A stretch of 64,000 bases of DNA, taken from Candidatus Multivorans sp. (lineage in GTDB: Bacteria; Acidobacteriota; Thermoanaerobaculia; Multivoradales; Multivoraceae). Positions 1-64,000 of this stretch are shown here, piece after piece. How positions within the stretch are numbered: position 1 is the stretch's first letter; each line of letters begins with the position of its first letter. Under the pieces are notes generated by a model, which was given only the letters and a program-made list of their open reading frames with translations, did not search any database and had not been told where the DNA came from. The translations under genes were made by a program, and so were the position numbers. The stretch is from positions 455,787 to 519,786 of the forward strand of contig OZ242040.1 in the NCBI GenBank assembly GCA_965205095.1. Reading direction: 5' to 3'.

Positions 1-1
1 G

Positions 2-829
2 CGCCGATTGGGAGACAGTTTCACCTTCGGCATTCAGGGCGTCTACAAGGAAGCGAAGAACCTGATCGGCTGGGAGATTCTGGACGACGGCGTTTACGAG
101 AACGTGCCGTGGACGAACCCGCTCACAGGCGAAACCGAGCAGCTGTTCAGCATTCTCGAGCAGCCGACCACGCGCAAGGGCAACGGGCCGGGTCCCGGCT
201 CCAAGGCACCAGGGAGGAACTACCACCAGCAGTACGAGGGCGTCGTCTTTTCCCTCAACAGGCGCTACAGCGATGGCTGGAGCATGCAATCCTCCTACAC
301 TTGGTCCGATTCATCCGGCTTCATTCCGCGGCCCCTCCAGCAGTCGCAGGGCAATCCCTTCTACGCGGCGACCGACGGCCGCGACCCGAACAACTGGATC
401 AATGCGGATCAGGCGCTGCAGAACGACCGCGAGCACGTGTTCCAGTTCCAGGGCAGCTTCGAGTTGCCGTGGCAACTCGTAGGTACTGCGACGTACAGCT
501 ACATGACGGGCAAGCCGTACAACCGTCAACTACTCGTTGGCGGCCGGGGCACTCCCTCGGAGCTTGCCCAAGGTCAGCAGAGGGTGATCGCCGTTCCAGC
601 AAGCGACGACACACGGTTACCGGACCAGAACAACTTCGATCTTTCTTTCGGCCGCCGCTTCGACGTGGGCCGTGCACAGCTCAAGCTCGACATCCAGTTG
701 CTCAACGTCTTCAACGAAGACACGCACGACTGGTGGGAAGAACTGACGGTGGCTCCGGACGAGGAGTACGTGCCCGACGGCTACCTCTTCCCGCGGCGCG
801 TCATGATCCGCTTGGGGCTCGAGTTCTAG
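2..829 (+). CDS. TonB-dependent receptor, C-terminal beta-barrel fragment; the 5' end lies outside the window
   Basis: The ORF is open to the window edge. It is rich in amphipathic beta strands and Tyr/Gly, and its C-terminus ends in ...RRVMIRLGLEF, an aromatic residue typical of OMP barrels. Confidence 0.55.
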   Translation, partial: RRLGDSFTFGIQGVYKEAKNLIGWEILDDGVYENVPWTNPLTGETEQLFSILEQPTTRKGNGPGPGSKAPGRNYHQQYEGVVFSLNRRYSDGWSMQSSYTWSDSSGFIPRPLQQSQGNPFYAATDGRDPNNWINADQALQNDREHVFQFQGSFELPWQLVGTATYSYMTGKPYNRQLLVGGRGTPSELAQGQQRVIAVPASDDTRLPDQNNFDLSFGRRFDVGRAQLKLDIQLLNVFNEDTHDWWEELTVAPDEEYVPDGYLFPRRVMIRLGLEF

Positions 830-883
830 GGAGGTCCCGAGGCCAGGCTTGCGCCGCTTGACCGCGGCGAACCACGGGCGACG

Positions 884-1378
884 CTACCGCCCGTGGTAGA
901 GCGTCGCGTCCTCGGTGTGCAGGCCTCGCGGGTCGTCGCGATTCGATTTGTAGAGGCCGCCCTCCGCGTCCACCAGATCGTCCCTGAAGATCGCCTCGTC
1001 GACGGCGACGTCGGCCGGGCAGGAGATCTCGATCAGGTTGCCGGCCGGGTCGCGGATGAACATCTGCATCGCTCCGTCGGGCAGGCGCCGCACCTTGCCC
1101 CAGGGTGATGTGTCGATGGCCTCGAGTTCGCGCATCCGGAAGAAGACCGAGTCGAAGTCGTCGACCTGCAGGCAGAGGTGCCCGCGGAAGGACGCCTGGT
1201 CTTCCCATTCCGTGACGTGGAGCTGTTGCTCCTCGTTGATCTTGAAGAACTGGGCGGGAAAGTCGAGGTTGAACGTCGGCAGCGGCTCGAGCCCGAGTTC
1301 GTGCTCGTAGAAGGCGCAGGCCTTCTCCAGGTCGTCGACGACGACCGTCGCGTGTTGGATTTGCAGCACGTTCGCCAT
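884..1378 (-). CDS. VOC family (glyoxalase / bleomycin-resistance / dioxygenase fold) protein
   Basis: A 164-aa ORF whose composition and length (HATVVVDDLEKACAFYEHELGLE ...) fit the VOC superfamily. Confidence 0.65.
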   Translation of the reverse strand: MANVLQIQHATVVVDDLEKACAFYEHELGLEPLPTFNLDFPAQFFKINEEQQLHVTEWEDQASFRGHLCLQVDDFDSVFFRMRELEAIDTSPWGKVRRLPDGAMQMFIRDPAGNLIEISCPADVAVDEAIFRDDLVDAEGGLYKSNRDDPRGLHTEDATLYHGR

Positions 1379-1401
1379 GTCGTCCTCCCGCGATCCCGGG
1401 G

Positions 1402-2295
1402 TCAGCGGATCAGCGGCAGCAGTTCCTCGGCCGAGCGCCGCGTGAGCATCGTGTAGAACTCGTCGCTCAGCAGGTTGCTGCCGTGATCCTCGATGAACTT
1501 CTTCTGTTCCGGCGTGATGTCGGTCGGCTCCGTCTCCACGGCGTTCGGATGGCGGTTGGCCGGGGTACGGTCGATCGAGGCCACGAACTCGACGGTCAGT
1601 GCGCCGTCGTAGCCGACCTCGCGTAGTGTCTCGACGATCGCCGCCCAGTCCAGGGCCCCCATGCCGGCCGCCATCCGGTTGCTGTCGGCGACGTGGAAGT
1701 CGACGAGCCGGTTGCCGGCCTGGCGGATGGAACCGAGCAGATCGCGATCCTCCATGTTCATGTGGAAGGCGTCCAGACAGACGCCGCAGTCAGGCCCGGT
1801 CGCTTCCGCCAGCGCCAGCGCCTGGGCGCCGCGGTTGATGAAGTAGGTCTCGAAGCGGTTGATCGGCTCGATCGCCAGCAGGACTCCCGCGGCCTGAGAA
1901 TGCTCGTAGATCTCCTGCATGCTCTCGACCGCCCAACGCCACTCGTTCTCCGGCGTCGAATCGGGGTCGACCTTGCCGACGGTGCCCGGCACGACGGACA
2001 GCTCGTGGCCGTCGAGCTCCTTTACCATCGTGACGCAGTCCCTGACGTACTGGATCGAGCTGGCGCGCTCGGCCTCGTCCTTGGCGATCAGGCTGCGGCC
2101 GTCCATCATCAGGGTCACGGAGCCCCAGCAGCGGATGCCGTACTGCCGGAGCAGCTCGCGCACCTCCGCCGTGTCGTAGAGCTCCGGCTCGCCGCTGATC
2201 TCGAGCGACTCGTAGCCGAACTCCTTGAGGCGCGCGAGCGTCTTCTCCAGCGGCTCGGCGCGCATCCAGTTGTGCATCGACAGGTGCATGGGCAA
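1402..2295 (-). CDS. sugar phosphate isomerase/epimerase (xylose-isomerase-like TIM barrel)
   Basis: A 297-aa ORF. LEISGEP...LAIEPINRFE...VDFHVADSNR...LTVEF motifs match the AP-endonuclease-2 / xylose-isomerase-like TIM-barrel family. Confidence 0.7.
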   Translation of the reverse strand: MPMHLSMHNWMRAEPLEKTLARLKEFGYESLEISGEPELYDTAEVRELLRQYGIRCWGSVTLMMDGRSLIAKDEAERASSIQYVRDCVTMVKELDGHELSVVPGTVGKVDPDSTPENEWRWAVESMQEIYEHSQAAGVLLAIEPINRFETYFINRGAQALALAEATGPDCGVCLDAFHMNMEDRDLLGSIRQAGNRLVDFHVADSNRMAAGMGALDWAAIVETLREVGYDGALTVEFVASIDRTPANRHPNAVETEPTDITPEQKKFIEDHGSNLLSDEFYTMLTRRSAEELLPLIR

Positions 2296-2499
2296 AGCCT
2301 CCAGGTTGCCGCGGGAAGATAGCAGGGTCCGGGCAGAGCGGAGCGGCGTCGGATCGGTTGGATTCCGTGTCGTCAGCCACTTTTCGGTGTTGCCCAGGGA
2401 AGACCGTGGTCGCGACGGCCGCGACCAGAAACTGCTGTACCGCCTTCAACGGTTCGTCTCTGTGCAGGAGACGTCGACGCTGAGCCGACCGTCGGTACC

Positions 2500-2860
2500 G
2501 GTGTCGATTCTCGACACCGGGCATTCGCTGTGCCAGAGAGCGTCCGCAAACTCGTGGCGCTTCGGCAGCCATGTACTCGAGACGCGACAGGTGGCGGGTC
2601 GTCGAGAGGAGGCCCTCTGACTCCATCTGGTTCAGGCGAGCCACAACGGATGCCAGATCACCGACGTCATAGGACGGCACGTTCCATGACTGCCAGTGTG
2701 GAGTGCCGCTGCCGTCGATCTTCCCGAGCAGGCCCGTGGTCTGTGGGCCAAAGGTCACAACGCCACGGTCCCACGATCCGACCGCCACGATCCGATCGCC
2801 GACCTGGGGCTGGTAGGTGAAGTTCACGTCCCGGGAGCACCAGTAAGCGATGTGCGACCC
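2500..2860 (-). pseudogene. in-frame continuation of the lipoprotein after the TGA (repeat segment VGSWDRGVVTFGPQTTGLLGKIDG, similar to upstream VGYWDAGTVRVGQGALLATIGRD). The downstream end is undefined and runs antisense into the isomerase gene
   Basis: Same frame as 2861..3772. The repeat similarity is visible by eye. There is no independent start codon or signal peptide. Confidence 0.3.
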
Positions 2861-3772
2861 TCACGGATCACACACCGTGTTGAGAGTCCATTCGCCGTCT
2901 ACCACGGATGCTCCTGAGACCGAGCAACCACGACGCCGGATCCTCTCCATCTTTCGGCCCAAGTCGAATCGTTCGTCCGAGAGGAACTCGGTCTCTCGTG
3001 CGGACTCGGCGTAATCGAACATGCCTGTCTCGACGACATGTTCGAGCCTCTGCTCGACATCGGCAAGGGAGTCATACAGGTATGCGGGGCTATCTCCGAA
3101 CCACCATCTCAATGTTGACGAGTCTCTGCCGATTGTCGCGAGCAAGGCACCTTGACCCACCCTGACTGTCCCGGCATCCCAGTAGCCGACCAGCATGATC
3201 CTCTTCCCTGCGGTTGCGTGAAAGCCAGGGCTTCCGTCTCGCCCTACAGCCCCACAGAACACCGAGTCGTTCGCGACCATCCGGCCGACCGGGATCAGGG
3301 CGTAGTCGGGCATCAGCGACCGGTGGTGAAGGAGCTGAACATCTCTCAACTCCACGATCACAGAGGGTACGGTGTTCCAATCGAACCCGAACTCGACCGC
3401 GCCGATCGTTGCGGTGACGGCAACATGGGACAGCATGATGGTGGCGTCAAAGTCACCTCTGGATTCAAGAGGCATCCACGCTACGCCGTACCGATTCGGC
3501 GGACAGAATCTCTTGGGCGGCATCTGGCCGTACTCGAGACCATGCTCGGCCGCCGATCCGAACGTCCGGCGGAAGTGGTCGATCTGGTCCTCCAGGTACT
3601 CGATGGCGTCCCATCGGATGGTCGACGGAACCTCGTCGTTCACGATGTCTTCGGCGGGCAACCAGATGGGTTCCTCTTGGAGTTCGGTGGACGACCGGCC
3701 GGGTTCCTCTTGTTGACCACCAGTGCATCCCAGCAGAGCAGTCAAGAGCACGATCCTGATCGTGTAGATCAA
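2861..3772 (-). CDS. lipoprotein with internal repeats; ends at an in-frame TGA
   Basis: N-terminal lipobox signal (LLTALLGCTGG). The same reading frame continues past a single TGA (2861-2863) into a paralogous repeat segment. Confidence 0.5.
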   Translation of the reverse strand: MIYTIRIVLLTALLGCTGGQQEEPGRSSTELQEEPIWLPAEDIVNDEVPSTIRWDAIEYLEDQIDHFRRTFGSAAEHGLEYGQMPPKRFCPPNRYGVAWMPLESRGDFDATIMLSHVAVTATIGAVEFGFDWNTVPSVIVELRDVQLLHHRSLMPDYALIPVGRMVANDSVFCGAVGRDGSPGFHATAGKRIMLVGYWDAGTVRVGQGALLATIGRDSSTLRWWFGDSPAYLYDSLADVEQRLEHVVETGMFDYAESARETEFLSDERFDLGRKMERIRRRGCSVSGASVVDGEWTLNTVCDP

Positions 3773-4225
3773 CGCGTCTTCCTTCTTCGCTCTTTAGGCC
3801 GATCGTCACCGGCTCCACCCGCGCCGGCCGAGCGGTACGCCAAGGCCGCCGCTGGGTCGATCTGGTCAGTGCTTCCCGTCTTAAGGACCACGCCCTGATG
3901 GTCCTTCATCATCGCGAGGAGCGCCTGGGCGAACTGAGTGCATGGCGTAGAGCAACGCTGGCAGCCGTCAGGCCTATTCCGGGCCGCGTCTCCAGGTGCG
4001 GCCGCTGATTCGGCCTCCGAGGGGGTCACCTGTCCCTTGTTTTCAAGTCCTGACCTTCGGGTTCTGGGGATGTGGGAAGCCCCAGCCCTCCAGCCCCGAC
4101 TGGGCTGGAAGTCGGTGCCGAGTGGGCTGACGCTCAGGGCAAGGCACCGGTCCGCCTGTGGGTGCGCTTTCTGAAGAACCTCGCCAAGGACTCGCTGTTC
4201 TCTTGCGTCATACCGATGAGTTGGG

Positions 4226-4837
4226 ATGGCAGAAGCGGTTCAGCAGTTCGTCGAGGTCGTGTGGGACGGTTCCGGGCAGTGCTCTAGTGTGAGTGGCGTG
4301 CCTAGGGGTGATGGGGAACTTGTTCGGAAGGCCTCTGCTGGCGATCGGGAGGCGTTCAGGGAACTGCTGGAACTCCACTACGACCGGATCTTCCGGTTCT
4401 GCTTCCGTTTGACGGGAAGTCGGGAAGAGGCGGAGGACCTGACGCAGGACATCTGCCTCGCCCTGCCGGCGAAACTGAAGAGCTTCCGCGGCAGGGCTCG
4501 GTTCACGACCTGGCTCTATCGGGTTGCGATGAACGCGGCGCATGATCGCCGGCGCCGCGCCGGGAGCAGGACGAAGGCTGCCCAAGGCTGGGGGGATTGG
4601 GAGGTGAACCGCCGGGTGGTGGCAGCGGAGCGGGCGGCGGATCTCGACTGGCTGCGGCGGTCGATGGCGGCGCTGCCGGACGATCTGCGCGACACGGTGG
4701 CGTTGACGCTCGACGGCGAGATGACCCACGCGCAGGCTGGCGAGATGCTCGGAGTGTCCGAAGGCACGGTCAGTTGGCGGCTCTCGGAGGTTCGGAAACG
4801 CCTACGGGCGCTGTGGCAGGAGGAAGGACGACCATGA
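4226..4837 (+). CDS. ECF (sigma-70 family) RNA polymerase sigma factor
   Basis: Region 2 (AGDREAFRELLELHYDRIFRFCFRLTG..EAEDLTQD) and region 4 (TLDGEMTHAQAGEMLGVSEGTVSWRLSEVRKRL) motifs. The true start may be a GTG near 4294. Confidence 0.85.
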   Translation: MAEAVQQFVEVVWDGSGQCSSVSGVPRGDGELVRKASAGDREAFRELLELHYDRIFRFCFRLTGSREEAEDLTQDICLALPAKLKSFRGRARFTTWLYRVAMNAAHDRRRRAGSRTKAAQGWGDWEVNRRVVAAERAADLDWLRRSMAALPDDLRDTVALTLDGEMTHAQAGEMLGVSEGTVSWRLSEVRKRLRALWQEEGRP

Positions 4838-7377
4838 CCGATCCACTCGACGATCTGAAGCGCGTCTTTGACCGCGCGACGCCCGAGCCGGACGCCGAGA
4901 GGCGGAGGGCGAACCTGGCCCGCGCGCAGCAGCTCTTCGACCGGAACCAAGGTCTTGAGGCCGAGCGCCGTCGTACTGACGACCGCCCCAATACCTGGGC
5001 GGGCATTCAACACGGAGTACGACACATGCTCAACGTAGTGACGCCCCGACCTGTCCTGGCTGCCGCCGGCGTCCTGGCTGCCGTCGGCCTTTCCGCGCTC
5101 CTGGTGACGGTGCTTCGGGACGCGACGCCGCGACCGCCGGTGGTCGTCGCCGATGCCGGCGTCGCGCCGGAATCTGTGACCGCGCTTCAGGGCGCTGTCG
5201 AAGAAGATACGGAGGCGACCGACTTGGCCGGCGTGTCCCCAGGTGGAGGCGATCGTCTGGATCAGGCGGAAACCCCTGCCTTCACGGAGCGAGGAGAGAC
5301 GGATTCGGCTACGCCCCGGAGCGAAGTCCCGGTGGCGACGGATGCTGCGGCGTCAGCCCCGGAGCAGGTTGCGGCGGCGACGGTTGCCGGACGCGTGGTT
5401 GACGCCGGGGGCGAGGCTCTGCCGGGCGTCAGCCTTACGCTATCTAGCGACAGCGGCGATTGGTTCGCGCTGACGGACAACAGCGGCGACTATCGCTTCC
5501 CGGATGTCGCCCCAGGAGACTATTCGGTGAAGGCGGAGCTCCCGGGCCTGGGAGAAGCAGATGCCGTGGTTCGCGCTGCGGCGGGAGAGCGAAGATCGAT
5601 CGACTTCAGGTTGAGGGCAGCGGTCACGGGCGGGCCGGAGACCGTCACGGGGATGGCGCCTGTGACTGTCACGGGAGAGAAGCCGATAGTGGACAAGTTC
5701 AACGTTGCGGCCAGCGGCCTGGCAGCGGTCGCCGAAGCGGTGCCGCGCGCCAAACGGGTGCCGCCCGCTGAACCTGTGGTGGAGGCCGAAGCTGTGGTCG
5801 CCGAGTCCCTTGCGAGCGCGTTCGTGCCGCGGCGAGCCGCCCGGAGTGCCGCCGGCACCACCCGGACGTACCACGGCGTGATCAACGCCGCTGAACCGCC
5901 ACCACCGGAGGGTGTTGGTCCGGCGCCGGACGTGACGATCGCCCAGTCCGCCAACACTGAAGCCTTCGCCAACGAAGACGCCAGTCCGGTCAAGGTCACG
6001 AGCGAAGAGCCGGTTTCGACCTTCTCGATCGACATCGACACCGCCAGCTACTCGGTCGTCCGTTCCTCGCTGACGAACGGCTACCTGCCGGCGTCCGAAT
6101 CGGTGCGGATCGAGGAACTGATCAACTACTTCCCGTACGCCTATCCGCCGCCCGAGGGGTCCGGCGCGCCGTTCCGGCCGACGGTGACCGTCTCCGAGAC
6201 GCCGTGGAACGCGGACACGCTGCTGATGCAAATCGGCATCCAGGGCCGGCAGCCGGCGATGGAAGACCGGCCGCCGCTCAACCTCGTCTTCCTGGTCGAC
6301 ACGTCGGGTTCGATGGACCGGCCGAACAAGCTGCCGCTGCTCGTGCAGTCCTTCCGCCTGATGGTCGGCCAGCTCGATCCCGCCGACGAGGTCGCGATCG
6401 TCGCCTACGCGGGCAGCGCGGGCCGCGTGCTGGACCCGACCCCCGCCGCCGATCGCGGCGCGATTCTGGCGGCGCTCGACCGGCTCCACGCGGGGGGGTC
6501 AACGGCCGGGGCGGCAGGCATCCAGTTGGCCTACCGGGTTGCCCGGGACATGGCGGCGGAAGGCGAGGTCACGCGGGTCGTCCTGGCGACCGACGGCGAT
6601 TTCAACGTCGGCATCTCCGACCCCGAGCAGCTCGAGAGCTTCATCGCCCGCCAGCGCGACAGCGGCGTCTACCTTTCGGTGCTCGGCTTCGGCCGCGGGA
6701 ACCTGGACGACGCAACGATGCAGGCGCTGGCCCAGAACGGCAATGGCCAGGCGGCCTACATCGACACGCTCGCGGAGGCGCAGAAGGTCCTCGTCGACCA
6801 GCTTGTGGGCACCCTGTTCCCGATCGCGAACGACGTGAAGATCCAGGTCGAGTTCAACCCGGCCACGGTGGCCGAGTACCGCCTGATCGGCTACGAGACC
6901 CGGGCGCTGAGGCGCGAGGACTTCAACAATGACCGGGTCGACGCCGGCGAGATCGGCGCCGGACACGCGGTCACCGCGATCTACGAGGTGACGCCGGTGG
7001 GCTCGCCCGCCGTGTTGCACGACGCCCTGCGCTATGCCGGTCGCGCGGCCGAGCCGCCGGTGGCGGCCGAGATCCCCGCAGGGTCTCGGGAGCTCGCCTT
7101 CCTGCGGCTGCGCTACAAGGAGCCGGGCCGGGACACCAGCGAACTCGTCGAACTGCCGATCGCTCGCGACGTGGGCGAGGCCGGCGCCGATCAGCGGTTC
7201 GCCGCTGCGGTCGCCGGGTTCGGGCAGTTGCTGCGGGCCGGCGCCTACACCGGCGACTGGACCTGGGCCGACGCGATCGGGCTCGCCGAGGCGAACACCG
7301 GCAACGACCGGTTCGGTTACCGGCGCGAGGCGGTGACCCTGATGCGTCTCGCGGAGAGCCTGGCCGAAGCCGAGTAG
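4837..7377 (+). CDS. membrane-anchored anti-sigma-like protein with a CarboxypepD_reg-like domain and a C-terminal YfbK-type von Willebrand factor A (vWA) domain
   Basis: An ATGA overlap couples it to the sigma factor stop. There is one TM helix (VLAAAGVLAAVGLSALLVTVL), a YfbK-like N-terminal signature (FSIDIDTASYSVVRSSLTNGYLP..VRIEELINYF) and a vWA MIDAS motif (LVFLVDTSGSM). Confidence 0.75.
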   Translation, partial: TDPLDDLKRVFDRATPEPDAERRRANLARAQQLFDRNQGLEAERRRTDDRPNTWAGIQHGVRHMLNVVTPRPVLAAAGVLAAVGLSALLVTVLRDATPRPPVVVADAGVAPESVTALQGAVEEDTEATDLAGVSPGGGDRLDQAETPAFTERGETDSATPRSEVPVATDAAASAPEQVAAATVAGRVVDAGGEALPGVSLTLSSDSGDWFALTDNSGDYRFPDVAPGDYSVKAELPGLGEADAVVRAAAGERRSIDFRLRAAVTGGPETVTGMAPVTVTGEKPIVDKFNVAASGLAAVAEAVPRAKRVPPAEPVVEAEAVVAESLASAFVPRRAARSAAGTTRTYHGVINAAEPPPPEGVGPAPDVTIAQSANTEAFANEDASPVKVTSEEPVSTFSIDIDTASYSVVRSSLTNGYLPASESVRIEELINYFPYAYPPPEGSGAPFRPTVTVSETPWNADTLLMQIGIQGRQPAMEDRPPLNLVFLVDTSGSMDRPNKLPLLVQSFRLMVGQLDPADEVAIVAYAGSAGRVLDPTPAADRGAILAALDRLHAGGSTAGAAGIQLAYRVARDMAAEGEVTRVVLATDGDFNVGISDPEQLESFIARQRDSGVYLSVLGFGRGNLDDATMQALAQNGNGQAAYIDTLAEAQKVLVDQLVGTLFPIANDVKIQVEFNPATVAEYRLIGYETRALRREDFNNDRVDAGEIGAGHAVTAIYEVTPVGSPAVLHDALRYAGRAAEPPVAAEIPAGSRELAFLRLRYKEPGRDTSELVELPIARDVGEAGADQRFAAAVAGFGQLLRAGAYTGDWTWADAIGLAEANTGNDRFGYRREAVTLMRLAESLAEAE

Positions 7378-7421
7378 GTCACGGGCCGGACGGCAACTGA
7401 CGGACCGCCTGCTAGCGGTCC

Positions 7422-8246
7422 TTAGTTGGCGCCCAGGAAGCCCCGCAGGCAGCGGGTCACGGCGCCGGGCGCCTCGGCCATCAGCATGTGGCCAGCGTCG
7501 GCCACGGTCACGAAGCCGGCGCCGCCATCGCTGCCGCGGATCCGCTCGGCGAGCGCGCGGCCGGCCCTCGGCGGCGTCATCCGGTCCTTCGCGCCGGCGA
7601 CGACCAGCGTGGGGCAGGTGACGCCCGGGGCGCTCTCGCTGCCCTCCCATTCGTTGCAGGCGGCGAAGTCGCGGTGGAGCACTTCGGGCAGGCAGCGGTC
7701 GAGCAGCGCCATCGTCGACCCGAGCATCCAGAGTCCGGGAGACTCCGCGCCGCCGAAGTGGGCGCCGGTCCCGTGCCCGAAGGCGGCGATGAAGCGATGG
7801 GCGTTGAGCGGCCGTTTCAGGGTGTCCGCCAGCAACCCCGGGTTGACCCGCAGCGTTTCGCCGGCGCCGAGCAGAGCCAGCCGGCTCAACCGGCCGTTCA
7901 GCCGGGACGCCGCGTCGACCGCGATGCAGGCGCCCATCGAGTGACCGATGAGCGCGATGTCCTCGCTGCCCGCCCGTGCTGCCGCCGCTGCCGCGAAGTC
8001 GACGGTCCAGGCGGCGTAGTCCCCGATCGTCGTGATGGCGTCGAGGTCCTCTGACGCGCCGTGACCGGGCAGGTCGGGAGCGGCGACGTTCCAGCCGTGT
8101 TGAGCCAGCGACCGGGCCTGCAGCGCCCACACCGTGTGGTCGCTGCCGGCGCCGTGGAGCAGCACGGCCAGGGGCAGTCCTTCCTGCCAGGCGGAGCCGC
8201 CGGTACCGCAGTACGCCTTGCGGCCCTGGATCTCTAGTTCGGTCAT
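7422..8246 (-). CDS. alpha/beta hydrolase
   Basis: LHGAGSDHTVW oxyanion region, GHSMG nucleophile elbow and a C-terminal GH motif. Confidence 0.7.
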   Translation of the reverse strand: MTELEIQGRKAYCGTGGSAWQEGLPLAVLLHGAGSDHTVWALQARSLAQHGWNVAAPDLPGHGASEDLDAITTIGDYAAWTVDFAAAAAARAGSEDIALIGHSMGACIAVDAASRLNGRLSRLALLGAGETLRVNPGLLADTLKRPLNAHRFIAAFGHGTGAHFGGAESPGLWMLGSTMALLDRCLPEVLHRDFAACNEWEGSESAPGVTCPTLVVAGAKDRMTPPRAGRALAERIRGSDGGAGFVTVADAGHMLMAEAPGAVTRCLRGFLGAN

Positions 8247-8274
8247 TGGCGTACGCCCGGCCTGGGGGGACGGG

Positions 8275-9597
8275 TCAGGAGGCCACCGCCCGCGGCCGCT
8301 GAGCCCGCCTCTGCGAGCGCTTCAGCGCCCGGTCGAGATCGGCCACGAGGTCCTGGGGATCTTCGAGCCCGACCGACAGTCGCACCATCTCCTGGGTGAC
8401 GCCCGACTCGGCGAGTTCTTCGGCGGTCATCTGCTGGTGCGTCGTGCTCGCCGGGTGAATGACCAGGCTCTTCGCGTCGCCGACGTTGGCGAGGTGCGAC
8501 CAGAGCTCCAGGCTCTCGATGAAGGCGATCCCCGCCTCGAGTCCGCCGCGAATCCCGAAGGTCAGCAGGGCGCCGCTGCCGTTGGGCAGGAGCTTGCGGG
8601 CGAGGTCGTGCTGCGGGTGGCTGGGCAGGTCGGGGTAGCTCACCCACTCGACCGCCTCGTGCTGCTCGAGGAATCCGGCGACCGCCCGCGCGTTCTCCAC
8701 GTGGCGGGCGACCCGGAGCGGCAGGGTCTCCAGTCCCTGAATCAGGTAGAAGGCGGCCTGCGGGTTCAGGCAGGCGCCGAAGTCGCGCAGTCCTTCGAGT
8801 CTTGCCTTGAGAATGAAGGCCGGCGGGCCGTAGTGCTCGGCGAAGGCGATGCCGTGGTAGCCCGGGCAGGGCTCGGTCATGATCGGAAAGCGTCCGGAGG
8901 CGGCCCAGTCGAACTTGCCGCTGTCGACCAGGACGCCGCCCAGGGTGACGCCGTGGCCGCCGATGAACTTGGTCGCCGAGTGCATCACGATGTCCGCGCC
9001 GAGATCGATCGGCCGCGACAGGAACGGCGTGCCGAACGTGTTGTCGATCAGGAGCGGCACGCCGATCTCGTGGGCGAGCGTGGCGACGGCGGGGATATCC
9101 AGGACGTCGATCCGCGGGTTGCCGATCGTCTCGCCGAAGAACAGCTTCGTGTTCGGACGGGCGGCTCGCCGGAAGTTCGCGGGGTCGGTCGGTTCGACGA
9201 ACGTCGTCTCGATGCCGAACCGGCGCAGCGTATGGTTCAGCAGGTTGTGCGTACCGCCGTAGATGGCCGCCGAGGAGACGACGTGGTCGCCGGCGGAGAG
9301 GATCGTCGCCGCGGCCAGGTGGAACGCGGACTGCCCGGAAGCGGTGGCCACCGCGCCGACGCCGCCTTCGAGCGCGGCAATCCGCTCCTCGAACACCGCC
9401 ACCGTCGGGTTGGAGATACGCGAGTAGATGTGCCCCGCCTCCTCCAGGTTGAACAGTCCGGCCGCGTGGTCCGTGTCCCGGAACACGTAGGACGTCGAGT
9501 TGTAGACCGGCACGGCGCGCGCTCCCGTGGCCGGGTCGGGCCGCTGGCCGGCGTGAAGGGACAGGGTGTCGAACTTGTAGAACCAGTCGCTGCTCAT
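8275..9597 (-). CDS. metY: O-acetylhomoserine aminocarboxypropyltransferase / sulfhydrylase (PLP-dependent)
   Basis: Strong family signature throughout (Cys/Met metabolism PLP enzyme; HSATKFIGGHG with the PLP lysine). Confidence 0.85.
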   Translation of the reverse strand: MSSDWFYKFDTLSLHAGQRPDPATGARAVPVYNSTSYVFRDTDHAAGLFNLEEAGHIYSRISNPTVAVFEERIAALEGGVGAVATASGQSAFHLAAATILSAGDHVVSSAAIYGGTHNLLNHTLRRFGIETTFVEPTDPANFRRAARPNTKLFFGETIGNPRIDVLDIPAVATLAHEIGVPLLIDNTFGTPFLSRPIDLGADIVMHSATKFIGGHGVTLGGVLVDSGKFDWAASGRFPIMTEPCPGYHGIAFAEHYGPPAFILKARLEGLRDFGACLNPQAAFYLIQGLETLPLRVARHVENARAVAGFLEQHEAVEWVSYPDLPSHPQHDLARKLLPNGSGALLTFGIRGGLEAGIAFIESLELWSHLANVGDAKSLVIHPASTTHQQMTAEELAESGVTQEMVRLSVGLEDPQDLVADLDRALKRSQRRAQRPRAVAS

Positions 9598-9665
9598 CGC
9601 GTGAGTGTAGCTGTAGCGGCTACGCGGGCTGACCTGTGGCAGAGTGACGTGCCGAGGGAGTTGAA

Positions 9666-10580
9666 ATGGGAGTCGTCGAAAAGTGGCATGAATGCCTGGG
9701 CCGGGGGGAGATCCTGCTCCTCGACGGCGGCACTGGGACGGAACTGGAGCGGCGGGGGGTGCCGATGGACTCGGCGGCCTGGTGCGGGACGGCGGCGCTG
9801 GAGCACCAGGACGCGATCCGGGATCTGCACGAGGAGTACATCCGTTGCGGCGCGGACGCGATCATCACGAACACGTTCGCGACTCACCGTCCGCTGCTTG
9901 AGGCCGCGGGCCTGGGCGACAGGGTCGGCCTGATCGTGCGGCGCGCCGTGGAAGCTGCGCTGGAGGCGCGCGAGCGGGCCGGGTGTCCCGGCGTGCTCGT
10001 GGCCGGGTCCATGTCGACCATGGCGGCGAACAACATCCAGGGCGGCTACCCGCCGGCCGGCGAGCAGATCGCGGTCTACCGGGAGCAGTGCGGGCTTCTG
10101 GCCGAGGCGGGAGTCGACGTGATCGCGCTCGAGATGATGCAGTTCCACGAGCGTGCCCTGCTTGCCTTCAGGGCAGCGAAGGAGACGGGTTTGCCGGTTT
10201 GGCTCGGAGTCAGCGCCCGAAAGGACCCGGAAACCGGCGCGATCACGCCCTTCAACTGGCCCGACGAGTCCTTCGAGGAGTTGCTGGACACGCTGATCCC
10301 GCTCGGCCCCTCGATCGTCCACGTGATGCACAGCGAGATCGCGGCAGTCCCGGAAGCGGTAGCGATGGTCCAGGAACGCTGGGACGGACCCGTCGGCGTC
10401 TACCCGGAGTCGGGTTACTTCACGATGCCGAACTGGAACTTCGTCGACGTGATCGAGCCGGCCGATCTGCTGGAGGAGGCGCGCGGCTGGGTGGCCGCGG
10501 GTGTTCAGATCGTCGGAGGCTGCTGCGGTTTGGGGCCCGAGCACATCCGCGCGCTGGGTGCGCTGCGCGGCGCGGGCTGA
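9666..10580 (+). CDS. mmuM: homocysteine S-methyltransferase
   Basis: LLDGGTGTELERRG ... IVGGCCGLGPEHI (the zinc-binding Cys pair typical of the Pfam S-methyl_trans family). Confidence 0.8.
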   Translation: MGVVEKWHECLGRGEILLLDGGTGTELERRGVPMDSAAWCGTAALEHQDAIRDLHEEYIRCGADAIITNTFATHRPLLEAAGLGDRVGLIVRRAVEAALEARERAGCPGVLVAGSMSTMAANNIQGGYPPAGEQIAVYREQCGLLAEAGVDVIALEMMQFHERALLAFRAAKETGLPVWLGVSARKDPETGAITPFNWPDESFEELLDTLIPLGPSIVHVMHSEIAAVPEAVAMVQERWDGPVGVYPESGYFTMPNWNFVDVIEPADLLEEARGWVAAGVQIVGGCCGLGPEHIRALGALRGAG

Positions 10581-10593
10581 GAACGACGGAGCG

Positions 10594-11082
10594 ATGGCGG
10601 CGGATACAGCAGGCGAGCAGGACCGGGCGAAAGCGGCCTTTGAACCGCCGGTCCTGGTGCTGGCCTGCCTCGTGCTCGGCTTCGGACTGTCGTGGTTGCT
10701 GCCGCTGCGAATCTGGCCCGCCGGGACGAACCGGCCGGTCGTGGTTGCCGGAGTGGCGTTCGTCGTCGCGAGCTTTGCCCTCCTCGCGTGGGCGGCCCGG
10801 ACAATGGTTCGGGGCGGCTCCTCGCTGCCGGTGCATCGTCCGACCGAGCGTCTGGTCATTCGCGGGCCGTACCGTTGGTCCCGCAACCCGATCTACACCG
10901 CCATGGTGCTGGCCTTCCTGGGCCTGGGGCTCGCGAGGGCCAGTTGGTGGTTTATCGGGCTGGCCGTCGCCGCGGCGCTGCTGCTCCGGTGGGGCGTGAT
11001 CCTGCGCGAAGAGGCTTACCTGGTCGGCAAGTTCGGCGACGAGTACCGCGAGTATGCGAACCGCGTCCGGCGTTGGCTGTAA
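10594..11082 (+). CDS. isoprenylcysteine carboxyl methyltransferase (ICMT/PEMT) family membrane methyltransferase
   Basis: Multi-TM protein with LVIRGPYRWSRNPIY..LREEAYLVGKFGDEYREY, the ICMT family C-terminal signature. Confidence 0.7.
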   Translation: MAADTAGEQDRAKAAFEPPVLVLACLVLGFGLSWLLPLRIWPAGTNRPVVVAGVAFVVASFALLAWAARTMVRGGSSLPVHRPTERLVIRGPYRWSRNPIYTAMVLAFLGLGLARASWWFIGLAVAAALLLRWGVILREEAYLVGKFGDEYREYANRVRRWL

Positions 11083-13411
11083 GGAGCTGCTGCTGCCAGC
11101 CGCGCTGGCGCTGGGCGTCTTCGCCTGCGCCGCCGAGCCGGAGGACGCGCCGCCCGGCCTGGTCGAGGCGGATGTCGCACGCCTTCTCGCTGGCGCTTCG
11201 AACGAGCGACCTCCGGTCATCCTGATCACGATCGACACGTTGCGGGCCGACCGGCTGTCGAGCTACGGCTCGGACCGGGTCGCGACGCCGCACCTCGACC
11301 GTCTGGCGGAGGAGGGCATCCGCTTCGCCAACGCGTCGTCGACGGTGCCGTTCACGCTGCCGGCGCACAGCTCGATCATGACGGGGCTCTACCCGCCGTC
11401 TCACGGGGTGCGCGAGAACGTCGGCTACGTGCTGGCGCCCGAGCTGGCGACGATTGCCGAGCGGTTCCAGGACGCCGGCTACCGGACCGGCGGTTTCGTC
11501 AGCGCCTTCGTGCTCGATGCGCGCTGGGGAATCGACCGCGGCTTCGACACCTACGTCGACGACTTCGACCTGGACGCGATGGCGGGCGCCAACCTGGGCT
11601 CGGTCCAGCGGGCCGGCCCGGAGACGATCGCGCACGCGCTGGAATGGCTCGACGGCGTGGGCGGGGAGGAGCCCTTCTTCCTCTGGCTCCACCTGTTCGA
11701 TCCCCACGATCCGTACGACCCGCCGGAACCGTTCCGGTCGGAGTACCAGGGCCGGCCCTACGACGGCGAGGTCGCCTACACCGATTCCCTGATCGGCGAG
11801 TTCCGCGCCGCCCTCGAGGAACGCGGTCTCTTCGATGAATCCGTCCTCGTGCTGACGTCGGACCACGGCGAGGGACTGGGCGACCACGGCGAGAGCTACC
11901 ACGGCTTCTTCGTCTACGACTCCACCGTCCACGTGCCGCTCATCGTCCGGCTGCCCGGCGGCACGGAGCGCGGCCGGGTGGTCGGCGACGCGGTGAGCCA
12001 CGTCGACATCGCGCCGACTCTGATCGAGCTTCTGGACCTCGACGGGGCTGGAGAAGGCCAGGGCCGGAGTCTGCTCCCGGACATGCAGGGACTGCCGAAT
12101 CCTCTTGCCGCACGGAGCGTGTACGCCGAGTCCTTCTACGCGCTCGACCACTACGGCTGGGCGCCGCTTCGCTCGCTGCGCACGGCGGAGCACAAGTACA
12201 TCGAAGCGCCGGAACCCGAACTCTACGCCCTGCTCGAAGACCCGGGCGAGCTCGCGAACGTCCTGCTCGAAGAGCGCGACCTGTCGCGCCGGCTGCGGGC
12301 GGAGGCTCTCGAACTTTCGGCGGAGCTCGATCGGGCGGCCCCGAGTTCCAGCGCGGAACCGGATCTCGACGAGGACACGCTGGCGCAGTTGCGAGCGCTC
12401 GGTTACCTCGCCGGACGCGGTGCCGCCGGCCGGGGGGATTCCGAAAGCCCGCGCGCCGACCCGAAGGACAAGGCCCACCTGCATCGGGCCATCATGCGGG
12501 CGCAAAGCGCCTTCGGCGCCGGCGACGAGGACGCGGCCGCGGCCGAGCTGCGGGCGGCGCTGTCCGAGGACGATGGGCTGCTCGATGCACACCAGCTCCT
12601 GGGCACGATCACGCTTCTCGCGGGCGATCCGGAGCCGGCGATCGGCCACTTCCAGAGCGCGCTGGCCCTCGATTCCGAGCACCGGCAGTCCCTGCTTGGC
12701 CTCGCCAACGCCTACCGCGAACTGGGACGCATCGACGAGGCGGTGGTCGGCTACCGCCGGCTGCTCGAAGTCGCGGGTCAGGACGCGAAGGCGACGATGG
12801 CGCTGGCGCGGATCCACGTCGACCGCGGCGAGCTGAGCGAAGCGGAGCAGGTGCTGACGGCCGCCGCCGAAGGACGCGAACCGCCAGCAGTCGTTGCGAA
12901 CAAGCTGGGCGAGGTGATGGCGCTCCTGGGCCGTAGCGGCGACGCGGAGGCGAAGTTCCGGGAGGCCATCTCATCGAACCCGGAACTCGGCGAGGCCCAC
13001 TTCAACCTGGCCGTTCTGCTGGATGAGTCGGGGAGGATGGAGGACGCGGTCACCGCCTACCGGCAGGCGGAGGAACTGCGCCCGCGCGACCATCGGCCCC
13101 GCTTCAATCTCGGCCGCCTCTACGGCCGGCAGGGCCGCGCGGACCTCCAGATCGAGGCCTACCGCGGCGCGGTCGAGGCGGCGCCGGACTTCACCGTCGG
13201 CTACTTCCACCTGGCGAAGGCCTTGATGGACCACGGGCGGGACCTCAGGGAAGCGGAGACGTTCGCGCGCCGCGGTCTGGAGGGCGAGCCGACCGGTCGG
13301 GACGGCGCGCTCGGTTACTTCGTGCTCGCCGACATCCTGAACCGGCTGGGGAGACCGGCCGAGGAGCGGCAGGCGCTGGCCCGCGGACAGGAACTTCTCG
13401 ACCGCCGCTGA
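11054..13411 (+). CDS. sulfatase-family (alkaline-phosphatase superfamily) enzyme fused to C-terminal TPR repeats; lipoprotein
   Basis: Lipobox signal LALGVFACAAE. Sulfatase core motifs (ILITIDTLRADRL, TSDHGE) are followed by about 350 aa of TPR-like repeats. Confidence 0.75.
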   Translation: MRTASGVGCKELLLPAALALGVFACAAEPEDAPPGLVEADVARLLAGASNERPPVILITIDTLRADRLSSYGSDRVATPHLDRLAEEGIRFANASSTVPFTLPAHSSIMTGLYPPSHGVRENVGYVLAPELATIAERFQDAGYRTGGFVSAFVLDARWGIDRGFDTYVDDFDLDAMAGANLGSVQRAGPETIAHALEWLDGVGGEEPFFLWLHLFDPHDPYDPPEPFRSEYQGRPYDGEVAYTDSLIGEFRAALEERGLFDESVLVLTSDHGEGLGDHGESYHGFFVYDSTVHVPLIVRLPGGTERGRVVGDAVSHVDIAPTLIELLDLDGAGEGQGRSLLPDMQGLPNPLAARSVYAESFYALDHYGWAPLRSLRTAEHKYIEAPEPELYALLEDPGELANVLLEERDLSRRLRAEALELSAELDRAAPSSSAEPDLDEDTLAQLRALGYLAGRGAAGRGDSESPRADPKDKAHLHRAIMRAQSAFGAGDEDAAAAELRAALSEDDGLLDAHQLLGTITLLAGDPEPAIGHFQSALALDSEHRQSLLGLANAYRELGRIDEAVVGYRRLLEVAGQDAKATMALARIHVDRGELSEAEQVLTAAAEGREPPAVVANKLGEVMALLGRSGDAEAKFREAISSNPELGEAHFNLAVLLDESGRMEDAVTAYRQAEELRPRDHRPRFNLGRLYGRQGRADLQIEAYRGAVEAAPDFTVGYFHLAKALMDHGRDLREAETFARRGLEGEPTGRDGALGYFVLADILNRLGRPAEERQALARGQELLDRR

Positions 13412-13420
13412 GCCAGGCGC

Positions 13421-14290
13421 TCAGCGGCCTGGGCCGGCGGCGAGCGTTGAGGCCACGAGGACCGCCATCTGCTCCGGATCCTCCAGCGGGCCGAGGTGGC
13501 CGAGCCCCTCGACCTGGAGGAAGAGCACGTTCGGCAACTCGCTGACGATCGCCTCGGCCCAGTACGCGGGTCCCGGTATGAGCACGGATCCCCGCATCAG
13601 GGTCACCGGGCACTCCACCTGGCGGAGCCCGTCCCAGGCACGGTGGTGGGGCCCCATGAGGTAGAACTGCGCCTCGACGTCGGGGTGACACTTGATCTCG
13701 ACCGCGCCGTCCGCCGACGGTGCGAAGCCATGCCGGACGTACACGTCGAGCGCTTCCGGGTCGATCAGCGAGTAAGGCACCTTCTCCGCGTAGTTGGCGA
13801 CGGCGGCTTCGTACGACGGGAAGCGTCTGCGCCGACGCCGGGTCCGTTCGACCCAGACGCCGAGGCGGGCGTCGTCGTCCGTGACGCCCGGTGGATAGAT
13901 GACCGGTTCGTAGCAGACGAGGCCGGCGAACAGGCCCGGCCTCTTTGGCGCGATCATCAGCAGCGCGGCGGCGCCCATCGAGTGGCCGAAGCCGAACAGC
14001 GGTCGTTCTGCGCCGAGTTCCAGCGCGTCGATCACCGCGACCAGATCCTCCGCACAGCTCTCCCAACTGTAGTCGAGGCCGTCCGGCGCGGTCGCGTCGC
14101 CGTGCCCCCGCACGTCGACGCTGATCCGGCGAAAGCCGTCGAGGTGCTCGAGCATCGGGTCGTAGACCCGCCCGTGGAATCCGGTGGCGTGACCGGCGAT
14201 CAGGTCGGGGCCATCGCCGCCGAAGTCGTAGACGGCGAGTTCGACGCCGTCGGTGGACTGGACGCGGTGGACGGAAACCGGTTCGAGCAT
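13421..14290 (-). CDS. alpha/beta hydrolase
   Basis: HATGFHG ... GHSMGAAAL nucleophile elbow and a C-terminal GHLGP motif. Confidence 0.7.
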   Translation of the reverse strand: MLEPVSVHRVQSTDGVELAVYDFGGDGPDLIAGHATGFHGRVYDPMLEHLDGFRRISVDVRGHGDATAPDGLDYSWESCAEDLVAVIDALELGAERPLFGFGHSMGAAALLMIAPKRPGLFAGLVCYEPVIYPPGVTDDDARLGVWVERTRRRRRRFPSYEAAVANYAEKVPYSLIDPEALDVYVRHGFAPSADGAVEIKCHPDVEAQFYLMGPHHRAWDGLRQVECPVTLMRGSVLIPGPAYWAEAIVSELPNVLFLQVEGLGHLGPLEDPEQMAVLVASTLAAGPGR

Positions 14291-14328
14291 CGGCCGGGGA
14301 AACTAGCAGCATCCGGCTCAGGCCCTCG

Positions 14329-15486
14329 TTGCAGAATAGGGCGATGCCCAAGCATGTGACCCGGTTCAGCCGGGGAAGCCGCCGCTCGGCGGAGAGCATC
14401 CGGGTGTGGCGGCTGCAGATCGGCTTCCTGCTGCTCCTCTCGATCACGGCTGTGCAGGTCGTCTGGTGGCTGGTCGACCAGTCCAGGCTGGCGGACCGCA
14501 TCGCCTCCGACCGCGTCGCCGAGGTCGAACTGGACCGGGCGGCGGCGGATGCGTCGCTGCGCGCCGGTCAGTCGACCGGGGAACTGCGCGCCCTGTACCC
14601 GCACCTGGAGATCGAAGCCGGGGAGGTGAGGATACGGGCGGCGGCCCGCGCGGCGATCGAACGGGATCGACGCAGCCACCTGAACCAGTATCGCTGGGAG
14701 GGGGGGTTCTTTCTCGCGGTGATCGCGGGCGGGGTACTGCTTCTGTGGGGCGTGCTGCGCCGGGAGGCGGACCTCCTGTCCCGGCAGCAGAACTTCCTCG
14801 CCGCGGTGTCCCACGAGTTGCGGAGTCCGCTGGCGAGCCTGCGGCTGACGACGGAGACATTGCTGCTTCGTGACCTGGCGGCGGCGGATCGTCGCGAGCT
14901 GCTCGAGCGCAACCTGGAGGATCTGAGACGTCTGGAGCGGATGATCGGCAATCTCCTGGAGACGAACCGCCTGGAGCATGCGAAGGTCGAGCCGCGCCGC
15001 GAACCGGTCGACCTGGCGGAGGCGGTGTCCCTTGCCTTCGCCGAACTCGGACACCGGCACGACGGCGCCGAGGGCATCCAGATCGAGGTCAGGGTCGAGG
15101 ACGGCCTCGATCTGCAGGCGGATCCCGTGGGCCTGGGCACGGTGCTGCGGAACCTGATCGGCAACGCGATGGAGTCCGCCCAGGCAGCCGGCACGAGAGT
15201 GGAAGTCGTGGCCAGACGGTTGGACTCGAGCGTCGAGCTCGAAGTGCTCGACGACGGCGTCGGCTTCGACCCCGCGGACGGCCGTCGCCTGTTCGAGAAG
15301 TTCTACCGACCCGGCAGCGAGTTGCGGCGCGACAAGAAGGGCAGCGGTCTGGGGCTCTACCTGGTGCGGAGCTTCGTGACGCTCGAGGGAGGTGAAGTGG
15401 AGGCGACCAGCGAGGGCCCGGGCCGCGGTGCGGTGTTCCGGGTCACATGGCCGATCAGGCGGCAGGCCGCGGGGGCGGCGTCGTGA
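14329..15486 (+). CDS. sensor histidine kinase (two TM helices, HisKA + HATPase_c)
   Basis: H-box LAAVSHELRSPL, N-box LIGNAMESA and G-boxes DDGVGF / GSGLGL. Confidence 0.85.
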   Translation: MQNRAMPKHVTRFSRGSRRSAESIRVWRLQIGFLLLLSITAVQVVWWLVDQSRLADRIASDRVAEVELDRAAADASLRAGQSTGELRALYPHLEIEAGEVRIRAAARAAIERDRRSHLNQYRWEGGFFLAVIAGGVLLLWGVLRREADLLSRQQNFLAAVSHELRSPLASLRLTTETLLLRDLAAADRRELLERNLEDLRRLERMIGNLLETNRLEHAKVEPRREPVDLAEAVSLAFAELGHRHDGAEGIQIEVRVEDGLDLQADPVGLGTVLRNLIGNAMESAQAAGTRVEVVARRLDSSVELEVLDDGVGFDPADGRRLFEKFYRPGSELRRDKKGSGLGLYLVRSFVTLEGGEVEATSEGPGRGAVFRVTWPIRRQAAGAAS

Positions 15487-16199
15487 GACCCGTAGTCGAA
15501 GACCAAGTGCGGGTCCTGCTCATCGAGGACGAGGAGAACCTCGCCGCCGGCATCCGCTTCAACCTGGAGGCCGAGGGCCTCGATGTCGACTGGGTTCGCG
15601 ACGGCGGGCAGGCGCTGGAGCGGGTCCGGGACCCGCGCTACCAGCTCGTGATTCTCGACGTGATGTTGCCTGGCGTGGACGGATTCACGCTTTGCGAGGA
15701 GGCGCGTAGAGCTGGCGTCGATACGCCCGTCCTCTTCCTGACCGCCAAGGCGGAAGTGTCCGACCGGATTCGCGGGCTCGAGGCCGGAGGCGACGACTAT
15801 CTCGCGAAGCCGTTTCACCTGACGGAGCTCCTGCTGCGGGTGCAGGCGATCCTCCGGCGGCGGTCATGGCGTTCCGGCGACGCGCCTGACGCCGTGCGCT
15901 TCGGCGGCAACCACTTCGACTTCGCGGCCTTCGCCGGCGCCTCCTGGGACGGCCAGGCGCAGCAGTTGACCCAGAAGGAGGCGATGATCCTCAAGACCCT
16001 GGCGGAGCGGGAGGGCGAAGTCGTCTCGCGCGAGGACATCCTGGACCGCGTCTGGGGCTACGAGGCCTTCCCGTCGTCCCGGACGGTCGACAACTTCATC
16101 CTCCGGCTGCGCAAGCGCTTCGAACCCGACCCCGAGCGGCCGCGCCACTTCCACACCGTCCGCGGCGTCGGCTACCGGTTCACCGCGGACGCGGACTGA
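15483..16199 (+). CDS. OmpR-family response regulator
   Basis: A GTGA overlap couples it to the kinase. Receiver domain (VLLIEDEE..LDVMLPGVDG..LTAK) plus a winged-helix trans_reg_C domain (LTQKEAMILKTL..TVRGVGYRF). Confidence 0.85.
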   Translation: MRPVVEDQVRVLLIEDEENLAAGIRFNLEAEGLDVDWVRDGGQALERVRDPRYQLVILDVMLPGVDGFTLCEEARRAGVDTPVLFLTAKAEVSDRIRGLEAGGDDYLAKPFHLTELLLRVQAILRRRSWRSGDAPDAVRFGGNHFDFAAFAGASWDGQAQQLTQKEAMILKTLAEREGEVVSREDILDRVWGYEAFPSSRTVDNFILRLRKRFEPDPERPRHFHTVRGVGYRFTADAD

Positions 16200-16209
16200 G
16201 CCGCGGGCG

Positions 16210-16947
16210 CTACTCGACTTCGAGGAGCTCGAGTTCGAAGGTGAGGGCGGCGGCGGGCGGGATGGCTGGCGGCGAGCCGTCCGCGCCGTAGGCGAGTTCG
16301 GCGGGAATGAAGAGTTCCCACCTGGCGCCCGGCTTCATCAACTGCAACGCCTCCGACCAGCCGGCAATGAAGCCGCTGACGGGGTAGGTGGTCGGCTGGT
16401 CCCGGTCATAGGTGCTGTCGAACACCGTGCCGTCGATCAGGGTGCCGCGATAGTGGACGGTAACCGTCTGGTTCGCCGTGGGGCTGTCGCCGCTGCCCGC
16501 GCGGAGTTCCCGGTAGAGGAGACCGGAGTCCGTCTTGACGATGCCCTCTTCCCTGGCCTTCTCGGCAAGGAAGGCGGCGCTCTTGGCGGTGTTCTCCATC
16601 ATGGCCGCCTGTCGCGCCCGGTCGGCGTGCTCCTGCATCTTCTGGTTGAGCTCTCCCAGGACCTCGTCGATCTCGGCCTCCTCGAGGGCGGCTGTACCTT
16701 CCAGGGAGTCCAGGAATCCGCGTAGCAGCAGGTCCTTGTCGAGGTCCAGATCCCCGGCGCCCAGGTTGCTGCCGATGTTCAGACCGATCGCGTAAGAGGC
16801 CTTCTCATCCCACGTTTCGAGGGCTGCCGGCGGGTCGTCGGCCGCGGCAGTGGCAGTTTCCTGCGCGCAGGCGGGCGCGGCGAGGATGAGGGCGAGGAAC
16901 GGGGCAATCAACGGCCAGGGACGGCGTGGTGTCTTCATGCCGCGCAT
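16210..16947 (-). CDS. FKBP-type peptidyl-prolyl cis-trans isomerase (FkpA/Mip-like), periplasmic
   Basis: Signal peptide followed by the FKBP_N dimerisation helix and an FKBP_C domain (VTVHYRGTLIDGTVFDSTYDR...PVSGFIAGW). Confidence 0.8.
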   Translation of the reverse strand: MRGMKTPRRPWPLIAPFLALILAAPACAQETATAAADDPPAALETWDEKASYAIGLNIGSNLGAGDLDLDKDLLLRGFLDSLEGTAALEEAEIDEVLGELNQKMQEHADRARQAAMMENTAKSAAFLAEKAREEGIVKTDSGLLYRELRAGSGDSPTANQTVTVHYRGTLIDGTVFDSTYDRDQPTTYPVSGFIAGWSEALQLMKPGARWELFIPAELAYGADGSPPAIPPAAALTFELELLEVE

Positions 16948-16993
16948 CGTATCCGCAAGAGAGTCGGCGCGATCGCTTCGCTATCCTCGCCGC

Positions 16994-17788
16994 GTGCAGC
17001 CGCTGCAGTTGATCCTCGTGGCACTGGTGCAGGGGCTGACCGAGTACCTGCCGATCAGCTCGACGGCGCACCTCATCCTGCTGCCGCGGCTGTTCGGCTG
17101 GCCGGACCAGGGTCTGGCGGTGGACGTGGCGGCGAACACCGGCACACTGGTGGCCGTTGTCGCGTACTTCCGAAAGGACCTTGCCGTCTACGTGCGGGCG
17201 CTGTTCCAGGGCGGCGAGGCCGGCGACCCCGCTGCGAGGCGGATGATCCCGTTGCTGGCGCTGGCCTCGCTGCCGGTTCTCGTCGTCGGCATCGTGGCGG
17301 GCGACTGGATCGCCGGCGACGCCCGCAGTCCGGGCGTGATCGCCTGGGCGACGATCGGCTTCGGCCTGGTGCTCGGCGCCACGGATCGCTGGGGGGCGCA
17401 AGAGCGCCGGCTGGAGCAGGTGAACTGGCGGAATGCCCTGGTGTTCGGGCTGGCGCAGGCAGCGGCGCTCGTTCCGGGCGCTTCCCGGGCCGGCGTCGTC
17501 ATCAGCGCCGGCCGGTTGCTCGGTTTCGACCGCGAGTCGTCGGCCCGCTTCGCCTTCCTGCTGGCGCTGCCGGTGGGCGTCTTCGTCGCCGGCAAGGACA
17601 GTCTCGACCTGGTGAGCGGCACGTTGCCGCTGTCCCAACTGCCGTCGCTGCTCCTGGTCGCCGCGCTGTCGGCGGTGGTCGGCTACCTGGTCATCGGCGG
17701 CCTGCTCGGCTGGCTCAGACGGCGCAGCCTGCAGGTCTTCGTCGGCTACCGGCTGGCGCTGGGCTCCGTGCTGCTCGTGGTCTTCTAG
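16994..17788 (+). CDS. uppP: undecaprenyl-diphosphate phosphatase
   Basis: VQGLTEYLPISSTAHL and PGASRAG motifs with 8 TM helices. GTG start inferred. Confidence 0.85.
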   Translation: MQPLQLILVALVQGLTEYLPISSTAHLILLPRLFGWPDQGLAVDVAANTGTLVAVVAYFRKDLAVYVRALFQGGEAGDPAARRMIPLLALASLPVLVVGIVAGDWIAGDARSPGVIAWATIGFGLVLGATDRWGAQERRLEQVNWRNALVFGLAQAAALVPGASRAGVVISAGRLLGFDRESSARFAFLLALPVGVFVAGKDSLDLVSGTLPLSQLPSLLLVAALSAVVGYLVIGGLLGWLRRRSLQVFVGYRLALGSVLLVVF

Positions 17789-19544
17789 CCCGCATATTTC
17801 ACCGCGTGATCCAGTTCGGCCTTGCTGGGGTTGTTGCCGAGCAGTATCGGCGTCAAGCGGACCGGTCTGTCGGGTTTCACGGATCCGGCGGTTCCGATCG
17901 GCGGCTTTGGGGGTCGAAGATCGTCCAGGCCGTTGGTTTTCGACGGCAGGCAGAGGCGCCGAGGCGCACCTCGACGGCCGGTCTTTGCAGCAGGCGCGAG
18001 AGTTGGGGGGGAATCCCCCGAGGCTCAGGCAGCCGGTCGGTAGCGGGGTCGCTTGGCGAGGTTGTCAAGCGCGGCTTGGAAGTCGGTCTGCCAGGGGAAG
18101 GCGGAGGGCATTGCGAGGCGGATGCGTCGGTGGGTGATGCGTAGCTGGGCGGCGATCTTGAGCAGTTTGAGGCGGATGGTCCCGCACTGTGCGCGGGCGA
18201 ACTGGGTGCCGGCGAGGGCGATGCGCCGCAGAGCGGCCATGAGCACGTAGGCGAAGCTGGCCCAGTAGAGGCGCATCTGATTGCCGGCGATGGTCCTGGT
18301 CGAGGTGCGGTCGGCGAACAGGTCGAGCTGCTGCTCCTTGATGCGATTCTCCATGTCGCCGCGGGCGCAGTAGAGCTTCTCGTAGAGGTCCCGTTTGCCG
18401 GACCGGCTCGGCTTTAGGCTGGTGACCACGAAGCGCGGATTGCGTCCCCTGGGCAGCCACTCCGCCTTGCCCACCACGCGCCTCTTGCGAGACCAGGAGG
18501 ACAGCGTCCGGTGCCGGAACTCGCGGAACCGGCGCGAGGCCTCGCCTCTCTCCAGACAGCGCCGCCGGGACTTCCTGAGCGCCTTCTCGATGCGGCGCTC
18601 CAGGCGCTGATTGCGCGCCAGCCCGAACACGTAGTCCACGCCCTGTGCCTCGCACCACGCCATGATCTCCTCGCGGGCGAAGCCCGAGTCTCCCCGCAGG
18701 ATGATCCGGGTGTCCGACCAGACCGAGCGAATCTGCGGCACGATCCGACGAAGCTCCTCCACCGTGCCGGCGCTGGCGTCCCGATTCGACCTCCGCAGCC
18801 GGGCCAACAGCAGGTGCTCGCCGCAGAACATGTACAGCGGCAGGTAGCAGTACGAGCGATAGAAGCCGTGGAAGAACCGACCCTCCTGGGCGCCGTGCAG
18901 CGGATCGTCCGTCGCGTCGAGGTCCAGAACGATCTCCTCAGGCGCAGAATCGTGAGACTCCAGGAAGACGTCCACCAGCAGCCGGTCCAACGACTCATGA
19001 TCCGCCGCGATCCGCTTGTAGCGATCGCTCTGGGCCTGCTCCGGACGAGACAGCTCCAGCCGATTCAGACCGCTCGGAGAAGCCAGCGGATTGCCCCGGT
19101 CGCGCAGCCGACGACGATCTCCACCCGTGATGTCCGACTTGCCCACCAGAAGAGCCATCAGCCTGGAACGGCGAAGCTGATCGTGGTCATTCAGGTCCTC
19201 GTAGCCCAGCGCCACACCGTAGATCCGCTGAGACACCAGGTCCTGCACCGTGTGCTCCACCGCTGACGGATCGCGACAATCCCCAAAACAGCACGCCAAC
19301 CGCCTCATCAGCCCCAGACAAGCGTCCGTCTCCCGAAGCAGAAGACCGCCACCCTCCGAGGTCAGATCGCCGCCGTCGAAACCAGCCGTCACCCGACGAC
19401 GACCGTGGAAGCCAAACTCAAGCTGCGACGAAGTACACTCTGTCTTCACGGGTCTCTCTCCTGTGGATCTCCCAAATGCTTGTGAACACTTGGATTATCC
19501 GCCGGAAGAGACCCGATCTCAAAACCCTCGGTGAAATATCCGGG
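17789..19544. mobile_element. IS1380-family insertion sequence (about 1.76 kb) flanked by a 4-bp CTAG direct repeat
   Basis: Imperfect 16-bp terminal inverted repeats (CCCGCATATTTCACCG at 17789-17804 and CGGTGAAATATCCGGG at 19529-19544). CTAG sits on both flanks (17785-17788, 19545-19548). A single DDE transposase lies inside. Confidence 0.8.
18025..19449 (-). CDS. IS1380-family DDE transposase
   Basis: A 474-aa protein with an N-terminal LEFGFHGRR...SEGG motif and a DDE core, which is the characteristic IS1380 transposase architecture. Confidence 0.85.
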   Translation of the reverse strand: MKTECTSSQLEFGFHGRRRVTAGFDGGDLTSEGGGLLLRETDACLGLMRRLACCFGDCRDPSAVEHTVQDLVSQRIYGVALGYEDLNDHDQLRRSRLMALLVGKSDITGGDRRRLRDRGNPLASPSGLNRLELSRPEQAQSDRYKRIAADHESLDRLLVDVFLESHDSAPEEIVLDLDATDDPLHGAQEGRFFHGFYRSYCYLPLYMFCGEHLLLARLRRSNRDASAGTVEELRRIVPQIRSVWSDTRIILRGDSGFAREEIMAWCEAQGVDYVFGLARNQRLERRIEKALRKSRRRCLERGEASRRFREFRHRTLSSWSRKRRVVGKAEWLPRGRNPRFVVTSLKPSRSGKRDLYEKLYCARGDMENRIKEQQLDLFADRTSTRTIAGNQMRLYWASFAYVLMAALRRIALAGTQFARAQCGTIRLKLLKIAAQLRITHRRIRLAMPSAFPWQTDFQAALDNLAKRPRYRPAA

Positions 19545-19552
19545 CTAGCGCG

Positions 19553-19652
19553 GCAGAATCGTCGCCGCTTCGCGGCGCGTTCTCTCCACGGGTCAGAAGA
19601 CCCGCGGTCACCTGCCTGCGGCGGCGGCGGGTCGGAAGACCCGCGCACCCAG
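19553..19652. repeat. REP/BIME-like composite repeat (modules ATCGTCGCCGCTTCGCGGCGCG + 2x GGGTC(A/G)GAAGACCCGCG)
   Basis: Copies of the same modules occur at 29920-29990, 39300-39410, 40190-40330, 48600-48770, 49775-49860 and 50895-50985. Confidence 0.6.
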
Positions 19653-19663
19653 TTGGCCGGCAG

Positions 19664-21115
19664 CTACTGCGGACGCACGCGGTGGATCCGCATCAGGTTC
19701 GTCGGCGGCCGATCCTGGATCGGGTCGCCCATCAGCAGCACGATCATGTCGCCGGGCAGCGCCAGATTGCCGACCAGGAGTTGCCGGTCGACCATCGCGA
19801 CGACCTCGTCGTGGTGGTAGACCTCCTGGTCCATCTTCACGGAGTGAACGCCCCAGACGAGCTGGAGCTCGCGCATCGACCGTGATTCGCGCGTGAAGGC
19901 GAACACCGGCGTCGATGGCCGGCGGCAGGCAACCTGGCGAGCGGTGAAGCCGCCCTGGCTGAGGACGACGATGCCCTGAGCGGTCAGGTGCCGCGCCGAC
20001 AGGATCGCCGCGGCGGAGACCGTCTCGGGGATCTCCAGGGTGCCCGGCCGGTGCGGCGGCTCGATGTCGTACGGACCGACTTCCATCGTGTGGAAGCCGA
20101 CCGGCTGCGACGTGTGCTTCGAGAGGTTGTAGCGCTCCGACTCGGTGATGATCCGGTGCATCGTCTGGACCGCCTCGAGCGGGTAGCGCCCGGCGGCGCT
20201 CTCACCGGACAGCATCATCGCGTCGGCGCCGTCGAACACCGCGTTGGCCACGTCCGAGGACTCGGCGCGGGTTGGACGCGGATGTTCGATCATCGACTCC
20301 AGCATCTGGGTCGCGACGATCACCGGACGGGCGTGCCGCCAACCGGTCTCGATGATCCGCTTCTGCACGACGGGCACCTGGTGCAGTGGAATCTCCACTC
20401 CCAGGTCGCCGCGCGCCACCATCACCCCGTCGGACTCGAGCACGATCTCGTCGAGGTGGTCGAGCGCCCGCCGCCGTTCGAGCTTGGCGATGATCTGCAG
20501 CGGCCGGCCCGCCTCTCGCGACGCTTCCCGCACCTGGACGACGTCCGCCGGCGTACCGATGTAGCTCGCCGCGAGAAAGTCGGCGTCCTCCTCCACCGCC
20601 ATCCGAATGTCGTCGATGTCCTTCGCGGAAATCCGGAACGGCAGATGACTGTCCGGCAGGTTGACGCCCTTGCGGCTCGACACGGCGCCGCCGACGATGA
20701 CCTCCGCCTCGATCCTGTCCTCGTCCTTCGAGCGCACCTCCAGTTGCACGCGGCCGTCGTCGATCAGGATCTGCTCGCCCGGCCTGACGTGCCGGACCAT
20801 GTCCCGGTCGAGGGGCAGATCCGCCTCCGCGCTCGCGCCCAGGCCGACCACGTCGCCCTCCCTGAGCATCCGCGCCCCCTCGAAGTGATCGAGCCGGTGG
20901 CGGGGACCCATCAGGTCAACCATCACACCGACCGGCCGGCCGACCTCCTTGCTGACCTCCCGCACCAGACGAATCAGACGCCGGTGTTCTTCCCTGGTGC
21001 CGTGAGACTGGTTCAGCCGGACGACGTTGACGCCGGCGCGGATCAGCCGTGCGAGAATCTTCTCGCTCGAACTGGCCGGGCCGATCGTGGCAACGATCTT
21101 GGCTCGACGCTGCAC
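19664..21115 (-). CDS. pyk: pyruvate kinase
   Basis: Family signature along the full length (MQRRAKIVATIGPAS..., MVARGDLGVEIP). Confidence 0.9.
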   Translation of the reverse strand: MQRRAKIVATIGPASSSEKILARLIRAGVNVVRLNQSHGTREEHRRLIRLVREVSKEVGRPVGVMVDLMGPRHRLDHFEGARMLREGDVVGLGASAEADLPLDRDMVRHVRPGEQILIDDGRVQLEVRSKDEDRIEAEVIVGGAVSSRKGVNLPDSHLPFRISAKDIDDIRMAVEEDADFLAASYIGTPADVVQVREASREAGRPLQIIAKLERRRALDHLDEIVLESDGVMVARGDLGVEIPLHQVPVVQKRIIETGWRHARPVIVATQMLESMIEHPRPTRAESSDVANAVFDGADAMMLSGESAAGRYPLEAVQTMHRIITESERYNLSKHTSQPVGFHTMEVGPYDIEPPHRPGTLEIPETVSAAAILSARHLTAQGIVVLSQGGFTARQVACRRPSTPVFAFTRESRSMRELQLVWGVHSVKMDQEVYHHDEVVAMVDRQLLVGNLALPGDMIVLLMGDPIQDRPPTNLMRIHRVRPQ

Positions 21116-21140
21116 GATCCAGATCCCCTGTTCTGCCGGT

Positions 21141-22154
21141 TCAGGACTCGAACTGCGCCAGCCGCTCGATCAGATCCGCGACCCGGTTCGAGTAGCCCCA
21201 CTCGTTGTCATACCACGACACGACGCGGGCGTACACGCCGCCATCGGCCGGACTGACCCGGGTCAGCGGTGCGTCAAAGATCGACGAGTGGGGGTTGCCG
21301 AGAATGTCGGTCGAGACCAGGGGGGCGTCCGAGTACTGGAGGATGCCGGCCAGATTCGACTGCGCCGCCGCCTCTGCCGCAGCGTTGACGTCCCCGGCAG
21401 TCGGGGCGTCGCGCAGCCGGCAGGTCAGGTCGACGATCGAGCCGTCCGCCACCGGCACCCGCATCGCCATGCCGTCGAGCTTGCCGTTCAGGTGCGGAAG
21501 CACCTTGCCGACGGCGCGCGCGGCGCCGGTCGTCGTCGGGATGATGTTGGCGGTCGCCGAACGGCTGCGGCGCGGGTCGCTGTGCGGCGAGTCGACGAGG
21601 CGCTGGCCGTTGGTGTAAGCGTGGACGGTCGTGATGAAGCCCTCCTCGAAACCGAAGGCGTCGTCCAGCGTCTTGGCGAGGGGCGCCAGGCAGTTCGTCG
21701 TGCAGGAGGCGTTCGAGACGACCCGATGCTCCGGTCCGAGATCCCCGTCGTTGACGCCGAGCACGATCATGGCGTCGATCTCGTCCTTGGCGGGAACCGT
21801 GAGGACCACGCGCGGGGCGCCGGCGTCGAGATGTTGCGCCACCTGGGCGCGCGTCCGGAACACGCCGGTCGATTCGACCGCGACATCGACGCCGAGGTCA
21901 TTCCAGGGCAACCTGGACGGATCCCGCTCCGCCGAGAGCCGGATGTCCCGGCCGCCGACCCGAAGGCCGTTTCCGGCCACCTCGACCGGTTGATCGAAGA
22001 CGCCCTGCACCGTGTCGTAGCGCAGCAGATAGGCGAGGCGGTCCGCGTCGAACAGGTCGTTGATGCCAACGACCTCGACGTTCGGCCGGCCGGCGAGGAT
22101 GCGAAAGACGCTGCGGCCGATGCGACCGAAGCCATTGATGCCGACGCGGATCAC
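21141..22154 (-). CDS. gap: glyceraldehyde-3-phosphate dehydrogenase (type I)
   Basis: GINGFGRIGR NAD-binding motif, the ASCTTNCLAP active-site Cys and the TVHAYT His are all present. Confidence 0.9.
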   Translation of the reverse strand: MIRVGINGFGRIGRSVFRILAGRPNVEVVGINDLFDADRLAYLLRYDTVQGVFDQPVEVAGNGLRVGGRDIRLSAERDPSRLPWNDLGVDVAVESTGVFRTRAQVAQHLDAGAPRVVLTVPAKDEIDAMIVLGVNDGDLGPEHRVVSNASCTTNCLAPLAKTLDDAFGFEEGFITTVHAYTNGQRLVDSPHSDPRRSRSATANIIPTTTGAARAVGKVLPHLNGKLDGMAMRVPVADGSIVDLTCRLRDAPTAGDVNAAAEAAAQSNLAGILQYSDAPLVSTDILGNPHSSIFDAPLTRVSPADGGVYARVVSWYDNEWGYSNRVADLIERLAQFES

Positions 22155-23179
22155 GAGACACCCCCTTCGGCGCCGGCCGCTTCCTCAAGCGTGGCGACGA
22201 GTTCCACGAGCCGGTGCAGGTAGCCCCAGCCGTTGTCGAACCAGGCGATCGTCTTGGACACGCGATCACCCAGAGTCATCGTCGCCTGGGAGTCGAAGAT
22301 GCAGGTCGCCCTGCTGCCCACGGTGTCCGCGGAGACGATCGCCTCCCGCTCGAAGCGCAGCCGGCCGTTCCATTCGCCGCCGGCGGCAGCCGCCGCCTCA
22401 TCGTTGATCGCGTCGACCGTCACCGGATCGCGATGCCAGCAGACCAGGTCGACGACCGAACCGTTCGACACCGGCACGTCCATCGCCGAGGCCGAGAGCT
22501 TGCCGTTCAACTCGGGCAGCACGGTCGCGAGTTCCTCGGCCGCTCCCGTCGCGGCGGGAATGATGTTCTCGCCCGCGGCCCGGCCCTTGCGAAGTTCCGG
22601 CGCCGGCACGTCGGCCAGCCTCGAACCCGCCCCATAGGCGCGAACCGAACTGATAAACGCCTGTTCGACGCCGAAGGCCCCATCGAGGATGCGCAGCAAC
22701 GGCCCCGCGCAGTGCGCGGTGAACGAGCCGGCGGAGACGATGCGGTCCGACGGTTCGAGTTCATCCTCGTTCAGGCCGACGACGACCGTCCGGTCCAGTT
22801 CGCCGCCCGGCGGCGCGCAGAGCACGACGCGCTCCGCGCCTGCCTCGAGATGGCCGGCAAGTTCGTCCCGCGTCGGCTGGGTATCCCGGAAGTCGACGAC
22901 CGTGGTCACGCCATGGTCGGCCCAGGGCACTTCGCCCGCGGTTCCCGCCCCGAGGACGGGAGCGCTGGCGCCGTTGAGACTGAGGCGGTCCCCGTCGAGG
23001 CCGACCTCGCCGTCGAATCGCCATGGAAGGGTGGAGAACCGCAACAGGTAGCGCAGCATCTCCGGGTCGGCCGTATCGGCCACGGCCCCGATCTCGATCT
23101 CGGGACGATCGAGGGAAAGACGAAGCAGGCTGCGGCCAAGAAGGCCGAAACCCATGATGCCGATGCGGGTCGCGGTCAT
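22151..23179 (-). CDS. GAPDH-like paralog lacking the catalytic Cys and His (predicted non-catalytic)
   Basis: Co-linear with GAPDH (GIMGFGLLGR Rossmann motif retained). The active-site SCTTNC is replaced by SFTAHC, and VHAYT by VRAYG. An ATGA overlap couples it to gap. Confidence 0.7.
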   Translation of the reverse strand: MTATRIGIMGFGLLGRSLLRLSLDRPEIEIGAVADTADPEMLRYLLRFSTLPWRFDGEVGLDGDRLSLNGASAPVLGAGTAGEVPWADHGVTTVVDFRDTQPTRDELAGHLEAGAERVVLCAPPGGELDRTVVVGLNEDELEPSDRIVSAGSFTAHCAGPLLRILDGAFGVEQAFISSVRAYGAGSRLADVPAPELRKGRAAGENIIPAATGAAEELATVLPELNGKLSASAMDVPVSNGSVVDLVCWHRDPVTVDAINDEAAAAAGGEWNGRLRFEREAIVSADTVGSRATCIFDSQATMTLGDRVSKTIAWFDNGWGYLHRLVELVATLEEAAGAEGGVS

Positions 23180-23242
23180 CGAAGCCGGCCGTGCCGTTGC
23201 AATGCGGATAAGGCAGTCATCGGGGGCGGAGAATAGCCGACT

Positions 23243-24552
23243 TCAGAGCCGTGACGGAGGCCCGTACACCGACGCCAGGACCTCCATCGTGTGCCGCACC
23301 GGAACCGCGGCGCCCAGCCGCCGCAGGTGGCTCTCGATCTGGGTCAGGCAGCCGATGTTGCCGGTCGCGATCACGTCCGGTTCGCCTTCGAGCAGAACTT
23401 CGGCCTTCCTCTGTCCCAGGCGCGCCGCGAGTTCGGGCTCCTCCAGGTTGTAGATCCCCGCCGAACCGCAGCAGATCTGCCAGTCGCGCGGTTCCACCAG
23501 GGTCAGGTTCGGCACCCGGGCCAGCAATCGCCTGGGCGCCGCTCGCTCCGACTGGGCGTGAGCGAGGTGACAGGCGTCGTGGTAAGCGACCCGCAGCGGT
23601 TCCGGCAGCGGCGGCGGCGCCTCGCTCTCGAGCGTGGCCAGAAACGTGGAGACGTCCCGCACCTTCGCGGCAAGGGTCCGCGCCGCCTCTTCTTCGGGCC
23701 GCCCCGCGAACAGGAGGCCGTACTCCTTGAGGCCCGAGCCGCAGCCCGCCGCGTTGGTCAGTACCGCGTCGACGTCCGCCAGCAGACCCTCGGGACGGAA
23801 GATGCGCATCAGGGCGCCGGCCGATGCCCTGGCGCGCTCCGCATCGCCGGCATGGAAAGCCAGGGAGCCGCAGCACGCTTCCTCCCCGGGTACGACGACC
23901 TCGACGCCGCGACGGGTGAGCACCTCGATCGTCGCCTGGTGAATGCGCGGCGCCAGGACCTGCTGCGCGCAGCCGGCCAGGAGCGCAACCCGGGCGCGAC
24001 GCTCGCCCACCGCCGGGAACGTCCCGAGCTGCACCTCGGCCCGGTCCGCGGACCGCGGCAGCAGGTCGAGCGGAGCGGTGAGCCTGGCTGGCAACAGTGC
24101 GCGCAGCAACCCGCCGAGCGGCGTAGCCAGGCGGCCCAGGCGCAGCATCCAGCGCAACCGGGAGGGGCTCGCCAGACTGTCCAGCATCAGGCCACGCCAG
24201 AAGCGGTCGAATCCCGAACGGCGACGGCTGCCCTCGGCGAGTTCGCGGAAGGGCATCAGCAGTTCCCCGTACTCGACCCCCGACGGGCAGGCCGTCACGC
24301 ACGACATGCAGCCGAGGCAGGGATCGATGTGCCCCAGCGCCTCTTCCAGGTCGAGGTTGCCCTCGAGCACCTCCTTCATCAGCACGATGCGGCCGCGCGG
24401 GGAGTCCATCTCCTCGCCGAGTTCGACGTAGGTCGGGCACGCCGGAAGGCAGAAGCCGCAGTGAACGCAGGCCGAAACCGCTTCCGCCATCGGCGCGGCC
24501 GCGGCGCCGATCTCCGTTCGCAGCGCGTCCAACTCGATCGCGTGCTGCATTG
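23243..24552 (-). CDS. (Fe-S)-binding protein with two CCG domains, GlcF / glycolate-oxidase iron-sulfur subunit-like
   Basis: Two 4Fe-4S ferredoxin Cys clusters (CVHCGFCLPACP, CLGCMSCVTACP) and two CCG motifs (GCAQQ.., CCGSAG). The start is taken at the internal Met (MQHAIELD). The upstream extension of the long ORF is GC-frame read-through. Confidence 0.7.
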
Positions 24553-24605
24553 GCCGGAGCGTAGCGCAGCCCTGCGGGCAGCACGTCGACTGACACTGCC
24601 TTCCC

Positions 24606-24645
24606 CGGAAGCCGGCCGGAAGGCCGGCGCACCGACACCCGAAGG
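24606..24645. repeat. REP-like module GCCGGCCGGAAGGCCGGCGCACCGACA
   Basis: Near-identical copies at 32690-32720 and 39368-39398; variants at 48693-48715 and 49778-49800. Confidence 0.55.
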
Positions 24646-24666
24646 GCGTCGACTCTGCGGCTGCTC

Positions 24667-26238
24667 CTAGATGTGCTGGTACGCCTGAAGCGTCAGGAAT
24701 TCCTGGAACTCGGAGCCGAGCACCAGGTCGTCGAGCAGGGAAGCAGCGAGTCCGAAGCGGCTCGCTTCGCGGCCGCCGAGCTGGCTCAGCTCTTCGTCGC
24801 GCACCTGCTCGTAGAGCTCCGCCGTGACCTGTTCGCCGTTGTCCATCCGCGCGTTGCGATGGACCCACTGCCAGAGCTGGGCGCGGGCGATCTCGGCGGT
24901 CGCCGCGTCCTCCATCAGGTTGTTGATCGCGGCCGCTCCGTTGCCGTTGAGCCAGGAGTTCATGTACTGAAGCCCTACGGACACGTTGTTGCGCAGCCCC
25001 TGCTCGGTCAGCGAACCGCCGGGCACGTTCAGGTCGATCAGGCTGCCGGGCTCGATGGAGACGTCCTGGCGCAGCCTCTCCTTCTGGTTCGGACGGCCCT
25101 CCATCTTCGTGGAGAACACTTCCAGGGCGATCGGCACCAGATCCGGATGGGCGACCCAACTGCCGTCGAAGCCGTCGCCGGCCTCGCGCTCCTTGTCGGC
25201 CCGGACCGCCGCCAGCGCCGTCGCGTTGACTTCCGGATCGCGCCGGCTCGGGATGAAGGCCGCCATGCCGCCGATCGCGTGCGCGCCGCGACTGTGGCAG
25301 GTGCGGACCAGGAGCTCCGTGTAGGAGCGCATGAAGGGAACGGTCATCGTGATCTGGCCGCGGTCGGGCAGCACCAGGTCCTCGCGGAACGCGAACTTCT
25401 TGATCGCGCTGAAGATGTAGTCCCAGCGCCCGGCGTTGAGCCCCGCCGAGTGGTCGCGCAGTTCGTAGAGGATCTCCTCCATCTCGAAGGCGGCGAGGAT
25501 CGTCTCGATCAGCACCGTGGCGCGGACGCTGCCCTGCGGAACCCCTAGCGCATCCTGGGCGGCAACGAAGATGTCGTTCCAGAGCCGCGCCTCGTGGCGG
25601 TTCTCGAGCTTCGGCAGATAGAAGTACGGCCCGCTGCCGCGGCTGAGCGCCTCCTTCGCGTTGTGGAAGAAGTAGAGGCCAAAGTCGAAGATGCCGGCAG
25701 AGACGGGCTCGCCGTCGATCAGGGCATTCTTCTCGATCAGGTGCCAGCCGCGCGGACGCACCAGCAAGGTCGCGATCTCGTCCTTGAGGCGGTACTCCTT
25801 GCCGTTGCCGGGGTTCGTGAACTCCAACTTTCTGCGCACCGCGTCGTACAGGTTCTGCTGACCCTCGATCACGTTGCGCCAGCTCGGACTGAGCGCGTCC
25901 TCGATGTCCGCCATGAACACCTTCGCGCCGGAGTTCAGCGCGTTGATCATCATCTTGCGGTCGACGGGACCGGTGATCTCGGCCCAGCGGCAGTTCAGGT
26001 CCGCCGGCGTCGGCGCGACCTTCCAGTCGCCGTCCCGGACTTCCTGCGTCTCGGAGGGGAAGGTCGGATCCTCCCCGGCCTGGATCCGGGCGTGGCGATC
26101 GACCCGGTCCTGGAGCAACTGGACCCGGCGCTCATCGAACTGCCTGCAAAGGTCGCCGGCGAACTCGAGCGCCTCCGGCGTCAGGATGTGTTCCGCCGCC
26201 TCGAAGTCCCGCGGCCCGCTGATCTCGATTCCACTCAT
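24667..26238 (-). CDS. aceB: malate synthase A
   Basis: Full-length match to the malate synthase A family (...[10 protein letters not shown]..., catalytic Arg/Asp regions). Confidence 0.9.
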
Positions 26239-26533
26239 TCTGCCGTCTCCCGAACCGGTCGTTGACCGGAGTCTCGTCTCGTCGTCCGTTGTCGCCTGAC
26301 TCGCCGAACGGCAACCACCGCCCGTCGAAGCGGCGGCAGCTTACCGGATGCTCGAAACGCCCTGAAACCGCGAACGGCCCGGAGCCGTACAACGTTTCGG
26401 CACCGGCGGGGAACATGCGACAATGCCGCGGCGTTGCATGCTCCCGGCGTCACCAGCCGGTCGAAAGGCCTTTCCCACCCAGTTTCCGCGGCGCGGGCTC
26501 ACGGCGCCGTCCAGCGACCGGAGGTTCAGCTTC

Positions 26534-29500
26534 ATGATCGTCTCCCGTACCGCCTCAGGCGCAACCCTGCGCATCGCCGCCCTGATCGCCGTCCTCTCGG
26601 CAGCCCCCGCGACGGCCCAGACCGGCGAGCCAACGAAGCTGCTTCGCTTCCCGGACCTGTCCGGCGACCGGATCGCGTTCACCTATGCGGGCGACATCTG
26701 GCTCGCCTCGGCGGAAGGCGGCGCCGCGAGACGGCTGACTTCCCATCCCGGTCTGGAGCTGTTCGCGAAGTTCTCGCCGGACGGCTCGCAGATCGCCTTC
26801 ACCGGCCAGTACGACGGCGACGAGCAGGTCTACGTCGTGGACACCGCGGGCGGCGCGCCAAGGCAGTTGACCTTCTATCCGGCGGCCGGACCGCTCGCGC
26901 CGCGCTGGGGCTACGACTACCAGGTCTACGGCTGGTCGCCCGACGGCAAGTCCGTGCTGTTCCGGTCGCTTCGCGACGGCTGGGACCTGGGCGACACGAA
27001 GCTCTTCCTTGTCGACACGGCCGGCGGCCTGCCGCGAGCCCTGCCGATGCCCGAGTCCGGCGGCGGCGACCTCTCGCCGGACGGAAAGCGCGTCGTCTAC
27101 TCGCCGGTGACCCGGGACTTCCGGCACTGGAAGCGCTATGAAGGCGGCTGGGCGCAGGACCTCTGGATCCTCGACATCGAGAGCCTGGAGTCGATCCAGG
27201 TCACGGACCACAAGCGCTCCGACCGCGATCCGATGTGGATCGGCGACACGATCTACTTCTCGTCCGACCGCGACGGCACGCTGAACCTCTACGCCTACGA
27301 CACGGCCTCCGGCGACATCGAGCAGCTCACCGAAGAGGACCGCTGGGACGTGCGCTGGCCCAGCGCGGACAAGGCGAACGGGCGGATTGTCTACGAGAAG
27401 GCCGGTTCGCTCGAGGTCTTCGACGTCGCATCGGGCAGCGCCCGTCCGGTCCCGATCCACGTGCCGACGGACCAGCTTGCCCGCCGGCCCAGCCACGTGT
27501 CCGCGGCAAACGGGGTCTCGGGCTACTCGCTCAGCCCGAAGGCGAACCGGGCCGCCTTCTCCGCCCGCGGCGACATCTTCAGCGTGCCGGTCGAGCACGG
27601 GCCGACCCGCAACCTGACCCACAGCTCCGGCGCCAACGACCGCGATCCGGCCTGGTCGCCCGACGGCCGGCGAATCGCCTTCACCTCCGATCGCAGCGGC
27701 GAAACGGAGATCTGGGTGGTCGACCAGGACGGCAGCGGCGAACCGGTGCAACTCACCGAGGGCAGCGTCGGACGCCACTACAACAACCTGCTGTGGTCGC
27801 CCGGCAGCGACCGCATCGCCTTCATCGACCAGCAGGGGCGGCTCGGGATCGTCGACGCAGGCGACCGGAACGGCGACGGCGCGGCGACCGGGCCACGGGA
27901 GATCATCGAGGTCGCCGACGACTCCCGGCCCTTCGGCACCAGCTACGACTGGTCGCCGAAAGGGGACTACCTGGCGGTCGAACTCGGCGACCCGAACGAG
28001 TTCGGCTCGATCCACCTGTTCGAGGTCGAGAGCCGGACGCTCACCCGCGTGACGTCCGAGATGTGGAATGACTTCTTCCCCGTCTTCGGCGCGGGCGGCG
28101 ACTACCTCTACTTCCTCTCCGACCGTCAGTTCCAGCCGCAGATCGGCAGCTTCGAGTACAACTACGCCGCCGATCGCGAGACGTACATCTACGCGCTCGC
28201 CCTGCGCGAGGACACGGCGCATCCCTTCCCGCCGCGGAGTGACGAGGTCGAGATCGAGGAAGAAGAAGACGACGAGGAGGACGGCGACGGCGGCAAGGAG
28301 CACGAGAGCGACGACGACAGCGACGAGGAGGAGGACGGGAAGGACGGTGACCGGATCGACCTCGACGGCATCGCAGGGCGCGTGGCCCGCGTCCCGGTCG
28401 ACGCGGACAACTACTTCGGCCTCGGCGCCGCCGAAGGCAAGCTGCTCTACGTGCGCGGCGGCGCCGGCTACCTGGGCCGCTCCTCCGACGTCCAGACCGA
28501 GGTCTTCTCGTACGACCTCGACAAGCGCGAAAGCAAGAGCCTGGCCAAGGGCATCGGCGGCCTGGTCCTCTCCGGCGACCGCAGAAAACTGCTCGTCAGC
28601 GAACGCGGCAGCTTCCGGCTCCTCGACGTTGGCGGCGGCGAGGCGAAGACCATCTCCCTCGCCGGCCTGGCCGTCGACCGGGTGCCGGACGAGGAATGGG
28701 CCCAGATCTTCGACGAGGTGTGGCGCCGGTTCCGGGACTTCTTCTACGCCCCGAACATGCACGGCTACGACTGGGAGGCGCTGCGCGAGCAGTACCGGCC
28801 GCTGCTAGCTCACGTCGGCCACCGCAGCGACCTGAACTACCTGATGAGCGAGATGGTCGCCGAGCTGAACGTGTCCCACGCCTACGTCAGCGGCGGCGAC
28901 TACGAAGCGCCCGACCGGCCGCGCGCCGCCCTGCTCGGCGCCCGCTTCGAACTCGACGAGGATGCCGGTCGCTACCGGATCGCCCGCATCTTCGAAGGCC
29001 AGAACGAGGAGCCCCGCTACCGCTCGCCGCTCACCGAGATCGGCGTCGACGTCGACGCGGGCGACTACCTGTTCGCGATCCAGGGCCGCGAGCTGACGCC
29101 GGACACGAACCCGTTCCAGCTCCTCCGCGAGGCCGGACGGGGACCGCTGGAGCTGACCGTCGATTCGAGCGCCGACCGTGGCGAGGCGAAGAACGTCCTC
29201 GTCGATCCCATCGCGAGCGAGGACGCGCTGATCTACCTCGCCTGGACCGAGCGCGCCCGCGGCATCGTCGAGGAGCTCGGCGGCGGCCGGATCGGCTACC
29301 TCCACATCCCCGACATGTCGGCGAGCGGCATCCGGGAGTGGATCAAGTGGTACTACGGCCAGGTCCGCAAGGACGCCATGGTCGTCGACGTCCGCTCGAA
29401 CGGCGGCGGCAACGTGTCGCCGATGATCATCGAGCGGCTGCGGCGCGAGACGCTGATGCTCGACTTCGAGCGCAACCGCGACTCCGTCGACACCTCGCCC

Positions 29501-29893
29501 GGCGGCGTCTTCCACGGCCACCTCGTCTGCGTGATCGACGAGGACACCGCCTCGGACGGCGACCAGTTCGCGTACCAGTTCCGGCGCGCCGGGCTGGGAC
29601 CGATCGTCGGCAAGCGGAGCTGGGGCGGCGTCGTCGGCATCTACGGCCGGGCGCCGCTGATCGACGGCGGCTCCGTCAACGTGCCCGAGGCCGGCTCCGC
29701 CGACCCGGAGGGCAACTGGGTGATCGAGGGCTACGGCGTCGACCCGGACATCGAGGTCACGAACCTGCCCCGCGACATCCTCGAAGGACGGGACCCGCAA
29801 CTCGCGAAAGCCGTCGAGCTCCTGCTCGAGAAACTGGAGGAAGATCCGCGGACACTGCCCGGCCGCCCGGCCGACCCGATCAAGACGCCATAA
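26534..29893 (+). CDS. tricorn-protease-like S41 peptidase (WD40-like beta-propellers + PDZ + S41 catalytic domain)
   Basis: Signal peptide; repeated FSPDG/WSPDG beta-propeller blades; C-terminal S41 domain (GGGNVSP.., KRSWGGVVG). Contains a 35-aa acidic low-complexity insert (EIEEEEDDEEDGDGGKEHESDDDSDEEEDGKDGD). Confidence 0.8.
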   Translation: MIVSRTASGATLRIAALIAVLSAAPATAQTGEPTKLLRFPDLSGDRIAFTYAGDIWLASAEGGAARRLTSHPGLELFAKFSPDGSQIAFTGQYDGDEQVYVVDTAGGAPRQLTFYPAAGPLAPRWGYDYQVYGWSPDGKSVLFRSLRDGWDLGDTKLFLVDTAGGLPRALPMPESGGGDLSPDGKRVVYSPVTRDFRHWKRYEGGWAQDLWILDIESLESIQVTDHKRSDRDPMWIGDTIYFSSDRDGTLNLYAYDTASGDIEQLTEEDRWDVRWPSADKANGRIVYEKAGSLEVFDVASGSARPVPIHVPTDQLARRPSHVSAANGVSGYSLSPKANRAAFSARGDIFSVPVEHGPTRNLTHSSGANDRDPAWSPDGRRIAFTSDRSGETEIWVVDQDGSGEPVQLTEGSVGRHYNNLLWSPGSDRIAFIDQQGRLGIVDAGDRNGDGAATGPREIIEVADDSRPFGTSYDWSPKGDYLAVELGDPNEFGSIHLFEVESRTLTRVTSEMWNDFFPVFGAGGDYLYFLSDRQFQPQIGSFEYNYAADRETYIYALALREDTAHPFPPRSDEVEIEEEEDDEEDGDGGKEHESDDDSDEEEDGKDGDRIDLDGIAGRVARVPVDADNYFGLGAAEGKLLYVRGGAGYLGRSSDVQTEVFSYDLDKRESKSLAKGIGGLVLSGDRRKLLVSERGSFRLLDVGGGEAKTISLAGLAVDRVPDEEWAQIFDEVWRRFRDFFYAPNMHGYDWEALREQYRPLLAHVGHRSDLNYLMSEMVAELNVSHAYVSGGDYEAPDRPRAALLGARFELDEDAGRYRIARIFEGQNEEPRYRSPLTEIGVDVDAGDYLFAIQGRELTPDTNPFQLLREAGRGPLELTVDSSADRGEAKNVLVDPIASEDALIYLAWTERARGIVEELGGGRIGYLHIPDMSASGIREWIKWYYGQVRKDAMVVDVRSNGGGNVSPMIIERLRRETLMLDFERNRDSVDTSPGGVFHGHLVCVIDEDTASDGDQFAYQFRRAGLGPIVGKRSWGGVVGIYGRAPLIDGGSVNVPEAGSADPEGNWVIEGYGVDPDIEVTNLPRDILEGRDPQLAKAVELLLEKLEEDPRTLPGRPADPIKTP

Positions 29894-29919
29894 CATCCAC
29901 GAGAGGAACACCCCGAAGC

Positions 29920-29990
29920 CACTGGGTGCACCGGCGCCCCCGCCGGCTGTAGCCGCGGGTCTTCTGACCGGCGGAACAAGACTGACGCGA
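29920..29990. repeat. REP/BIME-like repeat copy (CACTGGGTGCACCGGCGCC...GCGGGTCTTCTGACC)
   Basis: Shares modules with the 19.6-kb, 48.7-kb and 49.8-kb copies. Confidence 0.5.
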
Positions 29991-30028
29991 AGCGGCGAGT
30001 CCGAGCCAATCCCATTCAGGAGAATCCC

Positions 30029-31414
30029 TTGTCGAAGAGCCTCGAGTACCTCCTCACCGCCACCTTGGCAGCGGCGCCTGTGGCTGCCGCCGACTCGAAC
30101 GAAGCCAACGACTGGCCCGGCTTCCGCGGCGCCGACGGCAGCGGCATTGCCCGTTCCGGTCCCGGCCCGGCGGCCGACCTCGACCTCGACCGCAACCTGC
30201 TCTGGAAGGCGAAGATCGAGGGCCGCGGCCACTCCTCGCCCGTGATTTCAAACGGCAAGGTGTTCCTGTCCACGGCGATCGTCGGCGACGTGATCCCCGG
30301 CGCCGGCCCGCCCGAGCACACCTTCGCGGGCCAACCCTTCACGCATCCCCTGTCCGTCGACGGCAACCGCCATCACACGATGAAGGTGATCGCCCTGGAC
30401 GCCGACCACGGCGACCTGCTCTGGTCCCACACGGCCTACGCGGGCCGCGTCTACGACGACCGCCACTCCGAATCGTCCTACGCCTCGCCCACGCCGGTCA
30501 CCGACGGCGAACGGGTCTACGCCTACTTCGGTTCCGAGGGCGTCTACGCCTACACCGTCGACGGGGAGCCGGTCTGGGAGCGCGACATCGGCGACATCAA
30601 GACGGTCGGCCTCGGCGTCGGCACGTCGCCGGTGCTCCACGACGGCCTGCTGATCATTCTGGCCGACGAGGACAGCGGCGACGACTCCTTCATCGTCGCG
30701 CTCGACGCGGCGACCGGCGAAGAGGTCTGGAAGCGCGACCGGCCGGTGCAGGCGAGCTGGGCGACGCCCGTCCTCGCCGAACACGATGGCCAGCAGCAAC
30801 TGCTCACAAGCGGCAACGAACTGGTCATCGCCTACGACCCGGCGGACGGCAGCGAGCTCTGGCGCGCGAAAGGCCTGGAGAACAACGCGATTCACATCCC
30901 GATGATCGTTGACGATCTGGCCGTCTTCACTTCCGGCTACCCGGCCAAGATCTCGTTCGCGATCCGGCTCGACAGCCGCGGCGACCTGACCGGCAGCGAC
31001 GACGCGCGGGTCTGGACCTACCGCAAGGGCACCGGCTACGTGCCCTCGAACCTGCTCTACGACGGCCTCCTCTACCTGACGAACGACGGCGGCGTGATCA
31101 CCTGTCTCGACGCGCGCACCGGCGAAGTCGTCTACGAGGGCGGCCGGCTGCCGATCCGCGGCCGCTACTCAGCCTCCATGGTCGGCGGCGGCGGCCGCAT
31201 CCTGATGGTCAACACCGACGGCGACGCGGCGCTCTTCCGCGCCGGAAGCGAGCACGAAGTGCTGGGCAGTTTCTCGGTCGGCGAGTCGGTCTGGGCGACT
31301 CCCGCCATCGCCGGGGACCGGCTCTACATCCGTGGACGGGAGCACCTGTTCGCGTTCGGACCGGCCGCTGGAGAGAGCGACACGGCAACGGAGAGCGGCA
31401 GCGGCGCACCATGA
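30029..31414 (+). CDS. PQQ-like beta-propeller repeat protein (BamB-like), secreted
   Basis: Signal peptide; WPGFRGADGSG start of a PQQ/BamB-type propeller; repeated 'G.VY....DG.L.A.D..TGE..W' blades. Confidence 0.7.
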   Translation: MSKSLEYLLTATLAAAPVAAADSNEANDWPGFRGADGSGIARSGPGPAADLDLDRNLLWKAKIEGRGHSSPVISNGKVFLSTAIVGDVIPGAGPPEHTFAGQPFTHPLSVDGNRHHTMKVIALDADHGDLLWSHTAYAGRVYDDRHSESSYASPTPVTDGERVYAYFGSEGVYAYTVDGEPVWERDIGDIKTVGLGVGTSPVLHDGLLIILADEDSGDDSFIVALDAATGEEVWKRDRPVQASWATPVLAEHDGQQQLLTSGNELVIAYDPADGSELWRAKGLENNAIHIPMIVDDLAVFTSGYPAKISFAIRLDSRGDLTGSDDARVWTYRKGTGYVPSNLLYDGLLYLTNDGGVITCLDARTGEVVYEGGRLPIRGRYSASMVGGGGRILMVNTDGDAALFRAGSEHEVLGSFSVGESVWATPAIAGDRLYIRGREHLFAFGPAAGESDTATESGSGAP

Positions 31415-31428
31415 TCTGACGGCGCGAT

Positions 31429-33618
31429 GTGAGCCCCGCACATCCCAGCACGGAGCCACGGTCGACGAGAAGCGCCGGGCGCGTCGCGGTCCTCCTGCCC
31501 TGCCTCAACGAGGAGGCGACGATCGGCAGCGTCGTGGGGCAGTTTCAGACGGCCCTGCCCGAGGCCTCCATCTACGTCTGCGACAACGGTTCGGAGGACG
31601 GCACCGCCGCAGCCGCCCGCAGGGCCGGCGCCGAGGTCATCCTCGAGGAACGGCGCGGCAAGGGCCTGGCCGTCCGCCGCCTGTTCCAGGAAGTCGACGC
31701 CGATGTCTACCTGATCGCCGACGGCGACGGCACCTACCACGCCGCCAGCGCCGAGCGTCTCGTTTCCACGCTGGCCGGCCGCTACCTGGACATGGTCGTG
31801 GCGGTTCGCCGGAGCACGGAGCCCGGCGCCTACACGCCGATCCGCCGCCTCGGCAACCGCCTCTTCAGCCTGCTCGCCCGGTGGCGCTGCCACCGAACCG
31901 TCCGGGACCTGCTCTCCGGTTACCGCGCCTTCTCCCGCCGGTACGTCGACGCCTTCCCGGCCCGCTCGGACGGCTTCGAGGTCGAGACGGAGATGACCCT
32001 GTTCGCCGCGTCGGCGGGAATGGCCTGGGACGAGATCGAATGCCCGTACTTCGCGCGCCCGCCAGGGTCGCGAAGCAAACTGCACGCCTTCCGGGATGGA
32101 TTCCGGATCCTCCGAACACTGCTCTGGTCGCCGGCCGCGGCCGCGGGTGAGCAGCGCCTCGGCGCGTTGCGAGCCGCCGTCCTGGTGGCCACCGTAACGG
32201 TCGTCGCCACGGCCTCCTTCCTCGGCCTCAACTGGCTCGCGGCCAACGCCGATCCGGAGCCCGTTGCCGACGCTCTCCGGGCCTCGTACGAGCACCCGGA
32301 ACGCACGCTCAGGGACTCCGCCGAGCGCTTCAACGACTGCCTGCTGAGCCTGATGGCGCTCGACCGCGGCGGCACGACCGTCGAACGCACCGTCTCGCCC
32401 CGGCGCGTGTACCGCTACACCCGGCCCCAGCGCCCCTGCGACGCCCTCGAGCAGCGCCTCAGCCAGGGCGCCGTCGACGACTCCGACTACCTGACCGTCT
32501 TCTACCACCAGTACTGGGCCGGCCAGCGGGTGATGCTGCAGTGGCTGCTGCCGCCGCTCGGCGTCGACGGCCTGAGGCGGACGTTGCGGTTGCTGACGTT
32601 CGGCCTGCTCGGGCTCGGGTTCTTCGGTGCGTTGGGACGCATCGTCCTTCTCTTCATCGGCCGCGAGCCCGAAAGCAAGGCGGGCGGAGGCCGGCCGGAA
32701 GGCCGGCGCACCGACAGGGCGGCGCCGCGCCAGAGCGCCGGCAACTCGAGGCGCTGGCGCGAACACTTCTTCCAGGCGATGGCCCTCGCCGCTCTCTTCC
32801 TCTGCCTGTTCCTGTTCCTCGACCTCGACCGTCGCGCGGAGAGCTTCACAACCGGCGCCTCCAACATCCTGACGCTCGCCCTGCTCGTCGCGGTGCCGGC
32901 GTTCGGGATCGCCAACTGGAAGCCGGGACGCCAGGTCCTCCTCTTCGCCGGTTTCGGGGCCGCGATCGCCTACCACGAACTCCTCTTCGGCAGCGCCCTG
33001 ATCGGCCTGGCCTGCGTGCTCCTCGCCCTCGCCACGTCGCCGCCCCCGACCCACGCCACGGTCGCGGTCGCCCGGAGCTGGTGGCCCGCTCTCTTCCTGC
33101 GCTGCGGCGGCGCCTACGTCGGTTGCCTCAGCGCCGTCTTCCTGCTCCGCGTCGTCATCGCCGAGTTCGTGTTCAGGGAACCCGTGCTGTTCAAGTTCTG
33201 GGACCAGCTCACGCACCGGCTCTACGGAGCGCCCCGTAGCTCGATCCACCCGGACATCGACCCCTTCTACGCCTCCCGGCCGACCATGGAGAGGTTCCTC
33301 GAACGGCTCGGGAACAACCTGGGCACGGTCGGCTTCGGCTCAACCGCGGTCGCCCTCATCCTGATCGCCGGCACCGCACTGACCCTGATCGCCGCGACCG
33401 TCTTCGTCCTGAAACAGCGACGTTCCCTGGAAGAGCCCTGGCGCTGGCTCGGCGTTCTCGCCGCCGGCTGGTCCGTTCCCGCGTGGTACGTCGTCCTCTC
33501 TGCCCACGCGATGGCGCACGTCCCGGTGGCGATCCGCCTGCTGGCGCTGCCCTACGCGGCGGTGGCGGTGCTCATCGTGGGCGTTGCGGTGTTCGGCCGG
33601 CGGACGGAGGTTGTGTGA
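31429..33618 (+). CDS. family-2 glycosyltransferase fused to a large polytopic membrane domain
   Basis: The N-terminal GT2 domain (VAVLLPCLNEE..VCDNGSEDGT..ADGDGT) is followed by more than 10 predicted TM helices. A hydrophilic loop at aa 419-435 is encoded by a REP-like module. Confidence 0.65.
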   Translation: MSPAHPSTEPRSTRSAGRVAVLLPCLNEEATIGSVVGQFQTALPEASIYVCDNGSEDGTAAAARRAGAEVILEERRGKGLAVRRLFQEVDADVYLIADGDGTYHAASAERLVSTLAGRYLDMVVAVRRSTEPGAYTPIRRLGNRLFSLLARWRCHRTVRDLLSGYRAFSRRYVDAFPARSDGFEVETEMTLFAASAGMAWDEIECPYFARPPGSRSKLHAFRDGFRILRTLLWSPAAAAGEQRLGALRAAVLVATVTVVATASFLGLNWLAANADPEPVADALRASYEHPERTLRDSAERFNDCLLSLMALDRGGTTVERTVSPRRVYRYTRPQRPCDALEQRLSQGAVDDSDYLTVFYHQYWAGQRVMLQWLLPPLGVDGLRRTLRLLTFGLLGLGFFGALGRIVLLFIGREPESKAGGGRPEGRRTDRAAPRQSAGNSRRWREHFFQAMALAALFLCLFLFLDLDRRAESFTTGASNILTLALLVAVPAFGIANWKPGRQVLLFAGFGAAIAYHELLFGSALIGLACVLLALATSPPPTHATVAVARSWWPALFLRCGGAYVGCLSAVFLLRVVIAEFVFREPVLFKFWDQLTHRLYGAPRSSIHPDIDPFYASRPTMERFLERLGNNLGTVGFGSTAVALILIAGTALTLIAATVFVLKQRRSLEEPWRWLGVLAAGWSVPAWYVVLSAHAMAHVPVAIRLLALPYAAVAVLIVGVAVFGRRTEVV

Positions 33619-33764
33619 AATCTCGGAGCCAGGACCTTGAAATCTCGGAGCTACTCATCATGAGATTGCGGACTGGAGATTCAGAAATCTCGGAGCTAGT
33701 GATCTTGAAATCTCGGAGTACATTACCCGGAAATTTCGGAGTACACTAACCGGAAATCTCGGAG
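33617..33764. repeat. array of 6 direct repeats GAAATCTCGGAG (last four at exact 23-bp spacing) filling the intergenic region upstream of the DUF4143 ATPase
   Basis: Copies start at 33617, 33649, 33684, 33707, 33730 (GAAATtTCGGAG) and 33753. Confidence 0.75.
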
Positions 33765-33795
33765 TGCAACTGAGACTTCGGTTAGAGTCATCGAG

Positions 33796-34950
33796 ATGAT
33801 CGACCGGACCGAGTACCTCAGGCGAATGGCGACCGCCACGAAGCGATCGCCGGTCACGTCTCTGCTTGGACCGCGCCAGTGCGGCAAGACCACCCTGGCC
33901 CACAAGTTCGCTGCGACCCGCGCGGCAACCCTGTTCGACCTGGGATCGGAGGCGGACGTCCGGCGGCTCAGCAACCCCGAGCTGGTCCTGGGCGAGCTCG
34001 AAGGACTCGTCGTCCTGGACGAGATCCAGATCATGCCCCGCCTCTTCCGCGTCCTCCGCGTCCTTGCCGACCGGCCGGACTCCCACACGCGTTTCCTGAT
34101 CCTCGGCAGTGCGTCCCCGGAGATCGTGGGCGGCGCCGCGGAGTCGCTGGCCGGCCGGGTCGAGTTCATCGACATGACCGGCTTCGACCTGGCCGAGACC
34201 GGCGCAGCCGATCTGCGGAAACTCTGGCGGCGCGGCGGCTTTCCCCGCTCCTACCTTGCCTCTTCCGAAGCCGACAGCTCGCGTTGGCGCAGCGGGTTCC
34301 TCCGGACCTTCCTGCAAAGGGATCTCCCACAACTCGGTATCGCGATTCCTCCCGCAGCAATGCGGCGCTTCTGGACCACCCTGGCGCACTACCACGGCCA
34401 GATCTGGAACGCGGCCAAACTCGGCCGATCGATCGGCGTCTCGGACAAGACGGCTCGCCACTACCTCGACCTGCTGACCGGCGCCTTCATGGTCCGCCAA
34501 CTCCAGCCCTGGTTCGAGAACACGGCCAAGCGCCAGGTCAAGGCGCCCAAGACCTACATCCGCGACACCGGCCTCCTGCATTCGCTACTCGGCATCGGCA
34601 AGGACCAAGAACTCCTGGGTCACGCCCGCGTCGGCGCGTCCTGGGAGGGCTTCGCCATCGAGCAGGTCTTGAGCGCCCTCGGCCAACCCGATGCCTGGTT
34701 CTGGGCCACCCACGGCGGCGGCGAACTCGACCTGATGGTCCTTGCGCGCGGCCTCCGCATCGGCTTTGAAATGAAATTCAGCGAGGCGCCCAAGGTCACC
34801 ACGTCGATACGCAACGCAGCCGAAACGCTGGCGCTCGACCACCTCTTCGTCGTCTGCCCCACGCGGCACACCTACCCGGTGACCGAGAAGATCACTGTGC
34901 TGTCGGCAGGCGACATTCCCGGCTTGCGCGACCGGGTCGAGGCTCTGTAA
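33796..34950 (+). CDS. AAA+ ATPase with C-terminal DUF4143 (COG1373-type)
   Basis: Walker A LLGPRQCGKTTLA, Walker B VVLDEIQ, and a conserved DUF4143 region (...KTYIRDTGLLHSLLGI...). Confidence 0.75.
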   Translation: MIDRTEYLRRMATATKRSPVTSLLGPRQCGKTTLAHKFAATRAATLFDLGSEADVRRLSNPELVLGELEGLVVLDEIQIMPRLFRVLRVLADRPDSHTRFLILGSASPEIVGGAAESLAGRVEFIDMTGFDLAETGAADLRKLWRRGGFPRSYLASSEADSSRWRSGFLRTFLQRDLPQLGIAIPPAAMRRFWTTLAHYHGQIWNAAKLGRSIGVSDKTARHYLDLLTGAFMVRQLQPWFENTAKRQVKAPKTYIRDTGLLHSLLGIGKDQELLGHARVGASWEGFAIEQVLSALGQPDAWFWATHGGGELDLMVLARGLRIGFEMKFSEAPKVTTSIRNAAETLALDHLFVVCPTRHTYPVTEKITVLSAGDIPGLRDRVEAL

Positions 34951-35035
34951 CAAGGCACCTGCTGCACACCGACTTCCCCAAAGAGCAACGCGGCCACCTT
35001 GCGGGCTAGAATCGCGCCGATCTGCAGATCAGCCG

Positions 35036-35126
35036 ATGACTCGACCAACCGAAGTCAAACCGCGCAACGGATTCAAGCTCTGGCTCCGCTTCTCTGACGG
35101 TGCCGAGGGTGTCGTTGACCTCTCTA
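35036..35126 (+). pseudogene. DUF2442 N-terminal fragment (about 30 aa, truncated)
   Basis: MTRPTEVKPRNGFKLWLRFSDGAEGVVDLS matches the conserved DUF2442 N-terminus. The family similarity ends where the convergent gene begins. Confidence 0.45.
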
Positions 35127-35519
35127 CCCCTCAGCGGGCGATTCGTCTTCGTAGAGCGCAGGATCCGGGTCGACCTCCACCATCTTGCCGTTCTCCACGA
35201 CGAGAACCGTCGTGCCGTGCCGGTGGGCGTCTCTGTGCGCGCGGCGGACAGCGCGCTCCATCGCGGCAGGAACCGCCTGCATGTCCGGATCGTCGAGCTT
35301 GGATACGGGAAGCTGCTCTTTCTCCGGCCTCACGGGTTTATGCCCTCCTCGACCAAGATCAGTCGACGACCTCGCCGGTCGACGACCTGCCAGGAGTCTA
35401 CGAGATCCCGGTAGACGTTCCGGAAGTTCGCGACGCTTCTGTCGAAGCGCCGTCGCGAAGGTGGTCTTCCCGGCTCCGTTCGGCCCGGCGATCATGATGA
35501 TCTTGCGCTGGGCTGGCAT
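35124..35519 (-). CDS. small P-loop NTPase (zeta-toxin / COG4185-like Walker A); possibly degraded
   Basis: N-terminal KIIMIAGPNGAGKTTFATAL Walker A. The middle of the ORF is low-complexity and Arg-rich, which suggests decay or frameshift. Confidence 0.4.
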   Translation of the reverse strand: MPAQRKIIMIAGPNGAGKTTFATALRQKRRELPERLPGSRRLLAGRRPARSSTDLGRGGHKPVRPEKEQLPVSKLDDPDMQAVPAAMERAVRRAHRDAHRHGTTVLVVENGKMVEVDPDPALYEDESPAEG

Positions 35520-35597
35520 GGCGGGAATCTACAGCGAGGCACGCTCTGGTCCCTGGCCGAGCTGGGCTTCTTCGCTCCTACGCTTGAAGATCCGGCG

Positions 35598-38312
35598 GTG
35601 ACCGCCGAGACTTCAAGCATGATGGCCCGCTCTGCCGCGACTGGTAACTTGGCTTCCATGCCACGAGACCGACGCGCGTTCGCTCTGCTGAGCGGTCTCG
35701 CGCTGCTTCTCCTTTCAGCCGGCGCCACGCTCGCCCAGACGCCCTCCCAACCCAACATCATCGTCATCCTCGCCGACGACCTCGGCGTCGAGACCCTGGG
35801 CGTCTACGGCGGCACGTCCTACGAAACGCCCGAGCTGGACCGGATCGCCGCGGAGGGGATCCGGTTCGAGAACGGGCACTCGCAGCCGTTGTGCACGCCG
35901 ACCCGGGTCAAGCTGATGACGGGGCTGCACAACTACCGGAACTACCGGGAGTTCATGGAACTCGACCCGGCGGACGTCACGTTCGCCCACGTGCTGGCGC
36001 AGGCGGGGTACCGGACGGTCATCTCGGGCAAGTGGCAGTTGACGAACAACCTCTACGTGGTTCACGAGGGCGCCTCGCCGCAGCAGGCGGGGTTTGACGA
36101 GCACCGGCTGTGGCAGGTCCGCCGGGAAGGGCGCGGCTCACGCTACTGGGGGCCGACCCTGGTGACGAACGACCGGAAGGAGACCTGGGGCGAGGACGCC
36201 TTCGGGCCGGATCTGACGAACGACTTCGTGCTCGACGCGATCGACGAGCACGCGGCGGCGGATCCCGCGAGCCGCGAGCCGCTCTTCATCTACTACCCGA
36301 TGGCGCTGCCTCACGACCCGTTCGTGACGACGCCGCACGACCCGAACGCCGAGTCGAACCAGGAGCGGTTCGCGGCGATGGTGGCCTACATGGACCACCT
36401 GGTGGGCCGGGTGCGAGCGAAGCTCGTCGAGCACGAGCTGGACCGAGACACGCTGCTCCTGTTCATCGGCGACAACGGCACCTCGACCCGGATCACGTCG
36501 GTCCGCGACGGCCGGGAGGTCCCGGGCGGCAAGGGGCGTTCGCTCCAGACCGGCAGCCACGTGCCCTACCTCGCCTGGTGGCCGGGCACGATTCCGGCCG
36601 GGCAGGTGAACGAGACCCTGGTCGACGTCGGCGACGTGTTTCCGACGCTGATCGAAGCGGCCGGCGCCGGCCTGCCGCCGGGCCTCGACCTGGACGGCGA
36701 GAGCCTGCTGCCGATGCTCAAGGGCGGACCCGCCCTCGACCGCGATGCCCTGTTCATCCACTACGAATCGCGCTGGTACGCGGGTCCTCCGGCGCGCTAT
36801 GCCTTCGACGAGCGCTTCAAGCGCTACGACAACGGCCGGCTGTTCGACCTTCTAGCCGACCCGAACGAGCAGTCGCCGCTCGACGCCGCGAGCCTCGCGC
36901 CGGAAGACGCCGCCCGCGTAGAGGCGATCGACACCCTGCTCGCCTCCAAGCCAGGAGCGATCCGCACCGCCGGCGCCTGGCGGCCGCCCACACCCGGCGT
37001 CAACCGCTGGACGCCGCCCGCCCACCGGCCGAACATCCTGCTCTTCATCGCCGACGACATGACGTACAGCGACGCCGGCGCCCTGGGCAATCCCCAGGTC
37101 CACACCCCGAACCTCGATCGCCTGGCCGAGCAGGGGACCACCTTCACGCACATGTACACGGCGACGGCCATGTGCTCGCCGACCCGGCACATGCTCTACA
37201 CCGGCCAGTACCCGGTGCGAAGCGGCGCCTACCCGAACCACGCCAAGGCCAACGAGGGCACGAAGAGCGTCGTCCACTACCTGCGCGGCCTCGGCTACCG
37301 GGTCGGCCTGGCCGGCAAGTCGCACGTGGCGCCGCAGGAGGTCTACCCCTTCGAGAAGGTGGCGGGCCGCGACCTGGACCCGGGCCGGATCGGCGAGTTC
37401 ATCGGCCGCGACGCGGAGCAGCCGTTCGCGCTGATCGTCGCCTCGACCGAGCCCCACCAGCCCTGGAGCAAGGGCGATCCGTCGCGCTACGACGCGGCGT
37501 CGCTCAAGTTGCCTCCCTACTTCGTCGACACGCCGGAAACCCGCGAGGCCCTGACCCGCTACTACGCCGAGATCACCTTCATGGACGGCCAGCTCGGCCA
37601 GGTCCTCGAACAGCTCCGGGAGCACGCCGCGCACGAGAACACCCTGACCATGTTCTACAGCGAGCAGGGGATCAGCGGCCCGCTCGCCAAGTGGACGCTC
37701 TACGAGGCGGGCATCCGCACCTCGCTCGTGGCCCGCTGGTCCCGCCGGATTCCGGCCGGCGAGACGTCAGCCGCGCTGCTCCAGATCAACGACCTGCTGC
37801 CGACCTGGATCGACGCCGCCGGCGGCGCCGTGCCGCCCGAGATCGAGGGCGAGAGCATGCTCGACCTGCTCCTCGAGCCGGGCCCAAAGCACCGCGACGT
37901 CGTCTACGGCATCCAGACCACGACCGGCATCATCGCCAACCTGGAGCCCTACCCCATCCGCTCGATCCGCGATGAGCGTTACAAGCTGATCTGGAACATC
38001 GCCCACGAGAACCGGTTCACGAACCTCGTGACAGAGGAGAACCGCGACGGCTTCTACTTCTCGTGGCGGGACGCGGGCGAAACGGATCCGGCGGCCCAGG
38101 CGCTCTACGAGCGCTACCAGCACCGGCCGGAGTTCGAGTTCTTCGATCTGGAGGCGGATCCGCACGAGATGACGAACCTGGCGGACACACCGCAGCACCA
38201 GGAGCGGATCGCCTCGCTGCACAAGCAGTTGCGCGCATGGATGGAAGATCAGGGCGATCTCGGGCTGGAAACCGAGATCGAAGCCCCGGAGCACCAGTCG
38301 CGGCCGCGCTAG
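35598..38312 (+). CDS. tandem double-sulfatase (two complete sulfatase domains in one polypeptide), secreted
   Basis: Signal peptide. Domain 1 has IIVILADDLG and CTPTR; domain 2 has ILLFIADDMTY and CSPTR. Both carry the C-x-P-x-R formylglycine motif. The start may be Met at 35658. Confidence 0.75.
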   Translation: MTAETSSMMARSAATGNLASMPRDRRAFALLSGLALLLLSAGATLAQTPSQPNIIVILADDLGVETLGVYGGTSYETPELDRIAAEGIRFENGHSQPLCTPTRVKLMTGLHNYRNYREFMELDPADVTFAHVLAQAGYRTVISGKWQLTNNLYVVHEGASPQQAGFDEHRLWQVRREGRGSRYWGPTLVTNDRKETWGEDAFGPDLTNDFVLDAIDEHAAADPASREPLFIYYPMALPHDPFVTTPHDPNAESNQERFAAMVAYMDHLVGRVRAKLVEHELDRDTLLLFIGDNGTSTRITSVRDGREVPGGKGRSLQTGSHVPYLAWWPGTIPAGQVNETLVDVGDVFPTLIEAAGAGLPPGLDLDGESLLPMLKGGPALDRDALFIHYESRWYAGPPARYAFDERFKRYDNGRLFDLLADPNEQSPLDAASLAPEDAARVEAIDTLLASKPGAIRTAGAWRPPTPGVNRWTPPAHRPNILLFIADDMTYSDAGALGNPQVHTPNLDRLAEQGTTFTHMYTATAMCSPTRHMLYTGQYPVRSGAYPNHAKANEGTKSVVHYLRGLGYRVGLAGKSHVAPQEVYPFEKVAGRDLDPGRIGEFIGRDAEQPFALIVASTEPHQPWSKGDPSRYDAASLKLPPYFVDTPETREALTRYYAEITFMDGQLGQVLEQLREHAAHENTLTMFYSEQGISGPLAKWTLYEAGIRTSLVARWSRRIPAGETSAALLQINDLLPTWIDAAGGAVPPEIEGESMLDLLLEPGPKHRDVVYGIQTTTGIIANLEPYPIRSIRDERYKLIWNIAHENRFTNLVTEENRDGFYFSWRDAGETDPAAQALYERYQHRPEFEFFDLEADPHEMTNLADTPQHQERIASLHKQLRAWMEDQGDLGLETEIEAPEHQSRPR

Positions 38313-39298
38313 CAGTCGCCCCCCGCAGGCGGCGGATAGTACGTCTCCCCAACCGTGCGGCCACCGTTGCCGTTCGGTCGCTCCAGTCGACCTGACAGTG
38401 CCTGCCGCGCCAGTTGGTTCGCAGCGATCAGCGAAACGACCGCCAGGCCGCCGATGTAGTCGGCCAGCGCCTTCAGGTCGCCGCCATCGGCCAGTTCCAG
38501 CGCGTTGATGTAAGCCGTCTTCTCCTGCGCCGTGATCACCGGCGGCGGCAACGAGCGCTTCAGGTACGCCCAGGCCATCAGGAGCCGGGACACCCTGCCG
38601 TTGCCGTCCTGAAACGGATGACAGCACACGAAGCGGTGGTGTAGCCAGGCGGCCTCCGCGTTGACGGGATAGCCGCCTGTGCCCACAAGCTCATGCTCGG
38701 CAAAGAAACGGTCCATCTCGGGTTGCACCTGCTCAGGCGGGCAGTACTCGTGAACCCGGCCGTCGGCGCGTCTTGGGTTGTTGGGCTGCATCTTCCACTG
38801 GCCCCTGGTCCTGAACGGAACCGCCACCCGGCGGCCCTCCAGGTCCACACCGGCAACCGTCTCCTGGTGGCGGGTCAACAGTTGATGCCAGCTCTTGACC
38901 ATGTGCTCCGAAAGCGCGCGTCCGCTCGCGACATCTTCGAACACCATGTCGTAGGCGGCTTCCTGGTCCTCGAGCAAGCCGCGGATCGTGTCGTCGCCAA
39001 GCGCCTCGACCGTGTGTGCGCCTGCCACGCCCGCAAAGCCCTCCGCCACCAACTGCTCGGTGACCCCGTGACGCATCGTGTAGAGACCCTCGATCTGCCC
39101 GGTCTCGACAGCGAATGCCCGAACGCGCTCCCGGAGCCAGGCCTGCATGAAGCGCTCCTTGGCGGCATCACGCTTGAGCTCAGCCAGGTGCCGTGCCCAG
39201 GCCGTCTCCTGTTCCACCTGTCCGGGCAACGCCCACGACTCGGCGCCTTCGGGAATTCCCTCAAGGGGCGTCCAGCGCCACGGCTCATCGGCGGTCAT
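38309..39298 (-). CDS. Fic/DOC family protein
   Basis: Canonical Fic motif HPFQDGNGRVSRLL. Confidence 0.85.
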   Translation of the reverse strand: MTADEPWRWTPLEGIPEGAESWALPGQVEQETAWARHLAELKRDAAKERFMQAWLRERVRAFAVETGQIEGLYTMRHGVTEQLVAEGFAGVAGAHTVEALGDDTIRGLLEDQEAAYDMVFEDVASGRALSEHMVKSWHQLLTRHQETVAGVDLEGRRVAVPFRTRGQWKMQPNNPRRADGRVHEYCPPEQVQPEMDRFFAEHELVGTGGYPVNAEAAWLHHRFVCCHPFQDGNGRVSRLLMAWAYLKRSLPPPVITAQEKTAYINALELADGGDLKALADYIGGLAVVSLIAANQLARQALSGRLERPNGNGGRTVGETYYPPPAGGDC

Positions 39299-39299
39299 C

Positions 39300-39410
39300 T
39301 GAACATTCTAGGGCTAGCGGGCGCCGTATCGTCGCCGCTTCGCGACGCGGCTATCTGGCCGCCAGCGCCGGCAGCCGGCCAGAAGGCCGGCGCACCGACA
39401 GTCGGACTGT
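39300..39410. repeat. REP/BIME-like composite repeat (CTAGCGGG..ATCGTCGCCGCTTCGCGACGCG..GCCGGCCAGAAGGCCGGCGCACCGACA)
   Basis: Modules shared with the 19.55-kb, 24.6-kb and 32.7-kb copies. Confidence 0.6.
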
Positions 39411-39428
39411 GAGGCTACGACAGAGCCG

Positions 39429-41432
39429 CTACGCCGCCGTCTCCTGCTGGGCGTACTGAAGCTGGTACAGGCGCCAGTAGACGCCGCGGAGCTCCAGGAG
39501 TTCGTCGTGGGTGCCGTGTTCGCAGATGGCGCCGTGGTGAAAGACGTAGATGCGGTCGACGTCCTTGATCGTCGACAGGCGGTGGGCGACGACGATCGAG
39601 GTCTTGCCTTCCACGAGGTGGCGCAGGGCGTCCTGGATCAGGGCCTCGGTTTCGGTGTCGACGCTGGAGGTCGCTTCGTCGAGGAGCAGGAGTTGCGGCT
39701 CGCGGGCCAGGGCGCGGGCGAAGGAGAGCAGTTGCCGCTGGCCGGTCGAGAAGTTCACGCCGCGTTCGCTGACCTTGTGCGCCCAGCCGTTCGGCAGCCG
39801 CTCGATCAGGTCGTCGACGTGGGTGGCGCGCGCCGCCTCGTCCACCACGTTGTCCGCGACGTCGCGGCCGAGGACGATGTTGTAGCGGAGGTCGCCGTCG
39901 AACAGGAAGACGTCCTGGAGCACGAAGGCCAGCCGGCGCCGCAGTTCGGGTTTCGGGATGTCGCGGATGTCCCTGCCGTCGACCCGGATCGATCCCTCCT
40001 GCAGCTCGTAGAGGCGGGCCAGCAGCTTGAGCGTCGTCGTCTTCCCGGAGCCCGTGTGGCCGACGATCGCGACCCGCTCGCCCGCGGCGACCCGGAAGGA
40101 GACATCGCGCAGCACGGTCTCCGCGCCGTAGGCGAAGGTGACGCCGTCGAATTCGACCTCGCAGCCGTCGGGCTCGGCGGCGGTCTTCGTCACGCCCGTT
40201 GTCGCCGCTTCGCGGCGCGCGTCTCCGCGGAAGCCGGCGGGGGCGCCGGCGCACCCGGTGTGCGCGGAGGCCGCGGCGTCGGCGTCCTGCGTGGCGCCGG
40301 CGCACCCAGTGTGCGCGGCGGCCGCGTCGGCGGCGTCCGCAGGCTCCTCGGCCCTGCCCTCCGGTTCCCGCGGCTCGTCCAGCAACTGGAACACGCGCTC
40401 GGCACTCGCCATGGACGACTGCATCACGGAGTACTTCGCCGACAGGTCCATCAGCGGCCGGAAGAACCGGCTCATGTAGTCGGAGAACACGTAGATCGTG
40501 CCCAGCGTGATGCCGCCCAAGCCCATCATCTGCGCTCCGTACCAGAAGATGAGCGCCCGGGTCAGGTTCGTCGCCAGATCGACGGTCGAGAACAGCAGCG
40601 CGTCGTAGCGGATCGAGCGCAGCCAGGAATCCCGGTGAGAGGCGTTCTCGCGACTGAAGTCCTCGAAGTTGCGCCGTTCGCGGGCGAACAACTGGACCAC
40701 CTTCATGCCGGAGATCGTCTCCTGCAGGTGGGCGTTGAGGCGTGCGATCTTGACCCGGACCTCCCGGTAGGCCTCCCGTACCTTGTAGCGGAAGATCGCC
40801 GCCGCGATGCCCAGTACCGGCACCAGGGCCAGCGCCGCCAGCGCAAGCCGCGGGTCGATCGCGAACAGCATGGTGAGGATGACGACCATGACGAACACAT
40901 CGGCCACCATCGCGATGACGCCCGCCGAGAACATCTCGGCCAGGTGCTCCAGGTCGTTCGTGAGCCGCGTCACGAGGCGGCCGACCGGGTAGCGGTCGAA
41001 GAAGCGCATCGGCAGCCGCTGGACGTGATCGAACAGCGTCCTGCGAACGTCCCGGACCGTGCGCTGGCCGAGCGAGATCATCGTGAAGGCCCGCAGCCAG
41101 TCCATGATCAACGTGACGATCGAGATGGCGAACACCAGCCCGAACATCCAGGCCAGGGGCCCGAGTCCCAGCCGCGGCGCGACGAAGGGCGCCATCCAAC
41201 CCACCTCCGTGGTCGCCTCTCCCTCGGTCAGGTAGTTCAGCGCGGCGCCGACGACGAGCGCCGGCATCAGCTCGAGGACGGCCCGCGGCGGAATCAGGGC
41301 GAAGTTGAGCCCGATCCAGCCGCGGTAGGGCCGCATGAACGGCCAGAGCCGCTTGATCAGCTCCGTGTCGTAGACCTTGCCGAGGTCCCGCTCACGACCA
41401 AGCTGGGCAGCCTCGCTCCGCTCCTCGCTCAC
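39429..41432 (-). CDS. ABC exporter half-transporter (TMD-NBD) with an about 70-aa low-complexity insertion in the TMD-NBD linker
   Basis: Six TM helices, then Walker A GHTGSGKTT, the signature LSTGQRQLL, and Walker B LLLLDEATS. The linker aa 355-425 (ADAADAAAAHTGCAGA..ASAHTGCAGAP) is encoded by REP-like DNA. Confidence 0.85.
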   Translation of the reverse strand: MSEERSEAAQLGRERDLGKVYDTELIKRLWPFMRPYRGWIGLNFALIPPRAVLELMPALVVGAALNYLTEGEATTEVGWMAPFVAPRLGLGPLAWMFGLVFAISIVTLIMDWLRAFTMISLGQRTVRDVRRTLFDHVQRLPMRFFDRYPVGRLVTRLTNDLEHLAEMFSAGVIAMVADVFVMVVILTMLFAIDPRLALAALALVPVLGIAAAIFRYKVREAYREVRVKIARLNAHLQETISGMKVVQLFARERRNFEDFSRENASHRDSWLRSIRYDALLFSTVDLATNLTRALIFWYGAQMMGLGGITLGTIYVFSDYMSRFFRPLMDLSAKYSVMQSSMASAERVFQLLDEPREPEGRAEEPADAADAAAAHTGCAGATQDADAAASAHTGCAGAPAGFRGDARREAATTGVTKTAAEPDGCEVEFDGVTFAYGAETVLRDVSFRVAAGERVAIVGHTGSGKTTTLKLLARLYELQEGSIRVDGRDIRDIPKPELRRRLAFVLQDVFLFDGDLRYNIVLGRDVADNVVDEAARATHVDDLIERLPNGWAHKVSERGVNFSTGQRQLLSFARALAREPQLLLLDEATSSVDTETEALIQDALRHLVEGKTSIVVAHRLSTIKDVDRIYVFHHGAICEHGTHDELLELRGVYWRLYQLQYAQQETAA

Positions 41433-43279
41433 GACGGCTCCCCCAGGGGCAAGCGCTGCTGTCCCGCGGCGGCCGGGGCCGGGACGCCAGCCGCCGGCTC
41501 CGGCACCGCCGCGCCGCCGTCGCCAATCTCGAGTTCCGACAACAGCTCCTGGCGATGGTGCAGACGGGCATAGAAGCCGCCCAGTTCGACGAGCTCGCGG
41601 TGGCTACCCCGCTCGCTGATCCGGCCGTTCTCGAGCACGACGATCTGGTCCGCGTGCCGCACGGCCGAGATCCGGTGCGCCACGATGAAGCACGTCCGGC
41701 CGCGGCGCCGGCCCTCGAGGTCGCCCAGGATCGCCTCTTCGGTGCCGTGGTCGACGCTCGAGAGGGAGTCGTCCAGGATGAGGATCGACGGGCGCAGGAT
41801 CATCGCCCGCGCCAGGGCGACGCGCTGGCGCTGGCCGCCCGACAGGGTGACCCCGCGTTCGCCGACCACGGTGTCGAAGCCGTCCTCGAACTCCTCGATC
41901 TCCCGTTCGACCTGGGCCCGGGCCGCCGCCCGCCTCACCTCCTCGAGGTGGACGTCCGGCACGCCGTAGCGGATGTTCTCGGCCACCGAAATGGAGAACA
42001 GGAAGCTGTCCTGCGGCACCATCGCGATGCTCGAACGCAGCAGGTGGACCGGCATCCGGTTGAGGTCCACGCCGTCGATCAGGATCGCGTCGTCGTCGAC
42101 CTCCAGGAGCCGCGGCACCAGGCTGACGAGGGTCGTCTTGCCGGAGCCGACCGGTCCCACGATGCCGACCGTGCTGCCGGCCTCCACGGTCAGGTCGACG
42201 CCCTTGAGCGCCGGCACGTAGCTGCCCGGATAGGTGAACGTGAGGTTGCGGAACTCGACGCGCCCCCTGATCTCCGAAACCGCGGCGACATCCTCGCGAT
42301 CGCGGATCGACGGCACGATGTCGAGGACGGAGCCCAGCCGCTCCAGCGCCGCGAGGCCGCGCTGGGTGATCGACACGACGAAGCCCAACATCATCGTCGG
42401 GAACGTCAGCATGCCGATGAGGCCCCAGAACAGCCACAGGTCCTCGGTGCCGAGCTGACCCGCCTGCACCCGCTGCCCACCCAGCCACAGGACCACGGCA
42501 GCCGACAGCGCCGGCACCAGGCCGACGCTGGCGAACATCGTCGTCTGCATGACCCCGACCTTCATCATCCGCCGGAAGAGCTCCTGGTTCTGCTCCTCGA
42601 AACGGTCCCGCTCCAGGTTGGACAGGTCGTAGGCCTTGACCACCAGCACGCCCGACGCGTTCTCCTGGACGACCGTGGAGACCTTGCCGAGCTGCTCCTG
42701 GCCGGCCAGGTTGGCCTGGAACATGTAGCGGCTGTAGTGGCGCGTGATCAGGACAAAGAGCGGGAAGGGCCCCAGCGCCCAGAGAGTCAGCGTGGCGTCC
42801 ACCGGCAGCAGGACGATCAGTGCGCCCGCGAACAGCACCGGCGTCTGCAGCAGATTCAGCAGACCCATTCCCAGGAACATCCGGATGCTGTTGATGTCGT
42901 TCACGGCCCGCGACATGAGGTCGCCGGTGCGGTGAGCCAGGTAGAAGGACTGCGGCAGGCTCTGGAGATGGACGAAGTAGTCGTTGCGGATGCGGTACTC
43001 GATCTGCCGGCCGATGTTGAACATGACGATGCGCGAGAAGAGCCGCGCCAGAGCCAGGCAGACCGAGGCGACGACCAGCCAGAGGATCGCCCGCCCGACC
43101 ACGTCCGGGGCGTTCTCGAAGGCGGCGACGATGTCCCGGATGGATAGCGGGATGAGCTGAAAGAAGGCCGCGTAGAGGAGCGTGAGTATCCCGCCCAGGA
43201 CGTAGGCGCCGGGGGCGAGGCGCATGTACGCGAAGAGGCGGGCAAGCGGCTTCTGGCTTCCTGCCGACCCACCGTCCAT
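41429..43279 (-). CDS. ABC exporter half-transporter (TMD-NBD), partner of the upstream gene
   Basis: Walker A GPVGSGKTT, signature LSGGQRQRV, Walker B LILDDSLS. An ATGA overlap couples it to the downstream partner. The start is uncertain (43279 or 43408). Confidence 0.8.
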   Translation of the reverse strand: MDGGSAGSQKPLARLFAYMRLAPGAYVLGGILTLLYAAFFQLIPLSIRDIVAAFENAPDVVGRAILWLVVASVCLALARLFSRIVMFNIGRQIEYRIRNDYFVHLQSLPQSFYLAHRTGDLMSRAVNDINSIRMFLGMGLLNLLQTPVLFAGALIVLLPVDATLTLWALGPFPLFVLITRHYSRYMFQANLAGQEQLGKVSTVVQENASGVLVVKAYDLSNLERDRFEEQNQELFRRMMKVGVMQTTMFASVGLVPALSAAVVLWLGGQRVQAGQLGTEDLWLFWGLIGMLTFPTMMLGFVVSITQRGLAALERLGSVLDIVPSIRDREDVAAVSEIRGRVEFRNLTFTYPGSYVPALKGVDLTVEAGSTVGIVGPVGSGKTTLVSLVPRLLEVDDDAILIDGVDLNRMPVHLLRSSIAMVPQDSFLFSISVAENIRYGVPDVHLEEVRRAAARAQVEREIEEFEDGFDTVVGERGVTLSGGQRQRVALARAMILRPSILILDDSLSSVDHGTEEAILGDLEGRRRGRTCFIVAHRISAVRHADQIVVLENGRISERGSHRELVELGGFYARLHHRQELLSELEIGDGGAAVPEPAAGVPAPAAAGQQRLPLGEPS

Positions 43280-43367
43280 GGCGGGGGACCATAACAACGC
43301 ACCTCCCCCGAGCGCCGCGCGGCTGGGGTAGGCTGCCGCAGCTTTCCCCAAGCTCCGTACGCCATTC

Positions 43368-43976
43368 ATGAAGCTCCACTGGTTCGTCTTCCTCACGCTG
43401 ATCGGCATGTGCCTGGCGGTCGGCGCGGCGTTCGTCGCGCCAACGGAGGTCGTCGTACAGGACGGCGCGACCGAGCAGGTCGTGAGCAGCAGCGGCTTTC
43501 AGCACGACCGCTTCTCCACGATGCGGCAGGGCGGCCCGGGTGCTGAACGTCACGCCACGACGCTCTGGATCGGCTGGGCCTTCGTCATCTTCCAGGTGCT
43601 CTTCTTCGGCGGCTGCCTGGCGATGGGCATGGAGCGCCGGGGCGCCGAAGGCCCGTCACTGGGGCCCGCCCGCGGTCCGCTCCTCTACGCCACGTTGATT
43701 CTGGCGGCGATCTTCACCGCGCTCGTCTTCTCGTACCAGCGCTACGCCACCTCGGACACGCACACCCTGTTCCTCGGCTTCCCCAGGCCGACGGCATGGG
43801 TCTTCTACGCGGTCTGGCCCTTCCCGGTGTATCTCATGTTCGTCTACATGCGGATCTTCGACCGCTGGTTCTTCACCGAGGAGGACGAGCGCAAGGTCGC
43901 GGAACTCGCCTCGGCCCAGAGACAGAAGGAACTTGAAGCCGGCGGCAGCGACGCGGCCCGGGCGGAGGGCGGCTGA
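43368..43976 (+). CDS. small polytopic membrane protein translationally coupled to the SSS symporter (possible symporter small subunit)
   Basis: About 4 TM helices. The stop overlaps the symporter start (ATGA). Confidence 0.5.
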   Translation: MKLHWFVFLTLIGMCLAVGAAFVAPTEVVVQDGATEQVVSSSGFQHDRFSTMRQGGPGAERHATTLWIGWAFVIFQVLFFGGCLAMGMERRGAEGPSLGPARGPLLYATLILAAIFTALVFSYQRYATSDTHTLFLGFPRPTAWVFYAVWPFPVYLMFVYMRIFDRWFFTEEDERKVAELASAQRQKELEAGGSDAARAEGG

Positions 43977-45463
43977 TGGAGGAGAGTCGGAACGCGGTCG
44001 TCCTGACCTGCCTGCTCATCTACTTCGCGCTGTGTATCGGCGTCGGCGTCTGGGCGCTCAGGCGCACGAAGTCGTCCCAGGACTTCTTCATGGCCGGCCG
44101 CGAACTCGGCATCATCGTCACCGCGTTCGCCCTCTTCTCGAGCACGCTCTCCGGGTTCGGCTTCGTCGGCGGCCCCGGACTCGTCTACAGCCAGGGCATG
44201 ACGTCCGTGTGGATGATCGTCTGCGGCACGGTGGCAAGCTGCTTCACGTTCTTCCTGGTCGCAAAGCGGCTGCGCATCTTCTCGGAGGTCTACCAGACGG
44301 TCTCGCTGCCCGACACGGTGGCGCTCCGCTACCAGAGCGAGGTCACCCGCTTCCTCACAGCGGTGGCGATCATCCTCGGCGTCGTCGGCTACCTGGCGGC
44401 GCAGATCATGGCGATGGCGGTCGTGCTGCAGGAGATCCTGAACAGCGTCGACGGCATGCCCCATGTGAGCCTGGGCGCCTCGATGGCGATCTCCGTCGCC
44501 GTCCTCGTCTTCTACTGCGTGACCGGCGGCATCATCGCCGGCGTCTACACCGACGTCGTCCAGGGCGCCGTGATGGCGGTGGCCGGTGTGCTGGTCGTGA
44601 TCGCGGCCGTCAACGCGGTCGACGGCGGCCTCGCCGGCGGTGCGATGACCCTGGTGAACGACGATCCGGAGGCGATCGGCCCCTGGGGCACCCTGGGCAT
44701 CATGGGGGCGCTGTCGTACTACTTCCTGTTCGTGGCCGGCGCCTGCGGACAGCCGCACATCGTCACGAAGTTGATGATGAACAAGAAGATCCGCCAGTTC
44801 AAGCAGATCTTCCTCGTCAGCGCGATCGCCGGCGTTCTCGCGGCGCTGCTGTGGATCGCGATCGGTTTCGCGATGCGGGCTCTGGTCGTGGCAGGCGACC
44901 ACCCCGAACTCGGCCAGCCTGACGACGCGGCCTACGCCTTCCTGCAGGCGTACGCGCATCCGATCCTGGCCGGCATCGTCTTCGCCGCCCTCTTCGCGGC
45001 GATCATGTCGACCGCCGACGGTTTCCTGAACATCGGCGCGGCGGCGATCATCCATGACATTCCCAAGGCGATCACCGGCAAGCCGCTCAAGAAGGAGCTG
45101 TTCTGGGCGCGCACGGCGACGCTCGCCCTGGCCGTCGGCGCGGCGCTCTTCGTGAGTCTCTCCAAGGAGGACCTGGTCGCCCTGCTCGGCACCTTCGGCT
45201 GGGGGACGTTCGCGGCGGCGCTCGTGCCCACCGTAGCGATCGGCTTCAATTGGAAACGGGCGACCGCGCTCGCTGCGAACGTCGCGATCATCTCCAGCCT
45301 GGCGGTCAACTTCTTCATCGAGATCAGGGAGATCCAGGTACCCCACGGCATCCACGGCGGCGCCATCTCGCTGCTCCTGTCGCTGACGCTCTTCTTCGGC
45401 ATCTCCCTGCTGTCGAAACCGAAACCGCTGCCAGACGAGATCGACGCAATCATCGACCTGTAG
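43976..45463 (+). CDS. sodium:solute symporter (SSS family)
   Basis: 13-TM architecture and an N-terminal SSF signature (..DFFMAGRELG..FSSTLSGFGFVGGPGLVY..). Confidence 0.8.
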   Translation: MEESRNAVVLTCLLIYFALCIGVGVWALRRTKSSQDFFMAGRELGIIVTAFALFSSTLSGFGFVGGPGLVYSQGMTSVWMIVCGTVASCFTFFLVAKRLRIFSEVYQTVSLPDTVALRYQSEVTRFLTAVAIILGVVGYLAAQIMAMAVVLQEILNSVDGMPHVSLGASMAISVAVLVFYCVTGGIIAGVYTDVVQGAVMAVAGVLVVIAAVNAVDGGLAGGAMTLVNDDPEAIGPWGTLGIMGALSYYFLFVAGACGQPHIVTKLMMNKKIRQFKQIFLVSAIAGVLAALLWIAIGFAMRALVVAGDHPELGQPDDAAYAFLQAYAHPILAGIVFAALFAAIMSTADGFLNIGAAAIIHDIPKAITGKPLKKELFWARTATLALAVGAALFVSLSKEDLVALLGTFGWGTFAAALVPTVAIGFNWKRATALAANVAIISSLAVNFFIEIREIQVPHGIHGGAISLLLSLTLFFGISLLSKPKPLPDEIDAIIDL

Positions 45464-46407
45464 TGACCGTCTCCCCCGACTTCCAGCGTTCGCCGGCAAA
45501 GCCCGACGGGGGCTTCCCCGACGTCGACGCGGTCATCGCGGCGCTCCGCGCCGAGGACTACATCGCGGAGCGCGACCTCGCGACGGCGATCTACCTGTCG
45601 CTGCGCATGGGCAAGCCGATCTTCCTGGAAGGCGAGCCCGGCGTCGGCAAGACGGAGGTCGCCAAGGCCCTCTCACGCTGCCTGGGCTCCGAGCTGATCC
45701 GGCTCCAGTGCTACGAGGGGCTGGACGTCTCGACCGCCGTCTACGAGTGGAACTACCGCCGGCAACTGCTCCACCTGCGCGGGCTCGAGGCGACGGGCGG
45801 CGGCGACGCCCGCACCGCGGTCGACGACGTGTTCTCCGCCGACTTCCTGCTCGAGCGGCCCCTGCTGCGAGCGGTCCGCCAGAGCCGCAGGGGCGAGGCC
45901 CCGCCCGTGCTGCTGATCGACGAACTGGACCGGGCCGACGAGGAGTTCGAGGCCTACCTGCTCGAGATCCTGGCCGACTTCCAGATCACGATCCCGGAGA
46001 TCGGCACCGTCGCCGCCGAGACGCCGCCGGTCGCCGTCGTGACGTCCAACCGCACCCGCGAAGTCCACGACGCGCTGAAGCGCCGCTGCCTCTACCACTG
46101 GATCGACTTCCCGGACTACGAGAAGGAAGTCCAGATCGTCCTCCGCCGCGTCCCCGAGGCGCCCGAGCACTTCGCCGCCGAGATCGTCCGCCTGGTCCAG
46201 GCGCTCCGCGAGGAGGACCTGTTCAAGCAGCCCGGCGTCGCCGAGACCCTCGACTGGACGAACGCCCTGATCGCCCTCGACCAGGAAACGCTCTCCGACG
46301 CCATCCTGCGCGACACGCTGGGCGTGCTACTCAAGTACCAGGACGACCTCGACAAGATCGACGACGAGGCGGTGCGCCGGCTGTTGCGGAAGAGCCAGTC
46401 AGAGTAG
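45464..46407 (+). CDS. MoxR-family AAA+ ATPase (CoxD-like)
   Basis: Walker A LEGEPGVGKT, Walker B LLIDELDRA and the C-terminal MoxR lid domain. Confidence 0.8.
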
Positions 46408-46430
46408 CGGACACGCCAGAGAGCAAGGAC

Positions 46431-47333
46431 TCAAGGAGTGAGCGTCCGGGCTACTCGGATACCGTTGTTGCGGAAACGGTTGCCGGCGCTGTACCTGTAG
46501 CGGTTCGCGGAGCGGAGGAACCTCGGATAGCCGTACCAGGAACTGCCGCGCAAGACGCGGCGGGAACAATCGCCCGACTGCCAGGCGCTCCCGTCCGAGG
46601 GCGCACCCCCGTAGCTACCATTCCAGCAGTCCTGCACCCACTCGAACACGTTCCCGTGCATGTCGTGAAGACCCAGCCCGTTCGCGCCAAACGAACCCAC
46701 TGGAGCCGTCCCTTCCCAATCCCACCGGCTCCCGCAACCACTGCAGTTCGCACGGCCCGAACCGATCTCGTTCCCCCAACTGTAAGCCGTCGACGTACCA
46801 GCGCGAGCCGCATACTCCCACTCCGATTCGCTCAGCAAACGGTACTCCGCTCCCGTCTCGGTAGACAACCAACTCACGTACTCCTGAGCGTCATCCCAGG
46901 ACACGTTCACCACCGGACGATTGCCGCGACCCCAGCCCTCATCGTCTGGACGATGACTGCAACCGCCGGCCGAAACGCAAGCCTCCCACTGCGCGAACGT
47001 CACCTCGTGCTTCGACACCGCGAAAGCCTGCGGGATCGTCACCTCGTGCACCGGCAGCTCGGCGTCCCCGCAGCGCACACCCGACACGCAACCCATGCGA
47101 AAACTGCCCGCCGGAATCACCACCATCTCCGGACCGTTCCCACCCGAACGCAGCGCGTCATGGAACGTCTCGCCCGATGTGTGCCGACCGCTGTCGGGGG
47201 AAGCCGCCGCGGCCCCGGTTTCCGCCACATCGATCTGCGTGTCCGGGGGCAACTGCGCGGCGGCGGGAGTCGACGCACACAACACAGCGAATGCCAGGGC
47301 GGCAGTCGGAAGTCGCAGGGGCCTCTCGGTCAT
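46431..47333 (-). CDS. formylglycine-generating enzyme (FGE/SUMF1 family), secreted
   Basis: Signal peptide; RGGSW-type motifs (RVLRGSSWYG), HDMHGNVFEWV, and conserved Cys pairs. Confidence 0.8.
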   Translation of the reverse strand: MTERPLRLPTAALAFAVLCASTPAAAQLPPDTQIDVAETGAAAASPDSGRHTSGETFHDALRSGGNGPEMVVIPAGSFRMGCVSGVRCGDAELPVHEVTIPQAFAVSKHEVTFAQWEACVSAGGCSHRPDDEGWGRGNRPVVNVSWDDAQEYVSWLSTETGAEYRLLSESEWEYAARAGTSTAYSWGNEIGSGRANCSGCGSRWDWEGTAPVGSFGANGLGLHDMHGNVFEWVQDCWNGSYGGAPSDGSAWQSGDCSRRVLRGSSWYGYPRFLRSANRYRYSAGNRFRNNGIRVARTLTP

Positions 47334-47409
47334 CTCGCTCTCCTTGGGATGGCGGGTGGCGCGACTCTACTAGCCACCCCCTCGGCGCTTGGACTGACCC
47401 TCGGCGACG

Positions 47410-48594
47410 ATGACTGAGGCGGCCGCGGCTGTGACGCGCGGCCACCTGCTGCGCAACATCGTCCTCTTCGGCCGGCTGCTGCGGGTCGGCAGCCTGGACG
47501 TCACGCCGACCCAGCTCCGCGACTGGGTGGCTGCCCTGGAGCTGGTCGACCTCGCCCGCAAGCGGGACGTGAAGGCGGCGGCCCAGGCCGTCCTCGTCAG
47601 CCGGCGCCGCGACCTGCCCTGGTTCAACAAGGCGTTCGAGCTGTTCTGGCAGGCCCGCGACCCGCGGGAGCTCGAACAACTCGAACTCGGACTGATGATC
47701 CAGCGCCGGACGGAGCGGACAAAGCGAGCGGCGATCCAGAAGCTGGCGCTGAACGACAGCGACGCGGGCGATGAACGCGAGGGCGACCAGGACCGCACGG
47801 CCCGCGCTCAGCTCTACAGCGCACGCGAAGCGTTGCGCCAGAAGGACTTCGCCGAACTCGAAGGCGACGAACTGGACGACATCAAGCGCCTGATGGCCAC
47901 GATGCGTTGGGAGCTCGAGACCCGCCGTACCCGGCGGCTCCGGCCGGATCGCCACGGCCACCGCCTCGACCTGCGCCGGACGCTGCGCCGCAGCCTGACC
48001 CAGGGCGGTGAGATGGTCGACCTGGTCCACCGGGGCCGCAAGCACCGGCGCCGTCCGCTGGTCCTGCTCTGCGACATCTCGGGCTCGATGGAGCCCTACT
48101 CGCGGCTGCTGCTCCACTTCATTTACGCCGTCTCACACCCACGGTCCGCCGACCCGGGCGTGTCGCGAGTCGAGGCGTTCGCGTTCGGCACCCGGCTGAC
48201 TCGTCTGACCCAGGAGCTGGCCGAACGCGACGTCGACCGGGCGCTACAGGCAGCCGCCCATCGCATCGAGGACTGGGGCGGCGGCACCCGCACCGGCGAC
48301 GCCCTGCGCGAGTTCAACTTCACCTGGAGCCGGCGCCTGCTCGGCCAGGGCGCCGCCGTCCTCATCATCAGCGACGGCTGGGACCGCGGCGACATCGGCC
48401 TGCTCGGCCACGAGATGGAGCGCCTCCACCGGAGTTGTCATCGCCTGATCTGGCTCAACCCGCTGCTGGGTTCGCCGGACTACCAGCCGCTGACCCGCGG
48501 CATCGTGGCCGCGCTCCCGCACGTCGACGACTTCCTGCCGGTCCACAACCTGGCGAGCCTGGAGCAGTTGGGGGATCTGCTGGCTGCGATGTAG
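47410..48594 (+). CDS. vWA domain protein of the CoxE / MoxR-partner type
   Basis: MIDAS motif LLCDISGSM and ..IISDGWDRGD..; the family is typically paired with a MoxR ATPase. Confidence 0.75.
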   Translation: MTEAAAAVTRGHLLRNIVLFGRLLRVGSLDVTPTQLRDWVAALELVDLARKRDVKAAAQAVLVSRRRDLPWFNKAFELFWQARDPRELEQLELGLMIQRRTERTKRAAIQKLALNDSDAGDEREGDQDRTARAQLYSAREALRQKDFAELEGDELDDIKRLMATMRWELETRRTRRLRPDRHGHRLDLRRTLRRSLTQGGEMVDLVHRGRKHRRRPLVLLCDISGSMEPYSRLLLHFIYAVSHPRSADPGVSRVEAFAFGTRLTRLTQELAERDVDRALQAAAHRIEDWGGGTRTGDALREFNFTWSRRLLGQGAAVLIISDGWDRGDIGLLGHEMERLHRSCHRLIWLNPLLGSPDYQPLTRGIVAALPHVDDFLPVHNLASLEQLGDLLAAM

Positions 48595-48599
48595 CGCGG

Positions 48600-48770
48600 C
48601 CCTCGGTGTCGCAGGTCCGCTGGGTGCGCGGGTCTTCTGACCCGCCCTCGGGCGGAGCCGCAGGGCGGCTCAGCCCGGACAATAGAGCCGCCGGCCGGAG
48701 GCCGGCGACGATGCTGGACGCCGCCTTCGGCGGCAGCGGGTCAGAAGACCCGCGCACCCAGCGGGTCCAG
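48600..48770. repeat. REP/BIME-like composite: inverted pair of the GGGTCAGAAGACCCGCGCACCCAG module around a GCCGGCCGGAGGCCGGCG core
   Basis: 48623-48650 (reverse orientation) and 48738-48766. The 45-bp stretch at 48714-48760 is nearly identical to 49800-49848. Confidence 0.65.
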
Positions 48771-48774
48771 CGGA

Positions 48775-49905
48775 CTAGCGGTGGAGGTTCTGCTCCAGGA
48801 AGCGCAGCATCATCCGCTCGATGAACCCGGCGTCGTCGATCTCCAGCGCTACCGTCGAAGTCGGCTCGGCCCCGGGTTCGAACAGGGTCATGCTGCGCTC
48901 GTCGACTGTGACGCGGCCGTGTTCGAGACCGAACAGGTCGGGCCACAGCAGGTAGCCGACAGCGACAGCGTCGAACAGCCGCGGCGTGGTCTGGTTCCGC
49001 TCCTCGTTCCGCCACAGCGAGTAGAGCGCCGTCACCGCGTCGGTCAGCGGCGTGCCGCGCATGTGCAGGTGGAGTCGCCGATCGGCGTCGAGACGGACGT
49101 GGTCCGTCACGTCGAGCGGGATGTAGACGACGTCCGTGCCGCCGGCCTGTACGCCGGCGTCGAAGATGCGCGACGAGGCGGCGTCGGCGAGGACGTTCCA
49201 CTCCCGCTGCGCGTCACCGCCGTCGTAGCCGGAGCGGATCGAGCCGTACATCGAGACGACCCGTTTCGCGTTCTTCAGCACGCCCGGATCGAGTTCCAGC
49301 GCGTCGCCGATGTTCGTCACCGGGCCGACGGTGAGCAAGGTGATCTCGCCCGGAGCGGCGGCCAGCGTCTCCACGATGAACTCGGCCGCCGACTGCGCCC
49401 GCGGTTGCACCTCGTCGAAACCGCGCGCCCAGTGGAACTGCCGGTTGTACGGCGCCTCGGCGAACTGTTCGTGGGGCGTCCCGTCGCGCAGCGTGACCAG
49501 GGGAGTCTCCCGGCCGACGTACACGGGGATGTGGTCGAGCCCCGTCTCCCAGAGCATCCGGAGCGCCAGGGGCGCGCGGTCCGGCGTGCGCGCATGACCG
49601 ACGGTGATGCCGACAAGCTCGATCTCGGGGCTCGCGAGAAGCAAAGCCAGAGCGTAGGCGTCGTCGATGTCCGAGCCGATGTCGCAGTCGAAGAGGACCT
49701 TCTGGGGCCCGGCTGGGGTGGGTTGCGCAGCAGCGGGCACACCGGAAACGAGGAGGGCGAGGAGGAGAAGAGCCGGAGCCGGCCAGAGGCCGGCGCGTTC
49801 TTGACGCCGCCTTCGGCGGCAGCGGGTCAGAAGACCCGCGCACCCAGTGGGCAACGCCGCAACAAGTTGCCTCCCGAGACCGTCCGTTTCCTTCGTCATC
49901 ACCAT
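48775..49905 (-). CDS. inosine-uridine preferring nucleoside hydrolase, secreted/periplasmic
   Basis: N-terminal DxDxxxDD motif (FDCDIGSDIDDAYALALLL) and the IU_nuc_hydro fold. The start is uncertain because the leader region contains a REP-like module. Confidence 0.7.
   Translation of the reverse strand: MVMTKETDGLGRQLVAALPTGCAGLLTRCRRRRRQERAGLWPAPALLLLALLVSGVPAAAQPTPAGPQKVLFDCDIGSDIDDAYALALLLASPEIELVGITVGHARTPDRAPLALRMLWETGLDHIPVYVGRETPLVTLRDGTPHEQFAEAPYNRQFHWARGFDEVQPRAQSAAEFIVETLAAAPGEITLLTVGPVTNIGDALELDPGVLKNAKRVVSMYGSIRSGYDGGDAQREWNVLADAASSRIFDAGVQAGGTDVVYIPLDVTDHVRLDADRRLHLHMRGTPLTDAVTALYSLWRNEERNQTTPRLFDAVAVGYLLWPDLFGLEHGRVTVDERSMTLFEPGAEPTSTVALEIDDAGFIERMMLRFLEQNLHR
49775..49860. 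repeat. REP/BIME-like copy (GCCGGCCAGAGGCCGGCG...GACGCCGCCTTCGGCGGCAGCGGGTCAGAAGACCCGCGCACCCAGTGG)
   Basis: Near-identical to 48714-48760. Lies within the predicted 5' leader / signal region of the nucleoside hydrolase ORF. Confidence 0.6.
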
Positions 49906-49960
49906 GCTCCTCTCCTCGCTTCCATGCCTTTCGACGCCGAGAGCGTAGTATTCCGCGTTC

Positions 49961-50884
49961 ATGCCCGACTCGCGACTCCGACGGTTCGTTCGCGACCCCC
50001 TGTTCGTGTTCCTGGTGATCGGGGTCGGGGTGTTCGCCCTCGACCGCATGGCCGGCGGGGTCTTCGACGCGGAAGGCCGTACGATCGTCGTCAACCGGGC
50101 GCAGGTGATCCGGCTGGCCGATCTCTGGAGCGCGCAGATCGGCCGGCTGCCGACCGTGGCGGAACTCGACTCCCTGGTTGACGACCACGTCCGGGAGGAG
50201 ATCCTGGTGCGAGAGGCGGCGCGCATGGGTCTCGACCAGGACGACACGATCGTCCGCCGGCGCCTGGCCCAGAAGATGTCCTTCCTGATCGAGGACACGG
50301 CGGTCGCGGACGCGGTGCCGGACGCCGAGCTCGAGCAGTACTTCGAGGAGAACGCGGAGCGATACGGGGAACCGCGACGCTTCACGCTCCGCCACGTCTA
50401 CGTCAGCCCCGATCGCCGCGGCAGCGACGAGGAAGCGGCCAGGGCGGCTTCCGACATTCTCGAGCAGCTCCGGGCCGAGGGTAACGACGCCGCGCCCGAG
50501 AACACGCTCTGGCGGCGACTCGGCGACCCCTTCATGCTGCGCCGCGAGTACGGCCGCCGAACCGCCGAGGACCTGGCCGAACTGTTCGGCGGCGCCTTCG
50601 TCGACGGACTGGAGACACTGCCGATCGGCGAGTGGGCGGGACCGGTCGAGTCCGCCTACGGCTACCACGTCGTTCGGCTCTCCGTCCGCACGGAAGCGCA
50701 GCCGGCGGTGCTCGAGGACGTGCGCCGGCGAGTGCTGGACGACGCCCAGCGCGACGCCCGCGACGCCGCGAACCGGGCCGCGCACGAGCAACTGCGCGAG
50801 CGCTACCGGATCGTGGTCGAGGAGATCGACTTTCTCTCCGAGCTGGAAGGCGGCGGCGCGGGCGAGGCCGGAGACGAGCCCTGA
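49961..50884 (+). CDS. membrane-anchored parvulin-like (PpiC/SurA-type) peptidyl-prolyl isomerase-like protein
   Basis: N-terminal TM helix. The central region resembles a PpiC/SurA chaperone (..LRHVYVSPD.., ..SAYGYHVVRLS..). Confidence 0.55.
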   Translation: MPDSRLRRFVRDPLFVFLVIGVGVFALDRMAGGVFDAEGRTIVVNRAQVIRLADLWSAQIGRLPTVAELDSLVDDHVREEILVREAARMGLDQDDTIVRRRLAQKMSFLIEDTAVADAVPDAELEQYFEENAERYGEPRRFTLRHVYVSPDRRGSDEEAARAASDILEQLRAEGNDAAPENTLWRRLGDPFMLRREYGRRTAEDLAELFGGAFVDGLETLPIGEWAGPVESAYGYHVVRLSVRTEAQPAVLEDVRRRVLDDAQRDARDAANRAAHEQLRERYRIVVEEIDFLSELEGGGAGEAGDEP

Positions 50885-50894
50885 AACGACCGCC

Positions 50895-50985
50895 GAAGCG
50901 GACGCCGGCCCTGCGGCGGGCGCGATCTGACGGCCGCCTGCGGCGGCAGCCGGCGGGGGCGCCGGCGCACCCAGTGGTCAGCCTC
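50895..50985. repeat. REP-like copy (CGGCGGCAGCCGGCGGGGGCGCCGGCGCACCCAGTGG)
   Basis: Module similarity to 40240-40330 and 48738-48766. Confidence 0.45.
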
Positions 50986-51987
50986 TCGCTCCTCGGGGCG
51001 CTCCTGGCCGGACTGCTCGGGTTGGCGATCCCCGCGGAGGCCCACGAGGTCCGTCCCGGCTACCTCGAACTGAACGAGGTGGAGCCCGGAACTTTCGAGG
51101 TCTTCTGGAAGCAGCCCCGCCGCGGCGCGCTCCTGCTCCTGCTCGACCCGGTACTGCCCGAACATTGCACCGAGACCGCCCGGCACCCGCCGGAGCACCT
51201 GGCCGGCGCCCTGGTCGAACGCTGGACCGTGGAGTGCGAGGCGGCGGACGGCGACCCGGACCGCATGTTCCACGGCGAGACCTTCGGCATCGACGGTCTG
51301 GAACGCACCCTGACGGACGTCCTGCTCCGGATCAGCTTCGCCAACGGCGACAGCCTCACCCAGTTGCTCCGGCCGGAAGAGCCCTCGGTCACCGTGGACC
51401 GGGAGGCCGCCGGCAACGCCTGGCCCTACTTCCGGCTCGGCGTCGAGCACCTGGTGTTCGGCTTCGACCACATCCTGTTCGTCATCGGCCTGCTCTTCTA
51501 CGTCCGCGATCCCTGGCGCCTGGTCGGCGTGATCACGTCGTTCACCCTCGCCCACAGCATCACGCTGGCTCTGTCGTCCCTGGACGTCGTCAGGATCTCC
51601 CCCGCGCCGGTCGAGGCGGTGATCGCCCTGTCCATCCTGTTCCTGGCGGTCGAGCTGCTGCGTCCCGAGGATCAGCGATCGCCGATCACGACGAAGAGCC
51701 CGTGGCTCATCGCCTTCGCCTTCGGCCTGCTGCACGGCTTCGGCTTCGCCGGGGCCCTGGCCGAGATCGGCCTGCCGCAACGGGCGATCGCCATGGCGCT
51801 CTTCCTGTTCAACGTCGGCGTCGAGGTCGGCCAGCTCCTCGTCGTTGCGGTGGTGCTTGCCCTGCTGGCCCTGGTCAAGCGAGTCGGCATCGTCGTCCCG
51901 GAACTCATCGTGCGGGCGCCGATCTACGCCACCGGGATCATCTCGGCGTTCTGGTTCGTGGAGCGGATGGGTCGGATCGTCGTCTGA
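50974..51987 (+). CDS. HupE/UreJ family protein (Ni/Co transporter family) with an N-terminal periplasmic extension
   Basis: GTG start and signal peptide. The C-terminal six-TM HupE core contains conserved His motifs (FGFDHILF, LLHGFGFAGAL). Confidence 0.65.
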   Translation: MVSLSLLGALLAGLLGLAIPAEAHEVRPGYLELNEVEPGTFEVFWKQPRRGALLLLLDPVLPEHCTETARHPPEHLAGALVERWTVECEAADGDPDRMFHGETFGIDGLERTLTDVLLRISFANGDSLTQLLRPEEPSVTVDREAAGNAWPYFRLGVEHLVFGFDHILFVIGLLFYVRDPWRLVGVITSFTLAHSITLALSSLDVVRISPAPVEAVIALSILFLAVELLRPEDQRSPITTKSPWLIAFAFGLLHGFGFAGALAEIGLPQRAIAMALFLFNVGVEVGQLLVVAVVLALLALVKRVGIVVPELIVRAPIYATGIISAFWFVERMGRIVV

Positions 51988-52117
51988 TCGAGAAGTCGAC
52001 GCGCCTTCCAGACCCGGCCGGAGCACCCGGCCATGGGAGCCAACAGCGCGGACCTGCAGTGAGATCAGAATCGGAAACCAACGCGAGAACCCGCGTCAGG
52101 AGAGTCAGGAGAGCCCC

Positions 52118-55100
52118 TTGAGGAACGGCCTTGAAGCTGGGAGTCCCGCTGTTTTTCTTGGGCACCAAGACTGGGCGGGCCCAGAGAGCCCACTGGCCGA
52201 CTTCATTCGGCGCGAGACGAAGCGCACGGTCGACTCCTACCGTAGCCAACCGAACCTCGTCAGGGAACACGCGAACCAGGAGCACGACACCGCCCACGGC
52301 GGCTACGCGGACCGACAGATCATCGAGCTCGTGCAGAACAGCGCGGACGCCTTGCTTCGAGCCGAGACCGGCTCCCGCAGGATCAGCATCAGATTGTCTG
52401 GAGGCTGGCTCTACTGCGCGGACGACGGCCTTCCGGTTGATGAGAACGGAGTCACGGCCCTCATGTTCGCCCACTTGTCGAGCAAGAGGGACACCGCAAC
52501 CATTGGCAGGTTCGGCCTCGGGTTCAAGTCGGTGCTCGGCGTCACCGATGCCCCCGAGTTCTACAGCCGTTCCGTTTCGTTCCGGTTTGGCCGGGAACAC
52601 GCGAGGCGAGTGATCGACGCGGCAACCGGGCGCGAGTTCACCGACTATCCGGTTCTGCGGCTTCCCGAACCACTCGACCCGTGTCGGGCCGAAGAGGATG
52701 ACACGCTCGGGGAACTGATGAGCTGGGCGACGAACATCGTTCGCCTGCCGCTCCTTGAGCGAGGAAAGGGGGCTCTCAGACAACAGATCAAGGACTTTCC
52801 GGCAGAGTTCCTGCTTCTCGTCCATCATGTCAGGGAGTTGCACCTCGAAGATTGCCAGTCCGTACGGCGTCTCACGCTTCGTCAACAGGCGGACGAGGTG
52901 TTCGCACTGCTCCAGGCGGACGTCTCGCAGGGAACGGAGGACACCAGCAGTTGGCGCATCTTCCGGACCATGCACACGCTGTCCCAGAGTGCCCGCGACG
53001 ACCGTCGTTCGCTCGACGACAGCAACGAGGTTCCGATCACGTGGGCCGCGCCGCTCGACGGGGGCCGAAACGTAGGACATTTCTGGGCCTACTTTCCTAC
53101 GCGGACGGCGAGTCTCGTCGGCGGCATTCTGAACGCACCCTGGAAGACGAACGAGGACCGCCAGAACCTGCTGCCAGGCCCCTACAACGACGAGATCATC
53201 CGGGCCGGGGCGAAGATGGTCGCTGCCAAGATCGCCGCGCTCCGGACCGAGGACGATCCGGCCCGCCACCTCGACCTGCTGCCGCGCCGACACGAAGCCG
53301 GCGACACGGACCAGGCAGGACTCCTGCGACGCGAACTGTTCGGCCACCTTTCGCGGCGCCCGATCCTGCCCGACCAGAACGGTTACGTGCAGAGACCTGA
53401 CGGGCTGCGCTATCCCCCGAGCGAACTCGCTTCCGGCAACCGGATCCATGACGCCCCGTTCGAACGGTGGGCAGCATACGAGGACCGGCCGACGGATTGG
53501 CTTCACCACGCTGCACTGACCCGCGAGCGGCTCTCCCGAATCGACCGCCTGTATCCGGGCAACCACTGGGAGCCTCGCGCCCCTCGCACCTCTCTGCGGG
53601 AGTGGCTGGAGGCCCTGGTCGAAGGCAGTTCGGGTGAGCAGGCAATCGCCGCGTCGATGGCCGCGATTCGCGCCGCGGAAGCCATTCCCCAGTCGGCACG
53701 CCAAGGGAAGGACCTGGGCAACATCGTCCTGACTGCCGACAACGCATGGAAGGCGGTCGATCCCGACTCGGTCTTCCTGCCTCCCAGAACGGCTTCGGTA
53801 GACGGAGAAGAAGCGTCGACGGTTCACCGGCAACTCGCCGAGGACCCAACCACCAGAACGGCGCTCCGGGCGCTGGGTTTGCGAACGCCAAGCCCCCAGA
53901 GCACGTTCAGGCGGGCGGCCCGCGGGCTAACGGGCAGCCAAGCAAAACCTGCCGACCGGCAACTGAGGGAGTTCTGGAACGCGGCCCGCGAACTGCCGGC
54001 AAAGGAGGCGCTCGCCATTCTCAGAGAGTTCGTTCCGAAGCGGTTCGCCCTGCACCAGGAGGCTTGGCTCCGCCGCCGGTTGCGTGTGCGATCTCGGGCG
54101 AGAATCTGGTGCCCCCTGGACACCGTCCTGCTGCCAGGACCGATCGTATCGGCCAGAGACAATCGAGATCGCTGCGCAACCATAGAGCTCGACTTCCACG
54201 CCCCAGAAAAGGAGTTGCTCCGCGATCTGGGTGCCACGGACCGGCCAGTTGCCGACCATGACCTTCGTTTCGCCACGGGCTACGACGATCACCACGGGCA
54301 ATGCGTGACGGAGTACAAAAAGAGGCCCGACCTACCCCACAGCCCTCGACGCGGATACCTTCAGTTCGGCTCATGGCCAAGAGCGACCGGTCAGCGAGAC
54401 TTCAAGCCGTCCACCGAAGGGGCCGGGCCCCTCGACGTTCTTGCCCGTCTCTCACCCGAGGCAGCCGCCCGCTACACGGACGAGATGCTCAAGCTCGAAG
54501 CGACGTTCAGGCGCTGGACGATGGGACACGACGGCAACAACGGTCGGAACTACCCAAGTGCGAAGTTCTGGTCGTTGACGGTTCCCGTACTGCGAAAGCA
54601 CGGCCGCATCAGGACCTCCGCCGGCGTTGTGCCGTTCAGAGACGCTCTCGGGCCGAACCCGAGGAACGCCGAGGCACAGCAAGCCCTCTGGCAACACGCG
54701 AACGTCGACCGGATTCGAGACACGTTCGACCTTCACGACCCGAGACCGGAGTTCATCGGAGAAGCGGAGCCCGTCCCCCTGACCGACGTCTGGCCGGGTC
54801 TCGCCGTGGTACTGCCGACGAACAGGTCGGATTGCCTGCTGGTTCGCTGCGAGCGAATCTTGGTTGCGGGTCTAGGCGTCGACTGCAGGGCCAGCCACTT
54901 GAGCGTCTACCTCGCCGACTCCGTCGCACACGAGGAAGAGCAGCTTCGGCTGGTCTCCAGGGAATTGGAGCTACATCTCACCGAAGACACATTCCAGCAA
55001 ATCCTCAGCCGGACGACACCCAAGGAAGTCCAGGCCCGCCACGACGCGATCCGCCAGATGTCGTCCGACGCCGACCGGTTGCTGGCAGCCGTCGGCGAGA

Positions 55101-56646
55101 AGGCCCTTCGCAACCGGCTCCCCAAGATGCTGCTCGCCATGCTTGAAGTCGATGGTGGGAATCTGAGCGGCAAGAGGCTTGCGGAGGCGGCCATCGCGAC
55201 TTGGCACACGGACGCACTGCGGCGGCACCGTGAAGCGCTCCACGACCTCGATCCCCCGAAACAGTGGGCCGGATCAAGACGGGCGGTCGCGTTCGTCCAA
55301 GCCCTCGGCTTCACAGAAGACTGGGCCGGCAAGCGAACCCGCAAGCGTGATCCGTGGCTGGAAGTTCGGGGTCCAGAGAGGCTCCCGCCATTACACGACT
55401 ATCAGGAACGGGTAGCCGAGAATCTCCGGACACTGCTGGGAGGCGAAGCGGCCGCTGGAGGCGAACGCCGGGCGATGATCAGCTTGCCGACCGGTTCCGG
55501 GAAGACAAGGGTCGCGGTGCAGGCGATCGTCGAAGCGATACGGGAGGACGACTTCCCCGGTGGAGTGCTCTGGGTCGCTGACCGCGACGAGCTCTGCGAG
55601 CAAGCGGTCGAGGCGTGGCGGCAAGTGTGGTCGAGCATCGGCGACTCCGGCGAGCGCCTGCGGATCTCCCGAGCGTGGGCTGGGCAGGAAAGTCCACGTC
55701 CGTTGACGACGCGGCACGTCGTTGTCGCCTCGATCCAAACACTCCAGGCGCGGCTCGGACACACGGACTACGCGTTTCTGGCGGATCTTCAGCTCGTCGT
55801 CTTCGACGAAGCGCATCGGTCCATCGCACCTACCTACACATCCGTGATGGAGGAAGTCGGCCTGACCCGCTACCAGAAGCCTGACGAGCCGTTCCTAGTC
55901 GGCCTCACCGCCACGCCCTACCGCGGGAGAGACGAAGAGGAGACGGCAAGGCTGGTCAATCGCTACGGGAAGCGACGACTTGACGACGGGGCGTTTCCCG
56001 ATGACGAGCCAATCGCCGTCGTTCAGCACCTGCAGAAGATGAGAATCCTCTCTCAGGTGGACCACGCGACGATCCCGGGCGACACCTTCCGCTTGCGCGA
56101 CGACGACCTTCGGCTCATCCGCCAAGAGGGGCAGAAGGACGGGCGATGGAACCTACCCTGGCTCCCGCAACTGGTAGAAGACCGTATCGCCAGCAGCACC
56201 ACCCGCACGAAGCGGATCCTCGACGCGTTCGAGAACCACATCGAACCCGGCTGGCCAGTCCTTGTCTTCGCCACGTCGGTGGAACACGCGCAGACGCTCG
56301 CCGCGCTCCTAGAGGACCGAAGATCCCGTCGCGCGCCATCAGCGGAGACACCAGGACTGCCACCCGTCACCATGTCGTCGACGAGTTCCGGACGGGGCGC
56401 GTCCAGGCGCTCGTGAACTACGGCGTGTTCCGCGAGGGCTTCGATGCCCCGAAGACCCGCGCGATCCTCGTCGCCCGCCCGGTCTACAGCCCGAATCTCT
56501 ACTTCCAGATGATCGGCCGCGGCTTGCGAGGACCGCGGAACGGCGGTACCGACCGCTGCCTGATCCTGAACGTGGAGGACAACATCGAGAACTTCGGGCC
56601 GAAGCTCGCCTTCTCCGACCTGGACTGGCTCTGGGAACCGCGCTGA
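52118..56646 (+). CDS. giant (about 1500 aa) fusion of an N-terminal GHKL / sacsin-HSP90-like ATPase, an uncharacterised central region and a C-terminal SF2 DEAH-box helicase; a 1-nt frameshift near 56317 splits it across two frames (pseudogene or sequencing error)
   Basis: TTG start after a double AGGAG. Bergerat-fold motifs ELVQNSADA (N box), CADDGLPV (G1) and IGRFGLGFKSV (G2). Helicase motifs I LPTGSGKT, II VVFDEAHR, III GLTATP; motifs V/VI (QMIGRGLRG) lie in the +1 frame, 56318..56646. Confidence 0.65.
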
Positions 56647-56701
56647 GACGTCGGGCCTCGCCGGAAACAGAGGAGACACGTCCGGTGGGGTCAACGTGCA
56701 T

Positions 56702-56784
56702 AACCTTCCGATTGGCCGGCCTACAACCTTTCAATCAGGCGACCCCTAACCTTGCAATCAGACGGCGCCCAACGTTACGATCAG
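56702..56784. repeat. array of 4 direct repeats AACCTTnCnATCAG at exact 23-bp spacing, ending 4 bp before the start codon of the second DUF4143 ATPase
   Basis: Copies at 56702 (AACCTTCCGATTGG), 56725 (AACCTTTCAATCAG), 56748 (AACCTTGCAATCAG) and 56771 (AACGTTACGATCAG). Confidence 0.75.
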
Positions 56785-56788
56785 CCGC

Positions 56789-58126
56789 ATGTCGGCACCG
56801 ATCTTCTACCCGCGCAGTGCCGAGGAGCGCCTGGCCGAAGCGCTGGAAGACTCGCCGGTCGTGCTCATCCACGGGCCGCGGCAGTGCGGCAAGACGACCC
56901 TCGCCCAATACGCCTGCGCTTCGCACGACCCGACCCGGGGCGGGGACCCCGCAGCCTGGAGCGGCTCCCGGCCGACGCGGGGGCCGAGGCACCGGGACTA
57001 CGCCTACATCAGCTTCGACAACGCGGTCGTCCGAGACGGCGCCCGAGCCGATCCCATCGGCTTCGTCGCCGACCTGCCCGAGCGCGTCATTCTCGATGAG
57101 GTCCAGCACGTTCCAAGCCTGTTCGAAGCACTCAAGATGGAGGTCGACCGGCGCCGGGTGCCCGGCCGTTTCGTCCTCACCGGTTCCACCAACGTGCTGC
57201 TCCTCCCGGCGCTGTCCGAGTCCTTGGCGGGTCGCCTGCAGATCGTGCCGCTGCATCCGCTGGCGCAGTACGAACTGGCCGACCCGGCAGTGCGCGGTGA
57301 CTCTTACTCCAGCACCGGATTCCTGAGCACCCTGTTCGGCCACGGATTCGAGGTCCGTCGAACCGAGCGGCTCGGAAGACAGCTCCTCGACCGGATCGTC
57401 GCCGGCGGATTTCCCGCGGCGCTGCTCCGTCCAACCGCCCGACGGCAGGCCGACTGGTATCGCGACTATGTCGAGACGCAGATCCAGCGCGACGTTCGCG
57501 ATATGACGCGCATCAGATCGCTCGACGCTCTGCCCGCACTCCTTGGTGCGACGGCATCGCAGACGGCCAGACTGTTCAACCTCAGCGACCTTGCAGCGCC
57601 CTTCAGCCTGAGTCGACCGACGATCGGCGACTACATCACGCTTCTCGAGAGGCTCTTTCTGCTGGAACGACTCCCGCCCTGGCACAGCAACCGGCTGAGC
57701 CGGCTGATCAAGACCCCCAAGCTGCACGTCGGCGACACGGGCCTTGCCTCGGCGCTGCTGGGCATTGATGCCGAATCGCTCAACGCCGACCGCTCCCTGC
57801 TGGGACGGTTTCTGGAGACGTTCGCCTTCCAAGAACTCCGACGCCACGCAAGTTGGCACGACCCGTCCATGAGGTTCTTTCACTTTCGCGACAAGGAAGG
57901 CGCCGAAGTGGACATCGTGATCGAGCGCGGCTCACGGTCAATTGCCGGAGTGGAGGTCAAGGCCGCGGCCACAGTCACACGGGCTGACTTCCGGGGTCTG
58001 CGAAAACTCGCCAGAGCCGTCGGCAAGCGCTTCGTCCGCGGAGTCGTGCTCTACGACGGCGAGGCCAGTACGGGTTTCGGGGATGGCATGTACGCAGTGC
58101 CGGTTCGCAGGCTGTGGGAAATGTAG
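56789..58126 (+). CDS. AAA+ ATPase with C-terminal DUF4143 (COG1373-type), paralog of 33796..34950
   Basis: Walker A LIHGPRQCGKTTLA, Walker B VILDEVQ and the same C-terminal block (KTPKLHVGDTGLASALLGI). It carries an extra about 25-aa Gly/Pro/Arg-rich insert after the Walker A. Confidence 0.75.
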   Translation: MSAPIFYPRSAEERLAEALEDSPVVLIHGPRQCGKTTLAQYACASHDPTRGGDPAAWSGSRPTRGPRHRDYAYISFDNAVVRDGARADPIGFVADLPERVILDEVQHVPSLFEALKMEVDRRRVPGRFVLTGSTNVLLLPALSESLAGRLQIVPLHPLAQYELADPAVRGDSYSSTGFLSTLFGHGFEVRRTERLGRQLLDRIVAGGFPAALLRPTARRQADWYRDYVETQIQRDVRDMTRIRSLDALPALLGATASQTARLFNLSDLAAPFSLSRPTIGDYITLLERLFLLERLPPWHSNRLSRLIKTPKLHVGDTGLASALLGIDAESLNADRSLLGRFLETFAFQELRRHASWHDPSMRFFHFRDKEGAEVDIVIERGSRSIAGVEVKAAATVTRADFRGLRKLARAVGKRFVRGVVLYDGEASTGFGDGMYAVPVRRLWEM

Positions 58127-58190
58127 TGACGACGCGCGGGCGCTAAGATGACGCTTCCGTCAACACCGCAGCGACAGTGAAGGGAGCCCC

Positions 58191-59756
58191 ATGGCGAAGG
58201 CAGGCGACGACGACCGGAAGGGCGGCAACAGCAAGCCGAAGGGACTTCTCAACCGCTTCCTGACCGCCATCGAGGTCGTCGGCAACAAGCTGCCGGACCC
58301 GGCGATCCTCTTCCTGCTGCTGCTGTTCGTGACCTGGATCGCCTCGGCGATCATGGCGCCGATTCAGTTCGCGGACGTCAACCCCGTCACCGGCGAACCC
58401 GTCCGCATCCAGAACCAGCTCACCGGCGAGGCGCTGGCGACGTTCATGGCGCGCCTCGTGACGACGTTCACCGGATTCGCGCCGCTGGGCGTCGTGCTCG
58501 TCGCGCTGCTGGGCGTCGGCGTGGCCGAGAAGACCGGCTTCATCAACACCGGCCTGCGGCTGATTCTCGGCTTCACGCCGAGGAGCCTGCTGACCCCGAT
58601 GCTGATCCTGGCCGCGATCGTCAGCCACACCGCGGCGGACGCGGGTTACGTTCTCGTCATCCCGCTTGGGGGCGTCATCTTCTACGCCGCGGGCAGGCAT
58701 CCCCTGGCGGGCATCGCGGCCGCGTTCGCCGGCGTTTCGGGCGGCTTCTCGGCGAACTTCATCCCCTCGGGGATCGACCCCCTGCTCCAGGGCTTCACGC
58801 AGTCCGCGGCCCAGATCCTGGACCCGGAGGTCCTCGTCAATCCGCTCTGCAACCTGGCGTTCACCGCGACCTCCTCCGTCCTCGTGATCGCCGTCGGCTG
58901 GTACCTGACCGACCGGGTGATCGAGCCGCGGCTCAAAGGGACCGAAATCGACGGCGATCCGGACGAGATGCCGAAGATGGAGGAGCCGAGCCGGAGGGAC
59001 CGCCTCGGTTTTCTCGCCGGCATGGCGTCGCTGGTGATAGGGCTCGTCGTGCTCCTGGTCTGGGCCTGGCCGGACACGTCGCCGCTGCGAAGCCCCGCCG
59101 GCGAACTGACCGCGTTCTCGGCGCCGCTGATGCAGATGCTGGTGCCGCTGATCTTCGTCTTCTTCCTGATCCCCGGCGTCGTCCACGGCTACGTCGCCGG
59201 CACGGTGAAGACCCACCGCGACATCGTCGACGGCATGAGCGACGCGATGCGGACGATGGCCTACTACCTGGTCATGGCGTTCTTCGCCGCCCAGTTCATC
59301 GCCGCCTTCAGCAGCTCGAACGTCGGCCTGCTCATCGCGCTCAAGGGCGCGAACTTCCTGCGCGATCTGGGATTGCCGGCGCAGGCGACCGTGGTCGGCA
59401 TCATCCTCCTGTCCGCGGTGGTCAACCTCTTCGTCGGCTCGGCCTCGGCCAAGTGGGCCGTGCTTTCCGTGATCTTCGTGCCGATGCTGATGAGCCTGGG
59501 CATCTCGCCCGAGCTGACGCAGGCCGCCTACCGGGTAGGCGACAGCGTGACGAACATCGTCACGCCGCTCATGCCCTACTTCCCGCTGGTCGTCGTGTTC
59601 TGCCAGCGCTACACGAAGAACGCCGGCATCGGCACCGTCCTGTCGCTGATGATCCCGTACGCCGTCACCCTGCTCATCACCTGGACGATCTTCCTGGTCG
59701 GCTACTGGCTGCTCGGCATTCCGCTCGGCCTCCAGGCGGGCTACACCTATCCCTGA
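58191..59756 (+). CDS. AbgT family transporter (p-aminobenzoyl-glutamate / MtrF type)
   Basis: Full-length match to AbgT family architecture (..LNRFLTAIEVVGNKLPDP.., multiple TM helices). Confidence 0.85.
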   Translation: MAKAGDDDRKGGNSKPKGLLNRFLTAIEVVGNKLPDPAILFLLLLFVTWIASAIMAPIQFADVNPVTGEPVRIQNQLTGEALATFMARLVTTFTGFAPLGVVLVALLGVGVAEKTGFINTGLRLILGFTPRSLLTPMLILAAIVSHTAADAGYVLVIPLGGVIFYAAGRHPLAGIAAAFAGVSGGFSANFIPSGIDPLLQGFTQSAAQILDPEVLVNPLCNLAFTATSSVLVIAVGWYLTDRVIEPRLKGTEIDGDPDEMPKMEEPSRRDRLGFLAGMASLVIGLVVLLVWAWPDTSPLRSPAGELTAFSAPLMQMLVPLIFVFFLIPGVVHGYVAGTVKTHRDIVDGMSDAMRTMAYYLVMAFFAAQFIAAFSSSNVGLLIALKGANFLRDLGLPAQATVVGIILLSAVVNLFVGSASAKWAVLSVIFVPMLMSLGISPELTQAAYRVGDSVTNIVTPLMPYFPLVVVFCQRYTKNAGIGTVLSLMIPYAVTLLITWTIFLVGYWLLGIPLGLQAGYTYP

Positions 59757-59775
59757 TCGATCCCTCGCACATCCC

Positions 59776-60276
59776 GTGACGAAGCACCCATCGACCCGCG
59801 CCCTCCCGATGGCCTGCGTTCTGCTGGCCGCCGTGTTCGCACCGGCCGCCGAGGCTCAGCCGACCCGGCCGATCTACCCGGTCTACGAGGGCTACGTGCC
59901 GAACGACGACGGCACCGCGGTCCTCGTCTTCGGCTACTTCAACCACAACTCGGTCGCGGTCGAGATCCCGGCGGGAGAGAAGAACGGCTTCGATCCCGGC
60001 CCGCTGGACCGGGGCCAGCCGACGGTCTTCGAACCGGGCCGCCAGCGCAACGTCTGCCTGGTCGTGCTCCCGGCCGACCACGAGGGCAACCTGAGCTGGT
60101 CCGTGACCGTGGCCGGCAACACCGGGAAGACGACGGAACGCGGCGGGATCGATACGCTCTACCTGATCGAGAACATCTCCATGGCCTACCACCTGGCAAG
60201 GCGCGTCGACACCGCCACCGCCGACCACGGCGTCTGCGTCGAGCCGGAGCCGGCCACGACCGGGAGCGAACGATGA
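59776..60276 (+). CDS. secreted hypothetical protein
   Basis: Signal peptide (ALPMACVLLAAVFAPAAEAQ). Translationally coupled (ATGA) to the downstream gene. No family recognised. Confidence 0.45.
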   Translation: MTKHPSTRALPMACVLLAAVFAPAAEAQPTRPIYPVYEGYVPNDDGTAVLVFGYFNHNSVAVEIPAGEKNGFDPGPLDRGQPTVFEPGRQRNVCLVVLPADHEGNLSWSVTVAGNTGKTTERGGIDTLYLIENISMAYHLARRVDTATADHGVCVEPEPATTGSER

Positions 60277-61640
60277 AGAACGCACTCCCCCTGTTGACTC
60301 CCGCAGCGATTCTGGCCCTCGCGTTCCTTGCCGCTCCGGCTGCCCCGCCGGCCGCGGCGGCCGACGCGGACACGCCGACGTTCAGCCGCGACATCGCGCC
60401 GATCTTCCAGCGCTCCTGCCAGCGCTGCCACCGGCCCGAGACCGCCGCGCCGATGTCTCTGATCACCTACGAGCAGATCCGGCCCTGGGCACGGTCCATC
60501 CAGCGCCGCGTCGAGTCCCGGCAGATGCCGCCCTGGCACATCGACCGGACGATCGGCGTCTACGAACCGGACCCGAGCCTGAGCGACGAGGAGATCGCCC
60601 TGGTCACGGCCTGGGTCGACGGCGGCGCCCCGCGCGGCAACCCCGCCGACCTGCCGCCGTCGATCGGGTGGCCCGACGGTGACGCCTGGGAGTACGGCGA
60701 ACCCGACCTCGTCGTCGAGATGCAGGAGGACATGGTGGTGCCGGCCGAGGGCCCCGACCTGTTCGTCAACTTCATCGCGGACACCGGCCTCACCGAGGAC
60801 CGCTACATCCGCTGGATCGAGGTCAAGCCGAGCAAGGCGGGCAGGCCGACGGTCCACCACACGATGGTCTACGCCATCCAGGACGACGCGGAGTACGTCG
60901 GGGAGGACTTCTTCGAGCGCGACGACGACCCGAACCGTCGCGACGCCGACGGCAACCCGGTCGGCTCACTGCTCATCGAGTACGCGGTCGGCAACACGGG
61001 CGACGTCTACGCCGAGAACACCGGCAAGCTGCTGATGGCCGGCGCCAGAATCCGTTTCAGCGGCCACTACCACTCACTCGGCGAGGAGATCCGCGATCGC
61101 CAGCGGGTCGGCTTCGGCTTCTACCCCAGGGGCGTCGTGCCGAAGCACCGGATCGTTTCCACCCGGCTCTTCGCCGGTTTGCCCGGCAACCGCGGCTGGC
61201 GCAACAACGAACTCTCCATCCCGCCCGGCGCCGACAACGTCCGCCACGACGGCTACCGCGTGCTCGACCGGCCGATTCAGTTGATCAGCTTCCAGGCCCA
61301 CATGCACTACCGCGGCAAGGGAATGGAACTCGAGGCGATCCACCCCGACGGCCGCCGTGAACTGCTGACCCGGATTCAGGACTACGACTTCAACTGGCAG
61401 ATCGCCTATCCCTACAAGCACCCGCCGGTCTTCCCCGCCGGCACCGTCCTGCACGTGACCTCCTACCACGACAACTCGGAGAACAACCCCTACAACCCCG
61501 ACCCCACCGCCTGGGTCGGCTGGGGCAACCGAACCGTCGACGACATGGCGATCGGCTGGACGAACTTCGTCTTCCTCACCGAGGAGGACTACGAACAGCA
61601 CACATCGGCGGCCGCAACGGGGACCGGGGCCGGCGAGTAG
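60273..61640 (+). CDS. secreted protein with an N-terminal PSCyt1-type haem-binding (CxxCH) domain and a C-terminal domain carrying Cu-monooxygenase-like HH / HxH / HxH..M motifs
   Basis: IAPIFQRSCQRCHRPE...RQMPPW..LVTAWVDGGA matches the planctomycete cytochrome-c (PSCyt1) pattern. It is followed by PTVHHTMVY, SGHYHSLGEE and QAHMHYRGKGME. Confidence 0.55.
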   Translation: MKNALPLLTPAAILALAFLAAPAAPPAAAADADTPTFSRDIAPIFQRSCQRCHRPETAAPMSLITYEQIRPWARSIQRRVESRQMPPWHIDRTIGVYEPDPSLSDEEIALVTAWVDGGAPRGNPADLPPSIGWPDGDAWEYGEPDLVVEMQEDMVVPAEGPDLFVNFIADTGLTEDRYIRWIEVKPSKAGRPTVHHTMVYAIQDDAEYVGEDFFERDDDPNRRDADGNPVGSLLIEYAVGNTGDVYAENTGKLLMAGARIRFSGHYHSLGEEIRDRQRVGFGFYPRGVVPKHRIVSTRLFAGLPGNRGWRNNELSIPPGADNVRHDGYRVLDRPIQLISFQAHMHYRGKGMELEAIHPDGRRELLTRIQDYDFNWQIAYPYKHPPVFPAGTVLHVTSYHDNSENNPYNPDPTAWVGWGNRTVDDMAIGWTNFVFLTEEDYEQHTSAAATGTGAGE

Positions 61641-61676
61641 CGGCGGCGACTGGCGGCGGATACACCCGCCCGTCTT

Positions 61677-61836
61677 GGGGCAGGAGGGGTCAGCTCCCAG
61701 ATGACGTGAGCGCTTGAGAGGAGATGGGAGGGGATGGCGCTCACTCCGCTTCACTCGCTCCGGTTGGTCGGTGGTCAGTGTGATGTCGTCGGGCGTCGCT
61801 CGTTCAGAGGCACCTGGGAGCTGACCCCTTCCTGCC
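61677..61836. repeat. about 160-bp MITE-like / structured element bounded by 24-25-bp inverted repeats (GGGGCAGGAGGGGTCAGCTCCCAG ... CTGGGAGCTGACCCCTTCCTGCCCC), with a nested 8-bp-stem hairpin
   Basis: The repeats match 24/25 with a single-nucleotide indel. An internal GTGAGCGC..GCGCTCAC hairpin is present. The element is followed by the motif CCCCGACTGGGCTGG, which is also found at 4096. Confidence 0.45.
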
Positions 61837-61870
61837 CCGACTGGGCTGGCGGTCGTTGCCGAGAGGCCGG

Positions 61871-63537
61871 CTAGCTAGTTCTCGTCCAGAAACGCTGAAG
61901 TGCTTGATTTTGCTGGGCTAAACGGGCTCGGTGTAGCTTCGATTTCACAGATCGGAGTGAGGGGGCAAGCATGCGCGCGAGACGGACGGCACAGGTTGGT
62001 CTGTTGGATTGTCCGGTCGTGGATCATCCTGCGGCGGCGATTCTGGAGCAGGTTTCGGCGTGGCTGGACGAGCACCGCGAGGTTCTGGGGTGGGTGTCTG
62101 CGGACATCGACCGCGGTGTTTCGTCGTCGGTAGGTCGCCAAGGCCTGACCTGCGAGACGATCCTGCGCTGCGCGGTGCTCAAGCACTTGTGGCAGCAGGG
62201 TTACAGGGAGTTGGCGTTCACGCTTCGGGACTCTCTGACGGCACAGCGCTTCGCCCGTCTTGGCGGCGGCCGGGCGCCTGGAAAGTCGGCGTTGCAGGCC
62301 CTGATCAGTGGGATTCGGCCGGCGACCTGGGAGCGAATCAACCGTCATCTGTTGCGGTTCGCGCACACCGAGGGGATCGAGACGGGCGCGGCGGTGCGGA
62401 TCGACAGCACGGTGACGGAGACTCACATTCTGTCGCCGGAGGACAGTCGTCTGCTGCTGGACGGGGTTCGTGTGCTGACGCGGTTGCTCAAGGAAGCGCG
62501 CAAGCACTTGGGGACGGCGGTGGTGTTTCACGACCACCGCCGTGCCTGCAAGCGGCGGGCGCTGGAGGTCCGTTCGCGGCGCGGGGCCAAGCGTCGGGCA
62601 CAGACGTATCGCCGATTGTTGAGGCTGGTCGCCCGGACGACCGGTTACGTGAAGGCGGCCAAACCGCAGGTAGGAGCCACTCAGGAGCCCTGGGCGCGAT
62701 CCTGGGAGAGTCGTGCGGAGCACTGCATGGAGCTGCTCGAGCGCGTGGTGGATCAGACCAGGCGCCGAGTGTTGCACGGCGAAACCGTGCCGGCGCCGGA
62801 GAAGGTGGCAAGCCTGTTCGAGCCCCACACGGACATCATTCGCAAGGGCGGCCGCAGGACGCACTACGGACACAAGATCAATCTGGCCACGGGCAAGAGC
62901 GGACTGGTGCTCGACGTGGTGGTCGAGAGCGGTAATCCGGCCGACAGCGAGCGCTGCCTGCCTATGCTCAAGCGCCACGTCGCGCACTACGGCTCGGCGC
63001 CGGAGCGCGCCGCTCTCGACGGCGGCTACGGCTCGAAGAGCAACCTCGAAGACGCGAAGGCCCTGGGCGTCGTCGATGTCGTCTTTCACAAGAAGGGCGG
63101 CCTCAAGGCGGACCAGATGGCCCGGTCCTCCTGGATCTACGGGCAGTTGAAACGCTTCCGAGCGGGGATCGAAGCCGGTATCTCCTACCTGAAACGCTGC
63201 TTCGGACTCGCACGCTGCAACTGGAAAGGCCTGACCCACTTCCGCGCCTACGTCCACTCGGCGGTGCTTGCTCACAACCTGATCCGGCTCGCCCGCCTGC
63301 AGCCCGGATCGACCTGACCAACCGCCGCTTCCGTCGCCCGACACCCGGTCACAAACCAACCGGAAGCTCCCCCGTGGGCGACATCTCGCGGAGGTGGCCA
63401 AACCCCGCCGACCGCCGGCGATTCACTCCCCGGCACCGCCGCTACCGCCCGAAACAGCCTCTGAAGACTCTCAACCAGCCTGCGATCTCGCCTTCCTGAA
63501 GCGCAGAAAACCGCGTTTCTGGACGAGAACTAGCTAG
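61871..63537. mobile_element. IS5-family-like insertion sequence (about 1.66 kb), with 24-bp perfect terminal inverted repeats that include or abut CTAG
   Basis: CTAGCTAGTTCTCGTCCAGAAACG at 61871-61894 and its exact reverse complement at 63514-63537. Under the alternative reading (4-bp CTAG duplication, 20-bp repeats) the element is 61875-63533. A single transposase ORF lies inside. Confidence 0.75.
61971..63317 (+). CDS. DDE transposase with an InsH-like N-terminal domain (IS5 family, or alternatively IS4 family)
   Basis: A 448-aa protein. The N-terminal region resembles the DUF772/InsH N-domain (LRCAVLKHLWQQGYRELAFTLRDSL). The C-terminal DDE region (..HKINLATG.., ..DGGYGSKSN..) is consistent. 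Confidence 0.75.
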   Translation: MRARRTAQVGLLDCPVVDHPAAAILEQVSAWLDEHREVLGWVSADIDRGVSSSVGRQGLTCETILRCAVLKHLWQQGYRELAFTLRDSLTAQRFARLGGGRAPGKSALQALISGIRPATWERINRHLLRFAHTEGIETGAAVRIDSTVTETHILSPEDSRLLLDGVRVLTRLLKEARKHLGTAVVFHDHRRACKRRALEVRSRRGAKRRAQTYRRLLRLVARTTGYVKAAKPQVGATQEPWARSWESRAEHCMELLERVVDQTRRRVLHGETVPAPEKVASLFEPHTDIIRKGGRRTHYGHKINLATGKSGLVLDVVVESGNPADSERCLPMLKRHVAHYGSAPERAALDGGYGSKSNLEDAKALGVVDVVFHKKGGLKADQMARSSWIYGQLKRFRAGIEAGISYLKRCFGLARCNWKGLTHFRAYVHSAVLAHNLIRLARLQPGST

Positions 63538-64000
63538 TCCAGATCCGATGCGGACATCAGACCGGTGCGCACGCCGCCGTCGCGCCAGGCGAAGATTAGG
63601 CGGTCGCCGACACGGGCGAGCTTGGGCACGCCGACGGCGCTTCGGCCGGCCGGCGCTGGTGCAACGGTGAGGGCTGTGCCGGTACTTCCGTCCCGGTTCA
63701 CTCGGCGGATCCGCAACTCAAGTCCGCCGAGTTCCGAGCGTTCGACCCAGCTCACCGCGGCCGTGCCGTCACTGAGGACCGCGACGCCGGCCCAGCCGCG
63801 GGGGGAACCGTCGTCGATGCGGATGGGGTCGCCGAAGCGGTTCGCCTCCGGGTTCCAGAACGCCGCCAGTACCCTGGATTCACCGCCGGCCGCGGTGAAC
63901 CAGGCGACCACCGGACCTCCGCCGCCGGATGCCAGGGCGGGGCCGTTCGTCGGACAGCCGCGGATGTGCCAACCATCGCGGTGCACCAGATCCGAACTCG
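63534..64000 (-). CDS. partial beta-propeller-like hypothetical protein (5' end outside the window); the 3' end terminates in a stop codon contributed by the IS terminus
   Basis: The ORF is open to the window edge. Its stop codon TAG is the CTAG at 63534-63537 of the IS inverted repeat. Confidence 0.4.
   Translation of the reverse strand, partial: SSDLVHRDGWHIRGCPTNGPALASGGGGPVVAWFTAAGGESRVLAAFWNPEANRFGDPIRIDDGSPRGWAGVAVLSDGTAAVSWVERSELGGLELRIRRVNRDGSTGTALTVAPAPAGRSAVGVPKLARVGDRLIFAWRDGGVRTGLMSASDLD

Follow-up and report, generated by a model that had tools for sequence, protein, structure and literature searches.

The window analysed here is a stretch of 64,000 nucleotides from Candidatus Multivorans sp. 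It contains a giant gene that codes for a Bergerat-fold ATPase and a DEAH-type SF2 helicase in a single polypeptide (Table 1). This combination had been read from a set of motif strings; all of them are present, and the corresponding profiles (P_loop_sacsin, ResIII and Helicase_C) agree with them. ELVQNSADA, CADDGLPV, IGRFGLGFKSV, LPTGSGKT, VVFDEAHR and GLTATP are contained in an open reading frame that extends from 51845 to 56416, and QMIGRGLRG is encoded in a second one, from 56146 to 56646. The true start is the TTG codon at 52118, which is also used by the public product P0001 and the ortholog P0002. As sequenced, frame A ends at the stop at 56416 and yields a product of 1,432 residues. 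The gene is flanked by hupE upstream and a DUF4143 ATPase gene downstream, as predicted and as confirmed by matches to Pfam HupE_UreJ_2 and AAA_14+DUF4143. A scan for promoters and terminators was uninformative in this high-GC DNA.

Table 1. Features of the giant gene and its surroundings, in window positions.
Feature	Position	Strand	Basis or remark
Two-gene island (giant gene and DUF4143 ATPase gene) between hupE and abgT	51988..58135	.	empty sites in relatives, composition
Shine-Dalgarno-like AGGAG and TTG start codon of giant gene	52105..52120	+	read in sequence
Giant GHKL-helicase gene	52118..56646	+	~1,509 codons with one base restored
N-terminal module: sacsin/HSP90-type GHKL ATPase, then transducer-like beta-rich domain	52193..53611	+	aa 26-498
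Family-specific middle region, alpha/beta	53591..55357	+	aa 492-1080
SF2 helicase lobe 1 (ResIII/DEAD): motif I PTGSGKT, motif II DEAH, motif III TATP	55391..55924	+	Pfam
Single-base deletion site, frame moved by -1	56318..56323	+	DNA alignment with L001 and L002
SF2 helicase lobe 2 (motifs V-VI, QMIGRGLRG) and conserved C-terminal tail, out of frame	56320..56646	+	Pfam Helicase_C
AAA_14 + DUF4143 ATPase gene, second gene of the island	56789..58126	+	Pfam, PADLOC

A DNA alignment with two intact orthologs (L001 and L002) shows that one base is missing at 56321-56323, where the window reads CGAAG-ATC and the orthologs read CGGAACATC and CGGGGCATC. The original prediction had recognized a 1-nt deletion, but it placed the lesion near 56317 and the downstream part in the +1 frame; this part is in fact in the -1 frame relative to the upstream part. 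The deletion puts the conserved tail out of frame, together with helicase motifs V-VI. Therefore, the window copy, as sequenced, should be non-functional. A programmed frameshift can be rejected, since there is no slippery heptamer at the site and the orthologs are uninterrupted. Decay, one of the two options that had been proposed, is not supported either: the giant gene carries this lesion only, all residues with a conservation of at least 95% are retained, and dN/dS is 0.27 overall and 0.16 against L001 over the 107 codons that follow the lesion. These values show that the gene is under purifying selection, and together with the single lesion and the intact conserved residues they imply that the lesion either arose very recently or is an error of sequencing. 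The best reading is thus a copy that is freshly inactivated or mis-sequenced. The same observations, and the fact that the source is a 5.1-Mb MAG-type assembly, make an assembly or consensus error a serious possibility, in which case the gene would be intact and functional in the organism. On the other hand, the missing base does not lie in a long homopolymer, the public gene call P0001 has the identical truncation, and a second assembly of the same island for comparison was not found. Moreover, copies from other species-representative MAGs contain clear in-frame stops (TAG in L019, TGA in L020), which shows that members of this family do decay.

The giant gene and the DUF4143 gene form an accessory genomic island of 6.1 kb, the presence of which varies among close relatives. 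In two of these (L153 and L154) the flanks are 87-94% identical at the nucleotide level, hupE is followed by abgT after ~58 nt, and both island genes are absent. The GC content of the island is 0.652, compared to a window mean of 0.683, and places the island among the lowest 1% of 6-kb windows. GC3 ranges from 0.77 to 0.80 in the island as opposed to 0.93-0.95 in the flanking genes. The empty sites and the GC3 shift place the predicted candidate island on firmer ground, and the lower GC noted by eye is real, if more than slight. The search for an integrase, a tRNA and flanking repeats at the island gave nothing. Its second gene matches Pfam DUF4143 (6.5e-45) and AAA_14 (2.4e-22), and aligns with the PADLOC model PDLC04790 for PDC-S01 over profile positions 50-419 of 422 (E 2.2e-151). 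By these matches the neighbour is PDC-S01, itself only a PADLOC candidate defence gene. The pairing with the giant gene is conserved in L001 and L002 and is not family-wide. We can eliminate DUF4143 as an obligate partner, since outside the clade of the window copy (L001, L002) it accompanies the giant gene in just three loci, and there only loosely. The repeat array that had been ascribed to this gene is not borne out by TRF and a repeat finder, which returned only chance-level pairs.

The N-terminal module belongs to the GHKL (Bergerat-fold) ATPases of the sacsin/HSP90-like branch. Residues 65-149 score 67.5 bits with the NCBIfam model NF047352 P_loop_sacsin (cut-off 50); the Pfam SACS score of 26.4 bits is under the cut-off of 32.8. 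The N-box residues E70, N74 and D77, the DxG residues D102 and G104, and the GxxGxG residues G130, G133 and G135 are invariant across 26 homologs, and the module has the three-dimensional Bergerat fold. Its transducer-like beta-rich domain carries an invariant NAPWKTNEDRQNLL segment. Similarity to human sacsin SR1 and the HSP90 N-domain is confined to the ATP-binding domain, and sacsin differs in being a eukaryotic chaperone-like protein without a helicase. In restriction-like operons, MORC and paraMORC GHKL ATPases are reportedly accompanied by SF2 helicases and nucleases (Iyer, Abhiman and Aravind 2008). The giant gene follows the same general logic, in that an accessory gene of the conflict type combines a Bergerat-fold ATPase with an SF2 helicase. 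However, the paraMORC-type hallmark seen by the original prediction did not survive the profile check: assignment to MORC or paraMORC is rejected, since Pfam HATPase_c_3 gave no match and sacsin and HSP90 are closer.

The N-terminal ~480 residues also match the PADLOC models for the Tiamat protein TmtA (PDLC03964-03972). The best documented alignment, with PDLC03964 (E 4.5e-57), covers profile positions 9-485 of 1538; a second TmtA model is covered only at positions 13-624 of 1782. By this measure the sacsin-type ATPase and the domain that follows it are homologous to the first third of TmtA, and both proteins are single polypeptides of ~1,500 residues. Yet the TmtA models lack a counterpart of the middle region and of the SF2 helicase. 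A 2024 preprint lists Tiamat among the single-gene systems with a PD-(D/E)XK domain, whereas no such domain is detectable in the window protein. We reject identity with Tiamat, since only the first third of the models is covered instead of the full length. Full-coverage criteria of the kind used by PADLOC or DefenseFinder would not call the giant gene Tiamat.

The C-terminal part appears to be a DEAH SF2 helicase of the RadD/HsdR/SauUSI-like type. Lobe 1 matches Pfam ResIII (91 bits, 9.3e-26) and DEAD (1.6e-15), and Helicase_C (37.9 bits, 2.4e-09) is found only in the shifted frame (56146-56646). ResIII and Helicase_C are both over the Pfam cut-offs, and motifs I, II, III and VI are present, with lobe 2 out of frame. 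In the orthologs, the SF2 motifs and both RecA-like lobes lie within one reading frame. Conservation within the family is highest in lobe 2 and the C-terminal tail (column identity 0.80-0.89). The nearest solved relatives by sequence are RadD (6jde, 3.7e-22), a putative helicase (7clg, 2.4e-19) and the helicase 1wp9 (3.9e-15), followed by RAD25/XPB helicases (6p66/2fwr, 4.6e-09) and a type I R subunit (3h1t, 1.6e-06). All of these share motifs I, II (DEAH), III and VI and the two-lobe domain, but the accessory domains of the giant protein are entirely unlike theirs. A RadD DNA repair helicase is rejected, since the RadD equivalog NF053632 covers the helicase core only, and with 103.7 bits falls far under its cut-off of 720. 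A type I/III R subunit is rejected as well: the scores for TIGR00348 hsdR (21.5 bits, cut-off 284.55) and PRK11448 (36, cut-off 729) are far too low, partner genes are missing, with no methylase within the island, and there is no nuclease fold.

The fusion is by no means confined to this locus: the homolog search reveals a large family with the same conserved architecture. More than 1,800 homologs were found. The best 120 of these are all full length and intact, except for the window's own product. Full-length intact homologs measure 1,456-1,568 residues and share 52-86% identity; 696 clusters (50% identity) match at E<1e-30, and the architecture recurs in a more distant tier. Carriers account for 333 of 185,579 GTDB species representatives from at least 10 phyla, with a patchy cross-phylum distribution at 46-67% identity, and many of them are sponge-symbiont MAGs. 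Two pairs of paralogs (L019/L041 and L078/L079) occur each within one MAG. The hundreds of sequence clusters are currently annotated only as "DEAD/DEAH box helicase", and the searched literature contains no report on the giant GHKL-helicase family or its defence activity. Judged from these comparisons, the homologs make up a large, unnamed family of single-chain proteins of ~1,500 residues with a conserved three-part architecture.

In 31 of 83 related loci, the start of the giant gene is overlapped by a gene for a BrnT RNase toxin (Pfam, 90.9 bits). This gene lies directly upstream, and in most loci its stop overlaps the start codon of the giant gene by 4 nt. The BrnT-linked giants, which are spread over at least three clades, open with the peptide M[KR]xEYDFSxGxRG[RK]F[FY]R. 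Toxin and peptide occur together in 31 of the 83 loci; 49 have neither, three have the peptide only, and none has the toxin only (Fisher p = 1e-19, uncorrected for phylogeny). BrnT was not detected in the three peptide-only loci, one of which (L017) retains a decayed BrnT remnant. On a Leptospira noguchii plasmid, the same peptide opens a small gene directly downstream of an annotated BrnT toxin gene. In four other loci of the 83, an HI1419/Gp49-type toxin (TIGR02683, 126 bits) is encoded just upstream, and the giants of these loci carry an N-terminal extension that matches positions 3-54 of 89 of the antitoxin model TIGR02684 (E 1.6e-10 to 2.4e-8). Apart from BrnT and this toxin no neighbour recurs. 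A scan of 68 candidate upstream ORFs returned only UPF0102 (two loci) and a separate PIN gene (one locus).

Since these giants bear the N-terminal segment of a cognate antitoxin, BrnT- and HI1419-linked members appear to occupy the antitoxin position, a coupling that is new here and more informative than any other trait of the family. The toxin-first order is listed for BrnT (PMC11980606), and the survey of multidomain RelE/ParE arrangements in the same paper never mentions a helicase or GHKL partner. As in the BrnT/BrnA and HI1419/HI1420 type II modules, the toxin gene of these relatives is the first of the two and overlaps or adjoins the second, which opens with the N-terminal segment of the antitoxin. 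In contrast to these modules, the RHH or HTH DNA-binding domain of the antitoxin is replaced by a GHKL-helicase machine of ~1,450 residues. We infer the BrnT-binding part of BrnA from the C-terminal RHH domain of this antitoxin (PMC11980606); the N-terminal peptides of the giants would then restrain the toxin. If so, toxins may have been recruited twice, independently, by way of a fused toxin-binding piece of antitoxin. The window copy differs from all of this in having neither toxin nor peptide. Its N-terminus contains neither the BrnA-type nor the HI1420-type peptide, so that it does not occupy an antitoxin position, and an HMM built from 34 BrnT sequences found no BrnT remnant upstream of the gene in three frames.

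On balance, we favour the view that the window gene is a toxin-less, inactivated or mis-sequenced member of a candidate defence family, the members of which would act as ATP-driven nucleic-acid sensors or motors of an anti-phage or anti-plasmid system. In the predicted division of labour, foreign DNA would be engaged by the helicase, either by loading or by tracking, and ATP would operate the GHKL module as a dimerising clamp or switch. A RelE-superfamily RNase toxin (BrnT or HI1419/Gp49), translationally coupled upstream, would be the output in ~40% of family members. In these, the giant would take the place of the DNA-binding domain of the cognate antitoxin, of which it keeps the toxin-binding N-terminal segment (BrnA-type or HI1420-type), and would hold the toxin inactive until a trigger leads to abortive infection. 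In the PARIS system, which combines a sensor with a toxin in abortive infection, the ATPase AriA sequesters the toxin AriB. We use this system as a working analogy, as in both cases a large ATPase would restrain a nuclease toxin and free it upon sensing an invader. The proteins are however unrelated, and here the putative tether, a peptide derived from an antitoxin, is part of the sensor itself. Since the window copy and its clade lack toxin and peptide, they would act via the core alone, either by direct interference with foreign DNA or via an unlinked effector.

The defence role suggested by the original prediction is therefore plausible without its paraMORC assignment, given the TmtA-homologous module, the PDC-S01 neighbour and the toxin-paired relatives, some of which also have defence-type neighbours. 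Several observations count against it. The BrnA-type peptide match is a short motif with tblastn E-values of 2-8; toxin, methylase and recognisable nuclease are all absent from the window clade; the TmtA models of PADLOC extend over just one third of the protein; PLSDB plasmids and IMG/VR viral contigs yielded no full-length family member; and most homologs adjoin ordinary metabolic genes instead of classical defence islands. A restriction-like enzyme would account for the family in a different way. The middle region of ~600 residues is specific to the family and has no detectable relatives. It might hide a divergent nuclease or other catalytic domain, so that the protein would be a self-contained NTP-dependent cutter like SauUSI or type ISP, with toxins as optional additions. 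This is unlikely: no PD-(D/E)XK, HNH, PLD, GIY-YIG or other nuclease fold was detected, even with a confident structure model (pLDDT 85.7), in line with the predicted lack of an obvious nuclease domain. The invariant columns of the family contain no HExxH or D...(D/E)xK motif, and the window's subfamily has no adjacent methylase.

Relatives with as little as 67% protein identity keep the locus in synteny, which would also fit a cellular function of long standing and in this respect speaks against defence. The protein could then be a factor for DNA repair, recombination or chromosome maintenance that combines a RadD-like helicase with a MutL/HSP90-like ATPase, and the toxins would be secondary, stabilising addiction modules. 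RadD is indeed the best helicase match, MutL and topoisomerases are among the GHKL ATPases, the family is under strong purifying selection, and related Thermoanaerobaculia-type MAGs keep the gene in synteny next to metabolic genes. We nevertheless consider this explanation improbable. The RadD equivalog score is a small fraction of its cut-off (104 against 720 bits), the gene is polymorphic in presence among close relatives and foreign in codon composition, and so few species representatives, so patchily distributed across phyla, carry a match. Paralogs and pseudogenes occur, the N-terminal module is homologous to that of a validated defence protein family, and antitoxin peptides fused to the protein itself would be hard to explain.

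Returning to the candidate defence family, the practical message for the window is that its giant gene is a toxin-less, frameshifted island copy. For the family as a whole, if the functional assignment holds, proteins annotated as helicases would constitute a defence module of unusual design, in which one chain unites a DNA translocase with a sacsin-type ATPase. That carriers seem to be concentrated among sponge-symbiont MAGs agrees with the reported enrichment of defence genes in the sponge habitat. The common N-terminal module would provide a functional handle on Tiamat, and the sacsin-type ATPase domain would gain a model in bacteria. Tentatively, the family may represent a new class of abortive infection in which the giant took over the antitoxin role for RelE-superfamily RNases, and in which ATP-dependent sensing of the invader, instead of antitoxin proteolysis, frees the toxin. 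Horizontal transfer would have carried this module into at least 10 phyla, for the most part, it seems, between sponge symbionts, and the toxin-less versions would be the bare sensor or motor core. If true, this would give a concrete, testable answer to the question as to how a nucleic-acid sensor can control the toxin of a toxin-antitoxin system.

The 52118–56646 gene, which encodes a sacsin-type GHKL ATPase fused to an SF2 helicase (hereafter the giant), is split between two open reading frames, and every motif quoted in the original prediction is present in their translations. Pfam identifies ResIII (91 bits) and also DEAD in the first frame; Helicase_C (37.9 bits) is found in the second frame only. 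The NCBIfam model of the sacsin N-terminal ATP-binding domain matches residues 65–149 with 67.5 bits (cut-off: 50). By sequence, the helicase is nearest to RadD, the putative helicase 7clg, helicase 1wp9, and RAD25/XPB; a type I R subunit (3h1t) ranks lower, and all of these likenesses fall far under the family cut-offs. Translation likely starts at a TTG codon at 52118, which follows AGGAG by six bases and is the start common to the public product (P0001, 1,432 residues) and the intact ortholog P0002. A short tandem duplication at 52095–52113 (GTCAGGAGA GTCAGGAGA) places two AGGAG Shine-Dalgarno-like elements ahead of the TTG, which itself shares bases with the TGA (TTGA) ending a long spurious ORF (51165–52121).

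Reading frames and C-terminal module of the giant gene
Feature	Position	Strand	Assignment
First giant ORF	51845–56416	+	ORF call
Second giant ORF, other frame	56146–56646	+	ORF call
C-terminal helicase	residues 1090–1509		ResIII-type DEAH SF2 helicase

DNA alignment with two intact orthologs (P0002 from locus L001, 86% protein identity; P0004 from locus L002, 67%) shows that exactly one base is missing at 56321–56323, where the window reads CGAAG-ATC and the orthologs read CGGAACATC and CGGGGCATC. The deletion of one nucleotide had been anticipated; because exactly one base is absent, the downstream sequence lies in the −1 frame and not in the proposed +1 frame. No slippery sequence was found at this site. 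Restoring one base yields a protein of 1,509 residues that is collinear with the family, and the stretch that the frameshift removes is conserved more highly than any other part of the family. Comparison with L001 gives a dN/dS of 0.27 overall and 0.16 across the 107 codons past the lesion. Among columns conserved to at least 95%, S1312 is the sole departure, setting aside a repair-site placeholder and I1408 (consensus V). Since dN/dS is low and conserved residues are almost all kept, the lesion either arose very recently or is a sequencing error. The gene had been described as decaying or mis-assembled; the single-base lesion is there, but a dN/dS of 0.16 beyond it makes one of these two origins the better description. 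We regard an assembly error as quite possible, if somewhat short of probable; the constraint past the lesion fits an error in the sequence as it fits a very recent mutation.

The fusion of both activities in one polypeptide, noted at this locus, is a family-wide architecture. A word-indexed search with the giant returned 1,853 proteins with E values of 1e-10 or better. The best 120 of these (1,432–1,568 residues, 94–100% query cover) all contain Helicase_C and are all intact save the window's own truncated product; with this product left out, their identity is 52–86%. A profile of residues 1–1080, run against 1.84 billion cluster representatives, matched 2,974 clusters at E < 1e-10, of which 696 reach E < 1e-30. 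In a distant tier of about 1,530–1,570 residues, the first ~820 profile positions are matched and the C-terminal end also consists of ResIII and Helicase_C. Relatives are encoded at 333 loci of the GTDB species set. Of these, the best 80 (46–67% identity) stem from metagenome-assembled genomes (MAGs) without exception, and are distributed over Acidobacteriota, Gemmatimonadota, Alpha- and Gammaproteobacteria, Chloroflexota, Acidimicrobiia, Binatia, Latescibacterota, Spirochaetia, Opitutales, and Rhodothermales. Names of sponge symbionts (Poriferihabitaceae, Spongiisocius, Poriferisodalis; bin prefixes including RHO3, IRC4, COS1, and APA) are frequent among these records, and one genome note names sponge metagenomes as the source of such MAGs; the link to sponges is an impression drawn from record names. 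Paired copies occur within two of the MAGs (L019/L041 and L078/L079). No full-length members were found on PLSDB plasmids or in IMG/VR. Two otherwise well-conserved giants from other species-representative MAGs contain in-frame stops (TAG at codon 30, L019:6040; TGA at codon 1013, L020:9034), so pseudogenisation in this family is not unique to the window. At one locus, a second, weaker match to helicase lobe 1 (L067:11314–11769, 31% identity to residues 1092–1267) lies some 750 nt past the end of the giant and may represent a neighboring helicase paralog or a piece that was duplicated.

In the window, Pfam confirmed HupE_UreJ_2 upstream of the giant and AAA_14 plus DUF4143, followed by AbgT, downstream. 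The model of PADLOC candidate PDC-S01 hits the DUF4143 gene with an E value of 2.2e-151; the repeat array ascribed to this gene is absent from it. The lower GC content noted by eye is borne out, as the giant and the DUF4143 gene together average 0.652, which falls within the lowest 1% of 6-kb windows (mean of the whole window: 0.683), and their GC3 values (0.77 and 0.80) compare with 0.93 for hupE and 0.95 for abgT. Scanning metagenomes with AbgT identified two contigs, L153 and L154, with hupE and abgT genes 87–94% identical in nucleotide sequence to those of the window. On both contigs only ~58 nt lie between hupE and abgT, and both island genes are absent without trace. These empty sites set the island bounds at 51988–58135 and, together with the deviant GC3, substantiate the suspected island. 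L001 and L002 carry both genes at the same site and L153 and L154 carry neither, so occupancy is polymorphic among similarly distant relatives. At the window island we saw neither a tRNA nor an integrase, and no duplicated target site was visible. The 58 nt spacer of the empty sites (L153:3943–4000; L154:8892–8948), replaced by the island in the window, holds a direct repeat (CAACCTTGCAAT ... CAACCTTGCAAT), possibly a regulatory element or a target for insertion. Unrelated to the giant, an ORF downstream of abgT (60273–61640) shows weak matches to Cu2_monoox_C and haem-binding/cytochrome c models (E 5e-5 to 3e-3), and is kept in L001 and L002, where it is without Pfam annotation.

In relatives, a single neighbor of the giants recurs: a small gene immediately upstream. 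Of the first four distant homologs inspected, three have a gene here for a BrnT toxin of the RelE superfamily (Pfam BrnT_toxin, 90.9 bits; cut-off: 34.5), with an overlap of 4 nt at the giant's start codon. An HMM built from the relatives' BrnT sequences detected the toxin at 31 of 83 giant loci, most of them with the same 4 nt overlap between BrnT stop and giant start codon. All BrnT-linked giants open with an additional peptide of the form M[KR]xEYDFSxGxRG[RK]F[FY]R...LP. Toxin and peptide co-occur at these 31 loci, both are missing from 49, the peptide stands alone at three, and the toxin alone at none (Fisher p 1e-19, uncorrected for phylogeny). BrnT-linked giants are spread over at least three clades of a neighbor-joining tree. 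At the three peptide-only loci (L017, L046, and L047) no BrnT passed the search threshold. L017 (5612–5932) retains a decayed C-terminal remnant of the BrnT gene along with the BrnA-type EYDFS peptide, and the giants of L046 and L047 (about 5800–5950) keep this peptide as well; toxin loss may be caught midway at these loci. No toxin, antitoxin peptide, or BrnT remnant is present in the window copy or the rest of its clade (L001, L002, and L008).

The peptide resembles the antitoxin BrnA. Searching plasmids by tblastn gave weak matches (E 2–8), the best of which, on a Leptospira noguchii plasmid, is the extreme N-terminus of a 66-residue protein encoded directly 3' of an annotated BrnT gene. 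This protein begins MRKEYDFSKGKRGVYSRDLKDLHFPVYLD..., and we read its remainder as RHH-like. Longer BrnA proteins contain a related segment (IDxSDIP...RGRFYKP). In BrnTA modules the toxin gene comes first and the RHH domain of BrnA is C-terminal (PMC11980606), so the N-terminal segment is the presumptive toxin-binding part.

A second arrangement occurs at four Dehalococcoidia loci (L061, L075, L079, and L084), where a Gp49/HI1419 toxin gene of the RelE/ParE family lies directly upstream (TIGR02683, 126 bits; cut-off: 62.85). The corresponding giants carry an N-terminal extension of about 55 residues that matches positions 3–54 of 89 in the HI1420 antitoxin model TIGR02684 (E 1.6e-10 to 2.4e-8). 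This arrangement is independent of the BrnT one: two unrelated antitoxin segments are fused to one giant, each beside its own toxin. On comparative grounds, this argues strongly that the giant sits in the antitoxin position. A scan of upstream ORFs revealed no further recurring toxin family. Among toxin-less loci, two have a gene just upstream for UPF0102, which we take to be a YraN-type small endonuclease-like family. In a toxin-less Dehalococcoidia clade (L065, L081, L054, L070, L073, L074, L067, and L068; locus positions ~5800–5950) the open, putatively coding frame 5' of the giant core starts with a very basic, Arg/Lys-rich stretch (e.g., MSNRRRRKKLKRRHNRK, MARKTKRRKQRLAKKREK).

Several known systems share the general theme of GHKL and helicase modules in conflict systems. 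The N-module of the Tiamat protein TmtA is homologous to that of the giant, but membership was ruled out since TmtA models are covered in their first third only. MORC/paraMORC, RadD, and type I/III R subunits each failed a tested defining feature; hence, the proposed paraMORC-type assignment falls, and the view that the giant is not a standard restriction subunit holds. The literature searched, with incomplete coverage, contains no prior description of this family and no account of BrnT or HI1419 paired with a helicase or GHKL protein.

We lean toward reading the family as an anti-phage or anti-plasmid system, a sensor and motor that either releases a toxin or operates as a bare core. Genomic surroundings point both ways. 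Several relatives adjoin defence-type genes, namely AbiEi/AbiEii, PIN, HicB, and HEPN-MNT pairs, and transposases and an SLFN/AlbA_2 gene; neighbors in the distant tier include a C5 methylase, accompanied by Vsr or not, and UvrD-like, NERD, and MZB/helicase genes. However, plain metabolic genes flank many loci, which counts against a defence context. A cellular repair or maintenance helicase is improbable to us. A restriction-like enzyme that is self-contained, its middle domain being cryptically catalytic, is unlikely too, if less so. In the distant tier, one giant overlaps a downstream UvrD-like helicase gene (L150:10602–12419), and another has a Vsr and C5 methylase pair upstream (L151:3528–5133); these gene contents hint that this tier operates with methylation-based self/non-self discrimination.

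In the favored defence reading, foreign nucleic acid would be sensed by the SF2 motor together with the GHKL module as a clamp or switch. In toxin-linked giants the N-terminal peptide would keep the RelE-superfamily RNase inactive until sensing, and its release would then cause abortive infection. A bare core like that of the window would work alone or with an unlinked effector. The window copy itself is toxin-less and broken.

Follow-up and report, generated by a model that had tools for sequence, protein, structure and literature searches.

Plasmid iterons, such as those of pSC101, F, R6K, RK2, and P1, are direct repeats of about 17 to 22 bp with a period of about 22 bp. They adjoin the gene of the protein that binds them and are used for autoregulation. 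DnaA and archaeal Orc1/Cdc6 are AAA+ proteins with a C-terminal helix-turn-helix or winged helix that form head-to-tail oligomers, and the sites that they bind, the DnaA boxes and ORB elements, are same-orientation repeats next to the binder's own gene. The ends of Tn7 and Mu carry several protein-binding sites of about 22 bp in direct orientation; a transposon end requires transposase genes and, at the opposite terminus, a set of sites in inverted orientation. The controller proteins (C proteins) of restriction-modification systems are small Xre-type HTH dimers that bind palindromic C-boxes and control a separate nuclease gene. The genes for these controllers are autoregulated and commonly leaderless (PMC2632904).

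Here, we describe an array of direct repeats in front of a gene for a DUF4143 ATPase in a window of 64,000 nucleotides, by which we mean the whole stretch of Candidatus Multivorans DNA that was analyzed. DUF4143 is catalogued as a domain of unknown function. PDC-S01, an ATPase fused to a PD-(D/E)xK domain, is reported to be the fourth most common defense candidate in prokaryotes; it transfers between domains of life and is a candidate rather than a validated system (PMC12988326). One PDC-S01 representative gave no protection of E. coli B against T4, T5, or T7. We searched the literature on DUF4143, AAA_14, COG1373, and PDC-S01 (PF13173, PF13635) and found no description of an upstream array, a promoter, or DNA-sequence specificity. 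The array is a real and strongly conserved cis-element that is undescribed as far as the searched literature shows.

By likeness of form, the array comes closest to iterons and to the repeat arrays of DnaA or Orc1. Like iterons, the array consists of phased direct repeats of about 17 to 22 bp beside the gene of its candidate binder. Unlike iterons, it belongs to a single chromosomal gene that comes without a Rep-family initiator, an AT-rich unwinding element, or DnaA boxes, and its repeats appear to serve at the same time as −35 and −10 boxes. The best fold matches of the ATPase, which are weak (TM of about 0.25), include Orc1/Cdc6. However, the array has no origin features of the kind found with DnaA and Orc1/Cdc6, the ATPase has an extra PD-(D/E)xK nuclease domain, and there are tens of thousands of DUF4143 ATPase copies, often several per genome. 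The array also differs from the ends of Tn7 and Mu, since it has neither an inverted set at the far end nor transposase genes. By likeness of function, the closest analogue would be an autoregulated leaderless C-protein gene. Like the genes for C.PvuII, C.AhdI, and C.Esp1396I, the ATPase gene is defense linked and portable and has repeated putative operator sites about 17 to 18 nt from the start codon. Unlike the C proteins, the presumed regulator is a 445-aa AAA+ ATPase-nuclease from another protein family, and unlike the C-boxes, the sites are three to seven head-to-tail units at 23 bp with a clear −10 box.

RESULTS

A phased array of 17-nt units abuts the start codon of the ATPase gene

The first-pass annotation of this DNA had placed four direct repeats of 14 bp ahead of the ATPase gene. 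Reading of the sequence and a repeat search of the window confirmed all four start points and the steps of 23/23/23 between them (Table 1), and the search returned a three-step family with 23/23 spacing at the array. The copies are real, but the 14-bp unit is 3 bases too short: comparative data gave a true unit of 17 nt, AAccTTnCrATyrGCCG, which ends in GCCG and is followed by a 6-nt unconserved spacer. Positions 56700 to 56790 of the window therefore read ...AT AACCTTCCGATTGGCCG gcctac AACCTTTCAATCAGGCG acccct AACCTTGCAATCAGACG gcgccc AACGTTACGATCAGCCG c ATG. The array does abut the ATG at 56789, as had been reported; the gap is 1 nt rather than 4 bp, because the 17-nt unit 4 ends at 56787. 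Against the earlier 14-mer, copies 1 to 4 have 2, 0, 0, and 1 mismatches, and copy 1, the poorest fit to that 14-mer, is nevertheless perfect against the family consensus.

When up to 2 mismatches were allowed, the 14-mer had 6 matches in the whole window compared with 1.5 expected, and 0 of 100 shuffles reached 6. We also measured self-identity at lag 23, which was 0.714 for the 86-nt array. The comparison value, taken as the maximum over lags 15 to 35, was 0.412 ± 0.044 in 12,723 other windows of this DNA. A self-identity of 0.714 or more was observed in only 4 of these, all of them in a second array at about 33.67 kb. The periodicity of the four units is not due to chance.

Since its tandem repeats immediately precede an ORF, the array might be imagined to work as RNA, whether as a structured leader, a small RNA, or a CRISPR-like element, or to be a neutral slippage duplication. 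Both ideas are scarcely credible. The array folded as RNA no better than its shuffles (z-score, +1.05), and an Rfam search with E values up to 10 gave nothing relevant. The sequence, the phase, and the copy-specific substitutions are kept across phyla, which excludes a neutral origin. A CRISPR array was rejected on its dimensions: the unit of 17 nt and spacer of 6 nt compare with required repeats of at least 23 nt and spacers of at least 26 nt.

TABLE 1 Coordinates of the array, the two ATPase genes, and neighboring features in the window
Feature	Position	Strand	Remarks
Giant helicase gene	51845-56646		Upstream of the ATPase gene; sacsin-like ATPase domain, ResIII, Helicase_C
Putative operator unit 1, AACCTTCCGATTGGCCG	56702-56718	+	Perfect match to the family consensus
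Putative operator unit 2, AACCTTTCAATCAGGCG	56725-56741	+	
Putative operator unit 3, AACCTTGCAATCAGACG	56748-56764	+	Holds −35-like TTGCAA, 56752-56757
Putative operator unit 4, AACGTTACGATCAGCCG	56771-56787	+	Holds −10-like TACGAT, 56776-56781
AAA_14 + DUF4143 ATPase gene	56789-58126	+	445 aa; Pfam, PADLOC PDC-S01
Second array, GAAATCTCGGAG	33617-33783	+	6 good and 2 degenerate copies; 22- to 23-bp spacing
Second AAA_14 + DUF4143 ATPase gene	33796-34950	+	384 aa; 27% identical to the first

A second DUF4143 gene in the window is also preceded by an array

Apart from the first array, just one part of the window is similarly periodic. This is the second array, and its unit is unlike that of the first. 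Tandem Repeats Finder flagged it as a 23-bp array at 33616 to 33765. Good copies of GAAATCTCGGAG start at 33617, 33639, 33684, 33707, 33730, and 33753, with degenerate copies at 33662 and 33772. The second array ends in a TAGAGT −10 box, 7 nt ahead of the ATG at 33796. The product of the gene that follows scored above the gathering score for both AAA_14 and DUF4143 and matched the PDC-S01 profile with an E value of 8.4e-77. Because these distant paralogs share the period and the position of their arrays while their units are unrelated, the comparison points to the array before a DUF4143 gene as a family trait and not a peculiarity of a single locus.

A DUF2442 pair of small genes (35036 to 35497) lies directly past the second ATPase gene, and its counterpart at another locus (L160, 2738 to 3275) has DUF2442 and DUF4160. 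The two genes look like a toxin-antitoxin pair. Elsewhere in the window, at 40242 to 40338, Tandem Repeats Finder reported a 51-bp tandem duplication (1.9 copies, 91% match).

Sequence, phase, and orientation of the units are conserved in orthologs

We scanned one genome per species for the 445-aa ATPase and obtained 79 loci, or 80 with the window. The proteins are 57 to 93% identical and come from at least 12 phyla. These include Acidobacteriota (the closest being Candidatus Multivorans, class Thermoanaerobaculia), Gemmatimonadota, Latescibacterota, Nitrospirota, Omnitrophota, Chloroflexota including Dehalococcoidia, beta- and deltaproteobacteria, Myxococcota, Bacteroidota, Ignavibacteria, Planctomycetota, Bipolaricaulota, Hydrogenedentota, and others. 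The 110 bp preceding the start codon showed their strongest autocorrelation at a lag of 23 in almost every locus and at a lag of 22 in three.

We then derived a position matrix from the ortholog upstream regions (A-A-c-c-T-T-n-C-r-a-T-y-r-G-C-C-G) and scanned 852 kb of the 80 loci on both strands. Matches within 250 bp upstream of the gene made up 294 of 330 on the plus strand and only 1 of 27 on the minus strand; the raw count is inflated because the matrix was trained on the regions counted, and the strand bias, the spacing, and the contrast with the flanks are unaffected by this. Of 214 intervals between successive matches, 190 measured 23 bp and 16 measured 22 bp. The loci carry three to seven units, with at least three units in 73 of the 80. 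The first-pass annotation had named phased direct repeats before orthologs as the check on its reading, and we found them, in the same orientation and across phyla.

Within the period, 17 positions are conserved and 6 are not: information falls to 0.36 bits at position 18 and to 0.04 to 0.14 bits at positions 19 to 23. The best-conserved bases of the unit are C8, G14, C16, and G17, none of which is a promoter-hexamer position. In an alignment of ten acidobacterial loci, the units were nearly invariant and the spacers drifted. Most acidobacterial relatives have a fifth unit, which the window does not.

Two observations on individual loci can be added. In Dehalococcoidia, two loci (L058 and L072) have an orphan pair of units at 7608 to 7647, 23 bp apart and about 210 bp past the stop codon of the ATPase gene, and no DUF4143 gene comes after it. 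Just one of the 79 ortholog loci comes from a cultured isolate, Thiomonas delicata DSM 16361 (L069; NZ_LT592171.1, 792342 to 805613), where three units spaced at 22 bp are accompanied by a TACAAT −10 box. Since it is cultured and carries the array-promoter module, it is a practical experimental host.

The last two units contain a predicted promoter

In the window, the hexamers TTGCAA and TACGAT are separated by an 18-nt spacer, and there are 7 nt from TACGAT to the A of the ATG. These promoter hexamers, which had been missed in the first-pass annotation, sit inside units 3 and 4.

We ranked the units of the orthologs by their distance to the start codon and made position-specific counts. Position 7 of the last unit is A in 45 of 47 loci, which gives TACAAT or TACGAT (TAnnnT), and this TAnnnT ends 6 to 8 nt before the start codon in 43 of 47 loci. 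Among units other than the last, TAnnnT was found in 8 of 138. In the penultimate unit, position 7 is G in 39 of 46 loci, giving the −35-like TTGCAA, and TTGCAA with an 18-nt spacer is the usual −35 partner in orthologs. The third unit counted from the gene has T at this position in 32 of 45 loci. For 56 loci, the start codon was confident. A TAnnnT ends 5 to 10 nt upstream of the start in 48 of them, compared with 36 of 1,600 random control positions, and a Shine-Dalgarno-like sequence is present in only 2. In 29 loci, a stand-alone −10 box, such as tgtgTATAAT, takes the place of the last unit at the same position. A consensus promoter scan of the window made no call because TTGCAA and TACGAT together score 8/12, below the threshold of 9; orthologs with TACAAT score 9/12 in 24 of 48 loci.

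Judged from these counts, the last unit is adapted to a predicted −10 box and the penultimate unit to a predicted −35 box. Because a Shine-Dalgarno sequence is absent, the ATPase mRNA is probably leaderless. With the −35 box in site 3 and the −10 box in site 4, the first transcribed base would be the A of the ATG at 56789 or one adjoining it. At the sequence level, the locus has the features of a leaderless cassette, namely, operator-type repeats that overlap the predicted promoter, a −10 box placed 6 to 8 nt ahead of the start codon, and the lack of a Shine-Dalgarno sequence. We also considered whether the 23 bp simply reflects promoter geometry (6 + 17). This was ruled out: the spacer is 18 nt, and promoter-distant arrays keep the period.

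The ATPase is the candidate binder of the array

The ATPase gene can start only at the ATG at 56789, as its frame is closed by a stop at 56747 and has no start codon before this ATG. The protein scored 79.7 bits for AAA_14 (cutoff, 27) and 153.2 bits for DUF4143 (cutoff, 28.1) and matched the PADLOC PDC-S01 profile PDLC04790 with an E value of 2.2e-151. Walker A (GPRQCGKTT) and Walker B (VILDE) are intact, and the C-terminal region has the PD-(D/E)xK nuclease motif (E343, D375, and E389-x-K391). Residues 44 to 68 (56918 to 56992) form a lineage-specific Pro/Gly/Arg-rich insertion, with a GC content of up to 87%, that separates the Walker A helix from the strand after it; it is modeled at a pLDDT of <50 and is absent from the second ATPase.

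Between the Walker and nuclease motifs, at about residues 262 to 315, lies a putative MarR-like winged helix with the pattern ...N-x-S-x-L-A-x-x-L-G-V-S-x-x-T-V-x-x-Y-L-x-L-L.... The turn and the start of its recognition helix vary between ATPase subfamilies. A profile of this middle region matched the MarR-family protein PA3341 (2fbh) over the helix-turn-helix plus wing with an E value of 0.004. The next-ranked matches, at E values of 0.05 or weaker, were mostly HTH regulators (DesR, TtgV, RacA, AtxA, and HipB). The first structure model has a helix-helix-helix-strand-strand order over the putative winged helix, in a region with a pLDDT of <50. In both AlphaFold models, the AAA+ core and the nuclease domain are good and the winged-helix segment has a pLDDT of <50. 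A search of PDB sequences with the whole ATPase found nothing, and Foldseek returned weak AAA+ matches only (clamp loaders, ORC4, and archaeal Cdc6/Orc1; TM of about 0.25 on a mediocre model). A DNA-binding domain in the ATPase is thereby suggested by a weak sequence similarity.

Next to the ATPase gene, no other ORF is common to more than nine loci, and those nine are an acidobacterial clade with a downstream AbgT transporter gene. Because no neighboring gene is conserved, the ATPase is the only linked candidate binder. By eye, motif variants seem to follow variants of the recognition helix, as in the pairing of LTRQTIHDY with TAGCGATCAGCCG. In a partial Mantel test of motif against recognition helix that controlled for the rest of the protein, r was 0.107 (127/2,000 permutations), which is not significant. 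Therefore, this covariation is inseparable from shared descent.

Could another host regulator, or an alternative sigma factor, be the protein that binds these sites? The ATPase is a putative binder, and the units do contain promoter-like hexamers, which would suit a protein of either kind. However, within the 64-kb window the motif is restricted to this array, and in the 852 kb of loci it is nearly confined to the ATPase upstream regions. It travels with the ATPase gene across at least 12 phyla with no linked regulator gene, the same-genome paralog has a different motif, and the four best-conserved bases lie outside the promoter hexamers. We consider a binder other than the ATPase improbable. 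Cooperative binding by a regulator or by the ATPase itself, as first proposed, gained support from the phasing in about 73 of 80 orthologs, the array of the paralog, the lack of a linked gene, and the winged-helix segment. The array is most likely bound by the gene's own product through its putative MarR-like winged helix.

The wider family uses direct arrays and palindromes

Close relatives of the second ATPase (75 to 83% identity) have four to five direct GAwATCTCGGAG units at 22 to 23 bp. Its distant relatives (52 to 65% identity; 80 metagenome loci, L080 to L159) have a palindrome and not a direct array. This palindrome, TGAAAATTCGGA-TTGACA-TCCGAATTTTCA, has its center on the −35 box; TATAAT comes next and then, 6 to 7 nt on, the ATG. 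Its half-site is similar to the direct unit of the second array in the window, but the layout differs. We observed a strong inverted repeat in 43 of 70 relatives of the second ATPase compared with 36 of 335 control windows. TAnnnT comes after this inverted repeat in 36 loci and ends 6 to 7 nt before the start in 26 of those 36.

Homologs of the ATPase are found on 360 plasmids, and we compared plasmid-borne homologs with 23 to 46% identity. Direct arrays are present in Roseivivax (four units at 22 bp), in Sulfitobacter (23 to 24 bp), and in Microvirga and Rhizobium B21/90 (TwwACATTTCrCC at 23 bp). Palindromes are present in Moraxella bovis, with 19-bp arms abutting the ATG, in Thermus oshimai, and in Rhodobacterales and Rhizobiaceae, where the palindrome is CCTTGCAA...TTGCAAGG. 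The additional paralogs inside ortholog loci have palindromes too, and a few upstream regions of the family showed nothing obvious. At loci L173 to L175 and L177, which are on the Rhodobacterales and Rhizobiaceae plasmids (26 to 29% identity), the inverted repeat CCTTGCAA(N17-19)TTGCAAGG ends 1 nt before the ATG. The CCTTGCAA/TTGCAAGG half-site equals positions 3 to 10 of the window unit. This likeness could be due to shared recognition or merely to a −35-like TTGCAA core.

At least four subfamilies whose unit sequences are unrelated share a period of 22 to 23 bp, and this extends to arrays that lie about 60 nt from the start codon. As a general rule, DUF4143 ATPase genes carry subfamily-specific repeats over a usually leaderless promoter, and the 22- to 23-bp array is one recurrent layout.

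These observations also bear on a different explanation, in which the array is an assembly platform. Here, 23 bp would be the pitch at which protomers follow one another, head to tail, in an AAA+ filament or spiral, and the nuclease would be stored on its own promoter. PDC-S01 proteins would form sequence-specific assemblies like those of ORC and DnaA; if invading DNA competed for them, or an infection cue arrived, the gene would be derepressed and the armed PD-(D/E)xK nuclease released or activated. The shared period of unrelated units in at least four subfamilies would fit this explanation, as would the arrays whose period cannot be dictated by promoter geometry at their distance of about 60 nt to the start codon, and the presence of three to seven units per locus. 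The best fold matches include archaeal Cdc6/Orc1 bound to origin DNA besides clamp loaders and ORC4, and the presence of plasmid DNA goes with induction of a homolog in Thermus (PMC4406477). However, the fold matches have a TM of about 0.25 on a mediocre model, and the oligomerization is hypothetical. Many family members have a single palindrome, and because of this the array is not required for the function of the family. We regard an assembly platform as rather unlikely, though less so than binding by another host protein.

The array and gene form a module at a chromosomal locus

The locus in the window is syntenic over 7 kb with nine Acidobacteriota genomes and is a chromosomal site in Thermoanaerobaculia. 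Pairs of loci from different MAGs, mostly of different species, have 86 to 95% DNA identity across the array and gene. The stretch shared in such pairs runs from about 90 to 280 bp upstream of the start to 20 to 40 bp past the stop, often with nothing shared beyond it. One MAG has three 1.55-kb copies of the module (L025, L028, and L029) with 95% identity, and the flanks differ on one of the three contigs. Locus L052 has two copies, at 6001 and about 10890, which are 4.8 kb apart and have an array each.

The giant helicase encoded upstream matches PADLOC TmtA (Tiamat) over its N-terminal third. Its gene is frameshifted in the window, with ORFs at 51845 to 56416 and 56146 to 56646; it is intact in L004, split in L001, and absent from L003 and L014. 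The junction of the helicase deletion in L014 is exactly at 56702, the first base of the array, and in L003 homology picks up again at about 56726. We also looked for a viral link. A search with narrow peptide and DNA patterns gave only 2 homologs in IMG/VR, and none of 2.9 million viral contigs matched as a two-unit array.

It had been suggested from the sequence that the repeats mark a replicon or mobile-element origin, and direct repeats of about 22 bp do resemble plasmid iterons and the end sites of Tn7 and Mu. The occurrence of the module in different flanks, its several copies in some genomes, and the homologs on 360 plasmids would also be in keeping with replication-origin iterons or with the end of a transposon or mobile element. 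The locus itself speaks strongly against this suggestion, and we now hold it to be very unlikely. There is no AT-rich unwinding element, the lowest GC (0.53) being inside the array itself, and DnaA-like boxes occur at chance frequency, none of them within 12 kb. We found no Rep, transposase, or integrase partner gene, no sites in inverted orientation at the gene's other end, and no downstream cluster of sites. The syntenic chromosomal position in Thermoanaerobaculia, the specialization of the last units as a predicted promoter, and the lack of matches to such arrays in the viral contigs, as searched with the narrow patterns, point the same way.

DISCUSSION

On balance, and with moderate confidence, we favor the reading of the array as an autoregulatory operator fused to the leaderless promoter of the ATPase gene. 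The ATPase would recognize the units as operator sites through its own winged helix. As it accumulated, it would fill the sites cooperatively, head to tail, in the manner of AAA+ protomer contacts. Occupation of units 3 and 4 would cover the −35 and −10 boxes and turn the gene off, and the upstream units would add cooperativity through head-to-tail AAA+ contacts. Such negative feedback would keep a potentially toxic ATPase-nuclease low and buffered. The array and the gene together would be a portable cassette after horizontal transfer, with no need for a host regulator or a Shine-Dalgarno sequence. We infer the sign of the regulation (repression), the cooperativity, and the transcription start from the sequence of the promoter region, and the upstream units could instead activate. 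In Thermus, a DUF4143 gene was 6.6-fold up when plasmid DNA was present (PMC4406477). This rise is compatible with a regulated promoter and proves nothing more.

The exact-phase conservation of an array of sites at the DNA level across more than ten phyla is unusual in itself. If the array is an assembly platform after all, it would represent an undescribed sensing and expression logic for a very common uncharacterized defense candidate. Under the autoregulatory reading, a single gene with its own operator and promoter, and with no need of a ribosome-binding site, may be expressible after transfer between phyla or domains. The DUF4143/COG1373 ATPases number tens of thousands and are without a described function, ligand, or regulation. 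The array gives this large family a candidate DNA ligand, with a 17-bp site, a register, subfamily variants, and a promoter architecture, and a defined 92-bp DNA makes the family directly testable.
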